A stretch of 64,000 nt of DNA from Candidatus Hermodarchaeota archaeon (GTDB taxonomy: Archaea; Asgardarchaeota; Lokiarchaeia; Sigyniarchaeales; SOKP01): NCBI GenBank assembly GCA_048885525.1, contig JBHLLP010000008.1, positions 1-64,000 on the forward strand, in the 5' to 3' direction. The notes beneath the pieces were generated by a model. It made no database searches. It had not been told where the DNA came from and was given only the letters and a program-made list of their open reading frames with translations. A program made the position numbers and the translations under genes. Of the stretch, positions 1-64,000 are shown piece by piece (position 1 is the stretch's first letter; each line of letters starts with the position of its first letter).

Positions 1-231
1 TACAATAGAGATTTGTTTAATACTAAAATATATTATCTCTTTCTTAGTAAAGAGTTTTATGCCCTCTTCTAACTCTCTATTTCGATCCTTATAGTAATTG
101 AAATAATAGGTTGCAACGTATATTCCCCGAAAAATTAGTAATAAAAGTAAATTAGTAAAAAATATCTGTTCAAGATTCAGGTACCCTAAAGTATATAGTT
201 GATAAAATATCATTATAATCCAATCAATCAT
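1..231 (-). CDS. Hypothetical membrane protein, 5' part only (runs off the left edge)
   Basis: Manual translation from ATG at 231 (MIDWIIMIFYQLYTLGYLNLEQIFFTNLLLLLIFRGIYVATYYF...) stays open to base 1. Not in the ORF track because no stop lies within the window. Confidence 0.55.
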   Translation of the reverse strand, partial: MIDWIIMIFYQLYTLGYLNLEQIFFTNLLLLLIFRGIYVATYYFNYYKDRNRELEEGIKLFTKKEIIYFSIKQISIV

Positions 232-324
232 AAACTTATATTAGAACTAAGTTATTAATAAAATTATCTGTAAATTCTTAAGAATTAGCTAATCTTTTAT
301 TTAGATTATAAGATTAAAATATGA

Positions 325-1785
325 ATGACAAACTTGGGAAATAAACAGCCGTTAAGGATGGAAAATAAAGAAAGAGAGATTGAAGATAATAAACATCGAA
401 GATCCCTAGGAGTTCATTTAACATCAAGAGATATTTTTTTAAAATATGTATTTCCTGAAATACAAGACAAGTTATGGCATTATACTTGGATTGATCTATA
501 TGCTGGAGAAGGAAATTTGATTTTACCCATTTTAGACTCTATTTCTTCTGAAAATCGAATTCAATTTTTTAAGGAACATATTTTTTTATTTGATATTCAA
601 CCACAAATGGTGCGAAAATGCATTCTTAATACTACGAATTATGGTATCCCTTCAGAAATTGCTGATAAGAACATTCAATTACGAGATAATTTAGAGAGTT
701 TTCCTTCATTTTTAAAGGACACACAATTTCCTTTATTTCATATAACAAATCCACCATATCTATATTTAGGATATATTAGAAAGCATAAAGAGACTCAAAA
801 ATATTTAAAATTTTTTAAAGGTAAAAATGATGGGTATCAAGACTTATACCAAATTGCGATGATAAACGATTTAAGAAATAAAATTGAAAATTTAATTTAC
901 ATAATTCCATCAAATTTTTTGTATGGCGCGTCTGTTTCAAACAAATTTCGTAAAGATTTCCTGAAATACTATTATATTGATAAAATGACAATTTTTGAAA
1001 CAAAAATATTCGATTATACAGGAACTAATATTTGTATAGGTTTTTTTAAGAGGAAAGGTGTTCTAAAGAGCGAGAATCTGGAATTTAATGGAATTAAGAT
1101 AAAAAAGCAAAATAAGCAAATTATAAAAAAATATATACTTAAGCCTGAGTACAATTATCGTGCTGGATCTGAATTTGATCAATTTCTTCAAGAATTTAAT
1201 GCGAAATTACCATTAAAAATAAATTATTATTTACTAAAAAAAGATGTTATAAAGAATAAAGGAGACAATGAGATTAAGGTTATTGATGCTAATAAATATC
1301 AAAATAATGAATATAAGAGATTTACTCTCTATGTTAATGATTATTTAAAAGAAAAAGTTAAATCCAACATCATTTATGTTCGAACTGTTGATACCGGATC
1401 CTATCATGGTAGAGTTGGATTGGGATTAATTAGATATGATTTTAAAGTTGATGGAATTTATGTTTCAGGGAACACATATCGTACCCATCCAATTCAAATA
1501 TTTTTTGAGCCAAATATTACACATGATGAACAGAAATTATTGAAAAATTATTTTAATTTCATATTAGAAAATTTTAGGGAGAAATTAGACAGTGAATTCC
1601 TCACAACCTATAAATATTCAGAAGCAGAATATACGAGGAAGTATCTAGGTTTAACTCAAGTTAGAAAATTAATTCAAACTTTCCCACATAGCTATAATAA
1701 TGGTGAATTCAACGATAATCTAAATTATCTAATCGAGAAAAAAGAATTTGACAAAATATTAGAATTATTAAAAACTCGCAAGTAA
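325..1785 (+). CDS. N6-adenine DNA methyltransferase (Eco57I/TaqI-like, gamma-class motif order)
   Basis: Motif X-like LGVHLTS, motif I DLYAGEGNL, motif IV TNPPY, then DLYQ and IIPSNFL. Confidence 0.8.
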   Translation: MTNLGNKQPLRMENKEREIEDNKHRRSLGVHLTSRDIFLKYVFPEIQDKLWHYTWIDLYAGEGNLILPILDSISSENRIQFFKEHIFLFDIQPQMVRKCILNTTNYGIPSEIADKNIQLRDNLESFPSFLKDTQFPLFHITNPPYLYLGYIRKHKETQKYLKFFKGKNDGYQDLYQIAMINDLRNKIENLIYIIPSNFLYGASVSNKFRKDFLKYYYIDKMTIFETKIFDYTGTNICIGFFKRKGVLKSENLEFNGIKIKKQNKQIIKKYILKPEYNYRAGSEFDQFLQEFNAKLPLKINYYLLKKDVIKNKGDNEIKVIDANKYQNNEYKRFTLYVNDYLKEKVKSNIIYVRTVDTGSYHGRVGLGLIRYDFKVDGIYVSGNTYRTHPIQIFFEPNITHDEQKLLKNYFNFILENFREKLDSEFLTTYKYSEAEYTRKYLGLTQVRKLIQTFPHSYNNGEFNDNLNYLIEKKEFDKILELLKTRK

Positions 1786-2640
1786 AAAGGCAATTAATCC
1801 GAGAAACATGGCGATTTTTAATAATAGACTAATTCTTTTAAAATCTTTTCTTACTAAATTGCGTTTTAACATCAAAATTATTGTATAGAGAGTCAAAACT
1901 AAACCGAAAGCCATAGAGATTAAGAAGCGTAAGCGATTTAAAATATTTGTGAAATATGGTAAAATAGAGAATATAATTGCTAATACAGCAAATATAAGAG
2001 AAGTGATTGTTGATTTTTTAACACCAACCTGAATTGCTAATGTTTTTACGCCTTGGCTTTTATCTCCTTCAATATCTTCACACCCCTTAATAACTTCTCG
2101 TGAAAGGAGTAGAAAAAATGACGTTAAAAAGAAGTAGTAAATATATGGAGGTATTAGCGAATTATTTAAAACAGCTCCATAAATAAGTCCAATCGAAAAA
2201 GATACACTCACAATAATATTTCCAAAAAATCCGCTTTTTTTACCCCAAGCTGCGTACAACCATCCAATAAAAGCAAAAAAAACAGCTAAAATAATATTCA
2301 AGTACCCAATATTAAATAAAATGCTATTCAAAATAGCGATCACTATCCCTATCAAAGAAATCATTATCCATAAGATCTTTGCTTGGTCCAAAGTTATTGA
2401 TCCTCTAGGTATAGGCCTTTCTGGACGATTAATTTTATCAATTTCAATATCGTAATAATCATTAATGATCATTCCAGAGCCTGCGATAAAGAAATAAGTG
2501 AGAACACCTAAAATTAGATTTAAAATTAATCTAAGGGGATCAATACCTAATCTTGTATTTAAAATTCCTATAATAACAGTTAAACTACCCATTAAATCAT
2601 TTATTGGGCGAAGAATTTCGATGGTATCCTTAAATTTCAT
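1768..2640 (-). CDS. Digeranylgeranylglyceryl phosphate (DGGGP) synthase, UbiA prenyltransferase family
   Basis: INDYYDIEIDKINRPERPIPRG and second motif KGCEDIEGD; multi-TM; adjacent to GGGP synthase. Confidence 0.9.
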   Translation of the reverse strand: MKFKDTIEILRPINDLMGSLTVIIGILNTRLGIDPLRLILNLILGVLTYFFIAGSGMIINDYYDIEIDKINRPERPIPRGSITLDQAKILWIMISLIGIVIAILNSILFNIGYLNIILAVFFAFIGWLYAAWGKKSGFFGNIIVSVSFSIGLIYGAVLNNSLIPPYIYYFFLTSFFLLLSREVIKGCEDIEGDKSQGVKTLAIQVGVKKSTITSLIFAVLAIIFSILPYFTNILNRLRFLISMAFGLVLTLYTIILMLKRNLVRKDFKRISLLLKIAMFLGLIAFLLASF

Positions 2641-2653
2641 AAAAACACATCCT

Positions 2654-3481
2654 TTATTTTAATGGATAATTTTTTTTCTGTGATTTTCCCGCGTTTTTAA
2701 TTGCATCTATTATGCCTTTTAATGAGTCTCCATTATCCTTAAGAATATGATTCTCAATATAAGTACCCATAACGATGATATCTGCTCCAGCATCCACAAA
2801 GGCTCTAGCATCTTCTTTATTATCAACCCCGCCTCCAGCGATTATTGGAATATTTAGAATTGATGAACATGTTTTTATATGTTCAACTGGAATTTTTTCT
2901 CCTCCCGAACCAGCCTCCAAATATATAATTTTGAAACCAAACATTTCTGCCGCTAAAGCATATGCTGCAGTTAATTTAGGTTTATTTCTAGGCAATAATT
3001 TCGCATTCCCTATCCACCCAGCACTACCTCCAGGTTCTATTATTAAATATGCCATCGATATATATTCCAAGTTATAAGATTTAATCGTATATGAAGCAAG
3101 GGCTTGCTGACCAATAATGGAATAAGGATCAGATGAGTTTAATAAAGACATAAAAAAAATCGCATCCGCATGTTTAGATACATTACTAATACCTCCGGGA
3201 AAAATAATTATTGGAACCGAAACCTTTTCTTTTATTGTTATTATCGTTTTATCTACAAAGTTTTGATCGAATACAGTACTTCCTCCAATTAAAATAGCAT
3301 CAGTACCAGCATCCTCAGCATATTTTGCCATCTTTGCTGCTTTACCTGGCCCTTGTCTTAATGGATCTGGGTCTATTAAAGAAAAATGTAAAGCTCCTTC
3401 ATTGTTAATTTTTTTAATTATATATTCATATGTACTTCTTTCAATATATTCATCGATTACAATATCAACCATAAATTTCAC
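2654..3481 (-). CDS. Geranylgeranylglyceryl phosphate (GGGP) synthase, PcrB family
   Basis: LIDPD, ILIGGST, IIFPG, YLEAGSG, AGGGV and GADIIVMGT TIM-barrel motifs. Confidence 0.92.
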   Translation of the reverse strand: MKFMVDIVIDEYIERSTYEYIIKKINNEGALHFSLIDPDPLRQGPGKAAKMAKYAEDAGTDAILIGGSTVFDQNFVDKTIITIKEKVSVPIIIFPGGISNVSKHADAIFFMSLLNSSDPYSIIGQQALASYTIKSYNLEYISMAYLIIEPGGSAGWIGNAKLLPRNKPKLTAAYALAAEMFGFKIIYLEAGSGGEKIPVEHIKTCSSILNIPIIAGGGVDNKEDARAFVDAGADIIVMGTYIENHILKDNGDSLKGIIDAIKNAGKSQKKNYPLK

Positions 3482-3495
3482 ATCTTTTAACTTTA

Positions 3496-4887
3496 TTATT
3501 TTTTTTTAGTATTCACAATCATTCTTTCGATTTTATTGTATATTGCTATAACACTTTCTTTCCAATTAGAAAATTGATCTAAATTCTTAGGGAAATTTTT
3601 ATAAAGTTTAGCTATCTCCTTCATTCTAATTCTGAGATAATTAAGATCTAATAATAAATTTGGTTGAGATATTCCTTTAAAAGCTTTAACCGCCATATTA
3701 ATTAATGACAAATTTAATCCTCCTGTAGAGGAAATTTCTAAAATCTCTTCTCCGCTTAATAAATCGCGTTCTAAGCTAAAATTCAATTCCTCATTTGAAA
3801 GGTTTTGAAGTACAATTCTTAATAAATCTAATGAGGCAAATTCCGCTCCAAAACTCGTCATTACATTAAAATTATAATCCCATAATTCTTTTATAGAATT
3901 ATCACCATTTTCAATAGCATGAACTGCTGAATTTGCAGCTAGATAGCCAGCTCTCATAGAAGGGTCTATCCCACCACCATGAAGTGGATTAACTTGACAA
4001 GCAGCATCTCCTACTAGCATAAATCCATTATCAGCACATGACCATAGTGGTCTTCTCACAGGAACTACACCTCCTCCTGTTGAGAGAATTTCAACATTGG
4101 ATGTTTTAATAAATTCTTGAAATACATTTGTTTTATATAAATCCTTTACTTTACCTCGATAATCCATAAAGGTTCCAATTCCTATATTAATAGAAGACGG
4201 GTTTTTTGGAAAATACCAAATGTATCCTCCTGGAGCTTTTTCTTGATCAAGAATTATTGTAATATATTCAGGATCATCTATTTGTTGATCTTTAGGTGAA
4301 AATTTCACAATCTCACGATAACATAAAATACTATCATTTTTTGATATGTTTTTTTCTATTAGTGAACTTATGACATTCTTTCTTAAGGGAGAATGAAATC
4401 CACTCGCATCAATAATGATTTTGGCATTAAGGTTTAGTTTTTCTCCATTTTCTAATTTAACTTGAAGCCCAGTAACAGTTCCATTTGTATATAACAAATC
4501 TAACGCCATAGTATTATCTAAAAATTGTTTGACACCCGCATCAAGAGCTTCATTCAATAATCTTTGTCCAAATTCTAATCTATTTACTATATAACCTGCT
4601 TGTTTAGGATCTAAAAGAGTAATACACTTCTTATGGTTTGGCGAATATAATTTTGCTCCTTTTATATAACATGAGAGTTCTTCATTTTTTGGGTGGTTTA
4701 TCCTTAAGAAATCAAAAATTTCATTTCCAACAGCATCACCACATATTTTATCTCCAATCTTTAATTTTGGCTTTCTGTCTATTAAACATACATCCAGACC
4801 TTTCCTAGCAGCAAATCTCGCAGATGTGGTTCCACCCGTACCAGCTCCGACAACAATTACATCAAAGGATTTCTGTATGTTTTCCAT
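3496..4887 (-). CDS. Geranylgeranyl reductase (DGGGPL reductase)
   Basis: FAD motif VVGAGTGG, CGDAV, PGGYIWYFPK, LVGDAACQVNPLHGGGI. Confidence 0.9.
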   Translation of the reverse strand: MENIQKSFDVIVVGAGTGGTTSARFAARKGLDVCLIDRKPKLKIGDKICGDAVGNEIFDFLRINHPKNEELSCYIKGAKLYSPNHKKCITLLDPKQAGYIVNRLEFGQRLLNEALDAGVKQFLDNTMALDLLYTNGTVTGLQVKLENGEKLNLNAKIIIDASGFHSPLRKNVISSLIEKNISKNDSILCYREIVKFSPKDQQIDDPEYITIILDQEKAPGGYIWYFPKNPSSINIGIGTFMDYRGKVKDLYKTNVFQEFIKTSNVEILSTGGGVVPVRRPLWSCADNGFMLVGDAACQVNPLHGGGIDPSMRAGYLAANSAVHAIENGDNSIKELWDYNFNVMTSFGAEFASLDLLRIVLQNLSNEELNFSLERDLLSGEEILEISSTGGLNLSLINMAVKAFKGISQPNLLLDLNYLRIRMKEIAKLYKNFPKNLDQFSNWKESVIAIYNKIERMIVNTKKK

Positions 4888-4933
4888 ATCAAGAGGTTTT
4901 ATATAAATATTAAAATAAAAATTTAAAAAATTA

Positions 4934-5683
4934 TTAAATTAAAGTTAGGAGATAAATAATTAATGTACTGCCTATTGGGACCGTTAAATCATCGAATGTA
5001 CTTGGAGATACTAACTCGATTAAAGTTGCAATAACACTGGTAATTAAAGAATATATTAAAATCGTAGGTAAAGTTAAAGGTTCTTGAAAAGTAGGAATTA
5101 GCAAACCAAAGAAAAAAAATGAAAGAAAACATAATATAAAAGCTGTTATAAAGAAAGTTAATGAACCCTCAAGTGTTCTTTTTGAGTTTGTCCATGACAA
5201 ACATAAACTTATCTTTCCCCAACGTTTTCCTATTACTGAAGCTAAAGTATCCGCCACTATCATTATTAGAACGCCAGCAATTGGAAAATAAAATTGGTCA
5301 GGCTCATAAATTCCAAAGATGAAAACTAATAGTGTTATTGAAAGGCAATAAAAAAATGGACCTTGGAGAAAAGCTCTCTTTAGGCCATCTTCTTGTTCTT
5401 CCGAGATTGCATCATATAAATCTTTTAATTGTTTTACTTTTGATTCTTTAGAGCTAAAATAAACCAGCACTGTTAGGGTGCCTGCGATAATTGTAGGCCA
5501 AAATGGCCAAAAGTAAAAAGGAGAACTTAATATTGCCAACCCCGCGAACATATGAACTGATTTTCGCGCAGTAAATTTAGTAATTTTTTCTTTTTTATAT
5601 AATATCAGCGGGATAAAAATTGCTAAGAGGATATAGAAGAATGTAATTCCGACAATTCCTAAGTCAGTGAAAATATTTGTCAT
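4934..5683 (-). CDS. SEC59/phytol-kinase-like CTP-dependent isoprenoid-alcohol kinase (membrane)
   Basis: ARKSVHM, ADTLASVIGKRWGK, KRTLEGS, IELVS and DDLTVP motifs. Confidence 0.8.
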   Translation of the reverse strand: MTNIFTDLGIVGITFFYILLAIFIPLILYKKEKITKFTARKSVHMFAGLAILSSPFYFWPFWPTIIAGTLTVLVYFSSKESKVKQLKDLYDAISEEQEDGLKRAFLQGPFFYCLSITLLVFIFGIYEPDQFYFPIAGVLIMIVADTLASVIGKRWGKISLCLSWTNSKRTLEGSLTFFITAFILCFLSFFFFGLLIPTFQEPLTLPTILIYSLITSVIATLIELVSPSTFDDLTVPIGSTLIIYLLTLI

Positions 5684-5784
5684 TTCAGTACTAATTAGTT
5701 TAATTATTAAGCCAAAAAAGTATTCTTACTTTAAAGACTTTATCAACTGATTAGTTTTTATTACAAATAAGAATATGAAATATC

Positions 5785-6978
5785 TTATAATGGTGGTAAT
5801 GGTGGGACCTCATCATATTTCCATTCAACCACTACTGGATATGTCCACCAGTGATCAGGGATCCTTGAATAAACACCATATTTATTTAGACCAGCAGAAA
5901 ATGCATCTATATTTACTCTTGGTGCTTTGATATGGTCTTCTTGTGGGTAAAAATAGGCTCCATAGCCACCTTTTTCGGTACCAAGATTCCGAATCATATG
6001 CCAAACTTCTCTTTCACACTGTTCAGGTGTGCCTATTGGATATATGGATTGAATATTCACACAACCCCAGATCATGATTTTTCCACGGAATTTACTTAAG
6101 GCAGGATATCCTATCATACGAGGACTGTCTAATTCAATTGCATCTAAACCCCATTCAATTAATAAAGGAATCAACTTATCAATTTTTCCACAGCTATGTA
6201 AATGGAAATCACATTCAAGTTTGTGAGCTGTATCAATGAGTCGCTTATAAACAGGTTCATAAAATTCTTTGAAAGTTCTCGGATTAAAGAAAGGTCCTTT
6301 CTGTTCTCCTAAATCATCATACATAATAAAACCATGTGGTTTAGCTCCAGATTTGACCCACATCTTTTCAAATTTTATATATTGATTGGTAAGATATTCT
6401 AATAAATATTCTAATTTTTCCTTGTGTTGTTTATGATCCAATAATAATGAATTGAAACCACGCATATTTGCAGCAATTTGAAATGGTCCTAAATCAAGTA
6501 AACACATGCGATATTTTTTTTCCCCCATTTTTTTACTTAGTTCTACAAAAAAAGAGTAAGAACTCATATCATCAAAAATTGGGGTATATTTCTGAAAGTA
6601 TTCATCAGTATTTCTATAGTCTAATAGTGAAGGTTTGCTAGGATGTCCCATAGTATTAACTCCCGATCTTTTCCAAATTGTGCCCCACTCATCAATTTCT
6701 TCCCTAGGAATATCAAGCCATTTTTCAAATTTTGGATCTTCTGCCCAATCTGGTTTTTCCCAATTCCAAAGATGGGACTTAATAATTAAATCGCTTTCAA
6801 CGTGAGGAAATAAGCATTGCTCATTTTTACCATATCCGGGTTGCCACTGCTTAGACGGCATTCTAGCTAATGTAAATACATCACTTTTACCGAATGGTCT
6901 CCAAATGGGTACTTTATCTGGATTTGTGAAATTAATAGCAGCTTTTACACGTTCAAGTGAGTTAAAAGTCAATATCAC
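5785..6978 (-). CDS. Uroporphyrinogen decarboxylase-family protein (MtaA/CmuA-like methyltransferase fold)
   Basis: ERVKAAINFTNPDKVP, DEWG, MYDDLG, FHLHSCGKI, WGCVNIQ...GTPE. Confidence 0.8.
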   Translation of the reverse strand: MILTFNSLERVKAAINFTNPDKVPIWRPFGKSDVFTLARMPSKQWQPGYGKNEQCLFPHVESDLIIKSHLWNWEKPDWAEDPKFEKWLDIPREEIDEWGTIWKRSGVNTMGHPSKPSLLDYRNTDEYFQKYTPIFDDMSSYSFFVELSKKMGEKKYRMCLLDLGPFQIAANMRGFNSLLLDHKQHKEKLEYLLEYLTNQYIKFEKMWVKSGAKPHGFIMYDDLGEQKGPFFNPRTFKEFYEPVYKRLIDTAHKLECDFHLHSCGKIDKLIPLLIEWGLDAIELDSPRMIGYPALSKFRGKIMIWGCVNIQSIYPIGTPEQCEREVWHMIRNLGTEKGGYGAYFYPQEDHIKAPRVNIDAFSAGLNKYGVYSRIPDHWWTYPVVVEWKYDEVPPLPPL

Positions 6979-7135
6979 TTCGTAATCTAATATTCTTTCA
7001 GTTTGATTTGTAAATTTTTTTCTTAATATTCAATATTGAATTTTTTTTTATTAAAATTTTTATATAACCTCAAATTTCCTTTTTCAAAAAAAAAGTTAGT
7101 ATATTAAAATCTTAACTACATTTATCCATACTTAA

Positions 7136-9811
7136 ATGTCTAAAGAGAGTTATGGCTCGGGTTATTTTGGTGAATGGATTGAAGATGAATTTGAATTACC
7201 TGCTTATCGTTATACTTGCGATCAAATCAGTGACCCTAAAGCAATCACGCCTATGAATGAAATTTGGCATGCTAAAACTGATCATTGGCACCAAGTAGGG
7301 AATGATCGATTAGTTGCTGTTGCATCTAATTACGGATACCTTCAAGTTAGACAAGATGAAGGAGGTCCAAAGTTTCTTAATGTTTACGATCCTGAAAATA
7401 AACATTACGCTGGAGGTTTTGGGTATTTAACTGATGGAAATAATATGATTTCTACTTTTTACTCTAAGCGTTATTCATCATTTGAACGGATATTTGGAAT
7501 GGGTTACTACAGAAAGGTTGTTGAGGATAAAGGATATACTGCAGATCAGGTTATTTTTGCTCCTTTTGGAGATGATCCAATTTTAATTTCACAAATTACA
7601 ATAGCTAATAATCGTGAAATAGCAGTGGATTTAGATTGGGTTGAATATTGGGGTTGTTTTATGTATCAATTTTCATTATTATCTTTTGGTAAAGGTTTAC
7701 AGGCAAGAGATCATTCGATAACTAGGAAGCTTAGAAGAGAGTTTAGTGAGAAGTTTAAACATAAATTTCAAATTATAGATAATCATAGAGGACTGTTAGA
7801 AACAAAATATATTAGTACTGGTGTTAGCAAAGCAAATAATAAAGCTCAAACTAAAAAACCTAGCGATAATGATAATCACCCACCATCAACATTTCTTGTC
7901 TCTCTTGATGCCACTGCAGATGATCTAAGTACGAATGACACCTTATTTTTTGGTAATAATGAAATACATTCCCCTGAAGGGATTGTTTTAGCATTTAATT
8001 CGGAAGATTCTATCTCAGATCTTGGAAATGCAATGTTTATTAAACGAAAAATCCACTTAGAGCCCTCAGAAAGTCAAACTTTATATTTTGGGTTTGGTTA
8101 TCTTCCAGATGATTTTGATCTCACTTCCCTTTTAAATAAATATAATAAAGACATATCAAACTTATGGAGAAAATCTAGCCATGCTTGGAAAGAAAACACT
8201 ATGCTATTAAACGTACCCGGAGAACCTTGGATATACAGAGAATTAAAATGGCATAATTATTATTTAAGAAGTGCTATGACTTATGATAGTTTTTTTCAAG
8301 AACATATCCTTTCACAAGGATTAATATATCAGTATATTATGGGTTTTCAAGGTGCTGCACGTGATCCCCTACAGCATGTTAAACCATTTCTATTCATTGA
8401 ACCAGAAATTGTGAAAGAAATTATTAGATATACTATGAAGGAGATATATGAAGACGGAGAAATACCATATAGTATAACTGGTTTTGGCATAATATTTGAA
8501 TGGATTAAATCGAGTGATTTTGAATTGTGGCTTTTATGGTTAGTAAGTGAGTTTATTCTTGTGACCCGCGATATAAACTTTCTAGATGAGGAAATTCCAA
8601 CATATCCTCTTTATGGTAGAAAAGCGGGAAGATCAACAGTACGAGAATTATTAGATAGATGTTATAAACATTTTACTGAAATTACAGGAACTGGTCCTCA
8701 TGGAATTCAACGATTATCCGTTGGTGATTGGAATGATTCAATAATCTGGGGATTAGTTCCTAAAGAAAAAAAAAGTGAAGTTCGAAAAAATGGAGAGAGT
8801 GTTTTAAACTCAGCCATGGCTACTTATACTCTAAAACAATATGCTGAGATATTAAATTTAAGTGGTGATATTGATAAAGCAAATCAAATTCTCGAATATG
8901 TTAAATCTCAAATTGAAGCTGTTCGTGCTCAATGGACTGGCAATTGGTTCAAACGAGCATGGCTAACAGAAGATATCGGATGGTTTGGAGAAGATCAGAT
9001 ATGGTTAGCGCCCCAACCTTGGACAATTATAGGAGAAATAACAAATCAAGAACAAACAAATGTTTTAATTAAATCTATTGATCAATTATTGCGAGATCCA
9101 TCACCAATTGGTGCCCTACTTCATAGTAAAGGTTTTGAAGGTAAAATCATAGGTATGGCTGCAAACGCAGGAATCTGGTATTCCATAAATGGTACATTAA
9201 TATGGGCTTTATCTAAAGTAGATGGAAAAATGGCTTGGGATGAATGGAAGAAAAATACACTAGTATATCATGCCGAAAATTATCCAGATATATGGTATGG
9301 AATATGGAGTGGACCAGACACATATAATTCTGTTTTATCAAAATATCCAGGACATACAATTTTTAATCCATTCTACCTCACTGGCGATCCTAAAGATGAA
9401 TCAAAAATTCTTACATCAACCGGATTAAACTTCACAGATTTTCCTATTATGAATCTTCATAGTCATGCATGGCCTCTATATAACACAATACATCTAATAG
9501 GGGCAGAATTCACTAGTGAAGGCATTAAATTTTCACCAATTATACCTAAAGAAAAATATGAATTTATCTCTCCCTTATTAGGATTTAAAAAATCAAATGA
9601 GGCTTATTCTGGTTGGTATGCTCCACTTGTTGAAGGTAATTGGAAAATTGTCCTAAAATTGAACAAAGAAGAAATCGAAAAAATCGTTTCCTTAGAAGTA
9701 AATGGTAAAAAGGAAGATTTTATTATTGATAATAATAAAATAACTTGGAAAGGGAAAAGTAAACCAAATAACCCTTTAAAATGGAGGTTAATTTACAATT
9801 TAGATGTTTGA
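7136..9811 (+). CDS. GH94-like glycoside phosphorylase/hydrolase
   Basis: GAARDPLQH, GPHGIQRLSVGDWNDS, GESVLNS, NAGIWYSIN resemble the cellobiose-phosphorylase catalytic domain. Confidence 0.7.
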   Translation: MSKESYGSGYFGEWIEDEFELPAYRYTCDQISDPKAITPMNEIWHAKTDHWHQVGNDRLVAVASNYGYLQVRQDEGGPKFLNVYDPENKHYAGGFGYLTDGNNMISTFYSKRYSSFERIFGMGYYRKVVEDKGYTADQVIFAPFGDDPILISQITIANNREIAVDLDWVEYWGCFMYQFSLLSFGKGLQARDHSITRKLRREFSEKFKHKFQIIDNHRGLLETKYISTGVSKANNKAQTKKPSDNDNHPPSTFLVSLDATADDLSTNDTLFFGNNEIHSPEGIVLAFNSEDSISDLGNAMFIKRKIHLEPSESQTLYFGFGYLPDDFDLTSLLNKYNKDISNLWRKSSHAWKENTMLLNVPGEPWIYRELKWHNYYLRSAMTYDSFFQEHILSQGLIYQYIMGFQGAARDPLQHVKPFLFIEPEIVKEIIRYTMKEIYEDGEIPYSITGFGIIFEWIKSSDFELWLLWLVSEFILVTRDINFLDEEIPTYPLYGRKAGRSTVRELLDRCYKHFTEITGTGPHGIQRLSVGDWNDSIIWGLVPKEKKSEVRKNGESVLNSAMATYTLKQYAEILNLSGDIDKANQILEYVKSQIEAVRAQWTGNWFKRAWLTEDIGWFGEDQIWLAPQPWTIIGEITNQEQTNVLIKSIDQLLRDPSPIGALLHSKGFEGKIIGMAANAGIWYSINGTLIWALSKVDGKMAWDEWKKNTLVYHAENYPDIWYGIWSGPDTYNSVLSKYPGHTIFNPFYLTGDPKDESKILTSTGLNFTDFPIMNLHSHAWPLYNTIHLIGAEFTSEGIKFSPIIPKEKYEFISPLLGFKKSNEAYSGWYAPLVEGNWKIVLKLNKEEIEKIVSLEVNGKKEDFIIDNNKITWKGKSKPNNPLKWRLIYNLDV

Positions 9812-9822
9812 GGTAAAAATAA

Positions 9823-11193
9823 ATGAAAAGAATAGAATTTTCTAATAATTTTATTTGGGGCGCAGCTACAGCAAGTTATCAAATAGAAGGAGCATGGCAA
9901 GAAGATGGAAAAGGTGAAAGTATTTGGGATGATGTCTGTCACAATACAAAAAATATAAAAGATCAAGATACAGGAGATATCGCATGTGACCATTACCATC
10001 GATATAAAGAAGATGTTCAAATAATGAAAAATTTAGGTTTGAAGGCATATCGATTTTCAGTTTCATGGCCTCGTATTTTTCCATCAGGTAAGGGCAAAAT
10101 TAATCAAAAAGGAGTTGAATTTTATGATAATCTAATTAATGAATTATTAGACAATAAGATTAAACCCGTAATAACATTGTATCATTGGGATTTACCTTTA
10201 TCTCTACAAAAGATTGGGGGTTGGGAAAGCCGAAAAGTAGTTGATGCTTTTGTAGATTATGCTAATTTTATGTTTAATCATTTTGGAGACCGTGTGAAGA
10301 AATGGATAACTTTTAATGAGCCATTAGTTTTTACAATGTGGTTTTATTCATTTGGACTTTATGATCTAAAACCTGATGTTAGGAGAGGATATTTAGCCTC
10401 AATCTGTGTTAATGCAGCTCATGCAAAAGCAGTAGAAAGGTATCGTAATTCTAAGAACTCAGATGGGGAAATCGGTATTACACTTAATTTGTCTCATGTA
10501 TACCCAGAGACTGATTCTGAGTTGGATCAAAAAGCAGTAAAATATGTTGACGGTGTAAATAATCGGTGGTTTATTGATCCCGTATTAAAAGCTTCTTATC
10601 CTCAAGACATTCTAGATGTTGTTAGTAAACGGTTTAATATTCCTCAGATACCGAAAGAAGATTTAATAATGCTTAAAGATAATCCGATTGATTTCTTAGG
10701 AATAAATAATTATGATTGCACCAGAGTTAGTGCAGAAAACCCAGATGATTTAACCAGTTTGAGAAAATTAATTAAGCGTGAAAGAATAAAAGGGCGTGAA
10801 TATTCAGAAATGGGTTGGGAAGTGTGCCCTGAAGGATTTTACGATTTATTAATAAGAATTGACAAAGATTACAAACATCCAATAATTTATATTACTGAAA
10901 ATGGAATGGCTTGTAAGGATGAAAAGATCATAGATAATGTAGTTCAAGATGAAGATCGCATAAACTACTTAAAACATTATCTTGAAGCGGCTCATAGAGC
11001 GATTGAGAAGGGTGTGAGGTTGAAAGGATATTTTGTTTGGTCATTAATGGATAATTTCGAATGGGTTGAAGGATATTCCAAACGTTTTGGATTAATTCGA
11101 GTAAATTATGAAACTCAAGAGCGAATGTGGAAAAAAAGCGCTCAATGGTACCAAGAAGTCATTGCTAGAAATGGTTTTGAAATTTATATTTAA
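9823..11193 (+). CDS. GH1 beta-glucosidase
   Basis: FIWGAATASYQIEGA, TFNEP (acid/base), ITENG (nucleophile), WSLMDNFEW. Confidence 0.95.
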   Translation: MKRIEFSNNFIWGAATASYQIEGAWQEDGKGESIWDDVCHNTKNIKDQDTGDIACDHYHRYKEDVQIMKNLGLKAYRFSVSWPRIFPSGKGKINQKGVEFYDNLINELLDNKIKPVITLYHWDLPLSLQKIGGWESRKVVDAFVDYANFMFNHFGDRVKKWITFNEPLVFTMWFYSFGLYDLKPDVRRGYLASICVNAAHAKAVERYRNSKNSDGEIGITLNLSHVYPETDSELDQKAVKYVDGVNNRWFIDPVLKASYPQDILDVVSKRFNIPQIPKEDLIMLKDNPIDFLGINNYDCTRVSAENPDDLTSLRKLIKRERIKGREYSEMGWEVCPEGFYDLLIRIDKDYKHPIIYITENGMACKDEKIIDNVVQDEDRINYLKHYLEAAHRAIEKGVRLKGYFVWSLMDNFEWVEGYSKRFGLIRVNYETQERMWKKSAQWYQEVIARNGFEIYI

Positions 11194-11241
11194 ATTATTT
11201 TGTTAATTTGGTTTATTTAATTTTCATTTTTATTGTAGCTT

Positions 11242-12450
11242 TCATCTCATACAGCAATTTTTGTATTTCTTACCACTTCCACAGGGGCATGGTGAATTGC
11301 GCCCAATTTTCTTTGATTTAATTTGATTACTTGATGTAATTTCATTTCCACCTCTTATTTTATCCGCTAAGACTTCAAATCTCGGTAGAGCATGAATATA
11401 AAATTTCTTCCAGCCTTTACATAAAACACTTAATAGCTTTGAGTTTTTAGAACCTCCAATACGGAATTTTTGACAATCTCCATGACATAAGTTGATGAAT
11501 CGACATGTATTACAATCTATATGCCAATTAGTTTTTTCTCGACCGAATTTACGATAAATCGGAGATTCTAGAATATCTTTCCATTTATCATAGAGTACAT
11601 TCCCTAATAATAGATTTTCCTGTACAAAAAAATCACATGGAAAAATACTTCCATCAAATTCAACTACAAAATATTGACAACAATTCTTTCCCATATAGCA
11701 TACATTATAACGTCCATATACTAAATATTCTAAGATTGAATCAAAATGTCTAATAGAAATTTTATTTACATCTTCTTTTATCCATTGATCAAATAGATCA
11801 CAGATAAAGTTACCCCATTCTTCTCCTGTTATTGAAAAAGATTTTGGATTATTATTTTCGTTAAATTCAACACATGGGATATATTGATGATAATAAAATC
11901 TTTGATCTCTTAAATAGCGATAAATTTCATTTGCTTTTCTTACATTTTCATTGTTCACAAGAATTAAAATATTGAACTCAACCTTATTATGTCTCAAATG
12001 CTCAATACCACGCAATACTAAGTTATGAGTTGGTTTTTGACCTATTGTTTTCCTATAAGTATCATGAAGATAAGCGGGACCATCAAGACTCACTCCAAGA
12101 AGAAACTTATATTCACCGAGAAACCGTGCGAAATCATCAGTAATAAGAGTACCGTTCGTTTGAAGTCCATTGCTTATAACAGCTCCAGGGGGTGCAAAAT
12201 GTTTTTGAAATTCTATAGCTTTTTGAAAGAATTTTAACCCCATAATCGTTGGTTCCCCTCCCTGCCATCCAAAAGCATAATTATTATTTTGATTTGTTTG
12301 CATATAGCTTGCAATCATTACTTCTAATACTTCATCTGACATTCTAGGCGAACTTTTTATGTTTTTAAGGTGATCTATATAAAAACAGTATTCACATCTT
12401 AAATTACAATCTGCTGATGCAGGTTTTATTAACAATGAAAAAGGTTTCAT
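11242..12450 (-). CDS. Anaerobic sulfatase maturase (radical SAM/SPASM) with C-terminal SEC-C motif
   Basis: IKPASADCNLRCEYCFY, WQGGEPT, SPASM cysteines, terminal GRNSPCPCGSGKKYKNCC; directly downstream of a sulfatase. Confidence 0.92.
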   Translation of the reverse strand: MKPFSLLIKPASADCNLRCEYCFYIDHLKNIKSSPRMSDEVLEVMIASYMQTNQNNNYAFGWQGGEPTIMGLKFFQKAIEFQKHFAPPGAVISNGLQTNGTLITDDFARFLGEYKFLLGVSLDGPAYLHDTYRKTIGQKPTHNLVLRGIEHLRHNKVEFNILILVNNENVRKANEIYRYLRDQRFYYHQYIPCVEFNENNNPKSFSITGEEWGNFICDLFDQWIKEDVNKISIRHFDSILEYLVYGRYNVCYMGKNCCQYFVVEFDGSIFPCDFFVQENLLLGNVLYDKWKDILESPIYRKFGREKTNWHIDCNTCRFINLCHGDCQKFRIGGSKNSKLLSVLCKGWKKFYIHALPRFEVLADKIRGGNEITSSNQIKSKKIGRNSPCPCGSGKKYKNCCMR

Positions 12451-12540
12451 ATTATTTCTTTAAAAATTAAAGCAAAATTAGTTGTATCTTAATAGTCTCA
12501 TTTTTATAGTATTTTTTTTGATAAAAGATTAAACTGCATA

Positions 12541-14319
12541 TTATTTAGCTTTTCTTTTTATAAGTGTAAACATAGTTTCAATAAGCCTTTTATAATTTTT
12601 TGGAATAAATTTGGACATTAATTCAATTAATAAATCTTCATCAATTTCTTTGATGTTTTTATTATTTACTGCTTGTTTAATTTGGTTATTAAATTGCATA
12701 TGCATTGGTTTAGGGAGATAATTTAAAATGTAATAATACATGCTCTTTCCTTTGTTTTTCCATACTATTTGAATATCCCCAATTGTTTCTTCAATTTCTG
12801 AGCGTTTGTCTTCTAAATTAAGATGTTTCTTCTTTATTTCTCCGTCATATGGAATTCCTAGACGTTCATATTGCTCGAGTGGAGCATCATTTTTTTTCAT
12901 CTCACCTCTTAGAAGTTGTATCATCATAATCTCAATATTGGAATCAAATATTGGATTTTCTTGTTTTGGGTCATCTTTAAGATCAAAAAGGAGGCTCCCA
13001 TAAATATAGGGCGTTCCATATCTATGTCTTGCTGAAGTTTTCAGAGTTTTACAACCTTTAGTAAAGGCAAAAGGTTCGCTAAGTTCAATAGTTTGTAATT
13101 CATGAATGGAAAAAAATTCTCTCATATGTGTTGGTAGAAGAGTATAATTATAAAGTGGTTTATTTATAGGATTTATAGGACCTCTCATATATAGATATTG
13201 CCCGTCAGTTATATTTACATGAGCACCATGCATACCAAACAGAGCTACTTCTCTTATCTTAGTATCAGAATCAATAGTTTCCTTTAAGATCTTACCCTGC
13301 ATATCTTTTGGACATCTAACTCCAAAAAATTCAAGAATAGTCGGTGCTAAATCTATAGTCTGAACGAGAGCATTTCTTCTTTCATTCTTTTTTTTGATTC
13401 TAGGGTCCCAAATAAAAAGGGGTATTTGAGCAATCTCGTTATAAACTGGTGTTACTGATTTGCCCCACCAATCCTTTTCTCCTAATAAGAAGCCATGATC
13501 TGTTGTTACTATTAACATTGTGTCTTTCCACAAATCTTTTTCATCCATTAGATCTAATGCTGTCCCTAAATAGTAATCACACATACTAACTGAAGCGGCA
13601 TATTCTTTGCGACAATGTTCTACTTGATCTGGAGGTTCAGTTACAACAGAGTAATTAGGCCAATCGAAATGTGGTCCATCATAATTATCTTTATAGAGGT
13701 CTTTATATTTTTTTTGAGTATAAAAAGGTTCGTGTGGATCAAATGTTTCTATTTGCAAAAACCAGTTATCTTCTTCCTGATTGGTTATTATAAACTCTAA
13801 ACCTTTCTCGAATGTTCTCGTTTGGGGCATATTTTCTTCTTTTTGCATATATTTCCTATTAACCCAATCTTGACGCCAATGAGGAGCTGATTCTTCTCTC
13901 ATATTAAAAACATGATCTGGAATCATAGGATCTTTTACTTCACCCTTCCAAGGATCTCCTTCATGACCTCTGATTATTTCCCAAGTATTATATTGAGTAT
14001 GATATGTAGATCCTCCAACTTCCCAATAATGATAATGATCACTCACCAAATGTGTATAAATTCCTTTTTCTTTCAATAATTTTGGCATAGAATCATCAAA
14101 TGGTTCTAAAGGGCCCCAACTTCTGTGTAAGAAGTTATATCTTCCTGTATGAAGTTCTCTCCTAGCAGGTATGCACATTAGACTCCCTGAGTAATGATTA
14201 TCAAAGGTTACTGATTTTTCTGCTAATCTTTGAAAATTAGGAGTGTGGACCCAATTACAACCATAAGGTTCAAGAAAATCTTTTCTCAGAGTGTCAAAAA
14301 AAATTAGTATTACTTTCAT
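12541..14319 (-). CDS. Cys-type (formylglycine-dependent) sulfatase
   Basis: FDTLR, signature CIPARRELHTGR, DPHEP, TTDHG. Confidence 0.92.
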   Translation of the reverse strand: MKVILIFFDTLRKDFLEPYGCNWVHTPNFQRLAEKSVTFDNHYSGSLMCIPARRELHTGRYNFLHRSWGPLEPFDDSMPKLLKEKGIYTHLVSDHYHYWEVGGSTYHTQYNTWEIIRGHEGDPWKGEVKDPMIPDHVFNMREESAPHWRQDWVNRKYMQKEENMPQTRTFEKGLEFIITNQEEDNWFLQIETFDPHEPFYTQKKYKDLYKDNYDGPHFDWPNYSVVTEPPDQVEHCRKEYAASVSMCDYYLGTALDLMDEKDLWKDTMLIVTTDHGFLLGEKDWWGKSVTPVYNEIAQIPLFIWDPRIKKKNERRNALVQTIDLAPTILEFFGVRCPKDMQGKILKETIDSDTKIREVALFGMHGAHVNITDGQYLYMRGPINPINKPLYNYTLLPTHMREFFSIHELQTIELSEPFAFTKGCKTLKTSARHRYGTPYIYGSLLFDLKDDPKQENPIFDSNIEIMMIQLLRGEMKKNDAPLEQYERLGIPYDGEIKKKHLNLEDKRSEIEETIGDIQIVWKNKGKSMYYYILNYLPKPMHMQFNNQIKQAVNNKNIKEIDEDLLIELMSKFIPKNYKRLIETMFTLIKRKAK

Positions 14320-14464
14320 TATTTTCTCTTTATATATCTTATGTTCAATATTATTATACTTAATTTAGATGTATTTTTTAATATTATGTATAGAATTTTA
14401 TAAAGATTTATAATTTTGAGCCGATTTAATAGATTATTAAATACTATTTTACAAATCTAGAAAT

Positions 14465-15730
14465 ATGCTTAGAGTTGGAATAATTGGTTGTGGCGATATC
14501 TCCAATTTGAATGTTTTGGGTTATCTCCATTCACAAGATACAGAAATTGTTGCTGTTTCTGATACTGATATTAAGAAAGCTAGAAATAAATTAGAACAAT
14601 GGGGCTTAAGAACTATAAAGATATACCCAGATTATAGGGAAATGGTTAAGCGAGAAGATTTAGATATCGTAGAAATTTTAACTCCACATCATCTTCATGG
14701 ACCCATGACAGAATATTGTGCGAAAAAAGGAATTAAAGGAATTTCAGTTCAAAAACCGATGGCTCATACAATCTCAGATTGTGACAATATGATAAAGGTT
14801 TGTGAAGAAGAAAAAGTGATATTAAAAGTATATGAAAATTTTCGATTTTATCCTGTGTATCTAAGAGCAAAGGAATTATTAGAGAATGGAATCATCGGAG
14901 ATTTATTAAATTTTAGAATCAATTCGATTAATGCAGGTGGTCCTAGTATGCCTAGAGATCTGAAATCAACTGGATGGCGTCGAAAATTTGAAGTTTGTGG
15001 TGGAGGACCATGGGTTTATGATGATGGAATTCACAAGTTTTCAATGGCTCTCTGGTTAATGGGTCAAGACAGAGTTGAACAAGTATATAGTTGGATTGAT
15101 TATTTTTCTGCGGTCTGGGATGGACCAAGTTATTTAATTTGGAGATATCCAAGAAATAATGATAATGAAGCCCCCAGATATGGTATTTTTGAGATTACTA
15201 TAGCTCCTAATCTATATTATCCAACTAACTATTATGTTTGTGATGAATATATTGAAATATCTGGTACAAAAGGTTTAATGTGGATAAATCAGTGTACTTG
15301 TGGAGGTAATTTTATTTCAAAAAGTTCCCAGTTTCCCCCTATTATTGTATATACTAATGGAGAAGTAAACACGTATGGAAATGAGCTCCCGAGAGATTGG
15401 AGATATTCTTTTATTAATTCAACTGAACATTTTATTAAAGTTATGAGAAGTGGAGGAACCCCTATTTATAATGGAGAACAAGGAAAAAGCCTAACTATTT
15501 TTGCTAAAATGGCCCACCTCTCAGATCAAAAAAAAAGAGCTATTTTTTGGCAAGAAATGACTTCTGAAAATGAAATAAACCGTTCATGCTCAGTTGAGGA
15601 ACCTAAAGATATCAATACAGCGGAATTAAGTAGGTATTTTTCAAGAATAAGAAAAGATTTAAAGAAAGGGAAACAAGCGGGTTTAATTACTAAAGAATTG
15701 AAATATGACAAGGATCTATTAGTTGAATAA
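14465..15730 (+). CDS. Gfo/Idh/MocA NAD(P)-dependent oxidoreductase
   Basis: GIIGCGDIS, TPHHLH, VQKPMA, DDGIH. Confidence 0.88.
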   Translation: MLRVGIIGCGDISNLNVLGYLHSQDTEIVAVSDTDIKKARNKLEQWGLRTIKIYPDYREMVKREDLDIVEILTPHHLHGPMTEYCAKKGIKGISVQKPMAHTISDCDNMIKVCEEEKVILKVYENFRFYPVYLRAKELLENGIIGDLLNFRINSINAGGPSMPRDLKSTGWRRKFEVCGGGPWVYDDGIHKFSMALWLMGQDRVEQVYSWIDYFSAVWDGPSYLIWRYPRNNDNEAPRYGIFEITIAPNLYYPTNYYVCDEYIEISGTKGLMWINQCTCGGNFISKSSQFPPIIVYTNGEVNTYGNELPRDWRYSFINSTEHFIKVMRSGGTPIYNGEQGKSLTIFAKMAHLSDQKKRAIFWQEMTSENEINRSCSVEEPKDINTAELSRYFSRIRKDLKKGKQAGLITKELKYDKDLLVE

Positions 15731-15734
15731 TATC

Positions 15735-16835
15735 TTAATCAAGAAATATCTCTTTTCCTTGCTCAACAGATTTAATTGCTGCTAGATTAAATTTCAATAT
15801 TGCTCTTGCTTGTTCACCAGAAAGAATTGGATCTTTATTATTTTTAACTACGTCTATAAAGTAATTAGTTGCATTAATAAAACTATGTTTCCAATCTTTT
15901 TGAAATTCTTTATATGTTTCCACCTTTCCATCTCGAATAATTATGATGGGAGGAAAGATTTCAGAATCAGACATTTTATTTCCTATTGATGTTCCTTGGT
16001 TTATCTTCATTATTCCACGACTAGCTATAATTTCAATGAATTCATCAACAGGATAATATTTTGAATCTGAGAAATTCACTTCCGGCATTAATGCAAATTC
16101 CATATTACCATATTGTGGAATTACGTGCTCTCTACTTTGCTTATATTTGAACATTACATAAGCAGGAGCATCAAGTCCTTGATAGTTATCTGTCCAACTG
16201 AAGACTTTTTCAATTTCTTCGTTGAAAAACCACCATGCTAAAGAGAAAGCGTGCCATCCGTTATCAAAAAGAATTGGAGAACCATTAGGTCCACCTCCGA
16301 TTTTTTTTGGATCTTTTCTCCATATTTCTGCGCTTTTTGGAATTTCCCAACCACCCTTTGTACCTATTGCCGTCTTAATTCGGATTGATGAAGGATCACC
16401 AATATAATCATTATCCAATAATTCTTTTGCCTTCATTATATGAGGGGTAAATACAAAATTCTCATAAATAGAAAGAATTGAGCCTGAATTTTTACAAGCA
16501 TCAATCATATTATCAGCTTCTTCTAAAGTCAAAGCCATTGGTTTTTGGACCGAAATTCCCTTTATTCCTTTTTGAGCAGCATAAATAGTAGCATCAGCAT
16601 GAAGATGATGAGGTAATAATATCTCAACAATATCTAAATCCTCTTTATCTAACATTTCCTTATAATTAGAATAAATTGAAATGGACTTATTTAAATTAAA
16701 ACTTTCGATTTTTTGCTTAGCCTTTTCAACAGTTCTATTGCATAAACACTTGATTTGAGTATCATCTCGATTTAAATAACCTAATATATTAAGGTCAAAG
16801 ATGACACCAGTTCCAATAATACCAACTTTTAACAT
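15735..16835 (-). CDS. Gfo/Idh/MocA oxidoreductase (paralog of 14465-15730)
   Basis: GIIGTG, LPHHLH, KGIKGISVQKPMA shared with the neighbour, DNGWH. Confidence 0.88.
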   Translation of the reverse strand: MLKVGIIGTGVIFDLNILGYLNRDDTQIKCLCNRTVEKAKQKIESFNLNKSISIYSNYKEMLDKEDLDIVEILLPHHLHADATIYAAQKGIKGISVQKPMALTLEEADNMIDACKNSGSILSIYENFVFTPHIMKAKELLDNDYIGDPSSIRIKTAIGTKGGWEIPKSAEIWRKDPKKIGGGPNGSPILFDNGWHAFSLAWWFFNEEIEKVFSWTDNYQGLDAPAYVMFKYKQSREHVIPQYGNMEFALMPEVNFSDSKYYPVDEFIEIIASRGIMKINQGTSIGNKMSDSEIFPPIIIIRDGKVETYKEFQKDWKHSFINATNYFIDVVKNNKDPILSGEQARAILKFNLAAIKSVEQGKEIFLD

Positions 16836-16913
16836 AAAATATTCAAGTATAAAATAATTAATTAAATTTAAAAAATCTCCATTGGTAAAAATTTTTATCT
16901 AAAGTAGTGTCAA

Positions 16914-17831
16914 GTGAAACTTCTATTGAATAATAGATTAATTGAATATCTTGAATCGGTTTTTGAAACAAGTGAGCTTAATCGGCTTCATGAGAATTAT
17001 GGAGCAGGTAGAATTTTCAATAATCCCATAATTGGGGTAGCTCGAGGAGATGATCCAATATTTCAGGAATTCAAGAAAGTTGTTGGACCAGAACATTTAA
17101 CTCCTCTTAAATTATGGTTAAAAGAAGACCAGAGAGAAATAGAGGCTTCAAAATTACGAGTTGTCTCTATAGTTTTTCCTTATGTTAATAAAATTCGAGA
17201 TGAAAGTATAAAAATTAAAAGAACATCAGAATTAGTTGTCCCTGCTGAAATTTATGCTGTAGGTAGAAATTATGCTATTCCTTTTAAAAAAGCTGTATGT
17301 AGAGAAATAATTGATTTTTTTCATAAAAATGGTTATATAACAATAGCAGGAATGTTATCGGAGTTCGTCAGCACTATTGTATCACAAAAAATTTATTCTA
17401 ATTGGTCAGAACGCCATATTGCTTTTGCTGCAGGATTAGGTACATTTAGTTTACACGAGGGATTAATTACTGATGTAGGATGTAATATTAGGTTAGCTTC
17501 TGTTTTAACAAATGCCCCTCTCAAAGTCACAAAAAGAGAGAGTGATGATCCTTACGGAAATTGTTTATTTTATGCAGAAGGTACTTGTAGAAAATGTGAA
17601 GAGATGTGTCCTGCTAATGCAATTAATGAAAATGGGCATGATAAAGATAAATGTCGTGAATATTTACGAAAAGTAGCAAAAATAAATATTGAACGTATTG
17701 GAACAATTTTAAAACCTCATAGGCGTCGTGTAGATTGGAGGTTAAGGCATCCCTCCTATCCAGTAGGGTGTGCTTTCTGTCAATTTGGAGTTCCGTGTAT
17801 GGATAAAAATCCAATGAAAAGAAATATATAA
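16914..17831 (+). CDS. Epoxyqueuosine-reductase (QueG)/reductive-dehalogenase-like Fe-S protein
   Basis: WSERHIAFAAGLG, RLASVLT, CRKCEEMCP, CAFCQFGVPC. Confidence 0.75.
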   Translation: MKLLLNNRLIEYLESVFETSELNRLHENYGAGRIFNNPIIGVARGDDPIFQEFKKVVGPEHLTPLKLWLKEDQREIEASKLRVVSIVFPYVNKIRDESIKIKRTSELVVPAEIYAVGRNYAIPFKKAVCREIIDFFHKNGYITIAGMLSEFVSTIVSQKIYSNWSERHIAFAAGLGTFSLHEGLITDVGCNIRLASVLTNAPLKVTKRESDDPYGNCLFYAEGTCRKCEEMCPANAINENGHDKDKCREYLRKVAKINIERIGTILKPHRRRVDWRLRHPSYPVGCAFCQFGVPCMDKNPMKRNI

Positions 17832-17894
17832 TTGGTACTTGAGAATTGAATTATATTAGGAAATTTGATTAATTAAATACTTTTATATAAATCA

Positions 17895-19562
17895 ATGTCA
17901 TCTAAGAGAAAAGAATTAGATCCAAGTAAGGCATATGAAAGAGCCTTATATCGTGGCTGTGGTTATTCTTACGAAGATTTAAAGAAACCTAAAGTTGCCA
18001 TAGTAAATTCATGGAATAATATTAATCCAGGACATATACACCTAAGGAAATTGGCTGATTTCGTTAAAGAAGGTATTGAAGAAAGTGGTGGTACTCCTAT
18101 GGAATTTAATACTATTGCGATTTGTGATGGTATTGCGAATTCTGGAAATTTTTCTAAATATGTTCTACCTTCTCGAGAGATTATTGCTGCATCCGTAGAA
18201 TGTACAATAAAAGCATATAATTTCGATGGAATGGTAATGTTATGTTCTTGCGATAAGATAATACCTGGAATGCTCTTAGCTGCTGCTAGATGTAATATTC
18301 CCACCATTTTTCTCACTGGAGGAGTTATGTTAGCCAAAACTTTTCAAGATGGACCACTTAAGGGAAAAACTTTTGTTACCTCTGATATTAAGGAAGCAAT
18401 TGGGAAATATAATGCAGGTCTAATTACAAAAGAAGAATTTTTCCTAATTGAATCAGAAACCTGTTGTTCTCCTGGAGCTTGTAATATGATGGGTACTGCG
18501 AATACTATGGCATGTATTGTAGAAGCAATGGGGCTTTCTTTACCAGATTGTGCCACAATGAGTGCAGTAAGCGATGAAAGGAAAAAAATATGTAGAGATT
18601 CAGGAAAAACTATAATGCAATTAATTGAGAAAGGAGTAAAAGCTTTAGATTTGATCACTCATAATTCAATTGAAAATGCAATTAAGGTGGCATTATCATT
18701 TGGTGGATCTTCAAATATGATATTACATTTATGTGCGTTATCCCATGAGATAGGGGGTAATCTAACCCATTTTGATTTTGATAGAATTAGTAAATCAATT
18801 CCTTTATTAGCCAAATTCAAACCATCATCGGAATATACTCTCTCAGAGTTTCATGAAGCTGGTGGTATTAAAGTTTTAATGAAAAAATTATCAAAACTTT
18901 TAAGCTTATCAACAAAAATGGTCAATGGGTTAACTTTTAAAGAATATCTTGAATATATTGAATTTGAAGATTACCAAATTATAAGGAATTTAGAAGATCC
19001 AATCACAAGTGAAGGAGGGATTGCTGTATTAAAAGGGAGTTTAGCGCCTGAAGGAGCCATTATAAAACAAAGTGCTATTGATCCTAAAATGAGATATCAT
19101 AAGGGACCTGCTAAAGTCTTTGAATGTGAGGAAGATTTAAGAGATACTTTATTATCAAAAACCATCAAAGAAGGCGATATATTAGTAATTCGCTATGAAG
19201 GTCCAAAAGGTTCTCCAGGGATGAGAGAATTATCAATTTCGGCAGCCATTTTAGTAGGTATGGGATTAGGAGATTCCGTAACAATGATAACTGATGGAAG
19301 ATATTCAGGAGCTACAAAAGGTCCTTGTATAGGACATGTTTGTCCGGAAGCAATCGAAGGAGGACCTATAGCATTAGTTCAAAACGGTGACTTGATCGAA
19401 ATTGATCTTAATAACCGAAGGTTGGATTTATTAATTCCTCAAGGAGAAATGGAAAATAGGCTAAAAAAGTGGAAAAAACCAGAAATAGATATTAAGTCGG
19501 GCTATTTAAGTATTTATAGTAAAATCGTAAGCTCTGCGAAGTATGGAGCTTATTTACAATGA
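17895..19562 (+). CDS. ilvD: Dihydroxy-acid dehydratase (IlvD/Edd family)
   Basis: [45 protein letters not shown]. Confidence 0.88.
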
Positions 19563-19573
19563 ATTGTTAAATT

Positions 19574-20731
19574 ATGATTGATGAAGTACGTCTATTAAAT
19601 AATCTAAAAGATTTTTCTTTTCCAAGGTTATCTGGAACTGATTTTGAGAAGAAATCTTTCAATATTGCAAAAAAGAAAATAGAAGAACTAAACCTCTCTC
19701 CGATGCATCAAGATTTTTCTTTTAGCATTTTTTATTCAAGAATTTATCCAAAAGTTGCTTTAACATTATTAAGTTGGCTCCTTTTGGTTGTTTTTCTGAA
19801 CCTTAAATTAATATTTAATATAGTTAATTTATCTATAATCTTCATTTTAATTTTAATTCTAATGTTATATACTCGGAATCCAGAGAAAATTAAAGTGGGA
19901 CGAGAGTACCATTCTCAGAATTTATTTTTGAAACTTGCATCTCAAACCGAGAATGAAAGCTCAGATTATAATATTTTTCTACTTTCACATTTAGATTCAA
20001 AAGGACAGGCATTTTCGATAAAAATTCGTATTCAATTGTATTACGTATGGATAATAACTTTTCCGTTAGGTCTTTTGTTTTCTATTCTAAATTCGTTTTT
20101 TTTAATTGAAGATTATTTACTATTAAAAATTATTACAATTTTAAGCTTATGCTTTAACCTTACAGCTATAATAATACTTTGGATGAATAAAACTAATAAT
20201 ATATCAAAAGGGGCTATAGATAATGCTTCTGGTATTTCATGTGTTTTAGAACTACTATATTATTATTCTAATGTCAAAGAGAGACAAAAAAATTGTAATT
20301 TATGGTTTGTTTTTACAGGTGCAGAAGAATCTGGGACCATGGGTATAAGAAATTTTTATAGGAATATTAAAAATTTTGATAGAGATAAGACTTTCATAAT
20401 CAACTTCGACTCTATAGCTAAGAAAGTAAATCTATGGGATCATGGTCTCCTTAATAATAAATATTTTAAGTCTTTTAATTATATTATAGAAAATAAAGAT
20501 ATAATGAGTTTAGAGAAGAAAACATACAGATTTTACATTGGTACATATAGTGATGGATTATTTCTATTGAATAAGAAATTTAAAGGAATTGGTAATGGCG
20601 ATAGAAGCACCTATAATTATGTTCATTCTAAAAATGATGATTTGGATAAAATTGATGTAATAGTCTTAAAAAAACTCTGCCAATTTTATACAATCCTTTT
20701 AAATGAAGTTGATATGAATTTGAAAAACTAA
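19574..20731 (+). CDS. Membrane-embedded M28-family peptidase
   Basis: SHLDS, GAIDNASG, GAEESG, NFD and terminal HSKND zinc-ligand motifs, with hydrophobic segments in between. Confidence 0.8.
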   Translation: MIDEVRLLNNLKDFSFPRLSGTDFEKKSFNIAKKKIEELNLSPMHQDFSFSIFYSRIYPKVALTLLSWLLLVVFLNLKLIFNIVNLSIIFILILILMLYTRNPEKIKVGREYHSQNLFLKLASQTENESSDYNIFLLSHLDSKGQAFSIKIRIQLYYVWIITFPLGLLFSILNSFFLIEDYLLLKIITILSLCFNLTAIIILWMNKTNNISKGAIDNASGISCVLELLYYYSNVKERQKNCNLWFVFTGAEESGTMGIRNFYRNIKNFDRDKTFIINFDSIAKKVNLWDHGLLNNKYFKSFNYIIENKDIMSLEKKTYRFYIGTYSDGLFLLNKKFKGIGNGDRSTYNYVHSKNDDLDKIDVIVLKKLCQFYTILLNEVDMNLKN

Positions 20732-20751
20732 AGTTAGAGAGTTGGTTATTA

Positions 20752-22290
20752 ATCCAGCTTAATAGTAAGGATTTAGGAGTTGTAATCACGCCCCCTCGAA
20801 CAGTGGAATATATTATATCACGTTTAGGAGAAATTAAAGGAGATCAAAAAATTTTAGATCCATGTGTAGGATCCGGTATTTTTGTGAAGAAATTATTAGA
20901 ATCTGGAATATTTAGAAATCAAATAGTTGCGTTCGATATCAATTCTAGTTTTGAATCTGAAATTAATCAACTAGATATTTCTTTTAAAAAACAAGATACG
21001 CTCTTAGCCTTATATCCTGATTCTTATAATGAATTTGACTTTATTGTGGGCAATCCACCATATTTAAACAAAGCGAGCAATTATGTGCGATTAAATAGAG
21101 CAAAACTAAACAAAATTTATGGAAAAATAAATGCTCATGAAACCTATGCTATGTTTATTGTTAATAGTATTTGGCGTTTAAAAGAAGGAGGAAAATTAGG
21201 TTTTATTACTAGTGATTCATTTCTAACTTTAAATACTCATAAAAAACTAAGGAAATTTATCCTTAATAATTGTATGATTAATGAAATTCTCTTAGCACCA
21301 AAAAATTTATTCTCAAATCAAAATGTAAACACAAGTCCAGTAATTATTATTCTGACAAAATGCTCTGGTCAGAAAAATAGAATGATAAGAGAAAACAATG
21401 AAATGAGAATAACACCTAGAGTAAATAACGAGGATGATTATTATGTTCCTCAGATTGTTAATGAAATAAAGCAATCAAAATATAGTTCATTACCATTTAA
21501 TATATTTTTTACCGATATTGAAGATGAGATAATTCAGTTATTTGAAAGAGCACCCAAACTTGAAGATTACTTACAAGGATTTATTGGGATGCATACCCAT
21601 GATAATAAAAAGTTCATAGCAGCAATTGAAGGTACAGAACTAGCGGATATTTTTAAGAAGAGAAATATGAAAATTACAGATTCAGATAAAAAACATAAAA
21701 TTATAGAAAGAGATAATCTAAATTCAAATCAATGGAAACCTTATTTAAAACGAGGAGGGGCAGATCAATATTATAGACCTATAATGGAGGTTTTAGATTG
21801 GAGGGAGGATTCAATTAAAAATTATGATATTCCGAAAAATGTACCATTTGAGGAAGAGGGGATAGTAATAAGTGGAGTGAGTACAAGATTAGCAGCACGT
21901 TATATGCCAAGAGGATGTTATTGGGATTCTAATAAAGCTATTGGATTTATAATCAAAGAAAAATCTATTTCCGTTCCTTATATTTTAGGTGTGCTAAACA
22001 GTTCCTTATATAATTACTTAGCAAAAGGAATTATCAATAATACTAGTAGTATACAAATTACAGGGATAAATACACTACCATTTATAACTCCCTCTAATGA
22101 AGTTAAACAAAAAATTGAATCAATAGTTCATAAAATCATTGAAATGAAGAAAAATAACATAAATTTTTATTTCGTTGAGGAACAAAAGGAAATTGACAAA
22201 ATAATTTTTTCTTTTTATAAAAGTCAATTTAATTTACCCGAGCATCTAAAACTAAAATTAGATGAACAGTATTCAATCTATTCAGGATAG
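20752..22290 (+). CDS. N6-adenine DNA methyltransferase, TaqI-like with C-terminal target-recognition domain (start uncertain; ORF track uses GTG 20803)
   Basis: ILDPCVGSG, VGNPPY, LKEGGKLGFITSDSFL, YILGVLNSSL. The frame is open upstream of 20803 through IQLNSKDLGVVITPPRT (motif X). Confidence 0.85.
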   Translation: MQLNSKDLGVVITPPRTVEYIISRLGEIKGDQKILDPCVGSGIFVKKLLESGIFRNQIVAFDINSSFESEINQLDISFKKQDTLLALYPDSYNEFDFIVGNPPYLNKASNYVRLNRAKLNKIYGKINAHETYAMFIVNSIWRLKEGGKLGFITSDSFLTLNTHKKLRKFILNNCMINEILLAPKNLFSNQNVNTSPVIIILTKCSGQKNRMIRENNEMRITPRVNNEDDYYVPQIVNEIKQSKYSSLPFNIFFTDIEDEIIQLFERAPKLEDYLQGFIGMHTHDNKKFIAAIEGTELADIFKKRNMKITDSDKKHKIIERDNLNSNQWKPYLKRGGADQYYRPIMEVLDWREDSIKNYDIPKNVPFEEEGIVISGVSTRLAARYMPRGCYWDSNKAIGFIIKEKSISVPYILGVLNSSLYNYLAKGIINNTSSIQITGINTLPFITPSNEVKQKIESIVHKIIEMKKNNINFYFVEEQKEIDKIIFSFYKSQFNLPEHLKLKLDEQYSIYSG

Positions 22291-22363
22291 AATTAAAAAG
22301 TATGATTGTATTAAAGAAAAAAAAGAAATTGATAATATTATCTTTAATTTTTATAAAAGGAAA

Positions 22364-23044
22364 TTAATTTATCCCTATTACATGAGGGCACACTCTTCTA
22401 CAAGTATTGCATTTCTTCAAGACATAACCTTTCTGATGTTTGTGTATTGAATGTGATCTGCAGATTTTTTGGTTTACTGTTATTCCATCTAAAGCTCCTT
22501 TAGGACAAGAATTTAAACATATTTCGCAATCCTGCAAACATCCCTCATAATCTGCTATAGGATCCCCTTGTAATTTAATATTCACTAAAAGAGCTCCGAG
22601 TTGAATCTTATTGCCAAATTGTTTATTTATTAAAAGAGTATTTTTTCCTAATACTCCAAGTCCAGCAAGGTGACCAGCATGTCTTAATGATAAAATTGCC
22701 TTTCCATACATCCTATCAGGCTCCCAATATTCATAAGGATCATCAGAAGGAATTGGAACAGCTCCAATTCCCAATTCTTCTAATTTTCTTGTAAAGTGTA
22801 CTGTTAAATTATCTACCTCCTGAATAATTAAACTCCCTAGATGTGAATATGGTACAAAACTCGATGCATTTAGAGGTCCATTTGGAACCCTTTTTGCAAA
22901 TACGATTACAGATTTACATTCTTTATATATATCTCTGGGGTGAAAACCTTTCGGTGCCCCACTAAATCTTTCAACTGGAGCAATACCACATAAATCAAAC
23001 CCCAAATTATTTGAAATTTCTTTAATATTTTCTGAGGTAACCAT
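22364..23044 (-). CDS. QueG-like Fe-S protein
   Basis: GFDLCGIA, SLRHAGHLAGLG, CLQDCEICLNSCP, CNTCRRVCP. Confidence 0.78.
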   Translation of the reverse strand: MVTSENIKEISNNLGFDLCGIAPVERFSGAPKGFHPRDIYKECKSVIVFAKRVPNGPLNASSFVPYSHLGSLIIQEVDNLTVHFTRKLEELGIGAVPIPSDDPYEYWEPDRMYGKAILSLRHAGHLAGLGVLGKNTLLINKQFGNKIQLGALLVNIKLQGDPIADYEGCLQDCEICLNSCPKGALDGITVNQKICRSHSIHKHQKGYVLKKCNTCRRVCPHVIGIN

Positions 23045-24861
23045 TATAATTTTTCATCTTTAATTTCTTCTTTATATTTCTTTCTAAGGTCTATTAAATA
23101 TTCTGGTATTGGAACATCCCACCAACCAACAGCTGGAGATCCTGTATAGGGATATTTTCTTTGAACTTCAATCTCTATTACTGCTGGTTTTCCAGACTTA
23201 GCAGCTCTTTCAAGTGTAGGAATTATCTCTTCTTTTCTAGATATTTTTTCAGAATAGCATCCAAATGCTACACCGATTTTAGCAAAATCAGGAGAATATG
23301 TTTCTCCATTTTTGTATTCAAAAGCGGTACCATAGCCTCGATTTTCACCAAATGCGGCTTGTTGTAAATCTTTAATTGCAATCCAGCCATGATTATTGAG
23401 AACAATAAAGAAGATATTATCTAATCCAAGTTGAACTGCCATTGATATTTCTGAAATTGTCATCATAAAGTCTCCATCACCAATTAAAGCAACAACTTGC
23501 CTTTCTGGTTTTCCAATATCAATTGATCCTAATTTTGCCCCGATTGCTGCTGGAACGCTATAACCCATTGTTGAAAATCCGCCAGCAGTTAGACATGTTT
23601 TAGGTTCATAAAATTCTAATTCTTGAAGCATCTGAGCTTGAACATTTCCAGAACTAGTTACTATTACAGCATCTCTGTCAAAAAATTCTCTTATTTCTCT
23701 TAAAACGGTAGATATCATTACTGGTATTTTTGAATCATCTCGATTTTCATCAAGAAATTTAAACCATTCATTCTTCTCTTCTTGAATTTCTTTAAAATAT
23801 TCAGTATTCTTATAATCTCTTGAGTAATCTCCTAATTCGTCCAAAATTTGGATTAAGCATGCTTTTGCATCACCAATTATACCGACAGATACAGGATAAT
23901 TCTTACCAATTTCATGAGGATCAATGTCAATTTGAATTAGTTTTGTTGGTGGAATTGAAAAGCTAACACCATCTTTATATGAACTCGCAGTTTCATCAGC
24001 AAATCTACAACCAACTGCAAGAATAACATCAGCATTAGAAGTCATTTTTAATCCAACTTTTGTACCTTTTGAACCCGCTGACCAACAATAAAGAGGATGA
24101 GAATTATCTATAATATCCTTTCCCATCATGGTAACTACTACTGCTGCACCTACTTTTTCTGCTATTGCTTTAACTTCTTGGCTTGTATTTGAAGAAATTG
24201 CTCCTCCGCCGATTAATAAAACAGGTCTTTTTGAATCTTTAATTAACTTTACAGCTTTTCTTATAAACTCAGGATCACCCATCATACGTCCAATTGATCT
24301 TCTCTCTAGAGGTTCCGGAATTTCTATATCGATAGAATTCGCTTGTATATCCATAGGAAGATCAATATGAACAGGTCCTCTTCTTCCTGTTAACATAATA
24401 TTAAAAGCTCTCTGCATTATAGTTGCTAGTTGTCCTACAGTATTTACCTCGAAACTCCTTTTTACTATAGGTTCTAAAATTTTAGGCATACTAGAATCTT
24501 TCTTTCTTTCAATTTCTTGCAGGACACCTTTTCCTCTCATATGAACATGAGTATCTCCAGTAATAATAAGGCAAGGAAAAGAATCAACAAAAGCATCGGC
24601 AACTCCAATAGCAGTATTAATTGCCCCAGGCCCGATAGAAGTAAAAACACATAATGGTTTTCCAGTAACTCTATAATATCCTACTGCGAGATGGACGCCA
24701 GCCATCTCCTGCTTAGGTTGAATCAAATGAATTTTCTCCTTATCTTTGAAGAAAGCATCTACGAGTGGAAGATTTCCATGTCCAGGGATACCAATAACAT
24801 ATTTTACTCCCTCCTTTATTAGATACTTGGAGATTATCTCTCCACCAGTATATTTAGGCAT
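23044..24861 (-). CDS. Thiamine-pyrophosphate enzyme, acetolactate-synthase large-subunit-like
   Basis: GIPGHGN, TSIGPGAIN, GPVHIDLP, TPP motif GDGDFMM...NN. Confidence 0.85.
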   Translation of the reverse strand: MPKYTGGEIISKYLIKEGVKYVIGIPGHGNLPLVDAFFKDKEKIHLIQPKQEMAGVHLAVGYYRVTGKPLCVFTSIGPGAINTAIGVADAFVDSFPCLIITGDTHVHMRGKGVLQEIERKKDSSMPKILEPIVKRSFEVNTVGQLATIMQRAFNIMLTGRRGPVHIDLPMDIQANSIDIEIPEPLERRSIGRMMGDPEFIRKAVKLIKDSKRPVLLIGGGAISSNTSQEVKAIAEKVGAAVVVTMMGKDIIDNSHPLYCWSAGSKGTKVGLKMTSNADVILAVGCRFADETASSYKDGVSFSIPPTKLIQIDIDPHEIGKNYPVSVGIIGDAKACLIQILDELGDYSRDYKNTEYFKEIQEEKNEWFKFLDENRDDSKIPVMISTVLREIREFFDRDAVIVTSSGNVQAQMLQELEFYEPKTCLTAGGFSTMGYSVPAAIGAKLGSIDIGKPERQVVALIGDGDFMMTISEISMAVQLGLDNIFFIVLNNHGWIAIKDLQQAAFGENRGYGTAFEYKNGETYSPDFAKIGVAFGCYSEKISRKEEIIPTLERAAKSGKPAVIEIEVQRKYPYTGSPAVGWWDVPIPEYLIDLRKKYKEEIKDEKL

Positions 24862-25045
24862 TTTTAGTTCAATTTAATTTATTGGTTTTTATTAAATATA
24901 ATTTGTTAAACTAAAAATAGATTTTAGTTTGTTTATCAACTATTTTTCACTAGTTTAATACTAATTTTAACAGAAATCGATAATATCTACATATTATTCT
25001 TATTTAAATAATCTCATAATTTGAGATCTCTCTTGGACTATAAAA

Positions 25046-25324
25046 ATGCAAACAGCAACTCAAGTAGCTAACAAATTAAACCTTTTACAATCAAAACGAG
25101 ATAAATTAAGAAAGTTGCTTCTGAATTATATTAATTTCTTAATTAAATGTCTTAATGGTGTAGAAACAAAAAAAGAAGCAAGACGAATTCTAGATTCTCT
25201 AAAAACCCTTGAAACCAATATGTGGATTCAAAACCAATCTAATGAAGAGTTATCATTTAGTTCTTATTTAAGAGAAGAGAGGAAAATTTATCAGGAAATA
25301 GATAATTTATACTTACCTTATTGA
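25046..25324 (+). CDS. Hypothetical protein
   Basis: 92-aa ORF filling an intergenic gap; no recognisable motif. Confidence 0.5.
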   Translation: MQTATQVANKLNLLQSKRDKLRKLLLNYINFLIKCLNGVETKKEARRILDSLKTLETNMWIQNQSNEELSFSSYLREERKIYQEIDNLYLPY

Positions 25325-25435
25325 ACTTTTTTTACCTAAAATGTTATTGAAAATTCGACATCCCCTCACTTTTTATAAGTAAAATTTCAAGATTTAAACA
25401 TATACCACTTAAAGGTATGTTATTGTAGTTATTGG

Positions 25436-26734
25436 ATGGGTAAAGTGCCTTCTGTTTTAGAAAAGATTCGTGTTTTAGGAGAAAATTCAAAATATGATAT
25501 TTGTGCTAGTACTGCTTCCAGTCGTACAGTGAAATATCCAAAACTCTTTGGAGATTCAAAAAATTGGATCGGAACAACGGAAAGTGGAGGGATTTGTCAT
25601 TCCTATACACCTGATGGACGGTGTATGAGTCTTTTCAAGACTCTTTATACAAATAAATGTATTTATAATTGTAAATACTGTTTCTCTCACAATTGTAAGA
25701 AAAAAATGAGTTTCACTCCAGAAGAATATGCTCGAACATTCATGAAACTCTATTCTATGAATGTAGCTGAGGGTGTATTCATTTCATCTGGAGTTTGTGG
25801 TAGTGCAGATACTACAACTGAAGATATGTTAGAAGCAATTCGTTTACTACGATATAAATATAAATTTCAAGGATATGTGCATTTTAAATGTTTACCTGGC
25901 GTGAGTCAATATCTACTTAAAGAGGCAATATATCTTTCTGATCGGATTTCAATAAACATGGAAGCCTCTTCTAAGGTACATCTAGCAGAGATCGCAGATC
26001 AAAAAGATTTCAACAATGACATTATAACTCGACAACGTTGGTTAAAACAGCTACGCAATATACATAATAAAGAGACCATTAAAGAAATGAAAGATCTACA
26101 CCAAGATAATAAATTAAAATTTCAAGAAGAAATGATTAAAGCTCGAAGAGAAAATGGATATAAGAAATTTCGGTGGGATGGTGCTCCAATTCTCAATAGT
26201 GGACAAACAACTCAATTTGTAATAGGAGCAGCTGAAAATGAAACTGATTTAGAATTGTTGAACAGAATTGATTGGAGTTATAAACAAATTGATCTAAGGC
26301 GAGCTTACTTCTCATCATTTATTCCTATTGAAGGGACACCATTTAGTGGTAAGCAAGCAGCCCCATTAGCTAGAGAACATAGATTATATCAAAGCGATTG
26401 GTTATTAAGAATCTACCATTATAAATTACGAGATATAAAAGAAATTTTAAATGAGGACGGAAATTTACCTCATGGAGATCCAAAAATGCACTTAGCACGC
26501 AAATACTTTGAGGAACATAGCCTTATAAATCCTAATGAAGCATCTTATCAAGAATTGTTAAAGATTCCTGGTATTGGTCCAATTTCTGCGAAAAGAATAA
26601 TAAATTTAAGAGCTAAAAAATTCAAGTTTAGCAAAAGAAAGGATCTTCAATCTGTTGGGGTTATATTAAAGCGAGCAGATCCATTTCTTATAATAAATGG
26701 CAATTCCCAAACAACAATTGAAAATTTTACATAA
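25436..26734 (+). CDS. Putative DNA modification/repair radical SAM protein (TIGR03916-like) with C-terminal helix-hairpin-helix
   Basis: KYDICAS, GICHSYTPDGRCMSLFK, CIYNCKYC, REHRLYQSDWLLRIY, LLKIPGIGPISAKRI. Confidence 0.88.
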   Translation: MGKVPSVLEKIRVLGENSKYDICASTASSRTVKYPKLFGDSKNWIGTTESGGICHSYTPDGRCMSLFKTLYTNKCIYNCKYCFSHNCKKKMSFTPEEYARTFMKLYSMNVAEGVFISSGVCGSADTTTEDMLEAIRLLRYKYKFQGYVHFKCLPGVSQYLLKEAIYLSDRISINMEASSKVHLAEIADQKDFNNDIITRQRWLKQLRNIHNKETIKEMKDLHQDNKLKFQEEMIKARRENGYKKFRWDGAPILNSGQTTQFVIGAAENETDLELLNRIDWSYKQIDLRRAYFSSFIPIEGTPFSGKQAAPLAREHRLYQSDWLLRIYHYKLRDIKEILNEDGNLPHGDPKMHLARKYFEEHSLINPNEASYQELLKIPGIGPISAKRIINLRAKKFKFSKRKDLQSVGVILKRADPFLIINGNSQTTIENFT

Positions 26735-26760
26735 CAAATCAAATTCGTTTAATAAATATT

Positions 26761-27420
26761 ATGAAAGATAGATGCAAAAGAGACCCTATGGGAGTGATAG
26801 GAAGGGCTAAAGGGTTTACTCATGAAGATATAATTCAAAATCTGCCGCGTCATAAAAATTTTTCTCTACATCTTATTTCACAAATAAAGAGAACACCTGA
26901 AGTAATTTTTCGTAATTGTGGGACTCCTTTCGCGAAGAAAATTAATAGAATGATGCGAGAAATCGGAACTGAGGCATATCGTGCAAAACAATTTACTCGA
27001 ACTGAAATAAATAATCGTGGTGTATTATATGGAGTAGTTTTACTTAGACACAGAGTTATGGATAGAGTCTTAAACTACTTTCATGAAAGATGGCCTCAAT
27101 GTATAATATGTCTATACAATGAGTATGATAAAAAAACAAGCTTTATCAATGAAAGAGGAAAAATACAAGAAATTGAGATGCCTTTGAGTGATATAGTTGA
27201 AAATATAAGCAAAGATAGACCAGTAGTGCCATATTTCGAAGATATCCAATTTTCAGGGGAAAAAATATTCAAGACCTTATATAGTTCTCAATTTATATCT
27301 GAAAGGGAAAATAGCAAATACTACAAAAAAATGATTCCAGACACGTGTTTTGAATTACCAGGGATGAGGGGTGGAGTAGAAAAACGTTTTCGAAATAAAA
27401 ATATAAACGATTATCTATAA
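26761..27420 (+). CDS. DUF4130/TIGR03915-like partner of the radical SAM protein
   Basis: Position after the TIGR03916-like gene; EAYRAKQFTR, YFHERWP, YSSQFISEREN...KKMIP. Confidence 0.7.
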   Translation: MKDRCKRDPMGVIGRAKGFTHEDIIQNLPRHKNFSLHLISQIKRTPEVIFRNCGTPFAKKINRMMREIGTEAYRAKQFTRTEINNRGVLYGVVLLRHRVMDRVLNYFHERWPQCIICLYNEYDKKTSFINERGKIQEIEMPLSDIVENISKDRPVVPYFEDIQFSGEKIFKTLYSSQFISERENSKYYKKMIPDTCFELPGMRGGVEKRFRNKNINDYL

Positions 27421-27422
27421 AT

Positions 27423-28202
27423 CTAAACTATTTTAGCAAATAATCCTTTTACTGTTTTATATGACTTACTATCATTTGGTAGGTCTAAGAGATTTTCCCC
27501 GATAATATTAATTCTGCTAATTTCATCGCTATTTTCGACAAAACCAAGGAGTTTTACATATTCTTTTCCAATTTGCTCTACTTCATTTTCTAAAATATCT
27601 CTAATAGAGTTCTTTGGAAACCGATTACCAAGGATCCACACGTTTTCAAATTTTAAATTAACTTCTTTAGTCACTTCTAATATGCGTTTCATGGTATGGA
27701 TTCCCATTTTACTAGGGTCACTAACAATGACTAAATCAGTAACATTCCGACCCGTTTTTCGAGAAAAAAATTCTAACCCCGCAGGAGCATCGATGAGTAC
27801 GACTTCATAATTCTTCGCCAGTATGTCAATAATGCGTTTCAAATAATTATTGATACTGCAATAGCATCCTTCTCCTTCTCCTCGACCCATTTCTAAGATA
27901 TCAAACTTATTCATTTCAATAAGTGCATCAAATACCTCCGATTCGACGATTTGATCCTTTGAAACGTCGAGAGGTATTAATCTTTTTTGAATCTTCTGCT
28001 TAAATTCAGCCATTTTTCCACCAACGGTTTCTTTAAAATGGATTTCTTTACCAATTATGTCGCCGATATTTGCGTCGGGATCAGCATCAATTACAAGGAT
28101 ATTGATATCCTTAAATTTTTCAAGGAGATATTTGAGCATTAATACAAGGAGCGTGGATTTTCCTACACCACCCTTTCCAGAAAATGAGATAATTTTTTTC
28201 AT
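27423..28202 (-). CDS. cooC: CooC/AcsF-type nickel-insertion ATPase
   Basis: SGKGGVGKS, IDADPD, GEGCYC, DAPAGLE. Confidence 0.85.
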   Translation of the reverse strand: MKKIISFSGKGGVGKSTLLVLMLKYLLEKFKDINILVIDADPDANIGDIIGKEIHFKETVGGKMAEFKQKIQKRLIPLDVSKDQIVESEVFDALIEMNKFDILEMGRGEGEGCYCSINNYLKRIIDILAKNYEVVLIDAPAGLEFFSRKTGRNVTDLVIVSDPSKMGIHTMKRILEVTKEVNLKFENVWILGNRFPKNSIRDILENEVEQIGKEYVKLLGFVENSDEISRINIIGENLLDLPNDSKSYKTVKGLFAKIV

Positions 28203-28524
28203 TACTGAAACACTTAAGAGTACTAATTTTTCACTATGTAAAGGTAATTGATTTAAAATTAAAAACTTATTATAAATAATTCAAAAGAATAGAATTTGTT
28301 AAAATAAGAATTATAAGTGGAACTAATAGAGATATTAATAATTAATAAATTCATTTTTCCATTAAAGATAATACTTCATTCTAATACCTACTCAAAATTA
28401 CATACTTTTTTTTAAAAAATTAGGTAATTTAATCTAAATTAATAAAATAGAATATAAAGTATGATTTTTGTATTATTTGATTGATAATAGTATTAAAAGA
28501 TGGTTGACTTTTTTAATATTAAAT

Positions 28525-29343
28525 ATGGAAACAAAGAAAATAGAATCTTACAAAAAAACTGTAAAGAAGACGATCAGTCTTGCCAGAACCTTAGTCAAAA
28601 ATCAAATTCGAGAAATATATGAATTAGGTCATTATCTTGCTGATAATGTTTTATCTAAAGTATCGATGATTATTCTAGCAGAAAAAAATCGACTAGATTT
28701 AATATTTAAAAACCAAATAGATAGAAGAACTCTAGATTTTCCCGATCTATATAAGAATATGCAACAAAATTATTTTTCCAACATTAAGAAATATGAAGAT
28801 GTAGCTAAAGAATTTCATGCTGAAAAAAGTATGTACCAAGCCCGATTCGAATTGCTTGATTTGACATTTAATCAAACAGAAGCAGAGAAATATGTTGATT
28901 TTGTCATTGACGTAATGAGAGAGACAGGGATACTAGATAAAAACGAAATTTTACCTAATATAAATATTTTACCTGGATCATCAGTAATGTCAGATTCTAA
29001 AAAAGATTTTAGACAAATAAAATATCAAGAGCTTTATGATCTTTTAAAAAATCCGCGGAAGGCTGATGTACTTATTGCAATAAATAATACACTTGATTAC
29101 CTCTTAATTAATAACTTAAAAGTAGATTTAATTATGGAACTTAACCGGTCAAGTGATTACACAATACTTTTTAATTCATACTGGTATGTAAATACGATAC
29201 GTGGGCGCTTATATTTTAAAAACCAAAAAACGAAAGAACAATTCTCATACACAGAACCTACTAAAAATGTTCATGTATTGGAAGATTTTCTAAATTACTT
29301 TAAGGAGAAAGTGAAAGAAAAAGGTATAATTATAAAGGAATAA
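28525..29343 (+). CDS. Hypothetical protein (ATG 28525 preferred over TTG 28468)
   Basis: Long ORF, no recognised motif. Confidence 0.6.
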   Translation: METKKIESYKKTVKKTISLARTLVKNQIREIYELGHYLADNVLSKVSMIILAEKNRLDLIFKNQIDRRTLDFPDLYKNMQQNYFSNIKKYEDVAKEFHAEKSMYQARFELLDLTFNQTEAEKYVDFVIDVMRETGILDKNEILPNINILPGSSVMSDSKKDFRQIKYQELYDLLKNPRKADVLIAINNTLDYLLINNLKVDLIMELNRSSDYTILFNSYWYVNTIRGRLYFKNQKTKEQFSYTEPTKNVHVLEDFLNYFKEKVKEKGIIIKE

Positions 29344-29414
29344 CATTCTGAAGGAAATTATAGAGGAAACTGTAAGTAAAAAGTATATTAATAATTAATA
29401 AGTTCTCTAATTTC

Positions 29415-30227
29415 TTAATTTTGTTGTTCTTGACGATACACAGGAACAATTTTAGAAGTAAAATCCTCAAGGGTATATTTAAACTCCTCCTCACTTGAGA
29501 TTTTTCCCAACTCCAACATAATTTGTCGTGCTAAAAGCCAGAATGCAAGGCCTAATGCTTTTTTGCCTCTATTATTTGCGGGTATTGCAAGATCTATACC
29601 TGTAAGAGTATCATCGGTGTCAAAGAGAGATACTACTGGAATTCGTGCTAATTTAGCTTCTCGTAAAACTACTTTATCTGCATGAGGATCTACAATTACT
29701 ACTACACTTGCATCTTTAATATATGTATCAATAATAGGATTTGTAAGTGAACCTGGAATAAATCTTGTAGTTATAGCTCTACACCCTAATACTTCACAGA
29801 ATTTTCTTACCGGTTCTTTCCCATATCGACGAACTGAAGTAACGATAACTCTATCGCTTCCTTCTTCAACATATTTACTTAGAAATTTTGCTGCAATTTT
29901 AAGTCGGTCATCTGTTTGAGTTAAATCAATAACATATAATCCATAATTTGTTTGTCTGTAGATAAATCGTCTAGCATCTCCTGTCAGTAATTTTGTTCCA
30001 ATATGTATACCGCAACTTAAGTAAAGCTGTTTTCTTTCTTCATCTTTATCAATCAACTCTTCCTTTATTTCCATCGCTTCGATGTCTTCTGTATCTAATA
30101 AGTCAAGTTCTTCTTCTAGATCTAAATCTTCTTCAAAATCTATGTCAAAATCTTCGCTAAAATCTTCTATATCATCGTTTTTTTTCTTTTTTTCTGATTC
30201 TTCAGGTTTCTTTTTCTTTCGAGCCAA
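29415..30227 (-). CDS. rps2: 30S ribosomal protein uS2 with acidic N-terminal extension
   Basis: GIHIGTK, RFIPGSLTNP, IPANNRGKKALGLAFWLLAR. Confidence 0.95.
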   Translation of the reverse strand: MARKKKKPEESEKKKKNDDIEDFSEDFDIDFEEDLDLEEELDLLDTEDIEAMEIKEELIDKDEERKQLYLSCGIHIGTKLLTGDARRFIYRQTNYGLYVIDLTQTDDRLKIAAKFLSKYVEEGSDRVIVTSVRRYGKEPVRKFCEVLGCRAITTRFIPGSLTNPIIDTYIKDASVVVIVDPHADKVVLREAKLARIPVVSLFDTDDTLTGIDLAIPANNRGKKALGLAFWLLARQIMLELGKISSEEEFKYTLEDFTSKIVPVYRQEQQN

Positions 30228-30445
30228 TATTGTAGCCTTATTTGTATTTTTCTGACGTTAATTAAATCAAAATATTTTTGAGTTAAATGATTTAATGAAT
30301 ATATTATTGAATACATTATAACTTTAATATTTTATCAAGCAGATTTTTCGAAAAGCTTTAGAACTAAAGTTTTAATATAGGAAAATGATTTTAATTATTA
30401 ATATAACTTATAGAATATAACTATAATATAGTGATTTAATTTATA

Positions 30446-30937
30446 TTGGTTTTAATAATGACATCCTATCGATTGATTATTGGTATTATTATAGGGGTCA
30501 CACTTAGTTTTTTTACAGCTTTTTTCTTTAATATGACTGATATTGTAACTATAATATCTTCCGGAATTAATGGACTACGTATGGTAGCATTATTAGTAGG
30601 AGCAAATTTTGATTTCGATATGATTTCATTTATAACTGGATCTCCTTCCATTCTCGGCTTTTTTGTTCCCGAAATTTTAGCATGGATTTTTATTGGTTAC
30701 CTTACAGGGTCAATAGCTAAAGGTTTGAGACGAGGAACCATAGCAAGTTTATTAGTTGTTATTATAGTATTATTGTTTTGGATAATACTAAGCATTATAT
30801 CTGGTGAAGATTTAATGTCTTTATTCCAGGGAACTCAATTAATTGAAACATTAGGGGGAATTATTAGCGCATTTATTGGAGTCTTAATAGGAGGAGTAGT
30901 TGGAGGGCTAGTAAGCGGTCCCTATGAAGAATTCTAG
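30446..30937 (+). CDS. Hypothetical multi-TM membrane protein
   Basis: About four hydrophobic, Gly-rich helices. Confidence 0.7.
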   Translation: MVLIMTSYRLIIGIIIGVTLSFFTAFFFNMTDIVTIISSGINGLRMVALLVGANFDFDMISFITGSPSILGFFVPEILAWIFIGYLTGSIAKGLRRGTIASLLVVIIVLLFWIILSIISGEDLMSLFQGTQLIETLGGIISAFIGVLIGGVVGGLVSGPYEEF

Positions 30938-31109
30938 TAAAGACCTATTATGATAATTTTCTTTTCTTGTATTTTAAGAATGATTTTCTATTCTTACTAA
31001 TCTATTAATATTTTTACTTTAAAGTTTGCAGATTTCTTACTTAGAATGATAATTTATAGAATTTTATAATAACTAAAACTTAAAGATAACTAGTTAATTA
31101 TAAAAAATA

Positions 31110-31646
31110 ATGGTGAAGAAAGAAGAAATTTTACCCGATCGTGAATTTGCCTCAGATTTATTAAGGAGATTGAAAATTCCACTTTCAGTTAGACGCCATT
31201 CAGAAAAAGTTGCTGATAAAGCCATAGAAATTGCAAATAAAATAAATAAAGTTAAATTAGATATAAATTTGATTGAAATCGGGGCTTTATTACATGATAT
31301 AGGGCGAACAAAAACTCATGGCTTTAAACATGCTTTGATAGGGGGTAAAATCTTAAGACAGAGAGGTTTCTCAGAAAAACTTGCTAGAATCTGTGAGACT
31401 CATATTTTAGGTGGATTAGATAAAGAAGATGCAAAAAAAGTGGGATTACCTGAAAAAGACTATCTACCAATAACTTTAGAAGAAAAAATAATATGTTTAG
31501 CAGATAAACATATGGCTGGTGCGAGAGAAGTTTCAATCCAAGCCAGATTTAATAGATGGTTTCAAAAATATGGTAGAAGTAAAGTCTTATTAAAATCAAA
31601 AAAGAGGATCGAAACTATTCAAAAAGAAATTGAAGAATTAATGTAA
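31110..31646 (+). CDS. HD-domain (HDIG) phosphohydrolase, TIGR00295-like
   Basis: RRHS, LLHDIGR, HALIG, ETHILGG, EEKIICLADK. Confidence 0.85.
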   Translation: MVKKEEILPDREFASDLLRRLKIPLSVRRHSEKVADKAIEIANKINKVKLDINLIEIGALLHDIGRTKTHGFKHALIGGKILRQRGFSEKLARICETHILGGLDKEDAKKVGLPEKDYLPITLEEKIICLADKHMAGAREVSIQARFNRWFQKYGRSKVLLKSKKRIETIQKEIEELM

Positions 31647-31679
31647 CTAATTATTTTAATAATTTTTTTTTTTGATAGA

Positions 31680-32969
31680 TTAATTAGTATCACTGATTAA
31701 TTCTTTATTTTTACATAAAACCTCATAATCAGCATCTAATGAAAGGATTACGTTACGTATTATTAAACATGCATTAAATAAAATGTGAGGGTCTACTTTA
31801 TCTGGTGTATCTACTTTATTATGAGTGTATTTCCCTCCACCTCTAGTAACAATATCAACAGAATCAAATCCCCTTAAATGAAATGGAACAGAATCAGTAT
31901 GTGCTCCAGTTGACAAATGAAATCCTCTGATTTTCACATTTTCTTGAATTGCTGCGGTATCTAGGTATTTACTAAGCAAAGGTGCAATTTTTTTTCGAGG
32001 GAGAACACCATATGATTTTAAATATTCAATTTGATTCTTAGGGGCACAAGCACAAGAAATCATATCTAAATTAATATGAAAAACACTACCTTTATGAAAT
32101 TCACCTTCATGATTATTTACAAAAATCCTAGAGCCCATGGTTCCTAGTTCTTCAGCGGAGAATTGACAAAACCAAATATTAAAGTTATCAAGTAGGTAGT
32201 CTTTAAAATATTCACTTAGTTCAAACACTACTGCCATCCCGGAAGCATTATCTAAAGCTCCTGGTGACTTATTATGCGTATTTAAAAACATCAAAAACAA
32301 ATTTGAAATTGATATGAGTATGGTAAAGATCCAAATACCACTCCCTATGATTAGAAGATTTACTTCAATTACGGTAAAAACGTGAAAAAATAAAATTGTA
32401 AAAAAGCCACTAAGAAAAATTCCACTATATAACCAGACTCTATAAAAAAAAACTCTCCAATAAGTTTTAAAAGATTGAGATTTGGAATCTAAATGAGCAG
32501 AAATAATTATATTACCCGCAATATTGGATAGTAAATTTTTTGCTGGTAATTTTACAAAGACATTAGTTGCTGAAATTGTTTTCCCATAATATTCTCCCCA
32601 AAAACCCGGATGTTCAGGATGTTTTAAACCTTTAATAATTAAAAAAAATATTAATGCCATAATTACACATATAATAATTGTATAAAATATGTTTATATAC
32701 GTAAACATCAAGATAAATAGCGAAAAGGTTAAGTTAATAACCATTATTAATTTTATAAGTGTAGTAGAGTAGAAATCAGAAAACTCAAAAGAATTTTTTT
32801 GAATTTGCTTCTCTTTAAATCCAATATTTTTAAAAGTCTTTATTGTTAATTCAACAGCTTTTTTTTCTCCACTTGTTCCAGCAAGACGAGGAAAGCTGAA
32901 ATTTTTAACATAATCAAATAAACGATCAACATTAAACAAAGTTTCTCTAATAGAATTCCCAGATTTCAA
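31680..32969 (-). CDS. Membrane-embedded M28-family peptidase (paralog of 19574-20731)
   Basis: FSFPRLAGT, SAHLDSK, GALDNASG, SAEELG, NLDM, THNKVD. Confidence 0.82.
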   Translation of the reverse strand: MKSGNSIRETLFNVDRLFDYVKNFSFPRLAGTSGEKKAVELTIKTFKNIGFKEKQIQKNSFEFSDFYSTTLIKLIMVINLTFSLFILMFTYINIFYTIIICVIMALIFFLIIKGLKHPEHPGFWGEYYGKTISATNVFVKLPAKNLLSNIAGNIIISAHLDSKSQSFKTYWRVFFYRVWLYSGIFLSGFFTILFFHVFTVIEVNLLIIGSGIWIFTILISISNLFLMFLNTHNKSPGALDNASGMAVVFELSEYFKDYLLDNFNIWFCQFSAEELGTMGSRIFVNNHEGEFHKGSVFHINLDMISCACAPKNQIEYLKSYGVLPRKKIAPLLSKYLDTAAIQENVKIRGFHLSTGAHTDSVPFHLRGFDSVDIVTRGGGKYTHNKVDTPDKVDPHILFNACLIIRNVILSLDADYEVLCKNKELISDTN

Positions 32970-33061
32970 CTTTTATCAAAAATAATTACATATTATGATT
33001 AAATATTGTAAATTTTCATTATTATATTGAAAATAGTTGTTTCTTGATTTTTTTTTATGAC

Positions 33062-33667
33062 TTAACTCATATCTTTTAGCCTATTCATAATAATTTTTTG
33101 AATCCTTTCTTGAACAAATTCTATTATATCATCAGAACTGATAATGGAGTACCCATTTTGTTTAGCACGTCTGGTATAAAGATCTCTTGCTTTATCTAAA
33201 AAAGAAATATCCTCAAATTTTTCCCAATCTTGAATTTCTTTTCTTTCTAATGCCGTTTTTGGATCAATATCTAAAATAATTGTTATATCAGGGAGGTCTA
33301 CAAATTTATTTATTTCTATAATCCATTCAACAGAAATCTGATCTGATTGTATCGATTGATATACGATTGAAGATTCTAAATAGCGATCAGATATAACTAT
33401 ATATCCCTCTTCGAGCTTTTTCTTAATTTCATTATGAAAATGTAAGTTTCTGTCAGTAGCAAATAGTAATGCATCAGTGGCTGGTGGTACATTTTCATCT
33501 TTTAAATATTTCCTTATTAATTTACCAATATCACTTTCAGATGGTTCCTTCGTCAAATAAACTTTAAATCCTTTACTTTCTAAAAATCCTTTAAGAAGGT
33601 GACTATGAGTGCTTGTACCTGATCCATCTATCCCCTCCAATGCGATAAATAAAGATGTTTGCTTCAA
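33062..33667 (-). CDS. tmk: Thymidylate kinase
   Basis: LEGIDGSG, TKEP, LLFATDR, ISDRY. Confidence 0.92.
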   Translation of the reverse strand: MKQTSLFIALEGIDGSGTSTHSHLLKGFLESKGFKVYLTKEPSESDIGKLIRKYLKDENVPPATDALLFATDRNLHFHNEIKKKLEEGYIVISDRYLESSIVYQSIQSDQISVEWIIEINKFVDLPDITIILDIDPKTALERKEIQDWEKFEDISFLDKARDLYTRRAKQNGYSIISSDDIIEFVQERIQKIIMNRLKDMS

Positions 33668-33868
33668 ATTAGTTCGAAAAATTAATTATATTTTAGCTAA
33701 ATTTCAACTAAGATTTAGTAAATTATAATCAATAAAGACTCATTTTTTTTATTTTTAATTAACTCAATTTATTAAGAATTTAACAAATTGAGACACTATA
33801 AAATATTGAAATAAACTCTTATAAAATCCCACCACAAAAATTAAAATGAATAAATTGTCTTATTAAAA

Positions 33869-34258
33869 ATGAAAGAAATGGGTAATAAAAAGAGATTTGC
33901 ATATTGTAAGAATTGTGAAAAGGAAATTTTCAAGCCAAAAAGAAAATCCATAGAGAATATGTACATTAATATCTGGATTCTTGCTATTATTTCTTCATTG
34001 GGTTTTGCACTAGCACCATTTCTTATTTATCGATATGGGATTTTGAAAAGAGATATCTGTCCATATTGCCATAATCACCTAAGCTTCTACAGTACTCGTG
34101 AAGAAATTCCAGAACCTAAAACCCAAATTGTGCGAATACTTCAAAAAATTGAAGATGAAAAAAAAGAAAAAGAACAAGTCTATTGTCCGTATTGCAAACA
34201 AGAAATAATGAAAGATACAGAAATTTGCCCTAGTTGCGGTGCTCAACTAATAGAATAA
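33869..34258 (+). CDS. LITAF-like zinc-ribbon membrane protein with a C-terminal double-CxxC ribbon
   Basis: CKNC - hydrophobic stretch - CPYC, then CPYC...CPSC. Confidence 0.7.
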   Translation: MKEMGNKKRFAYCKNCEKEIFKPKRKSIENMYINIWILAIISSLGFALAPFLIYRYGILKRDICPYCHNHLSFYSTREEIPEPKTQIVRILQKIEDEKKEKEQVYCPYCKQEIMKDTEICPSCGAQLIE

Positions 34259-34334
34259 AAATTTATATTAATAAAACTATTCATTATCTTAAAGTCTAAA
34301 GCAATTATAAAAAAATAATTTAAAATCACTGAAA

Positions 34335-34712
34335 ATGACAACTAAAAATCCTACGGGATATTGCAGCCGTTGTAACCAAAATGTCCTCTTAAAACGTGAG
34401 GATATTGATACGTGTCTTGCTATAATACTACTGATCTTTACTGCTGGAATTGGTTTATTAATATATTTAGCTTGGTATTATTCACGCCCAGAAGAACATT
34501 GCATTCATTGCGGGGCAAAGATAACTCCTTTTCAAACGCAAAGCCCATATTCATCTCAACCTCAAACCCAACCACCTTCTTATTCAACACCCTTAAATGT
34601 ATCTGAAGAAGTAACAGGAGCTAGAGCTAATTTTTGCGCTTTATGTGGAGAAAAACTAGATCTAGGCATAAGATTTTGTCCGAACTGCGGGAGTCAAATT
34701 ACAGAAAATTAA
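34335..34712 (+). CDS. LITAF-like zinc-ribbon membrane protein with a C-terminal double-CxxC ribbon
   Basis: CSRC - hydrophobic stretch - HCIHC, Pro/Gln/Ser linker containing PPSY, then CALC...CPNC. Confidence 0.72.
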   Translation: MTTKNPTGYCSRCNQNVLLKREDIDTCLAIILLIFTAGIGLLIYLAWYYSRPEEHCIHCGAKITPFQTQSPYSSQPQTQPPSYSTPLNVSEEVTGARANFCALCGEKLDLGIRFCPNCGSQITEN

Positions 34713-34844
34713 ATATTTAAGTTTTTTTCTTAATAACTTTATTTTTACATTTCACTTTTAAAAATTGGACTCCAATTTTTTTTAATTCGATTAAGATCTC
34801 CTAGAAATTAAAAAAAAAAACATTTAATTTGGAGTGATAGAAAA

Positions 34845-35213
34845 GTGTATTGTCCGAAATGTAATACAAATGTATATACAAAAAAAAATGATTTTAATAT
34901 AGGTTTGGCGATTTTTTTAGCTATATTCACTGGAGGTATCGGTCTCTTAATTTATGTTGCGATCTATTTAGACAAGGAACATAAACCTCGATGTATACAC
35001 TGTAATAGTGTCTGTTATGAACAAAAAGAAATTAATCACCCAGTTTCAAGTTACCAAGTTATAACTACATCTCATCAGTTAGGTAATCAAAAAGTTATTT
35101 TAGAATCACAGAAAGTTGAGGACAAAGCAACTTTTTGTTATAATTGTGGATCTGAACTAGATCAGAGTGAAAATGCTAAATTCTGTGCACTTTGCGGAAG
35201 TTTAATCAATTAA
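34845..35213 (+). CDS. LITAF-like zinc-ribbon membrane protein with a C-terminal double-CxxC ribbon
   Basis: CPKC - IFTGGIGLLIY - CIHC, then CYNC...CALC; clear paralog of 34335-34712. Confidence 0.72.
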   Translation: MYCPKCNTNVYTKKNDFNIGLAIFLAIFTGGIGLLIYVAIYLDKEHKPRCIHCNSVCYEQKEINHPVSSYQVITTSHQLGNQKVILESQKVEDKATFCYNCGSELDQSENAKFCALCGSLIN

Positions 35214-35224
35214 AGTTCATTTTT

Positions 35225-36133
35225 TTATTCCTTTTTTTCTTTTAAAATTTTCATGAATTCATAAAAATATTTATATGAGTTTTTAAAATGGTTATCTTCC
35301 TTCGAATATTCCAAGCCTTCAGTAAAAAGTTTTGTAAAGCCATTTAAGTCTTTATTTTTAATTACAGCCTTATATTCTTTGACTAAATCTTCGAATATAT
35401 CTAAAACTTTAAGAAATTCCTTATTTTCTATTTGAATTTCTCCGAACATTTCCATTTCTCTCTGAATAATACTTTCAGAAAAAACTTTTTGCAATAAAAA
35501 AGTTGTACCGGTATATAATGTCAATTCATTTAATGGTTCATTCATTCTTTTTAAAAGATTTAAAAATAAGATATTGAACATATGTGGTACTCCTAAGGTT
35601 AAAGCAATCCGAGAATCATGGATATCAGGTGTAGTTTCAGTAAGAATAAGTCCATCAGATCTAAATATTTCTAACAGTTCATTAACTTTTTCATCGTATT
35701 GTTCTGTTCCGCCAATTCTTAAAATGATCATTACATAGTTTTTCATCGTTTTTATTCCTGGTCCAAACATCGGATGAAGGGATAAACAGTTTATAGGATA
35801 GATCTTATGAATTTCGTTTAATATTTTATGAATATCTTTTTTTAAGGACGTAATATCAAAAAGTAATGAGTTTTCTTTCATCATAGGTGCGATTTTTTTA
35901 ATCATCTCTGGGGTAGATTTAATAGGGACTGAGATCATCACTACATCTGCATTTTCAACACTTTTTTTAAGATCTAGTTTATATTCAACCCCTAAAGTTT
36001 CAGCAACAGTCTTCAATTTATTTTCATTTTGAGCAAATAGTGTAATTTTAAATCCATGTTGATTAAAATATCTAGCAAATACTTTACCCATTCCCCCTGA
36101 ACCACCAATAATAGTTAAATTTTTATCCAACAT
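35225..36133 (-). CDS. tyrA: Prephenate dehydrogenase
   Basis: IIGGSGGMG, ISVPI, DITSLK, SLHPMFGP, HD. Start taken at MLDKNL. Confidence 0.88.
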   Translation of the reverse strand: MLDKNLTIIGGSGGMGKVFARYFNQHGFKITLFAQNENKLKTVAETLGVEYKLDLKKSVENADVVMISVPIKSTPEMIKKIAPMMKENSLLFDITSLKKDIHKILNEIHKIYPINCLSLHPMFGPGIKTMKNYVMIILRIGGTEQYDEKVNELLEIFRSDGLILTETTPDIHDSRIALTLGVPHMFNILFLNLLKRMNEPLNELTLYTGTTFLLQKVFSESIIQREMEMFGEIQIENKEFLKVLDIFEDLVKEYKAVIKNKDLNGFTKLFTEGLEYSKEDNHFKNSYKYFYEFMKILKEKKE

Positions 36134-36137
36134 TATT

Positions 36138-37001
36138 TCACCCCAGAAATTCAATAACTTTAGTTCTCATCAAATTAATATTTGGTTTTCTATTAGTCCA
36201 CCACTCAAATGCTATAGCACCCTGATTAACTAGCATATTTAAACCCTCTAATATTTGACATCCTTTTTCAGTCGCATCTTTTATTAATTTAGTATTTAGA
36301 GGATTATAAACTACATCAAAAACAAATAAGCCTTCATGTAAAAAATCAGCAGGTATTGGAGATTGATCAATATTTGGATACATTCCTAGAGGTGTAGTAT
36401 TGATCAGGATGTCAGCTTTTTTAGATTCTTGCTTCAAAATGCTAATACTATTACTTTTTCCTTCAATTTTATTATTAAAATATTTATTAATTTCATTCGC
36501 AAGTTTCACAGCCTTTTTTTCAGTTCTATTTGCGATCACTATCTTATTTGCATCTTCAGCCATAATATAAACTAAAGCTCTCGCTGTTCCCCCGGCTCCT
36601 AATAGTAAAATGTTTTTTCCTTGAATTGTGTATCCTGCATTTAATAATGCATTCATAGCACCCTCTGCATCTGTATTTCTACCAATAAAATATCCTTCAT
36701 CATTTTTTATAGTGTTTACAGCACCAATTTTAAGTGCTAAAGGATCAATTTCATCTAAATATTTCATGATCTCTTGTTTAAATGGAAGTGTTACATTAAT
36801 TCCAATGATATTGAATGCTCTGAAACCCTTCATAGCAAATTTCAAATTAGAAGGAAAAATATTGAATGCTAAATAAACATAATCAAGGTTAAATTGCCTT
36901 AATGCTGCATTATGCATTATCGGGCTCATTGAATGCTCAATTGGATGTCCAATAACACATAATATTTTTGTATTAGCTGTTATAGGATTTTTCTCTGTCA
37001 T
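36138..37001 (-). CDS. aroE: Shikimate dehydrogenase
   Basis: GHPIEHSMSPIMHN, NVTLPFK, GAVNT, NTD, GAGG, DVVYNP. Start taken at MTEKN. Confidence 0.95.
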   Translation of the reverse strand: MTEKNPITANTKILCVIGHPIEHSMSPIMHNAALRQFNLDYVYLAFNIFPSNLKFAMKGFRAFNIIGINVTLPFKQEIMKYLDEIDPLALKIGAVNTIKNDEGYFIGRNTDAEGAMNALLNAGYTIQGKNILLLGAGGTARALVYIMAEDANKIVIANRTEKKAVKLANEINKYFNNKIEGKSNSISILKQESKKADILINTTPLGMYPNIDQSPIPADFLHEGLFVFDVVYNPLNTKLIKDATEKGCQILEGLNMLVNQGAIAFEWWTNRKPNINLMRTKVIEFLG

Positions 37002-37107
37002 CTTTAAACATTTTATTATAGAATTAAAAATTAATAATATGTTTAACATTTTAATTATTTTATAATTATATTACTGAAAAAATAAAGATATGATTAATAA
37101 TTGAATC

Positions 37108-37671
37108 ATGAAAAAAATATCTCTTAGTCCAAAAATCTCTACTTTTCCAATGCCTGCTGCAGTCATTTCTGTAGGAATAGGGGAAGACGCGAATTTAATA
37201 ACTTTGGCCTATGTTGGAAAAGTATGCTTTAATCCCCCCATTATTGCTGTTTCTATCCAACCTAAGCGGCATTCTTATCAATTAATTGAAAAACATGGTG
37301 AGTTTGTAATTAATTATCCTACTATACACCAATTAAGAGAAACTGATTATTGTGGTACGCGTTCAGGACGAGAAGTTAATAAATGGAAAGAATTAAATTT
37401 AACCAAAGAACAAGCATCTATAGTAAAAGTTCCAATGATAAAGGAGTTTCCATGGAACATGGAATGTAAGGTATTAAAAAGAATCGAATTTGGATCACAT
37501 GTCAGTTATTTTGGGAGGGTGGTTGCTACTCATTCTGATCCTAAGTATGTTAAAAATGATGCACTAAATCCAGAAGAATTCAACTTCCCAGCATATATAG
37601 CGGGTAATTATCTTGAACTAAAAAAAGGTGCTATAGGAAAACATGGATTTTCAGAGGAATCGTGCCTTTAA
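37108..37671 (+). CDS. Flavin reductase-like FMN-binding protein
   Basis: PMPAAVIS, GEFVINYP, CGTRSGR, MECKV, GSH. Confidence 0.88.
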   Translation: MKKISLSPKISTFPMPAAVISVGIGEDANLITLAYVGKVCFNPPIIAVSIQPKRHSYQLIEKHGEFVINYPTIHQLRETDYCGTRSGREVNKWKELNLTKEQASIVKVPMIKEFPWNMECKVLKRIEFGSHVSYFGRVVATHSDPKYVKNDALNPEEFNFPAYIAGNYLELKKGAIGKHGFSEESCL

Positions 37672-37717
37672 AGATACAAAAATAAACCAAAAAGTAAACT
37701 AATGAAAGTAATAAAAT

Positions 37718-38248
37718 ATGTCTAAAGATTCAATTGCTCTTATTGGTTTTATGGCTACCGGAAAATCAACTGTAGGTAGAGCGTTAGCTCAATATCTTGG
37801 TGATGATTATAAATTTCTTGAAATTGATCAACTAATAGTTCAAAAAACTGGTAAATCAATTCCACAAATTTTTGAAGAAGAGGGAGAAAGTAAATTTAGA
37901 GAATATGAAAGTTCAGTTTGTAAAGAAGTCTCTGAATTAAACAAAGTCGTAATTTCATGTGGGGGTGGAGTTGTTTTAAATAAGCTCAATATTGAAAATT
38001 TGAAGAAAAATTGTTATATTGTCCTATTAAAAGCTAATTTCGAAGAAATTTACAATAGAATATTAGAAAATGGAAAAGAAGCAAGACCAATTGTTAACAA
38101 GGAAGATACTGAAAGAGAAATAGTAAAAATTCTAAATTTTAGAAAGCCCTATTATGAAACAGCAGCAGAGATTGTTATTGACACCTCTGAAAAAAGAATT
38201 CAAAATATTGTTAGAGAGATTGTTATAAAAACCCAATTAAAAAGCTAA
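37718..38248 (+). CDS. aroK: Shikimate kinase (bacterial/NMP-kinase type)
   Basis: LIGFMATGKSTVG, FREYE, SCGGG, RP, RKPYY. Confidence 0.92.
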   Translation: MSKDSIALIGFMATGKSTVGRALAQYLGDDYKFLEIDQLIVQKTGKSIPQIFEEEGESKFREYESSVCKEVSELNKVVISCGGGVVLNKLNIENLKKNCYIVLLKANFEEIYNRILENGKEARPIVNKEDTEREIVKILNFRKPYYETAAEIVIDTSEKRIQNIVREIVIKTQLKS

Positions 38249-38307
38249 ATTTAAATTCATTCACTCTACTAAATATTTAAAGTATTTAATATCAGAGTTA
38301 AGGTAAT

Positions 38308-38507
38308 ATGACAGAATTTAAAAGAGTTAAATGTCCCCAATGTGGCAATGAGAATCCACGTATGCTTCATGAGGAACCAGATAAGAGTAATGTGCTTTTC
38401 TATAGTATAAGTATTGCTATTTCAGCATGCTGCTGAAGCAGGGTACTCCGGTTTATTCAAAAAGCATAAAGTGTGGAGGATGCGGAAATCTCTTCAAAAA
38501 GGACTAA
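38308..38507 (+). CDS. Small CxxC...CxxC zinc-finger protein (56 aa) in two segments, 38308-38408 and 38438-38507, split by a 29-nt insert
   Basis: AAGGT SD-like element before ATG 38308. The joined product is MTEFKRVKCPQCGNENPRMLHEEPDKSNVLFYSMQGTPVYSKSIKCGGCGNLFKKD; the unspliced frame stops at TGA 38434. Confidence 0.7.
38409..38437 (+). other. Candidate bulge-helix-bulge intron (29 nt) in a protein-coding gene
   Basis: Central helix UAGU/GCUG, 3-nt bulges AU^A and AA^G, intron stem AGUAU(U)GCU/AGCAUGCU. Cutting after the second nucleotide of each bulge restores the frame. Confidence 0.6.
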
Positions 38508-38601
38508 ATTGTTAAAGCATAATCAAATTTATTATTTTTCTTATTTTTTTATTCTAATTTACAATTCCAATGAAGAAGATTTTCAATGTTATCTTAAATG
38601 A

Positions 38602-39150
38602 TTAAAGACCAAAAGCAGTTTTTATGCTATTTAAATTAAAAATTGTGGTGTCAAACATTGTATACTTTATATTTTCTAATTTCAAATTTGGTTCAATCAT
38701 TTCTAAGAATTTTCCTTTGAGATTTCTCTCATCTGGAATATAATCAGGATCGTTTTTATGAAAAAGGAATACAAATTTAGCGTCAGGGCTGTATTTTTTA
38801 ATCAAGTTAAAAACACCTCTAAAGTACATCACCGAAGGAACAAGACGGTAGTAATCCTGAATATCTACCACATAATAAAAGAACGAAATTGTTTGAAAAT
38901 ATCTTTCAGCATTCAATAAGTAATCATTACGATATGATTCTTGTCCTCCAAAATCCCAGATCTTAGTTTCTTTCTTAAAAAATAAGACAGTACTTCTTTC
39001 TATACCTTTTGTTGGATTCATACTGGGAGGTTTATTAGGTGCTTCACTAATTTTTCCTGTAAGAACATCCAGTATGGTGGTTTTTCCAGCATTTTCCATA
39101 CCCATGATTACAAGCTTTATTGGTAGTTCTTCATCTTCTGGATTATTCAT
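38602..39150 (-). CDS. Ras-superfamily small GTPase (Rag/Gtr- or Arf-like)
   Basis: G1 GMENAGKTT, G2 PTKG, G3 WDFGGQ, G4 HKND, G5-like TTIF. Confidence 0.88.
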   Translation of the reverse strand: MNNPEDEELPIKLVIMGMENAGKTTILDVLTGKISEAPNKPPSMNPTKGIERSTVLFFKKETKIWDFGGQESYRNDYLLNAERYFQTISFFYYVVDIQDYYRLVPSVMYFRGVFNLIKKYSPDAKFVFLFHKNDPDYIPDERNLKGKFLEMIEPNLKLENIKYTMFDTTIFNLNSIKTAFGL

Positions 39151-39248
39151 GATTATTTCATCTTTTTAATTAACTTCATTTATTTTTAAAAAATATTATT
39201 GAAATGAATGAATTTAATAATATATTTAAATGATTGATAAAAAAGTAA

Positions 39249-40142
39249 TTAGCTTGATAATGTTGACGATTTTGAAAGAATATCTGAAAATTTATTCCAA
39301 AACTTTTCTATATCCCATTTCTTCCGCTTTTTATAGAGAGTTGATAATTCTATAAAGATTTGTTTAAATTTCAAAGATTGGAAATATGTGATGGATGATG
39401 CGAGAATTGAAAACATATAATCCTTCCTTCCACCTCTATAATCTTCATGGGGATAAGAATCAAAAAATATATATGCCATAATATTATAGTTTTTTAAAGG
39501 TATTAACAACCCTTCTCCACTTAAAATGGCATCATGACCATACATAGCTTTAACTCCATCGTAGAGTTGATCACTAATACTATTGAGCGAAGATTCTAAT
39601 ATAGTATCTTTAGGGAAATGATTTACCTTTTTTGGACCTATCACATCATCCCAATGTACTTCGATTAATACGATTAGATCTCCAGCTTTTTTAGGAACTA
39701 ATTGTTCTGTGATTTCATATGAAGAAAAAATCTCATTGATTTTTTCATTAATTAAATTAATTGTTTTATTACGTTTAATTTTACCAAAAACAATTGCTAA
39801 GAAATCTTCTTCATTAATTGGTTTTGTAAGATAATCATCTACTCCAAGCATCTTTCCAAATCGAACATCTTCAGGAGAATCAAGAGCAGATAAAAAGATG
39901 AATGGTACTTGACAATAAATCGGGTTATTAGAGACCGCCTCAAAAAAATCATAACCGTTCATTTCTGGCATCATAATATCACTAATAATAAGATCAGGGG
40001 AATCTTTCAACTCTGAAAGAACTTTTCGCCCCTCTTTTCCGTTTTCGGCCGTAATAACTTGGCAATCATTAAATTCTAACATCATTTTAAGATATTTCAA
40101 GATATTAGGGTCATCCTCAACCAAGATTATTAAAGGTTTCAT
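39249..40142 (-). CDS. Response regulator: receiver domain fused to a longin/uDENN-like C-terminal domain (start re-called at ATG 40142)
   Basis: LVEDD, ISDIMMPEMNG, FLSA, YLTKP; C-terminal LIEVHWDDVIGPKKVNHFP. GAGGG lies upstream of 40142, and this start removes the overlap with the kinase gene. Confidence 0.85.
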   Translation of the reverse strand: MKPLIILVEDDPNILKYLKMMLEFNDCQVITAENGKEGRKVLSELKDSPDLIISDIMMPEMNGYDFFEAVSNNPIYCQVPFIFLSALDSPEDVRFGKMLGVDDYLTKPINEEDFLAIVFGKIKRNKTINLINEKINEIFSSYEITEQLVPKKAGDLIVLIEVHWDDVIGPKKVNHFPKDTILESSLNSISDQLYDGVKAMYGHDAILSGEGLLIPLKNYNIMAYIFFDSYPHEDYRGGRKDYMFSILASSITYFQSLKFKQIFIELSTLYKKRKKWDIEKFWNKFSDILSKSSTLSS

Positions 40143-40254
40143 TTTTTTTCCCTCTTGAATAATATTGAAATTTAAATCTTTATTAAATTTAAATGTAACA
40201 TTAACTTTGTAACAAGAGGATGTAGCTATGCCCTGTACAGGTGAAGAAATTGTG

Positions 40255-41886
40255 ATGATTTGGGATCCCTTTGAACGATTTTTATGGGGGATTGCAATAA
40301 TTATAGCATTAGTATGTGGAATATATTTTATAAGAATAGCTAAAAGAAGAGAAGTCTTTAATGAAAGAATCATTATGCTAGGACTAGCAAGTTTACCTCT
40401 CGGATTTGCATTTAGTTTGTTTTTTACTTACTTTCAAGTTCTTCAAGTTCAAGGAGATTTTAGTAACAATATTTTTTGCGGGAATTATGAAAACTTTATT
40501 ACACAACCATATGAACTTTTTGGAAAACTAAGTTATATCTCATTTGGAATAGGAGGCACGGTCTTTGTATTAGCCTTTGAAATTATTATAAAACGCACGA
40601 AATATATTATCACTATTATATTCTTAATCATAATAGTAATAATAATTATTCCTCTCGATTTTGAAATAACAAGAAGGGTATTTGATTATCCACTAATACT
40701 CGCATTAGTAATTTCTATTCCACTTATATTATTTCTTTATACAAAATGGTCTAATCTTGAGTTTAAGGCTGTTTCTTCGTTTTTATTATTTGGATTTCTC
40801 TTATTCATGATCTCATTAATACTAGCTCATAGAAGGCATAAAATGCTTGATGTTTACCCGTTATTTTTGAGTCCGTTTCTTTTTATATTAGGTTGCGGCA
40901 TCATCGTATTACCAATAATTATTAATCCTACGAAACTTTCTCGAGCTTTAACTTATTGGGTATTATTAGCAATTTTTAATATGCCTATACATATAATTAT
41001 ATTAATTATTGATATTATCAAAAATCTACAACCTTTCTTAATACTTGAATTTCTTGGAGCTATAATATATGTATACGCGTTGTTCTTTTTTATAATAAAA
41101 AATATAAAATCTGATATAATTTCAGCGAGACAAGAAACACATAAAGTTGAAGAAGATTTTAAAGCTGATTTTTTAGCAATGTTCACTAGACCACAACAAG
41201 TTAGTTTTTTAGCTAGTATAAGCCACGAATTAAGAACTCCATTAACCTCAATAATTGGTTTTACAAGAACGATACTAAGTGGAAGAGCGGGGGATATTAA
41301 TGAAGAACAAAAAAAACAGCTTAATATTATTCTAAATAGTGCAAACCATTTACATGAATTAATTACTGATGTAATTGATATGACTAAAATAGAAGTTAAC
41401 AAATTAAACATAAAAAAAGAGAAATTTGATCTCGTAGAAGAGCTGATAAAAATTAAAGAAATATTTAATGTAGTTTCTGATGAGAAAGGGCTTGAATTTT
41501 TAATGGATACGCCTGAATATCTTACAATTTATAATGATAAAAAAAGAATAACTCAAATTTTATTGAACCTAATTGGAAACGCTGTAAAATTCACTGATAA
41601 AGGCAAAATTTCTATAAAAATTCGATTATCAAAAAGAGAAATTGCCATTTCAGTTAAAGACACCGGTCCGGGAATAAAGCAGGAAGATTTAAAAAAGTTA
41701 TTCAAACCGTTTAGCCGAATTCTCGAAACTGGGAAACCTAAAGAGGGAAGTGGTCTAGGACTTCATCTCTCTAAGAAATTAGCGAATCTACTCGGGGGAG
41801 ATATATTAGTAAAAAGCAAATCCGGGAAAGGAAGCACATTCAAATTAATTTTAATAAGAGAGAATAGTCGACAAAAAAGTAATTAA
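40255..41886 (+). CDS. Multi-TM sensor histidine kinase (start 40255 or 40228)
   Basis: About 8-9 hydrophobic segments; H-box SHELRTPL, N-box NLIGNAVKFT, DTGPGI, GSGLGL. Confidence 0.92.
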   Translation: MIWDPFERFLWGIAIIIALVCGIYFIRIAKRREVFNERIIMLGLASLPLGFAFSLFFTYFQVLQVQGDFSNNIFCGNYENFITQPYELFGKLSYISFGIGGTVFVLAFEIIIKRTKYIITIIFLIIIVIIIIPLDFEITRRVFDYPLILALVISIPLILFLYTKWSNLEFKAVSSFLLFGFLLFMISLILAHRRHKMLDVYPLFLSPFLFILGCGIIVLPIIINPTKLSRALTYWVLLAIFNMPIHIIILIIDIIKNLQPFLILEFLGAIIYVYALFFFIIKNIKSDIISARQETHKVEEDFKADFLAMFTRPQQVSFLASISHELRTPLTSIIGFTRTILSGRAGDINEEQKKQLNIILNSANHLHELITDVIDMTKIEVNKLNIKKEKFDLVEELIKIKEIFNVVSDEKGLEFLMDTPEYLTIYNDKKRITQILLNLIGNAVKFTDKGKISIKIRLSKREIAISVKDTGPGIKQEDLKKLFKPFSRILETGKPKEGSGLGLHLSKKLANLLGGDILVKSKSGKGSTFKLILIRENSRQKSN

Positions 41887-41951
41887 TATTTATGCTTTCT
41901 TAAACTAAATTTTAACATTAATTTAAAACTAATAAAATATACTGAGAAGTT

Positions 41952-43073
41952 ATGAAAAGTCTCTCTAAAAAGGTTCTTTATCTTACAGCTGTTCTATTTT
42001 CATTCACAATTGTGGTATTAATCCTAGTATTAGTAATAATTTTTCTATATATCCATGAATGGTTACCAAATAATGTTGGTATGCTACTCATATTTTTAAT
42101 TTCGATTTCTGTATTTATAGGAGCATTTTTTTATATGAAATTTTTTTTAAAGCGCATATTCGAACTAGAAAGGCTTTCATTTTTTATCAATCTTTCAATT
42201 GCTAATTTTTCATTAATAATCTCTGGAATAACATTAGTAGGGCTTCTATATATTCCAATAAATAAACCAGGTTGGTTTATTTGGGGAATTCTAGTTCCTT
42301 TTTGTATAACTATATTAATTGTAGCATTAGTTTCGATAATTTATGATTTAATACAAAACTTAAAACTAAATGAATTAGATAATTTAAAAAGTATGTTTAT
42401 AGCAAGTACGAGTCATGAATTAAGAACCCCATTAACTTCAATAATAGGTTTTACAAGAATGATGTTGACAGGTTGGGTAGGCGAAATAAATGAAGAACAA
42501 GAAAAACAACTAAGAATTATTTTGAAAAGTGCAAATCTTTTGCATAAATTAATTGATGATGTTATAGACGTTACTAAAATTGAGGCGGATAAATTAGATA
42601 TAAGAATAGAAGAATTTAATCTTGTAAAAGAAATATTAACTTTGAAGGAAACATTTAATGTTGCAATAGAAGAGAAGGGTCTTGAATTCATTATAGATAT
42701 GCCAGAACATCTTATACTTTTTAATGATAAAAAGAGAATAAAGCAGATTTTAGTCAATTTAATTGGAAATGCTATAAAGTTTACTGAAAAGGGAGTTATT
42801 TCAATAAAAATTCATAAAATTAATGGAAATGCTGAGATATCAATTAAAGATACAGGTATAGGAATAAAAAAGAAAGATCAAGAAAAACTTTTTAAACCAT
42901 TCAGTCGAATTACAGAATCTGGAAAATATGAGGAGGGAACAGGTTTAGGACTTCATATATCAAAAAAATTGGCTAATCTATTAGGAGGAGATATATTCAT
43001 TGAAAGTGAATTTGGAAAAGGAAGTACTTTCACATTATCATTGAAATTAAAAAGGGAGGAAATTTCTGAATGA
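41952..43073 (+). CDS. Four-TM sensor histidine kinase
   Basis: SHELRTPL, NLIGNAIKFT, DTGIGI, GTGLGL; kinase core closely resembles the preceding gene. Confidence 0.93.
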   Translation: MKSLSKKVLYLTAVLFSFTIVVLILVLVIIFLYIHEWLPNNVGMLLIFLISISVFIGAFFYMKFFLKRIFELERLSFFINLSIANFSLIISGITLVGLLYIPINKPGWFIWGILVPFCITILIVALVSIIYDLIQNLKLNELDNLKSMFIASTSHELRTPLTSIIGFTRMMLTGWVGEINEEQEKQLRIILKSANLLHKLIDDVIDVTKIEADKLDIRIEEFNLVKEILTLKETFNVAIEEKGLEFIIDMPEHLILFNDKKRIKQILVNLIGNAIKFTEKGVISIKIHKINGNAEISIKDTGIGIKKKDQEKLFKPFSRITESGKYEEGTGLGLHISKKLANLLGGDIFIESEFGKGSTFTLSLKLKREEISE

Positions 43074-43432
43074 AAACTATCCTAGTTATTGAGGATAATG
43101 AGTCGAATATATATCTCATTAGTTTTATCTTAGAGAAACATGGATATAGGGTATTACAAGCATATAATGGTAAGGAAGGTTTTAAGATTGCTTTGGAGAA
43201 AAAACCAGATTTAATAGTCATGGACTGGCAGCTTCCAGATATAGATGGTATTGAATTAACAAAAGGATTAAAAAATGATAAAGATCTTAAAGATTGCCTG
43301 ATTCTTTTCTGTACGTCAAGTGTAATGAGAGGAGACAGAGAAAAAGCATTAGAAGCAGGCGCGGTAGCATATATTGAAAAACCCATAATTCCAGAAATTA
43401 TTATTGAAGAAATTGAAAAAATTCTCCAATAA
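43070..43432 (+). CDS. Single-domain response regulator (CheY/DivK-like)
   Basis: VIEDN, VMDWQLPDIDG, YIEKP; 4-nt overlap with the kinase stop. Confidence 0.92.
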   Translation: MKTILVIEDNESNIYLISFILEKHGYRVLQAYNGKEGFKIALEKKPDLIVMDWQLPDIDGIELTKGLKNDKDLKDCLILFCTSSVMRGDREKALEAGAVAYIEKPIIPEIIIEEIEKILQ

Positions 43433-43486
43433 AATTACATTTTCATGATATACCAATTTATTGAATTATCTACTAGATTGTTATTT

Positions 43487-44692
43487 TCACATTAAAGATA
43501 AAACAATCTTATTCTGCGCTTTTAACATATCTTCCATAATAAGCTCCATAGCATCCTTAATATCGGGATTGTCTTCTGGAATACTGCGCTTTGCATTCAC
43601 ACTTGCCATTAAGACTTCATTTAATCCCCGTAAAATCATATCAGGGCTGTACCAGGGGCGTTTCGATGCCCACCATTGCTGACAGCTATGAATTCCCCGA
43701 TCTAACAAGTTTCTTGCATTATCGAAAATCTGTCTTTTATCGTCATCCATACCTTCTCGATACTTGTTTGCTAAATGAATCAAAGTAAGGGCATACATAA
43801 AAAATCGATGTTGTTCAAGGTGAATTTCATTGTTAGGATCTTGCCAAAGAGGAAACGGAACATCATGAGCGATATCATACGGCATTGTAGACCAGCTGGA
43901 ATCGCGTGGAACTTGTGTAAATCCTTTAGGAAACCTATCCACTATTTCTGAGACAGAGTATAATTTAATATCATCTCTAAGTGGCACAGCATCAAACAAT
44001 GGGATTAAGAAATCCGTTATAGCATGCTTTACATGGTGACCAAAAGTTTCGCCATCAAGACTAAGAATTACATATTGTTCCTCCGAAGTTCCCTTATATT
44101 TTAGTCTATTGGCAAAGGCTTCGATATTGTTAATTTTATCAAAGGCACAATCGATTGAGACATAATCATCACGAAACAACACTCTTAATCCATTTGGATG
44201 CACTGATATATGGTTCGTCGGAAATTCTGGCAATGTATTAGCAATTCCACTCATAATCATCCAATCAAACCCTAGTTTTTTAACAGCCTTAAAAACTTCT
44301 TCAGAAACAGCCATTTCTGGTGGGAAAAATCCACGAGGATTATATAGCTTCCCAAAAAAATGCCGATTCGTTTCATCATTTAATTCTATTTGACGCTTAA
44401 TTTCAGGCTCGGGAATGAGGGGAAGTAGAGGATGAAATTTCCCAGAACCTGTGAATTCGATCTGTCCTTTAGAAGCTAATGTAGTAATTGCTCCAATTAA
44501 ATCATCATATCTAAAATCATGCAATTGCTCAGTCAGAGTCGCATTAATGTTTAACGTAATCTTAGCTTCTGGATGATCTCTCAGAGCTTCAATTATTGGT
44601 CTATAAGATTCATTTACTATTTGCTTAACTACTGCGGGAATTTGAACTGGAGGTTGATAAATATGAAATAAAAAGGCGAAATATACTACCAT
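43487..44692 (-). CDS. Glycoside hydrolase family 57 protein
   Basis: HIYQP, HPLLPL, FFPPEMA, LDGETFGHH, SSWS. Confidence 0.88.
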   Translation of the reverse strand: MVVYFAFLFHIYQPPVQIPAVVKQIVNESYRPIIEALRDHPEAKITLNINATLTEQLHDFRYDDLIGAITTLASKGQIEFTGSGKFHPLLPLIPEPEIKRQIELNDETNRHFFGKLYNPRGFFPPEMAVSEEVFKAVKKLGFDWMIMSGIANTLPEFPTNHISVHPNGLRVLFRDDYVSIDCAFDKINNIEAFANRLKYKGTSEEQYVILSLDGETFGHHVKHAITDFLIPLFDAVPLRDDIKLYSVSEIVDRFPKGFTQVPRDSSWSTMPYDIAHDVPFPLWQDPNNEIHLEQHRFFMYALTLIHLANKYREGMDDDKRQIFDNARNLLDRGIHSCQQWWASKRPWYSPDMILRGLNEVLMASVNAKRSIPEDNPDIKDAMELIMEDMLKAQNKIVLSLM

Positions 44693-45104
44693 ATTATAAT
44701 TTAAAAAATACCCTTTTTTAACCTTTATAGTTCTAAATTTTCAAGATGATGAATTTAATAAGTAACAGCAAGGAAATCATAGATTTCTCTCATTTTTCTA
44801 ATATTTATTTGTCTTGGTACTGTCAAAAATCGAATAATGAAAAGAGAGGGTAGGTGCAGAAATGCTAAGTAGGAGTGTACCCATTTGACCATGATTAATA
44901 CCCACTATTTTTGATCAATTTACCCCTATTTTTACAAATTTACCATTATTATGATAAATTCTCTACTAAATTGAAGAGAAACATTTTTATTCCGGAAAGC
45001 AACAATTAACCAGTAAGAGATGAATTTTTATTATTTTGGCGAAAACAAAACGAGAAAATTTTAATTACAAGTTTAAAACCATAAAAAGATCAAGAGGATG
45101 AAAT

Positions 45105-45317
45105 TTGGAAAAGATACGAAAAGCGTGTTTGATACTTCTAATTGTAGGTTTGGTAATCATTATATTAAGCCTGAGCATTTTTTTACCTTTGGCAGCTCCA
45201 GGTGGTAGTTACTCGTGGTATTTGTTGATTATGCCGTATTGTTTGATTCCCGGCATTATTCTAACGATAATTGGGCTGGTAGGTTTAGTGATATCAGTAC
45301 TACGTAAAAAAAAATAA
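45105..45317 (+). CDS. Small two-TM membrane protein
   Basis: GAGG upstream of TTG; two hydrophobic helices; a paralog follows. Confidence 0.6.
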   Translation: MEKIRKACLILLIVGLVIIILSLSIFLPLAAPGGSYSWYLLIMPYCLIPGIILTIIGLVGLVISVLRKKK

Positions 45318-45364
45318 TAAATAGCACAAGATGGCGAATTATAAAACGATTGAGAGGATAAAAT

Positions 45365-45601
45365 TTGGAAAAAATACAAAAAGCAGGATTGATACTCCTA
45401 ATTGTAGGTTTGATAACCTTTTCAATCTGCCTGTGAATTATTGAAACCCACCACGGAGCTTGGGAGATGATAATGAATTGGGATTTTTTTGGTTGGACTG
45501 GGATGATTCATATACAGGCTTTTATTTTTTTTATTATCGGCATTATTCTAATGATAATGGGATTAATTTTTCTAATAGTTGGACTGTTGCGTGCTTCTTA
45601 A
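45365..45601 (+). pseudogene. Paralog of 45105-45317 with one in-frame TGA (45434-45436)
   Basis: Same GAGGAT-AAATTTGGAAAA leader. Translates MEKIQKAGLILLIVGLITFSICL*IIETHH...IIGIILMIMGLIFLIVGLLRAS, otherwise in frame. Confidence 0.6.
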
Positions 45602-45611
45602 TCATATATTC

Positions 45612-46355
45612 TTAACCTAATAAAGCATAGATTTCTTTCATTTTTTTGAAACTAATTTGTCCTGGTGCAGTCTTTTCTTCTAATGATGCATAAGTTAAAA
45701 AGGAACCAGTAAGAACGCACATAATTCTTGAGAAGATACCTAAATCTCCCATACAGAATGAGATAATTTTTTGATTGGAATTAAATAAATCTTTACAAAG
45801 TTTTAATGGTACTAAGTTATCCTCAAATTTTTGAGCTGTAAAAATAACTTTATAGATAACATCCTCAAATATTTTTGAATCTAAAGATAATTCTTGTACC
45901 AATTTTTCATTAAAATTTTGAACTATTTCAAGGGATTTATCAAAAGCCAATGTATTTTCAAAATTATGGTATGAAAAAATTATTCTTACTTCATTTTGAA
46001 GTGCTAATTTGATAAGCTCATCTAAATTTTTTTTTTCTGTATTCATCTCTATATCAAGATAATCGGGTTTAGTCTCTATAAGCAATTTCAAGATTTTAAA
46101 GCGCTCTTTTTGACTTATGTTAAGTTTACCACCTTCAGATGAGTCTCTCAAGGTGAAGATAACAGCAATATTAGGTTTAATAATATTTAATAAATCTATT
46201 ACGAAATCGAACGAAATTTTTTCAATATTAGAAATATAGTCAAACCGTAATTCAATTAGGTTAGGTTTAGATTTTATTGTTTTATCTATGATTGGTCTAA
46301 CTTCTTCAATATTTGCATATTTAATAGGTATTGGGATACAGAGATTGTATTTCAT
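45612..46355 (-). CDS. aroD: Type I 3-dehydroquinate dehydratase
   Basis: ELRFD, FTLRDSSEGG, DIE, SYHNF, FCMG, SR, APGQ. Confidence 0.92.
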   Translation of the reverse strand: MKYNLCIPIPIKYANIEEVRPIIDKTIKSKPNLIELRFDYISNIEKISFDFVIDLLNIIKPNIAVIFTLRDSSEGGKLNISQKERFKILKLLIETKPDYLDIEMNTEKKNLDELIKLALQNEVRIIFSYHNFENTLAFDKSLEIVQNFNEKLVQELSLDSKIFEDVIYKVIFTAQKFEDNLVPLKLCKDLFNSNQKIISFCMGDLGIFSRIMCVLTGSFLTYASLEEKTAPGQISFKKMKEIYALLG

Positions 46356-46382
46356 GATTTAAAATGAAGTTGAAAAAAAGTT

Positions 46383-47036
46383 TTATATTTCGATAATTTT
46401 CTTGATATCTTCCTCAGAGAAACTCAGAGTATCTGTAGCGTCAACTTTTTTTAGTTTTCCTCTTTTCTTATAATACTTAATAAGAGATTTAGCATTTTTT
46501 TCATAGGCATCTAACCTATTCTTTAATGTTTCTTCGTTATCATCGCTTCTTTGCTCAAATTTAATATCAGCACCGCATTTATCACAAATTCCTTCTACCT
46601 TAGGGGGGAGTGTGTATTTATTGTATATTTCCCCACAATTTTTACAACCATATCTGCCTAAAATTCTTTTAAATATAATATCACGAGAGACTTGAAGTAA
46701 AAGAAGTAAATCTATTTCAGTTATATTTGTTAATGCTTCTGCTTGAGGTATTGTTCGAGGAAATCCATCCAGAATAAACCCATTTATTTTAACATCCTCT
46801 CTATTTAATCTCTCTCTAACCATTTCAATAGTAACATCGTTGGGTACTAATTCTCCCTTATCCATAAAGCTTTTTGCTTTTAATCCTAATGGTGTTTCGT
46901 TTTTCAAATTTTCCCGAAATATATCGCCAGTACTAATATGCACGATTTCAGGTGCTACTTTTTTTATCTGCCCGGAAAAGGTACCCTTACCTGCTCCGGG
47001 TGGTCCAAATAATATTAATTTTTTCATCTTAGTCAA
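46383..47036 (-). CDS. adk: Adenylate kinase (bacterial-type, zinc LID)
   Basis: GPPGAGKGT, ISTGDIFR, GFILDGFPRT, CKNC...CDKC, RSDD. Confidence 0.95.
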   Translation of the reverse strand: MTKMKKLILFGPPGAGKGTFSGQIKKVAPEIVHISTGDIFRENLKNETPLGLKAKSFMDKGELVPNDVTIEMVRERLNREDVKINGFILDGFPRTIPQAEALTNITEIDLLLLLQVSRDIIFKRILGRYGCKNCGEIYNKYTLPPKVEGICDKCGADIKFEQRSDDNEETLKNRLDAYEKNAKSLIKYYKKRGKLKKVDATDTLSFSEEDIKKIIEI

Positions 47037-47115
47037 TTAGTTTTATTTATAATTAGTAGATAATTTAATTGGACATTAATTAAAATTATTTTGTCTAAAT
47101 ATGTTTTAGCAAAAT

Positions 47116-47703
47116 CTATCCTGTAAAATAAGAATTTTCTATTTTCTTTACCAAATATTCCACCAATCTTTTTTCTCTTAGGTTGAATAAACTGGTGAAA
47201 TCTGTTTTTATTGAAGACCCGTAGTATGAATTTCCGAAAAAAGTAGAAGTTTTTTGAATTGAATCTATTAATAATTTTTTATTTCCAATATGAAGATATA
47301 GAGAGATATCATTGATAATCAATATTGAAGTAGGATTTTCATTGAATAAATTTAGTATTTTAAAGGTTTTTCTATAATTTTTGCAAGCATATTCGTAAAG
47401 CTCTTTAGCATTTCTTGCATTAAGACGGGGTGGGATAATTTCTCCTTCAAAATAGAAATTTTTACATATTGTACTATTTTTATAAAAATCCTCAATTTTA
47501 CCTCCAATTTTCATATTTTTAAAAACTTCTTGAGGTGGAGCAAAATCTAAAATACTGATTTCCTTTGGATCTAAGTTTTTCGTTTCTATGAGAAACTGAA
47601 CAAACTTTGCCGTGTTATATGTTTTTTTAGTATCAGTTTCACCATAAAGTAGAGTATGATGTCCAATTAAGCTCTCAAAAGTTATAGATGAATTGAAGTT
47701 CAT
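47116..47703 (-). CDS. Hypothetical protein, degenerate P-loop NTPase-like
   Basis: HTLLYGETDTKKT (Walker A lacking the GK glycine) and ILIIND (Walker B-like). Confidence 0.6.
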   Translation of the reverse strand: MNFNSSITFESLIGHHTLLYGETDTKKTYNTAKFVQFLIETKNLDPKEISILDFAPPQEVFKNMKIGGKIEDFYKNSTICKNFYFEGEIIPPRLNARNAKELYEYACKNYRKTFKILNLFNENPTSILIINDISLYLHIGNKKLLIDSIQKTSTFFGNSYYGSSIKTDFTSLFNLREKRLVEYLVKKIENSYFTG

Positions 47704-47729
47704 AAGTATTATTAATTATATAATGAGTT

Positions 47730-48305
47730 TTAAATAAAATCCTCCCATGAAATTTTTGCTTGGTTTAGAACTATTAGGATAATGAATCCCATAATTGAAC
47801 CTGGTATACAACTTAACGCAAATAACCACCAAAATGTAAAAAGACTTTCTATAGATAAAATATTTCCAGATATTAAATGTCCAATAGTACCTCCTAGAAA
47901 TATAGTTCCCAGTGGTTCTGTAAAAGCAGCTAGTTCCACATATTTAGGAAATTTTTTACGCAAGAAATAAGATACAATACCAACAACAATTGCTCCAGTT
48001 ATACCCCCATGAAAAGCATGGATTGTTCCAATCTGAAACGAAAATCGTAGTATAGCAATACCTAGTGCAGTTATACATGAAAAAATTAAACCAATTAAAA
48101 CTCCAGTTAAAGCATTAATGAGGTGTGCAAATGGATTTATTTTTGTACCAAATATGTAGAAATATCCAAAAGGATTAAGATAACTCAAAACTAATCCGAC
48201 TGCTATAAAAATACCCGAAGCTGCTATTTTTTTATTTATTGTAGTACGTATTATTGTTTTTTCTTTTTCAGTATTGTATGGTTTTGGTTCACTCACATTT
48301 CTCAC
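47730..48305 (-). CDS. thiW: ECF transporter S component, ThiW-like
   Basis: PFAHLINALTGVLIG, ILR, GTIHAF, EPLGT. Confidence 0.8.
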   Translation of the reverse strand: MRNVSEPKPYNTEKEKTIIRTTINKKIAASGIFIAVGLVLSYLNPFGYFYIFGTKINPFAHLINALTGVLIGLIFSCITALGIAILRFSFQIGTIHAFHGGITGAIVVGIVSYFLRKKFPKYVELAAFTEPLGTIFLGGTIGHLISGNILSIESLFTFWWLFALSCIPGSIMGFIILIVLNQAKISWEDFI

Positions 48306-48497
48306 TAGAATTTATCAATCTTTCTTATATTATTAATTTTTTTTATAATTATTTTTAATTTAAAAGAGTTAACAGTAATATTCTATAAACCTTGATGTAA
48401 GATCCAAGAAATTAAAGAGTTTTAATCTATTAAAATATTTAATTTAAATATCATCAGTAAGAAGTTTTTTACTCTTTCAAAAAATTGTAGAGATATA

Positions 48498-49172
48498 ATG
48501 AAGATTGGGAATAATATAATAAAACCGACAAAGATTATCTGCATCGGGACTAATTACATGGATCATATTAAAGAAACGGGGTTAAATGTTCCAAAAGAGC
48601 CAGTTCTTTTTCCAAAAACATTGAATTGTTTGATTTCAGATAAAGAACCGATTATCTATCCTAAATTTTTATATAACCAACGTAAATATAATAGAGTGGA
48701 TTATGAAGTAGAACTGGCGTTTATTATAAAAGATAAATGTAAGCATGTTCCAATAGATGATGTATACAACTATATTCTTGGATATACAATATTTAATGAT
48801 ATTACTGCGCGAAAAATGCAAACGAAAGATATAGTTTCTAAATTACCTTGGTTTCGTTCTAAATCATTTGATACTTTTGGGCCAATTGGTCCAAGAATAG
48901 TTGAAACTAATGAAATCAAAGATCCACATAATTTAAATATCGAATTAAAATTAAATGGAGAGGTTAAACAATCATCTAATACTAAACATTTATTATTTAA
49001 AATTCCTGAACTCTTGGAATATATTTCAATATTTTTTACTCTTGAACCTGGAGATATTATAGCTACAGGTACACCAAGTGGAATTGGTTCTATACAACCG
49101 GGTGATATAATTGAAGCGACAATTGAAAAAATAGGAACTCTTACAAATAGAGTTGTTTTAGAAGGTGGATAA
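48498..49172 (+). CDS. Fumarylacetoacetate-hydrolase-family protein
   Basis: KIICIGTNY, DYEVEL, NDITAR, KSFDTFGPIGP, GDIIATGTPSG. Confidence 0.92.
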   Translation: MKIGNNIIKPTKIICIGTNYMDHIKETGLNVPKEPVLFPKTLNCLISDKEPIIYPKFLYNQRKYNRVDYEVELAFIIKDKCKHVPIDDVYNYILGYTIFNDITARKMQTKDIVSKLPWFRSKSFDTFGPIGPRIVETNEIKDPHNLNIELKLNGEVKQSSNTKHLLFKIPELLEYISIFFTLEPGDIIATGTPSGIGSIQPGDIIEATIEKIGTLTNRVVLEGG

Positions 49173-49174
49173 TA

Positions 49175-49852
49175 ATGAATATTAAAATTGGAGATAGATT
49201 TATACAACCAACCAAAATTATTTGTTTAGGACGAAATTATATTGAACACGCTAAGGAGATGAAAGCAGAAGTACCTAAAAATCCAGTATTTTTCGTGAAA
49301 ACTGTTAACACATTGGTGACTGATGGGAATCCAATTATTTATCCTAAAATATTGTATGGTAATCCAGAATATAATCAAGTGGACCATGAAGTTGAATTAG
49401 CATTTATCATTTCTCAGACATGCAAGAATGTTCAAATTGAGAATGCATATGAATATATCGAAGGTTATTCTATTTTTTTAGATATAACCGCTAGAAAAAT
49501 GCAGATAAGTGATAGAAATGTTAACTTACCTTGGTATAGAAGTAAAAATTTCGATTCATTTGGACCTATTGGCCCGAGGATCGTTCCTTTTAGTGAAATT
49601 GAAAATCCTCATAATTTAAATATTGAATTAAAAGTTAACGGAGAAGTTCGTCAGCAATCAAATACTAAATATATGATTTTCAAAATTCCCGAAATTCTCT
49701 CGTATCTCTCCAAATTTCTTACATTATTCACGGGAGATATTGTTGCAACTGGTACACCAAGCGGAGTAGGTCCAATTCATCCAGAAGAACTGATTGAAGC
49801 ATCAATAGAGCAAATTGGTTTAATAACACATAAAGTAATATTGGAAGAATAG
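49175..49852 (+). CDS. Fumarylacetoacetate-hydrolase-family protein (tandem paralog)
   Basis: KIICLGRNY, DHEVEL, DITAR, KNFDSFGPIGP, ATGTPSGVG. Confidence 0.92.
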   Translation: MNIKIGDRFIQPTKIICLGRNYIEHAKEMKAEVPKNPVFFVKTVNTLVTDGNPIIYPKILYGNPEYNQVDHEVELAFIISQTCKNVQIENAYEYIEGYSIFLDITARKMQISDRNVNLPWYRSKNFDSFGPIGPRIVPFSEIENPHNLNIELKVNGEVRQQSNTKYMIFKIPEILSYLSKFLTLFTGDIVATGTPSGVGPIHPEELIEASIEQIGLITHKVILEE

Positions 49853-50065
49853 TATTAAATAATTGAATTTCTTATTTTTTTTTCTTTTCGTCATATATAA
49901 CAACCTAGGATTTTTTAATAGAATGATGGGTGTAAAATACGGAATACCTAAAATAGCTGTCGAGATAAGTGCAGCAGATTTAATAAGACGAAATTATGAA
50001 ATTTCATCAGAAATGATCAAATTTAACAGTTAAGATTTAATAAGGAAAACTATTATTTTATCATA

Positions 50066-50251
50066 ATGAGCTTAGAAATTAGTGATGAAACCAAGAAACA
50101 AATTTTCGAATTAATATCAACTCCAGGAATTGAGATTGATGATATTATCAAAAAAGTAAACTTAGATTGCGATACTATATTGAATATTTTATCTGAGGAG
50201 TATTTAAAACATGATTTAAATCATGGCCGTAGGCTATGTTGTAGGTTTTAA
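50066..50251 (+). CDS. Small hypothetical protein, possibly helix-turn-helix
   Basis: 61-aa ORF in an intergenic gap; amphipathic helices; ends CCRF. Confidence 0.5.
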   Translation: MSLEISDETKKQIFELISTPGIEIDDIIKKVNLDCDTILNILSEEYLKHDLNHGRRLCCRF

Positions 50252-50455
50252 ATTACTTTTAAATTAATAAAACTTTTTAATTTTCTTTAATTTATTAAAA
50301 CACTAAGTTCAAAAAATATTATCCTAAAAAACTTAGGACGCTAATTAATGCGGTTTCAATATAGATTATATATTGAAATAGAAATTAAATTTATTGCGTT
50401 CTTTGATTTTAGATATTTTTTAACTATAATAGAATAAGAAAAACAGTGAGATTGA

Positions 50456-50950
50456 GTGAGTGAAAAAGGAAAAGTTGTTGTAAAAGCGTTGGTAACTGGG
50501 GGAAGTGCTAGTGGTGGCCCTCCAATTGGTCCTGCTGTTGGTCCCACAGGCATAAACATTAAAGACGTAGTAGATGAAATCAACAAGCAGACAATGGTAT
50601 TTAGGGGACTTACAGTACCTGTTAGAATTGAATGTAATCCAGAAACTAAGCAATTTGAGATTTTTATTGAAACCCCTTCTACAGCATCATTATTACTAAA
50701 GGAAGCTGGTGCTGAAAAAGGGAGTTCTGCTTGTTCAGAAACAAAAATAGGAAATTTGACACTTGATCAAGTTCAAAACGTAGTAGATGCAAAAAGAGAT
50801 AAGTTCTTAGATAAGACGTATAAGGCGGCTTTAAAAACCGTTTTAGGAACTGCTTTATCAACGGGATTAACAGTTGAAGGAGAAGATCCGAGAATAATTC
50901 AAAAAAGAATTAGTAATGGAGAATATGATGATAGAATAAGGGGTGAATAG
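50456..50950 (+). CDS. rpl11: 50S ribosomal protein uL11
   Basis: GGSASGGPPIGPAVGP, TPSTASLLLKEAG. Confidence 0.96.
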   Translation: MSEKGKVVVKALVTGGSASGGPPIGPAVGPTGINIKDVVDEINKQTMVFRGLTVPVRIECNPETKQFEIFIETPSTASLLLKEAGAEKGSSACSETKIGNLTLDQVQNVVDAKRDKFLDKTYKAALKTVLGTALSTGLTVEGEDPRIIQKRISNGEYDDRIRGE

Positions 50951-50956
50951 TAAAAC

Positions 50957-51685
50957 TTGAAAGTGGATGACAAATTATTAAAAAAGTCTTTAAATGCTGC
51001 TATAGATTTTTCTGTAATTAGAAAAAAAGGATTTAAAGATAAAGTAAGAAAATTTGATGAGTCAATTGATCTTATTATCAACATTAAAGATATTAATCTA
51101 AATGATCCTAAAAACAGGATAGATAAGGAAATCATTTTATCAAATGAAGTAATTACAACTGATAAACCTAATATTTGTGTAATTGCTTCAGATGAAATTC
51201 TACTCGAAGCGCAAAAATTGGGCTTAGAAACTCTTGATTTAGACGGTTTAATTAATTTAAATAACGAGGAGAAAAAATTTAAGAAAAAATTTGCGAAAAA
51301 GTATGACTATTTTGTTGTAGAAGATAAAATGATGAGGGATGTTGCTCGTTATTTAGCAAGATTTCTTGGACCTGTTGGTAAAATGCCAAAACCTTTCCCT
51401 ACGGGATATGGAATCATTACTAGTCCTGATGATTTAAAGGTGGCTTATGACAGATATAAAAGGGTAATTCGAATTCAAATGAAAAAGCACCCAATTATAT
51501 TCACTAAAATTGGTAAAAAATCTATGGATCAACAAAAATTATATGAAAACTTGAAAACAGTTATAAATTTTATCGCTGATCAAATGCCACATAAGTTTAA
51601 CAATTTTAAATCAATGTATCTTAAATCAACAATGGGAAAACCCATAAAAATAACAGAAGATTTTCTTAAAAGTATTGAGGCGTGA
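50957..51685 (+). CDS. rpl1: 50S ribosomal protein uL1
   Basis: RKFDESIDL, LGPVGKMPKP, KSTMGKP; conserved L11-L1-L10-L12 order. Confidence 0.95.
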   Translation: MKVDDKLLKKSLNAAIDFSVIRKKGFKDKVRKFDESIDLIINIKDINLNDPKNRIDKEIILSNEVITTDKPNICVIASDEILLEAQKLGLETLDLDGLINLNNEEKKFKKKFAKKYDYFVVEDKMMRDVARYLARFLGPVGKMPKPFPTGYGIITSPDDLKVAYDRYKRVIRIQMKKHPIIFTKIGKKSMDQQKLYENLKTVINFIADQMPHKFNNFKSMYLKSTMGKPIKITEDFLKSIEA

Positions 51686-51689
51686 AAAA

Positions 51690-52583
51690 ATGATAAAAAA
51701 CAAACACATTCCAAAATGGAAATCAGATGAGATTGATCATTTAATGGATTTATTTAAAAATTATAAGAATGTTGCGGTAATAGAAGTTGCTCATATTAAT
51801 GATACGCAATTTCAAACTATGAGGAAGATTTTAAGAGGAAAAGCGGTATTTAGAATGTCTAAAAAGTCACTTCAATTACGAGCAATACAACATTTTAAAA
51901 AGGAATCTAAGAAGGAAAATCTAGATGAATTTGCAGAGCATATACCTGGTCAATCAAGTTTAGTTTTTACAAATATAGACTTATTTGAATTAAAAAAGAT
52001 ATTTCTTGAAAATGAGTGGATGGTTCCCGCGAAACCAAATGAAATTACTCCCGTAGACATATGGGTACCTGCGGGCGATACAGGGTTACCTACAGGACAA
52101 GTTATTAGTGAATTAAATATGACTTTAAGATTACCAACGAGAATTATGAATGATACCATACATATTCGTGAAGATACAAGAACGCATAAAGCAGGTGAGT
52201 TAGTCACTGTTAAACAAGCAGCAGTTTTGAAAAAATTAGGAATTACACCCATAGAATCATTGATTAAAATTCATTTTGCTTGGCGCGATGGTGAAATAAT
52301 CCCAGTTGAAGTCTTATATATGGATATGCAAAAATTTAAACAAGATTTTGCTAGAGCTTATCAAGAAGCACTTGGAGTTTTATTCAAGATGCCCTTTTTC
52401 TTAGAAGACATGACTGAAGAATATTTTCGAAAAGCAACATCTGAAGCCAATTTAATAAATTCGATTATCTTTGGAGAGGATATTCAAGTTTCTGACAAAG
52501 TTGAGTCCAAAATTGAAGAGAAAGAAACCGAAGAGGAAGAAGAAGAGGGAGAATCAGTTGGCATTGGAGGATTATTTGGATGA
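51690..52583 (+). CDS. rpl10: 50S ribosomal protein uL10 (P0)
   Basis: IPKWK, VPAGDTG, LKKLGITP, acidic tail ending GIGGLFG. Confidence 0.95.
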   Translation: MIKNKHIPKWKSDEIDHLMDLFKNYKNVAVIEVAHINDTQFQTMRKILRGKAVFRMSKKSLQLRAIQHFKKESKKENLDEFAEHIPGQSSLVFTNIDLFELKKIFLENEWMVPAKPNEITPVDIWVPAGDTGLPTGQVISELNMTLRLPTRIMNDTIHIREDTRTHKAGELVTVKQAAVLKKLGITPIESLIKIHFAWRDGEIIPVEVLYMDMQKFKQDFARAYQEALGVLFKMPFFLEDMTEEYFRKATSEANLINSIIFGEDIQVSDKVESKIEEKETEEEEEEGESVGIGGLFG

Positions 52584-52654
52584 TTTAAAATTTTTATAAA
52601 TTCTAATTAAAAATAGAAAGATAATGTTAAATAAATAAAAAGAGGTTAGAAAAT

Positions 52655-52945
52655 ATGGAAAGTATTTACGCTGCCTTATTATTACATAAAGCAGAAAAAA
52701 AAATAAACGAAGCAAATTTAGAAAAAGTTTTGAGCGCAGCAGGGGCGAAGGTTGATAAAAATGAAATAGCCAAGCTTATTGCTGGATTGAAGGAAACAAA
52801 TATTGAAGAAATAATAAAGTCAGCTGGTGCAGTATCAATAGCAGCAGCTCCAACTAGAGATGTTATTAAGGAGACTGAAGATAAAGCGAAGAAAAAAGAA
52901 GAGAAAGAAGAAGAAGAACCTACGGGTATTGGTTCACTCTTTTAA
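52655..52945 (+). CDS. rpl12: Ribosomal stalk protein P1/aL12
   Basis: IYAALLLH, acidic tail ending GIGSLF. Confidence 0.95.
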   Translation: MESIYAALLLHKAEKKINEANLEKVLSAAGAKVDKNEIAKLIAGLKETNIEEIIKSAGAVSIAAAPTRDVIKETEDKAKKKEEKEEEEPTGIGSLF

Positions 52946-53221
52946 CCCAGCAACTGAATTAGAACGACGGATTAATTTCAAAAAACTGTTTGTAAATTTG
53001 AACCAGATATAATGAATCATTAATTTAAAGATAAAATTTCAATGTTTATTATTTAATATTTTACTATTGTGCTAAGATGTTGTTAAAAACGTTAAATTTG
53101 AATCATAAACTTTTTTTAAAATTCATTTTTTTTTATATTACATTTTAAATTAAAGATTTTAATTTAAATAATTTAAAAATTTTTCTCAAAATACGAAAAA
53201 AACTCACGCGGTTGATTAGAT

Positions 53222-54700
53222 ATGGCTGGAAAGTTCCTAAGATTCTTCTCACCATTCGTAAAGGCGATGCCAGAAATCAAACAACCGCAGCGTGAAGTTA
53301 CATTTAAAGAAAAATTTATTTGGACTGCTCTTGTTCTCATCATTTACTTGATATTAAGTAATATTCCTTTATATGGAGTAGAACTAGAAGAATCAACTGA
53401 TTATTTTTATTGGTTACGAGTCATTTTAGCAAGTCAAAGGGGAACGCTGACAGAATTGGGCATCGGTCCAATAGTCACGTCTGGTCTTATTATGCAATTA
53501 CTTTTAGGCTCTCGGATAATTAATGTGAATATGTCTGATCCATATGATAGAGCTATGTTTAGTGGAGCGCAAAAAGTACTTGCAGTGTTTTTAACAATCT
53601 TTAACGCTGCAGCATATATCCTGGGAGGTGCATTTGGGGCATTATCTGAAATTGGTGCTTTTGGAGCAGTTTTTATTTTTATTCAATTACTATTCGCCGG
53701 AATAATTATAATATTATTAGATGAATTACTACAAAAAGGATGGGGTCTTGGGAGTGGAGTCTCCTTATTTATAGCAGCGGGTGTTGCGGGCCAAATTTTT
53801 TGGAATGCTTTCAGTTTCGTCCCTGCTCCTGATGGTGTTTCGAGAGGTATTGTCATAGCTTTCTTTTCTGTGATATTTGATGGAGACGCTAGCACAAATC
53901 TAGATATGCTTTTATTACGTGGCGCCTATCCCTCATTAATAGGAATAATTACTACAATTGTTATATTTTTGATGGTGATTTGGTTTGAATCTACCCGAGT
54001 TGAGATCCCGCTTGCATATCGTGGTTATCGAGGATTTAAAGGAAAATATCCTATGAAATTACTCTATGTCTCCAATATTCCGGTAATTTTGGTTAATGCA
54101 TTATATGCTAATGTTTTATTCTTTGGACAACTTTTCGCTGGACCTTATTCAGGAGTACGAGCGAGTAATGGAGGACTTATTCAGGATTTTTGGGTCGATT
54201 TAATAGGAAGATTTCGTATTGAAGAAGGGACTGGTCCTGTTGCAGGAAACCAACTCGTACCAACATATGGCTTAATTTATTTACTTACTCCACCGTTGGG
54301 AATTGATCAAGTAGCCTCAGATCCGTTCCGAGCAGTTTTTTATCTGTTAGTATTTGTCTTTCTTTGTATAATGCTCGGTCGTGTTTGGGTTGAAGTTTCA
54401 GGTCTCGCTCCACGGGACATTGCGAATCAGATAATAGATTCAAAAATGCAAGTTCCTGGATTCAGAAGTTCATCAAAAATTATTGAGAGAATTTTGAAAC
54501 GATATATACCAACGTTAGTGATATTGAACGGAATCATTATAGCACTGCTGAGTTTCACAGCAGATACTCTAAGAGCATTAACTTCAGGTACAGGGCTTCT
54601 AATATCAATAGGAATAATTCATAATTATGCCGAGACAATATCGAAAGAGCTCGCGGCGAGTCAATATCCTGGCATGAGAGCAATGCTTGGAATGGATTAG
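53222..54700 (+). CDS. secY: Preprotein translocase SecY/Sec61-alpha
   Basis: ELGIGPIVT, LDELLQKGWGLGSGVSLFIA, KLLYVSNIP, PGFR, GTGLLI. Confidence 0.96.
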   Translation: MAGKFLRFFSPFVKAMPEIKQPQREVTFKEKFIWTALVLIIYLILSNIPLYGVELEESTDYFYWLRVILASQRGTLTELGIGPIVTSGLIMQLLLGSRIINVNMSDPYDRAMFSGAQKVLAVFLTIFNAAAYILGGAFGALSEIGAFGAVFIFIQLLFAGIIIILLDELLQKGWGLGSGVSLFIAAGVAGQIFWNAFSFVPAPDGVSRGIVIAFFSVIFDGDASTNLDMLLLRGAYPSLIGIITTIVIFLMVIWFESTRVEIPLAYRGYRGFKGKYPMKLLYVSNIPVILVNALYANVLFFGQLFAGPYSGVRASNGGLIQDFWVDLIGRFRIEEGTGPVAGNQLVPTYGLIYLLTPPLGIDQVASDPFRAVFYLLVFVFLCIMLGRVWVEVSGLAPRDIANQIIDSKMQVPGFRSSSKIIERILKRYIPTLVILNGIIIALLSFTADTLRALTSGTGLLISIGIIHNYAETISKELAASQYPGMRAMLGMD

Positions 54701-54859
54701 TTAAGATAATTTCTTTTAGAAATGGTAATACTGCCAATTTTATGAATTTGTGTCAAAAATGTTAATTATTATTGGTATCTTTAAAACTTATAGAAATATT
54801 TTATAAAAAAAACCTTATCTGAAAACTTTATTACAATTTCACTATAATTAAATATTGAT

Positions 54860-55462
54860 ATGTTCGCTATAATATATCAAAATGCATTTTTGGATTTAAT
54901 TACTACTCCTCCCGGGTCAATGATATTCGTTTTACTGTTATCTTTAACAACAGCATTGATAAGTACTCTATTGACAAAGTGGTTGGTAGACACTGAAGAA
55001 ATAAACCGTAAACAGACGCAAACCAAAATTCATGAAGAAGAAAAACAGAAGATCATTGAATTGGCTGAAATTGACCCCGAACGTTATAGAAAAGCTCGAA
55101 AAAGATGGGAACGCAAAGATGCTATGATAAAAAAGTCTCAACAGAGGATGGCACTTCAAAGGATGAAACCAACATGTATAACCTTTATTCCGATGATTAT
55201 TATTTTTGGTGTTGTAAATACATTGTTTAGAGGGGCTCCAGTTGCACTCAGTCCTATGCATGCTAATGATATTCCTTTGATAGGTAATTTTATCAGTGCT
55301 GGTAATGTTTGGATAAATTTTACAGCATGGTATTTTTTATGTTCCTTAGGAATTAATACACTCACACAAAGATTGCTGAAACTTCAGTCACAAGCTTCAG
55401 GGGGCATGGGAGGAATGTTCGCAGGCCAAAAGGCAAAAGCTTTAGAGTTTCCAGATGTTTAA
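54860..55462 (+). CDS. DUF106/EMC3-TMCO1 (Oxa1 superfamily) membrane insertase
   Basis: TM - coiled coil - MKPTCITFIP - WYFLCS; follows secY. Confidence 0.85.
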   Translation: MFAIIYQNAFLDLITTPPGSMIFVLLLSLTTALISTLLTKWLVDTEEINRKQTQTKIHEEEKQKIIELAEIDPERYRKARKRWERKDAMIKKSQQRMALQRMKPTCITFIPMIIIFGVVNTLFRGAPVALSPMHANDIPLIGNFISAGNVWINFTAWYFLCSLGINTLTQRLLKLQSQASGGMGGMFAGQKAKALEFPDV

Positions 55463-55466
55463 AAAG

Positions 55467-55566
55467 CGCAGCTGATGGGATTTGAACCCATGAGTGCATT
55501 GCACACTGGCTTTCTGGGATAAATTCCGCTCCAAGCCAGCGCCGTACCAGGCTAGGCTACAGCTGC
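55467..55566 (-). tRNA. tRNA-Ser(GGA) with a 17-nt intron at 37/38 (55512-55528)
   Basis: Acceptor GCAGCTG/CAGCTGC with G73, anticodon stem CTGGC/GCCAG, long variable arm GTGCA-A-TGCAC, T arm ATGGG-TTCAAAT-CCCAT, BHB central helix UUGG/CCAG. Confidence 0.92.
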
Positions 55567-55619
55567 TAAAAAAATTTTTATTTATTTTTGAATTTATTAT
55601 AACTCACTACTTTTTTAAA

Positions 55620-55892
55620 CTATTTTATTGGGATAGAAACAATTTCTTTCATTTTCTTTTCTAATTTTGCTTTTTTAATCGCTGCTTCTATTTCCTCATG
55701 CGAAGCTCCTTTTTTAATTTCTACAATTTCCTTGATTGGTTCGATGTGTTTATAGTTTACTCTTCTTCTTCGGACTTTTAATCCATCAATAAGAAGGTAA
55801 TTTTTATCGATAATATCAACAACTACACAGTGATATCCCGCTTCTCTTCCCATAGTCTTTACGCATAATCTTCCAATATCATATACACTCAT
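55620..55892 (-). CDS. rpl14e: 50S ribosomal protein eL14
   Basis: IGRLCVKTMGREAG, VVDIIDKNY, RRRVNYKHIEP. Start taken at MSVYD. Confidence 0.93.
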   Translation of the reverse strand: MSVYDIGRLCVKTMGREAGYHCVVVDIIDKNYLLIDGLKVRRRRVNYKHIEPIKEIVEIKKGASHEEIEAAIKKAKLEKKMKEIVSIPIK

Positions 55893-56032
55893 ATAATTTG
55901 TCACCAAATTACTTTTAGATACCAATTAATTACTGGCAATGATAATTATCCAGTAAACATAAATAATTTTTAGTAATTTTAAAAATAATTACAAAAATAA
56001 AATTTTTATGTTTTTCAAAACATAAAAGTGAA

Positions 56033-56566
56033 TTATAACTTTTCTAAGGTATTAAGAATTTTTTCTGCGATTTCCTCAACTGTAAGGTTTTCTGTATTTA
56101 TTATAAGGTCATATATAATATTTAAATTCTTTTGATCACTCAAATCAAAACCATAAAGATTTTTAAATCGTTCTAATTCTGATTTTTCTCTCAATTTAGT
56201 CTCTTTTAACTTTTTTTCATAATTAGTATTATCTCTTTCAGCCATCCGTTTAACTCTGATTTCGAGAGGGCATAATAATAAGATTTTAAAATTGGCTTTA
56301 GATTTTAGAAGATATCCACTTAATTGGCCATCAATAATTACATTTCCTCTTTGAGCAATTTCATTTATTTTATCATCTAGTTTTCTATCAATATTTGGAT
56401 TTTTTTCTACATACTTAGTAAATTCTTCTAAAGTCATATTCATTTCTTTTGCTAGATCTCTAAAAGCTTGACCCGTACTATAGAATTGGATGCCTAAGTT
56501 TTCAGCAATTAATTTTCCTATTGTAGATTTTCCAGTTCCATGCAGTCCTGAAATGGTTATAATCAT
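56033..56566 (-). CDS. cmk: Cytidylate kinase (archaeal type)
   Basis: ITISGLHGTGKST, GQAFR, RMAERD, YDLIINT; conserved L34e-cmk-L14e order. Confidence 0.9.
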   Translation of the reverse strand: MIITISGLHGTGKSTIGKLIAENLGIQFYSTGQAFRDLAKEMNMTLEEFTKYVEKNPNIDRKLDDKINEIAQRGNVIIDGQLSGYLLKSKANFKILLLCPLEIRVKRMAERDNTNYEKKLKETKLREKSELERFKNLYGFDLSDQKNLNIIYDLIINTENLTVEEIAEKILNTLEKL

Positions 56567-56669
56567 TTTTTTGGATATTTTAAATTTTAATATTTATTCA
56601 ACTAAAAAATATAATATTTATGATTTTTACTATTAAATCAAAATGATTATGAAAAAAATAAGAGTTTTG

Positions 56670-56939
56670 CTATTCTCTCCAAACAGCTTCTTTTATTAAA
56701 GTTTGAAGACAATTTGCGCAATATCTTCCACTTTCCAATCTATTCGCCCTTCTTGAAGTCATTTGCGTTTTAACCATTTTTGAAGGTCGTAATCTAGGAA
56801 TAGATTGAATTGGTCTTTTACAAATCGCACAATTTGCTCTTTTGGGTTTTCTTCTCCAATAATGAGTGACATTTCGGTTTCCTGGTGTGTTTAATTTTTT
56901 CCTTGCTTGAGCTTTGGATCTTAATCCGGGACGTGTAAT
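56670..56939 (-). CDS. rpl34e: 50S ribosomal protein eL34, apparent ATT start (absent from the ORF track)
   Basis: Translates (M)TRPGLRSKAQARKKLNTPGNRNVTHYWRRKPKRANCAICKRPIQSIPRLRPSKMVKTQMTSRRANRLESGRYCANCLQTLIKEAVWRE; lies upstream of cmk. Confidence 0.92.
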   Translation of the reverse strand: MTRPGLRSKAQARKKLNTPGNRNVTHYWRRKPKRANCAICKRPIQSIPRLRPSKMVKTQMTSRRANRLESGRYCANCLQTLIKEAVWRE

Positions 56940-57027
56940 TGCGATTACCTTTTGTATTTTTCAAATTACTAATTAAATTATATGATGTTAAATAACAGAA
57001 AAAATATTAATTTTATCATTTCAATTA

Positions 57028-57648
57028 TTATTTAAGATTTAACCTATGTTGAAATTCTTTAAATATTTGGTATAAATCATCTATTAATTTTTCTTTTAAT
57101 TTAGTATTAGATGTAAGTTCATCAATTTGATTTATAATATTTTTTTGTATTAACCTAACCTTTTCTAACAAATTATCTAATCCGGGAAATTTACTTAAGT
57201 TGTGTATCAATTCATCAAATAAATTAAAAATCAAGTCTTTTTTTATTAAACCCTCTAAAGTTAATGCGTCCATAATAGTTATAAAAGAGGAGGTTATTTC
57301 AGAGGTAATACCCGGTAATTCTAAGAAAGTATGATTTTTTTTGGTGATATTTTTATCAGATAAGTTTAATGTAGAAACTCTGTTTATGAGATCTAATGCT
57401 GAGTTATATTCTTGTGATAGATTCATTGTTTTTAAGAGATCGGGTAGAGGAATTTTTTTTTCTTTTAATATAAAATTTAACTTTAAAAGATTGTTCATCG
57501 CATTTTTTAAAGCCTTTCTGAAAAAATTATCATTTACTATCCCTTTTTGATACTTATTATTCAAATTTGTTATTGATTTAACTAAAGCAAATAGTTCAGA
57601 TTCAATATTGAATTCTATATCTGAGGTGTTATTATTATTCTCTACCAT
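57028..57648 (-). CDS. Vps28-like ESCRT-I subunit (start re-called at ATG 57648)
   Basis: SELFALVKSITNLNNKY resembles the Vps28 N-domain; SEITSSFITIMDAL and DDLYQIFKEFQHRL resemble the Vps28 C-terminal four-helix bundle. Confidence 0.78.
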   Translation of the reverse strand: MVENNNNTSDIEFNIESELFALVKSITNLNNKYQKGIVNDNFFRKALKNAMNNLLKLNFILKEKKIPLPDLLKTMNLSQEYNSALDLINRVSTLNLSDKNITKKNHTFLELPGITSEITSSFITIMDALTLEGLIKKDLIFNLFDELIHNLSKFPGLDNLLEKVRLIQKNIINQIDELTSNTKLKEKLIDDLYQIFKEFQHRLNLK

Positions 57649-57712
57649 TTTAAATTTAAATATGTAAAAAAATACAATTTTTATATAACATTCGGAGTAA
57701 AAATTAATAAAT

Positions 57713-58615
57713 CTAACCAAATAATGATGGGCGTAAAAAATAGAATATAATCGCAACTATTATTCCAATAATTATTGTAGGGATTAATACTCGTGTGGTA
57801 GAAGAATTACTTAATTCTCTTATAGCGAGGGTCATCAAAATAGGGACCCATGATGCAATAGCTATTGCATCAATGATATCTAATGCTGCCCAAGTTCTCG
57901 CATTGAATAATTGATCAATATTAACAGCATCTACAGTTGGAAATCCAACAAGTATAATTAAAATCTTGATAGCATTTAATAATAAGAAAGGTGTGAATGC
58001 ACATAACATCATTTTAAATTTGTATGAGCCTTCTAGTTGTAACATCGTGCCACCTTTATAAATACTAAATGGGCTTATTTCTGTTTCTTTAAATTTTTCT
58101 TTTTGTTCTTTTACTCCTCCAAAACGTTTTTCTAGTTTATCTGTGAATCCTACTGCATAATTAGCACCTTTAGTAAATAACCATATTAGAATTCCAAAAA
58201 ATATAGTTTGAAAACAAAATCCGAATATAAAAAATGCTCCAAAAAAACTAAAACCATATAAAAAATGAAGAAGTGATAAGGGTGGAGCACCAGCAAATTC
58301 AAAATGAGAAAAGAAGGCTAAACCCATTAGTCCATATAATAATGAAGAAAATAATAAAATTAGCCATCCAGGTGCTTTACTTCTTTTATGGTTAATATCA
58401 AAAAAAGCCTTCGGAGGGTTCACGAAAAGATAAAGAATCTTCAAATACAATGGGTATGGAGTTGTCCATTCTGCTTCATATCTCCTAAAAAATCTAATAT
58501 TTTCAATCTTCTCGGTTTTTAATCTAATACCACAAAAATTGCATGCAAAACTATCAGCACTATTTTCATTTCCACACCTAGGACAACGTTGAAACGCTGC
58601 AACTGTCTGAGACAT
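57713..58615 (-). CDS. Zinc-ribbon plus Yip1-like multi-TM protein
   Basis: CPRC...CNFC, then LFVNPPKAFFDI and about five TM helices. Confidence 0.7.
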   Translation of the reverse strand: MSQTVAAFQRCPRCGNENSADSFACNFCGIRLKTEKIENIRFFRRYEAEWTTPYPLYLKILYLFVNPPKAFFDINHKRSKAPGWLILLFSSLLYGLMGLAFFSHFEFAGAPPLSLLHFLYGFSFFGAFFIFGFCFQTIFFGILIWLFTKGANYAVGFTDKLEKRFGGVKEQKEKFKETEISPFSIYKGGTMLQLEGSYKFKMMLCAFTPFLLLNAIKILIILVGFPTVDAVNIDQLFNARTWAALDIIDAIAIASWVPILMTLAIRELSNSSTTRVLIPTIIIGIIVAIIFYFLRPSLFG

Positions 58616-58737
58616 TTTTACAAGTAAGGTTTATTAATTTCTATAATAATCATATAATAAAATAATCTTATAAAAATTTCTTCAATTTTTAATCTTCTCG
58701 TAGTATTACCTATCTTTAAATATCAGTTTTTATCTAA

Positions 58738-59799
58738 TTATTGGAATTCTATAATAAAATGGTTATCTTCTTTTATAATTTTATATTTCCTTCTTAAGAA
58801 AAATTTAATTAGTTCTAGATTAGTTTGCGTATGACTTGTAACTTTGAGTACTTTTATTCTTGAGGCTTCCTTAACAAAACCCATAAAAGCTATTAATTGG
58901 TCACTTAGATAATTGTCTATGGGAATTTCTTTTTTAATGTATTTAATTAGTTCATTCGCAGCGATTCTACCGAGATCTTCCGAAATAATCTTCCGTTCAC
59001 CGAGAATGGTTCCAGATGAAATTATAGCACCTGTATCAGTATTCGCCCAAAGATGAAGACCTACTCCGGGACTTAATGAATCTACATAATTATTATTAAT
59101 CTTGACATCTATTTTAAGTTCTTTTTTCAATTGTTGTTGAATAGATTTTTTTATTCTTTCACCAACTTCTTTTTTTTTTAATTGATAAGTAGTAATTATT
59201 TCACCTTGAACTAAGTCAATATTTCCTAATTCAGTTAAATTTATAGGTTTAATATTGTTTTTAGAAGGATAAAGAGTACATTTTACAAGAGCGCCTCCTT
59301 TAGGGTAAAAACCATGTTTTTGTATATCAATATCAATTTTAAAACCATGAGTTCTAAAAATCTTATAAGTTACTTCTTTAAGATAATTAAGGCTCGGAGC
59401 ATATTTGCCAAAAGTTCCCCCTCCATTTACAAAAATCTCAATCTTTTCTGGGTTATTGAATCCTAAACATGCAATTTGAATTGGTTGGAGTAATAATCCT
59501 ATATTTCCAGCAGTCCCAACCTCAACCGTGATTTTGCTTTTTATTAATTGATTAGGATATAATGTAATCTCATTAGTTCCAACAATACAATCTGATAATG
59601 TACTATTTGTTAATTCTGATAAGGTTTTTAATCCTAGTAAATGTTGTAACCTTAATCCTGGTTTAGATCTATTAGCCCTTATATTTTTTATTCGAATTGG
59701 GCGCTGGAATAATATTGAAAATCCTGCTGCTATTCGAACAATTGAGCCTCCACCTTCTCCAAAGGAACCATCAATTTCTAAATGTTGATCTAATGGCAT
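58738..59799 (-). CDS. rtcA: RNA 3'-terminal phosphate cyclase
   Basis: IDGSFGEGGG, IRANRSKPGLRLQH, GFYPKGG, DQL, SHTQTN. Confidence 0.92.
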   Translation of the reverse strand: MPLDQHLEIDGSFGEGGGSIVRIAAGFSILFQRPIRIKNIRANRSKPGLRLQHLLGLKTLSELTNSTLSDCIVGTNEITLYPNQLIKSKITVEVGTAGNIGLLLQPIQIACLGFNNPEKIEIFVNGGGTFGKYAPSLNYLKEVTYKIFRTHGFKIDIDIQKHGFYPKGGALVKCTLYPSKNNIKPINLTELGNIDLVQGEIITTYQLKKKEVGERIKKSIQQQLKKELKIDVKINNNYVDSLSPGVGLHLWANTDTGAIISSGTILGERKIISEDLGRIAANELIKYIKKEIPIDNYLSDQLIAFMGFVKEASRIKVLKVTSHTQTNLELIKFFLRRKYKIIKEDNHFIIEFQ

Positions 59800-59805
59800 A
59801 GAGTA

Positions 59806-60930
59806 TTAACTTTCTTCGTTTAAAGATTTAATTCGATTAATTCCATTAAATTCTTCAATTAAATCAACTACTTCTTTTGGTACTAATCTTTTCCATTTCT
59901 TGTTATTATTTTTAATTAGATATCTAATATTGTTACCGTTGAATTGTTTTTTAAAAATGGCAATCTTTTTTTCGACTCTAATTCCATTATTATAAAACAA
60001 TTCTCTCACCCAATCACTATTTGAAAAAACTGAATTAAATTCACCCACAATAGAGATTACATGATCTACCCATTTTTTCGCGTTAAAAATATCTGGAATA
60101 TAATATATTTCATATCTCTTTTGGGAGATATTTCTTTTTTTTAAAGCGGCATTGAGAAATTTTTTTCTTTCTTCGCTACTAAATGGATCATTTACTGTAT
60201 TAGATAACTGAGAGCTTCCCATACCAATTTTAACTTTTTTAAAAGACTTTAAAATTTCTCTAATAACATAAATATGACCATGATGCAAAGGTTGAAATCT
60301 TCCAATAAATAAAGCAATACTATATTCATTTTTAATAGATGGTTCTATTTTTTTCTCGAAGAGAGAAGAAATATTTGTTTTTAAGAGTTTTTTCCAAATT
60401 TTTTTTGAGTAATCTATATATTTCTCAGTTTCTAACAATTTTTCAAGTTCATCTTTATTATAGAATCTACTAAATCTAACATCTAATTCTTCAGGATCCG
60501 GATTTAAAGGAATATTATTATCGACAATACCCAAAAAAATGTATGCTACTTCATCACCTTCAGTGTTTAAATCATAGAATTGAACTTTTCGAATATCTTT
60601 AGGAGAAATTCCAAATTCTTCCTTAAGTTCTCGTAATGCATTTTTCTTTATTTTATTTAGATCTAAGTATTTTGTCCAAGATATATGCCCTGAAGATGAG
60701 TCGGTAAAATACTCTGGGAATTCTTTTTTATTTTTTCCACGTTTTTGTATCAAATATGAAATTGCTCCATCTGGGGATATCGATAATATAAAAAATCTTG
60801 TAATTAAATGACTTATGTTTTTCTTATGGGCTTCTGTTCTTTCCATCGGAAAAACATATTTAGAAATCTGGCCAGATTGTAAAAATTTTTTGTTTTCCTT
60901 TTCAATACAAGCCAATATTTCATTATTCAT
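59806..60930 (-). CDS. Fusion of an N-terminal Nudix domain with nicotinamide-nucleotide adenylyltransferase (NadM)
   Basis: QKRGKNK...SSGH...ALRELKEEFGI (Nudix box), then FIGRFQPLHHGH, GSSQ, DPFSSEER. Confidence 0.85.
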   Translation of the reverse strand: MNNEILACIEKENKKFLQSGQISKYVFPMERTEAHKKNISHLITRFFILSISPDGAISYLIQKRGKNKKEFPEYFTDSSSGHISWTKYLDLNKIKKNALRELKEEFGISPKDIRKVQFYDLNTEGDEVAYIFLGIVDNNIPLNPDPEELDVRFSRFYNKDELEKLLETEKYIDYSKKIWKKLLKTNISSLFEKKIEPSIKNEYSIALFIGRFQPLHHGHIYVIREILKSFKKVKIGMGSSQLSNTVNDPFSSEERKKFLNAALKKRNISQKRYEIYYIPDIFNAKKWVDHVISIVGEFNSVFSNSDWVRELFYNNGIRVEKKIAIFKKQFNGNNIRYLIKNNNKKWKRLVPKEVVDLIEEFNGINRIKSLNEES

Positions 60931-60946
60931 AATTAAACACTTGTCT

Positions 60947-61777
60947 TTATAATTTTAAGACTAAAATATCTCCTATCTCAAACCCTAATTTCTCAGACGC
61001 ATCCCCTTGATTAATAGAAAGTTCAAGAAAGCCTGTTGAACCAGGAAGAAATAAAATTGATTCAAGTGGGACTTTTGAAAAGTGTGAAGTGAAGAATCCT
61101 TTATGTAATTTTTCTCTTATTTTAACTCTAATCTCTGAACCTTCATGTAATACAAAATTACTATTTTGAATTCTATTATCTGCTAATTGAATATTGGTTA
61201 TTCCATTACCAAACGAATCAATATATTGAATCGCACATTGAATAACTTTTTTTTTAACATCAATATCATATGTAAGTTTATATTCTTGTAATTTATTAAG
61301 ATTAAAAATAGGACCAAATTTTTTCAATGGAATACCAGAAATTAAATGTGCCGCTATAGGGGCCATAATATCTCTTCCATGAAATGTACTTGAAATTGGT
61401 TTTTTAAAAAATTCATCATTTTGGACTTCTATACATTCTGAAATATTATTGATAAAAAAATCAGAGAATATTCCATTATTAGGGCCTATAAAATAGTGGT
61501 TTGATTTTGTTTTTATTATTAAAATTTCTCGCGAACTTCCAACCCCTGGATCAACTACGATTATAAAAACGGTTCCTTTAGGAAAATACAGATAAGTTGT
61601 TTTTAATATATATGAAGCTTCAATTATTGAGTATGGAGTAATTTGATGTGAAACGTCTATTATTTTAATATTAGGATTAACATTTAGTATAACAGCTTTC
61701 ATACTAGCTATATAATGCTCACCTTTTGCACCGAAATCTGTAATTAAACCTATTATTTTTTGATTGAAATCTACCAT
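60947..61777 (-). CDS. SAM hydroxide adenosyltransferase (DUF62, chlorinase/fluorinase family)
   Basis: LITDFG, VVDPGVGSSR, GPNNG, STFHGRDI, IDSFGN. Confidence 0.9.
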   Translation of the reverse strand: MVDFNQKIIGLITDFGAKGEHYIASMKAVILNVNPNIKIIDVSHQITPYSIIEASYILKTTYLYFPKGTVFIIVVDPGVGSSREILIIKTKSNHYFIGPNNGIFSDFFINNISECIEVQNDEFFKKPISSTFHGRDIMAPIAAHLISGIPLKKFGPIFNLNKLQEYKLTYDIDVKKKVIQCAIQYIDSFGNGITNIQLADNRIQNSNFVLHEGSEIRVKIREKLHKGFFTSHFSKVPLESILFLPGSTGFLELSINQGDASEKLGFEIGDILVLKL

Positions 61778-61838
61778 TTCGAGAAGAAAATAAGGAATTT
61801 GATAGGGAAATATTTATGAAAAATAAAGCAACTGGAAT

Positions 61839-62744
61839 TTATTTATTTTTTCTATATTTCTGATCGATTTTATAAAAATCTTCTAATGCCTTTGATTTTA
61901 ATCTATATTCCTCTTCTTTATCGAATTGGATTAATTTTTTAGAAATAATACCTGCTCTTCTATAATATGTATAGGCTGTATGAAAATCTTCATTTCTAAG
62001 AGCATTCCTGGCTTCTTGTATAATTCTTTCCCTTTCTTTTGATAGGTCAGGAATTCTTTGAGAGAAATCACCTTTTTCTTTAAGTGAACTAGCTATATCC
62101 ATTATATAGAGACTTTCTGCGATTTCTGCTGCTTTATTGTAAAATTTGGCTGCTTTTTCATAATCTAAAGCTTTTATTGCTTTTTCAGCCATTTTATAGT
62201 TTTCCGAAATTTTGTTATGTTCTTCATTTTCAATTTTCTCTAGAAGTTCTTGAGCGATTTTTCTTTCTTTTTTTTCACCGCTAAGCATAAATTTAGTGAT
62301 GTTAATAATACTATCTTTTAAGGCTTCAGGTTGAAGAATATCGATTAATGGTTCTAAATGCTCCAAATACACATCCTTCAATATTATTTCAAATTCTTCT
62401 CTAGATTTCTTAAGAATATTAAGACTTGGAATTTCAAAAGATTCTGCTGCTTCTTTAAGAGATGAACGAAATTTCTCTGGTTTATCATTTTCATTTAATA
62501 ATAACCCTATTATAATTCCAGAGGCTCTCCGGGATATTTTTCCTTTGAAATTGTAAAGATATGAAAAAATTTGAAGATCCTTTATTTTTAACAAATTATA
62601 TTCATTTTTTGAATGGTCAAGATTTAACCTAAGAAATAAATCATTTGAAATTTCAAAATCGATTTTACCTTCTTTAAAATAATACCCCATTACCTTATAA
62701 TCAGAATCGGTTGGAAGTAATATTACAAAACAACCTGATGGCAT
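61839..62744 (-). CDS. Hypothetical protein: alpha/beta N-domain plus TPR/MIT-like helical repeats
   Basis: Two similar repeats AEKAIKALDYEKAAKFYNKAAEIA and ARNALRNEDFHTAYTYYRRAGIIS. Confidence 0.65.
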   Translation of the reverse strand: MPSGCFVILLPTDSDYKVMGYYFKEGKIDFEISNDLFLRLNLDHSKNEYNLLKIKDLQIFSYLYNFKGKISRRASGIIIGLLLNENDKPEKFRSSLKEAAESFEIPSLNILKKSREEFEIILKDVYLEHLEPLIDILQPEALKDSIINITKFMLSGEKKERKIAQELLEKIENEEHNKISENYKMAEKAIKALDYEKAAKFYNKAAEIAESLYIMDIASSLKEKGDFSQRIPDLSKERERIIQEARNALRNEDFHTAYTYYRRAGIISKKLIQFDKEEEYRLKSKALEDFYKIDQKYRKNK

Positions 62745-62816
62745 TAGAAATTATACACCTTTTTGTTTAATTTTATTGAATTAGCATTAAAATCAAGATA
62801 AAAAAATTTAATAATT

Positions 62817-63248
62817 TTAAGATTGACTTGCACTAATAATTCTATTAGTTTCCTCTCGTATTGAAGAGATTATGTTTAATAGTTGAGCATAATATAAATT
62901 GTCTGCTACTGCTTTTGAAGCTTGTCTGATAATCTCTATAGCTTTCTTTTCTTCTTCAGTTATAACTTCGATAGCTTTTTTATCCCAAAGCTCTTTAATT
63001 TTTTGATTAAAATCATCTGAAAGTTCTTGCAAACTTTTACCAGATTGAACTCTGAATTGTTTTAAAACTTCTACGATTAATCTTATATTTTCTGTCATTG
63101 CAACTGTCTGCTCAGAAAAACTTTGACTCATTTGGTTAATTGCACCCCTCATTTGGTTAATTTGAGCGATAGTCCCGTCTAATGAAGCCATAATTTGATT
63201 TATTTTTTGAATCATTTCTTCAAGTAATTGTTCTGCCAATTCACTCAC
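62817..63248 (-). CDS. Hypothetical coiled-coil protein
   Basis: Heptad-rich, Gln/Glu-rich, all-helical; AGGTG at the GTG start. Confidence 0.7.
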   Translation of the reverse strand: MSELAEQLLEEMIQKINQIMASLDGTIAQINQMRGAINQMSQSFSEQTVAMTENIRLIVEVLKQFRVQSGKSLQELSDDFNQKIKELWDKKAIEVITEEEKKAIEIIRQASKAVADNLYYAQLLNIISSIREETNRIISASQS

Positions 63249-63270
63249 CTAATTTTAAGATTAAGATATT

Positions 63271-63684
63271 TCATTCTAACACTTCTTCTTCTTTAATAGA
63301 TTGTTTAAGGCTCTTAACAGAATCAATCGCTTCTGATAATAACAAATTTACTGTATCTTGATTAAGAACACTTTCAGATAATTTAGAAAAATCCTCAAGT
63401 TTTTTAATAAGATTAGTTAGAGCATCTAATCCTAAACCTTCTTGAATTACATTTAATTCTTTAGTTGTTCCTTCTCCAATCTCTTTTACTACATCAATGT
63501 GTTTAGTTTGAGTAACTTTAATTTCATTAGAAAATTCTACCAATTTTCTTGTTAGATTTGCAATTTTGTCTTCTATGTTTTGATTAAGCAAATTAAGAGA
63601 TTCATTTAGTTGTTGAATTGATTGACCTAATTGAGCTATTCTCTTATAGATATTTTGAAGCAGATCTGTTAACATTTCAGCCAT
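63271..63684 (-). CDS. Hypothetical coiled-coil protein (possible distant paralog of 62817-63248)
   Basis: Similar size and N-terminus (MAEMLTDLLQNIYKRIAQL vs MSELAEQLLEEMIQKINQI). Confidence 0.7.
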   Translation of the reverse strand: MAEMLTDLLQNIYKRIAQLGQSIQQLNESLNLLNQNIEDKIANLTRKLVEFSNEIKVTQTKHIDVVKEIGEGTTKELNVIQEGLGLDALTNLIKKLEDFSKLSESVLNQDTVNLLLSEAIDSVKSLKQSIKEEEVLE

Positions 63685-63836
63685 AGCTATTCAGCTTTTT
63701 TAAATTTTTTTTACTAATATAAAAATGTCTCTTTTTATCACTTCAATTATTAATATAACAGATTACACCAATAAAAAAATTTTTATCTTTTTTCTGATTT
63801 AATTAGTTTATAATAATTTCATATTTTCATTTATTT

Positions 63837-63981
63837 GGGCCATTAGCTCAGCTTGGTTAACAAGTTTTTGTTGCTTGGTCAACAAGCGCAGGTCTTATAA
63901 ATGACCATCGGACATACATAAAAAACATTTGTCCGAAAAAGTAAAAACCTGAGATCCGGGGTTCGAATCCCCGATGGCCCA
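63837..63981 (+). tRNA. tRNA-Ile(UAU) with two introns (about 63860-63883 at 21/22, and a 46-nt intron at about 63900-63946 in the anticodon loop)
   Basis: Acceptor GGGCCAT/ATGGCCC with A73, anticodon arm CAGGT-CT-TAT-AA-ACCTG after splicing, short variable loop, T arm CGGGG-TTCGAAT-CCCCG. The D-arm intron forms a BHB; mature length 75 nt. Confidence 0.85.
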
Positions 63982-64000
63982 TTTTATATAAAGTATTTAA

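What the first reader, a model, noticed from the sequence alone, without database searches (positions are those of the whole stretch)
38308..38507. Candidate bulge-helix-bulge (tRNA-type) intron inside a protein-coding gene of an Asgard-like archaeon
Seen: a gene missed by the ORF track has one zinc knuckle (CPQC) before a TGA and the partner knuckle (CGGC) in another frame. Removing the 29 nt 38409-38437 (AAGTATTGCTATTTCAGCATGCTGCTGAA) joins AT^G into ...LFYSMQGTPVYSKSIKCGGC..., a 56-aa CxxC-CxxC protein. The same junctions fit BHB geometry independently: 4-bp central helix UAGU/GCUG (two G-U pairs), 3-nt bulges AU^A and AA^G each cut after the second nucleotide, an 8-bp intron stem with one bulged U and an AUUUC loop, and an imperfect exon helix (A-C mismatch then UCU/AGG, or GUGCUUU/AGGGUAC, which would be a relaxed BHL form). 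Known: archaeal EndA plus RtcB splice BHB introns in tRNA and rRNA, and the classic mRNA case is crenarchaeal cbf5. Inference: this is an endonuclease-spliced mRNA intron that could act as an on/off switch for the zinc-finger protein, reminiscent of ligase-dependent HAC1/XBP1 splicing. An alternative fold (UUCAGCA/UGCUGAA hairpin) competes with the BHB and could gate splicing.
Basis: partly seen in the sequence, partly recalled or inferred. Interest (0 to 1): 0.92.

Follow-up and report, generated by a model that had tools for sequence, protein, structure and literature searches.

The report
tRNA-type intron in Asgard zinc-ribbon gene
A small zinc-binding protein gene of an Asgard archaeon is interrupted by a 29-base insert shaped like the introns archaea cut out of tRNAs, and dozens of relatives show that the gene is alive and readable only once the insert is removed, so these closest relatives of eukaryotes very probably splice ordinary messenger RNAs, which the papers searched report inside a protein-coding sequence only for cbf5.

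Summary
Observation confirmed. The 29-nt insert (38409-38437) sits at the same site, always 29 nt, in 35 of 49 same-genus orthologs (Promethearchaeota/Lokiarchaeia). The other 14 lack it and read YSMQG exactly as the predicted AT^G junction does. Every insert carries an in-frame stop. Exon 2 is under purifying selection only in the spliced frame (dN/dS 0.063). The helices covary (7 pairs with compensatory changes, 0/500 shuffles), and only one excision register fits the bulge-helix-bulge rule. Nine other homologs carry 30-36-nt inserts at three further sites, and these obey the same rule. The genome encodes a two-subunit EndA, RtcB and archease. Other genes here (JAMM, AMP phosphorylase, a Rab-like GTPase) and uL11 and EF-2 in relatives carry similar frame-breaking inserts. 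Best reading (0.9): an EndA/RtcB-spliced mRNA intron, one of a lineage-wide class. Splicing itself is inferred; no RNA reads were obtainable. The on/off-switch idea is unsupported: the competing hairpin shows no covariation. The 3' side is usually a relaxed (internal-loop) motif. The scan had already noted such introns in other genes of this and other archaeal genomes.

The parts
38308..38408 (+). Exon 1 (Met to the first two bases of the split Met34 codon; first CxxC knuckle at 38332-38343)
   Evidence: dN/dS 0.066 across 35 orthologs
38409..38437 (+). 29-nt BHB-type intron, phase 2, with in-frame TGA at 38434-38436
   Evidence: 29 nt in all 35 carriers, absent in 14 orthologs
38438..38507 (+). 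Exon 2 (G of the split ATG, QGTPVY, second CxxC knuckle, TAA)
   Evidence: dN/dS 0.063 in the spliced frame versus 3.3 and 1.1 in the other frames
38403..38409 (+). 5' strand of the central helix H (38403-38406) and the 5' 3-nt bulge (38407-38409; cut after 38408)
   Evidence: H 99% paired over 34 distinct orthologs
38432..38438 (+). 3' strand of the central helix H (38432-38435) and the 3' bulge or loop (38436-38438; cut after 38437)
38410..38431 (+). Intron stem h' (38410-38413 with 38428-38431), inner stem (38415-38418 with 38424-38427) and loop
   Evidence: 6 of 7 pairs show compensatory change
38392..38446 (+). Exon-exon helix (38392-38398 with 38440-38446) closing a 4x4 internal loop on the 3' splice side: the relaxed form of the motif
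   Evidence: 93% paired, one wobble-position pair with compensatory changes; the same hairpin potential is visible in intronless alleles

Best explanation
The gene encodes a 56-aa stand-alone zinc-ribbon protein of a Promethearchaeota-specific domain family, and its mRNA carries a 29-nt tRNA-type intron. Mechanism: (1, shown by covariation) the pre-mRNA can fold into exon helix - loop - 4-bp helix - 3-nt bulge - intron hairpin. (2, inferred from established archaeal biochemistry) the two-subunit EndA cuts after the second nucleotide of each bulge, after 38408 and after 38437. (3, inferred) RtcB with archease joins the exons, re-creating the invariant Met codon from AU and G, and probably circularises the 29-mer. 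(4, shown indirectly by selection) only the joined frame is conserved, so the spliced mRNA is the one that yields the functional protein; unspliced mRNA stops within the intron. This is one member of a class of about 30-nt introns that this lineage gains and precisely loses in many mRNAs. Splicing is most likely constitutive housekeeping by the tRNA machinery, not a gene-specific switch.
For: 35 of 49 same-genus orthologs carry the insert, all 29 nt, same site; 14 lack it and read YSMQG with identical spacing. S, M, Q and G are invariant in 33 uninterrupted homologs, and the Met codon exists only after excision at the BHB-predicted point. All 35 inserts have an in-frame stop (TGA 26, TAA 9, three positions); the exon-2 frame is closed within the insert in 26 of 35; intron variation has no codon periodicity but is lower at paired positions. 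Covariation: 96.9% cells paired, 7 pairs with both-side changes, 0/500 shuffles; slid controls 24-51% paired. Nine more inserts of 30-36 nt at three further sites of the same gene restore ortholog length at a best register with a perfect 4-bp central helix in eight and 3/4 in one. EndA alpha with a crenarchaeal-type loop and Y/H/K region, a second EndA subunit lacking the His, RtcB and archease are in the genome; intron-bearing tRNAs are common. JAMM (31 nt) and AMP phosphorylase (30 nt) inserts of this genome are confirmed by intronless orthologs; Rab-like GTPase, and uL11 and EF-2 in relatives.
Against: In the window genome the BHB is not the predicted dominant fold (helix H probability 0.08-0.14). 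The 3' side is usually a 4x4 internal loop rather than a clean 3-nt bulge, so cleavage needs a relaxed-specificity enzyme, which is inferred from sequence only. The orthologs are related, so covariation counts are not independent events.
Confidence: 0.9

Rival explanations
1. Same intron, but splicing is a regulated on/off switch for this protein (HAC1/XBP1-like), gated by the competing hairpin inside the intron.
For: In the window genome the competing hairpin is the predicted majority fold (0.78). A 5-6-bp core can form in most orthologs, and it dominates in 10 of 35. The intron is unusually stable in length and site, and the gene attracted introns at four sites within 27 nt. A regulatory role was proposed for the cbf5 intron (PMC2738675).
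Against: 0 of 7 pairs with compensatory change; covariation at shuffle level (423/500); 80% paired versus 96-99% for the BHB helices. Both strands of the hairpin are already constrained by BHB helices, so its persistence is expected as a by-product. 14 of 49 orthologs lack the intron. Similar introns sit in housekeeping genes. Unlike HAC1/XBP1, no dedicated stress nuclease is implied.
Confidence: 0.12
2. The insert is skipped during translation (programmed -1 frameshift, ribosomal hop, or Sec read-through of the TGA), or the gene is made as two peptides.
For: In the window the exon-2 frame is open across the insert and holds an ATG at 38427-38429; the in-frame stop is TGA and the genome has tRNA-Sec.
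Against: The exon-2 frame is open across the insert in only 9 of 35 orthologs and has an ATG in 6; the first stop is TAA in 9 and falls after 2, 5 or 9 codons; there is no codon periodicity. Take-off and landing codons (ATA, AAG) do not match, and neither gives the invariant Met. Read-through stays in the wrong frame and misses the second knuckle. The other inserts occur in different phases and lengths.
Confidence: 0.02
3. The insert is removed by another route: excision at the DNA level in part of the population, or an RNA nuclease other than EndA.
For: No direct RNA data. Exactly intronless alleles exist, and a tree of neighbouring genes needs 3 changes of state.
Against: Ten inserts, most unrelated in sequence, share only the EndA geometry (4-bp helix, cut after the second bulge base), with no common terminal repeat or duplication. 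The genome has the full EndA/RtcB/archease set.
Confidence: 0.05
4. Pseudogenising insertion or assembly artefact.
For: Raw reads were not inspected.
Against: Present in 35 independently assembled genomes whose synonymous sites have diverged strongly (pS about 0.6-0.7). Both exons are under strong purifying selection and the second CxxC is intact in all 35.
Confidence: 0.01

Closest known systems
cbf5 (pseudouridine synthase) pre-mRNA intron of Desulfurococcales and Sulfolobales (Watanabe 2002; Yoshinari 2006; Yokobori 2009, PMC2738675)
   Same: Short intron inside a coding sequence, splitting a codon of a conserved residue; often a relaxed BHB; cut sites after the second bulge base; hetero-oligomeric EndA; patchy presence with apparent gain and precise loss.
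   Different: Different phylum (Promethearchaeota, Asgard) and gene. Four intron sites in one 170-nt gene, two genomes with two introns in it, and many other interrupted genes per genome, against a single site in a single gene family. cbf5 splicing is shown by cDNA; this one is not.
Non-canonical tRNA introns of Asgard archaea (bioRxiv 10.64898/2026.10.13.758758) and Thermoproteales (Fujishima 2010, as cited there)
   Same: Size, BHB boundaries, repeated independent gain, two-paralog EndA. In genome G016 the second intron looks like a copy of the first at a second CAGUAU site, as in Thermoproteales intron transposition.
   Different: The host is an mRNA. That preprint surveys tRNA genes only (0 occurrences of 'mRNA') and finds little copying. 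This intron has no sequence homolog elsewhere in its own genome.
Haloferax volcanii HVO_1309 5' UTR BHB intron (PMC7714728)
   Same: EndA substrate in an mRNA; excised circle.
   Different: It lies in the UTR and does not interrupt the reading frame; homodimeric EndA; a single case.
HAC1/XBP1 splicing (IRE1 plus Trl1/RtcB) (own knowledge)
   Same: Spliceosome-independent removal of a 20-30-nt (XBP1: 26-nt) piece that changes the reading frame, with ligation by RtcB.
   Different: IRE1 cuts two separate stem-loops under stress control. Here the geometry is a BHB for EndA, and no regulation is evidenced.

Membership tests
Archaeal BHB (EndA-spliced) intron | 4-bp central helix between 5' exon and intron 3' end | tested here: met
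   99.3% of cells paired in 34 distinct orthologs; 4/4 in the window
Archaeal BHB (EndA-spliced) intron | 3-nt bulge on the 5' side followed by intron helix h' | tested here: met
   h' 95.6% paired, 4 of 4 pairs with compensatory change
Archaeal BHB (EndA-spliced) intron | Strict 3-nt bulge on the 3' side closed directly by exon helix h (canonical hBHBh') | tested here: not met
   First exon pair is an A-C mismatch in all 17 tested; the conserved exon helix starts after a 4x4 internal loop. It is the relaxed form, as for many cbf5 and non-canonical tRNA introns (PMC2738675)
Archaeal BHB (EndA-spliced) intron | Cutting after the second base of each bulge restores the uninterrupted gene exactly | tested here: met
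   Junction equals intronless orthologs base for base in G019, G002, G064, G058, G049; unique register
Archaeal BHB (EndA-spliced) intron | Host encodes an EndA able to cut relaxed motifs, and a ligase | tested here: met
   Two EndA paralogs, alpha most similar to Aeropyrum pernix alpha including the specific loop; RtcB and archease adjacent. The substrate range is inferred from sequence, not assayed
Archaeal BHB (EndA-spliced) intron | Spliced RNA or excised circle observed; cleavage by EndA in vitro | not testable with these tools
HAC1/XBP1-type regulated splicing switch | Conserved structural element that gates splicing | tested here: not met
   Competing hairpin has no compensatory change; covariation at shuffle level
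HAC1/XBP1-type regulated splicing switch | Condition-dependent splicing | not testable with these tools
   Needs transcriptomes
Translational bypass / programmed frameshift | Matching take-off and landing codons, or an open shifted frame across the insert | tested here: not met
   Shifted frame closed in 26 of 35; codons ATA and AAG do not match
Known Pfam zinc-ribbon or Rfam RNA family | Score above the curated cut-off | tested here: not met
   Only sub-threshold Pfam hits; no Rfam match in 37500-39500; no PDB fold match at E <= 0.001

The most novel reading that the evidence does not exclude
Lokiarchaeia run a spliceosome-independent mRNA intron system: roughly 30-nt tRNA-type introns interrupt many protein genes per genome (including core translation genes), are removed by EndA/RtcB, and are still being gained, copied within a gene and precisely lost. 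This small gene, with four intron sites in 27 nt and two-intron alleles, is a hotspot of that turnover. Protein expression in close relatives of eukaryotes would then already depend broadly on mRNA splicing, and many 'pseudogenes' and truncated annotations in Asgard genomes would be intact genes.
Probability: 0.75. Interest if true: 0.92.

Novelty: new variant of a known kind. Interest (0 to 1): 0.8.

Why it matters
Papers found here name cbf5 as the only archaeal coding sequence with a confirmed BHB intron (PMC7714728, PMC2738675), and six further searches found no report of such mRNA introns in Asgard archaea (the library lacks most subscription journals). If these are spliced, Asgard archaea with coupled transcription and translation must cope with many intron-containing mRNAs, which bears on why the nucleus and mRNA surveillance arose and on the ancestry of RtcB-dependent HAC1/XBP1 splicing. 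It also means current annotations truncate or miss real genes (NCBI lists the 42-aa exon-1 product as a hypothetical protein). This gene is an unusually clean test object: 170 nt, four intron sites, intronless controls, and one apparent intragenic intron copy, which speaks to the open question of how BHB introns arrive.

Tried and rejected
A scan of JGI contigs for the spliced junction and a look-up of a close intronless homolog gave only contigs that cannot be shown to be RNA-derived. A covariance model of the intron found no second copy in the genome, nor did short BLAST. A reference-free genome scan for BHB plus ORF joining showed no excess over shifted-length controls (one search timed out). 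It is dominated by adjacent operon genes and missed this very intron, so I use it only as a source of candidates and give no count from it. The argument that AGY versus TCN serine codons mark intron loss was dropped: TCN genomes nest among AGY ones, and AGY is common in distant intronless homologs. Gain versus loss is unresolved: the tree of neighbouring genes needs 3 changes and rejects one clade of carriers (AU p = 0.015), but it has no outgroup root and starred branches force only 1 change. Sec read-through, frameshift, bypass and two-peptide readings were rejected. Fold searches gave no function: PDB nothing significant, ESM feature search unnamed clusters. The sigma-70 promoter scan is not applicable to archaea and showed nothing above shuffles. 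The Rab check failed through a string-search slip; that case rests.

Full report
Observation. The sequence is as described. An ORF starts at 38308 with a CPQC knuckle and ends at a TGA (38434-38436) after 42 codons. A second knuckle, CGGC, lies in another frame and ends at TAA 38505-38507. Removing 38409-38437 joins AT and G into a Met codon and yields 56 aa. The same junctions fit a bulge-helix-bulge: helix H 38403-38406 with 38432-38435, bulges at 38407-38409 and 38436-38438, an intron hairpin, and an exon-exon helix 38392-38398 with 38440-38446. By energy alone the window's motif is weak: it is not the minimum-energy fold and the region folds no better than shuffles (z = -1.34). The evidence is therefore comparative.

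Orthologs. The gene was recovered from 49 genomes of the same genus, 48 of them next to aroK; record titles place the group in Promethearchaeota. Thirty-five carry an insert at the same site, always 29 nt; fourteen lack it and read YSMQG with identical knuckle spacing, five of them matching the predicted spliced junction base for base. S, M, Q and G are invariant in 33 uninterrupted homologs from the protein database. Among the 35 carriers, exon 1 has dN/dS 0.066 and exon 2 has 0.063 in the spliced frame, against 3.3 and 1.1 in the other two frames; the second CxxC is intact in all. The gene is alive, and the selected product is the joined one. This removes the artefact and pseudogene readings.

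The insert is selected as structure, not as codons. All 35 inserts contain an in-frame stop (TGA in 26, TAA in 9, after 2, 5 or 9 codons). The exon-2 frame is closed inside the insert in 26 of 35 and has an ATG in only 6. Variation shows no codon periodicity and is about half as high at paired positions. On 17 orthologs the named structure has 96.9% of cells paired and 7 pairs with changes on both sides; none of 500 shuffles reaches this, and slid controls give 24-51%. On all 34 distinct sequences H is 99% paired, h' 96% with compensatory changes in all four pairs, and the inner stem 98%. Of 21 possible registers for a 29-nt excision, only the predicted one gives H 4/4 and h' at least 3/4 (32 of 35 genomes); a shuffled insert gives H 4/4 and h' 4/4 in 0.12% of trials. 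The sequences are related, so these counts overstate independent events, but several different pair types recur. On the 3' side the first exon pair is an A-C mismatch and the conserved exon helix begins after a 4x4 internal loop: the motif is the relaxed form, not the strict canonical one.

Independent replicates in the same gene. Nine further homologs carry inserts of 30-36 nt at three other sites, 17, 21 and 26 nt downstream of the first in spliced coordinates. For eight of them the best length-restoring excision has a perfect 4-bp H, and the runner-up scores clearly lower where it was printed; for G017 H is 3/4 and the register is ambiguous by 3 nt. Two genomes (G016, G017) have two introns in this 170-nt gene. 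In G016 the second resembles the first and sits after a second CAGUAU, which suggests copying within the gene (inference). These inserts share geometry but mostly not sequence, which is what an EndA substrate rule predicts and what a translational or transposon explanation does not.

Machinery. The genome encodes two EndA paralogs. One is closest to the Aeropyrum pernix alpha subunit and aligns across its specific loop and catalytic region; the other lacks the catalytic His position. RtcB and archease are neighbours. Many tRNA genes have introns. From established knowledge, the two-subunit enzyme accepts relaxed motifs and makes cbf5 mRNA splicing possible (PMC2738675). An Asgard survey found two EndA paralogs in 44 of 60 genomes but notes that the substrate range is unmeasured.

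It is not alone. Earlier notes of this scan pointed to other interrupted genes in this genome and in other archaea; I treated them as leads. My reference-free scan gave no statistical excess but listed joins that rebuild the JAMM motif, the AMP phosphorylase DKHSTGG motif and the CdhA cysteine motif. For JAMM (31 nt) and AMP phosphorylase (30 nt), genus-wide alignments show the insert in some genomes and a precise absence in others. An unbiased comparison of 630 kb of two relatives with this genome found six frame-breaking coding inserts. Four of 28-32 nt have H 4/4 on the sense strand: JAMM and a Rab-like GTPase here, uL11 in G006 and EF-2 in G023. One 30-nt case is weaker and one 52-nt case is probably spurious. 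In-frame indels showed no such geometry. The uL11 and EF-2 halves continue in their NCBIfam models across the insert (positions 30/32 and 60/62). That is a few differing introns per megabase, so ten or more per genome is a rough inference. Copy number of uL11 and EF-2 in those genomes was not checked.

The switch idea. The competing hairpin is real in the window (78% of the predicted ensemble) but dominates in only 10 of 35 orthologs, is 80% paired and shows no compensatory change. Both of its strands are already fixed by BHB helices. With introns in housekeeping genes and 14 intronless orthologs, constitutive splicing is the simpler reading. Regulation is not excluded (about 0.12).

History. 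A tree of the neighbouring aroK and flavin reductase genes needs three changes of state and rejects a single clade of carriers (AU p = 0.015), but it is unrooted and starred branches force only one change. Precise loss in one or two lineages is likely but not shown. Most more distant homologs are intronless, so the intron probably arose within or at the base of this genus.

The protein. No Pfam family passes its cut-off. The model of an intronless ortholog (pLDDT 84) is a zinc ribbon with a long beta-hairpin whose tip is the invariant YSMQG segment split by the intron. The nearest predicted structures are Promethearchaeota proteins, including a gelsolin-domain protein and coiled-coil proteins (TM 0.69-0.80). 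In this genome six paralogs carry the domain at their C-terminus, one behind two gelsolin repeats and two behind long coiled coils. My inference is a small protein-interaction module linked to cytoskeleton-like proteins (perhaps 0.4); this is not tested.

Comparison and verdict. It works like the cbf5 intron and meets every BHB-intron criterion testable here except the strict 3' bulge, which cbf5 introns often also lack. It differs in phylum, in the multiplicity of sites and in being part of a genome-wide class. Literature searches found no report for Asgard mRNAs; a 2020 paper names cbf5 as the only earlier case beyond tRNA and rRNA. The scan itself had noted the same phenomenon in other genes and genomes. 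Verdict: real intron, EndA/RtcB splicing 0.9 likely, switch unsupported, new variant of a known kind, interest 0.8.

Noticed in passing
window 55466-55566 (-) and 63836-63982 (+): Intron-containing tRNA-Ser(GGA) and tRNA-Asp(GTC, apparently several inserts); the find_trnas tool reported none in the window, ARAGORN with the intron option finds both.
   Followed up: partly
L209:352-494 (G000 C19 near 36937): A 5S rRNA gene with a 30-nt insert of BHB geometry (H 4/4) that relative G006 lacks. I found no report of a 5S rRNA intron in one search.
   Followed up: partly
L170:19379-19406 (G006) and L195:12056-12085 (G023): Frame-breaking BHB inserts in ribosomal protein uL11 (28 nt) and in aEF-2 (30 nt, in-frame stop).
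   Followed up: yes
L070:1063-1093 (JAMM), L072:1045-1074 (AMP phosphorylase), L210 near 893 (Rab-like GTPase), L076 near 2156 (cdhA): Further BHB-type inserts in protein genes of the window's genome; JAMM and AMP phosphorylase checked against orthologs, Rab against one relative, cdhA by motif only.
   Followed up: partly
L017 (G016), second insert about 17 nt after the first: A 31-nt intron resembling the first intron, inserted after a second CAGUAU in the same gene: a candidate intragenic copying event.
   Followed up: partly
L138, L139, L143: Distant relatives carry two tandem intronless copies of this small gene about 375 nt apart.
   Followed up: no
G000 C2 near 92713: A 30-nt insert with an in-frame stop and a 6-nt terminal repeat in an unidentified gene; only a weak BHB fit.
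   Followed up: partly
window 38602-41886: Rag/Arf-like small GTPase and a receiver-domain protein, divergent from membrane histidine kinases; other notes of the scan describe this locus in relatives.
   Followed up: no
window 33869-35213: Three tandem membrane proteins with several CxxC zinc ribbons each.
   Followed up: no
L154:458-935: aroK is split in this relative with about 16 residues missing, which looks like a deletion or assembly error rather than an intron.
   Followed up: partly
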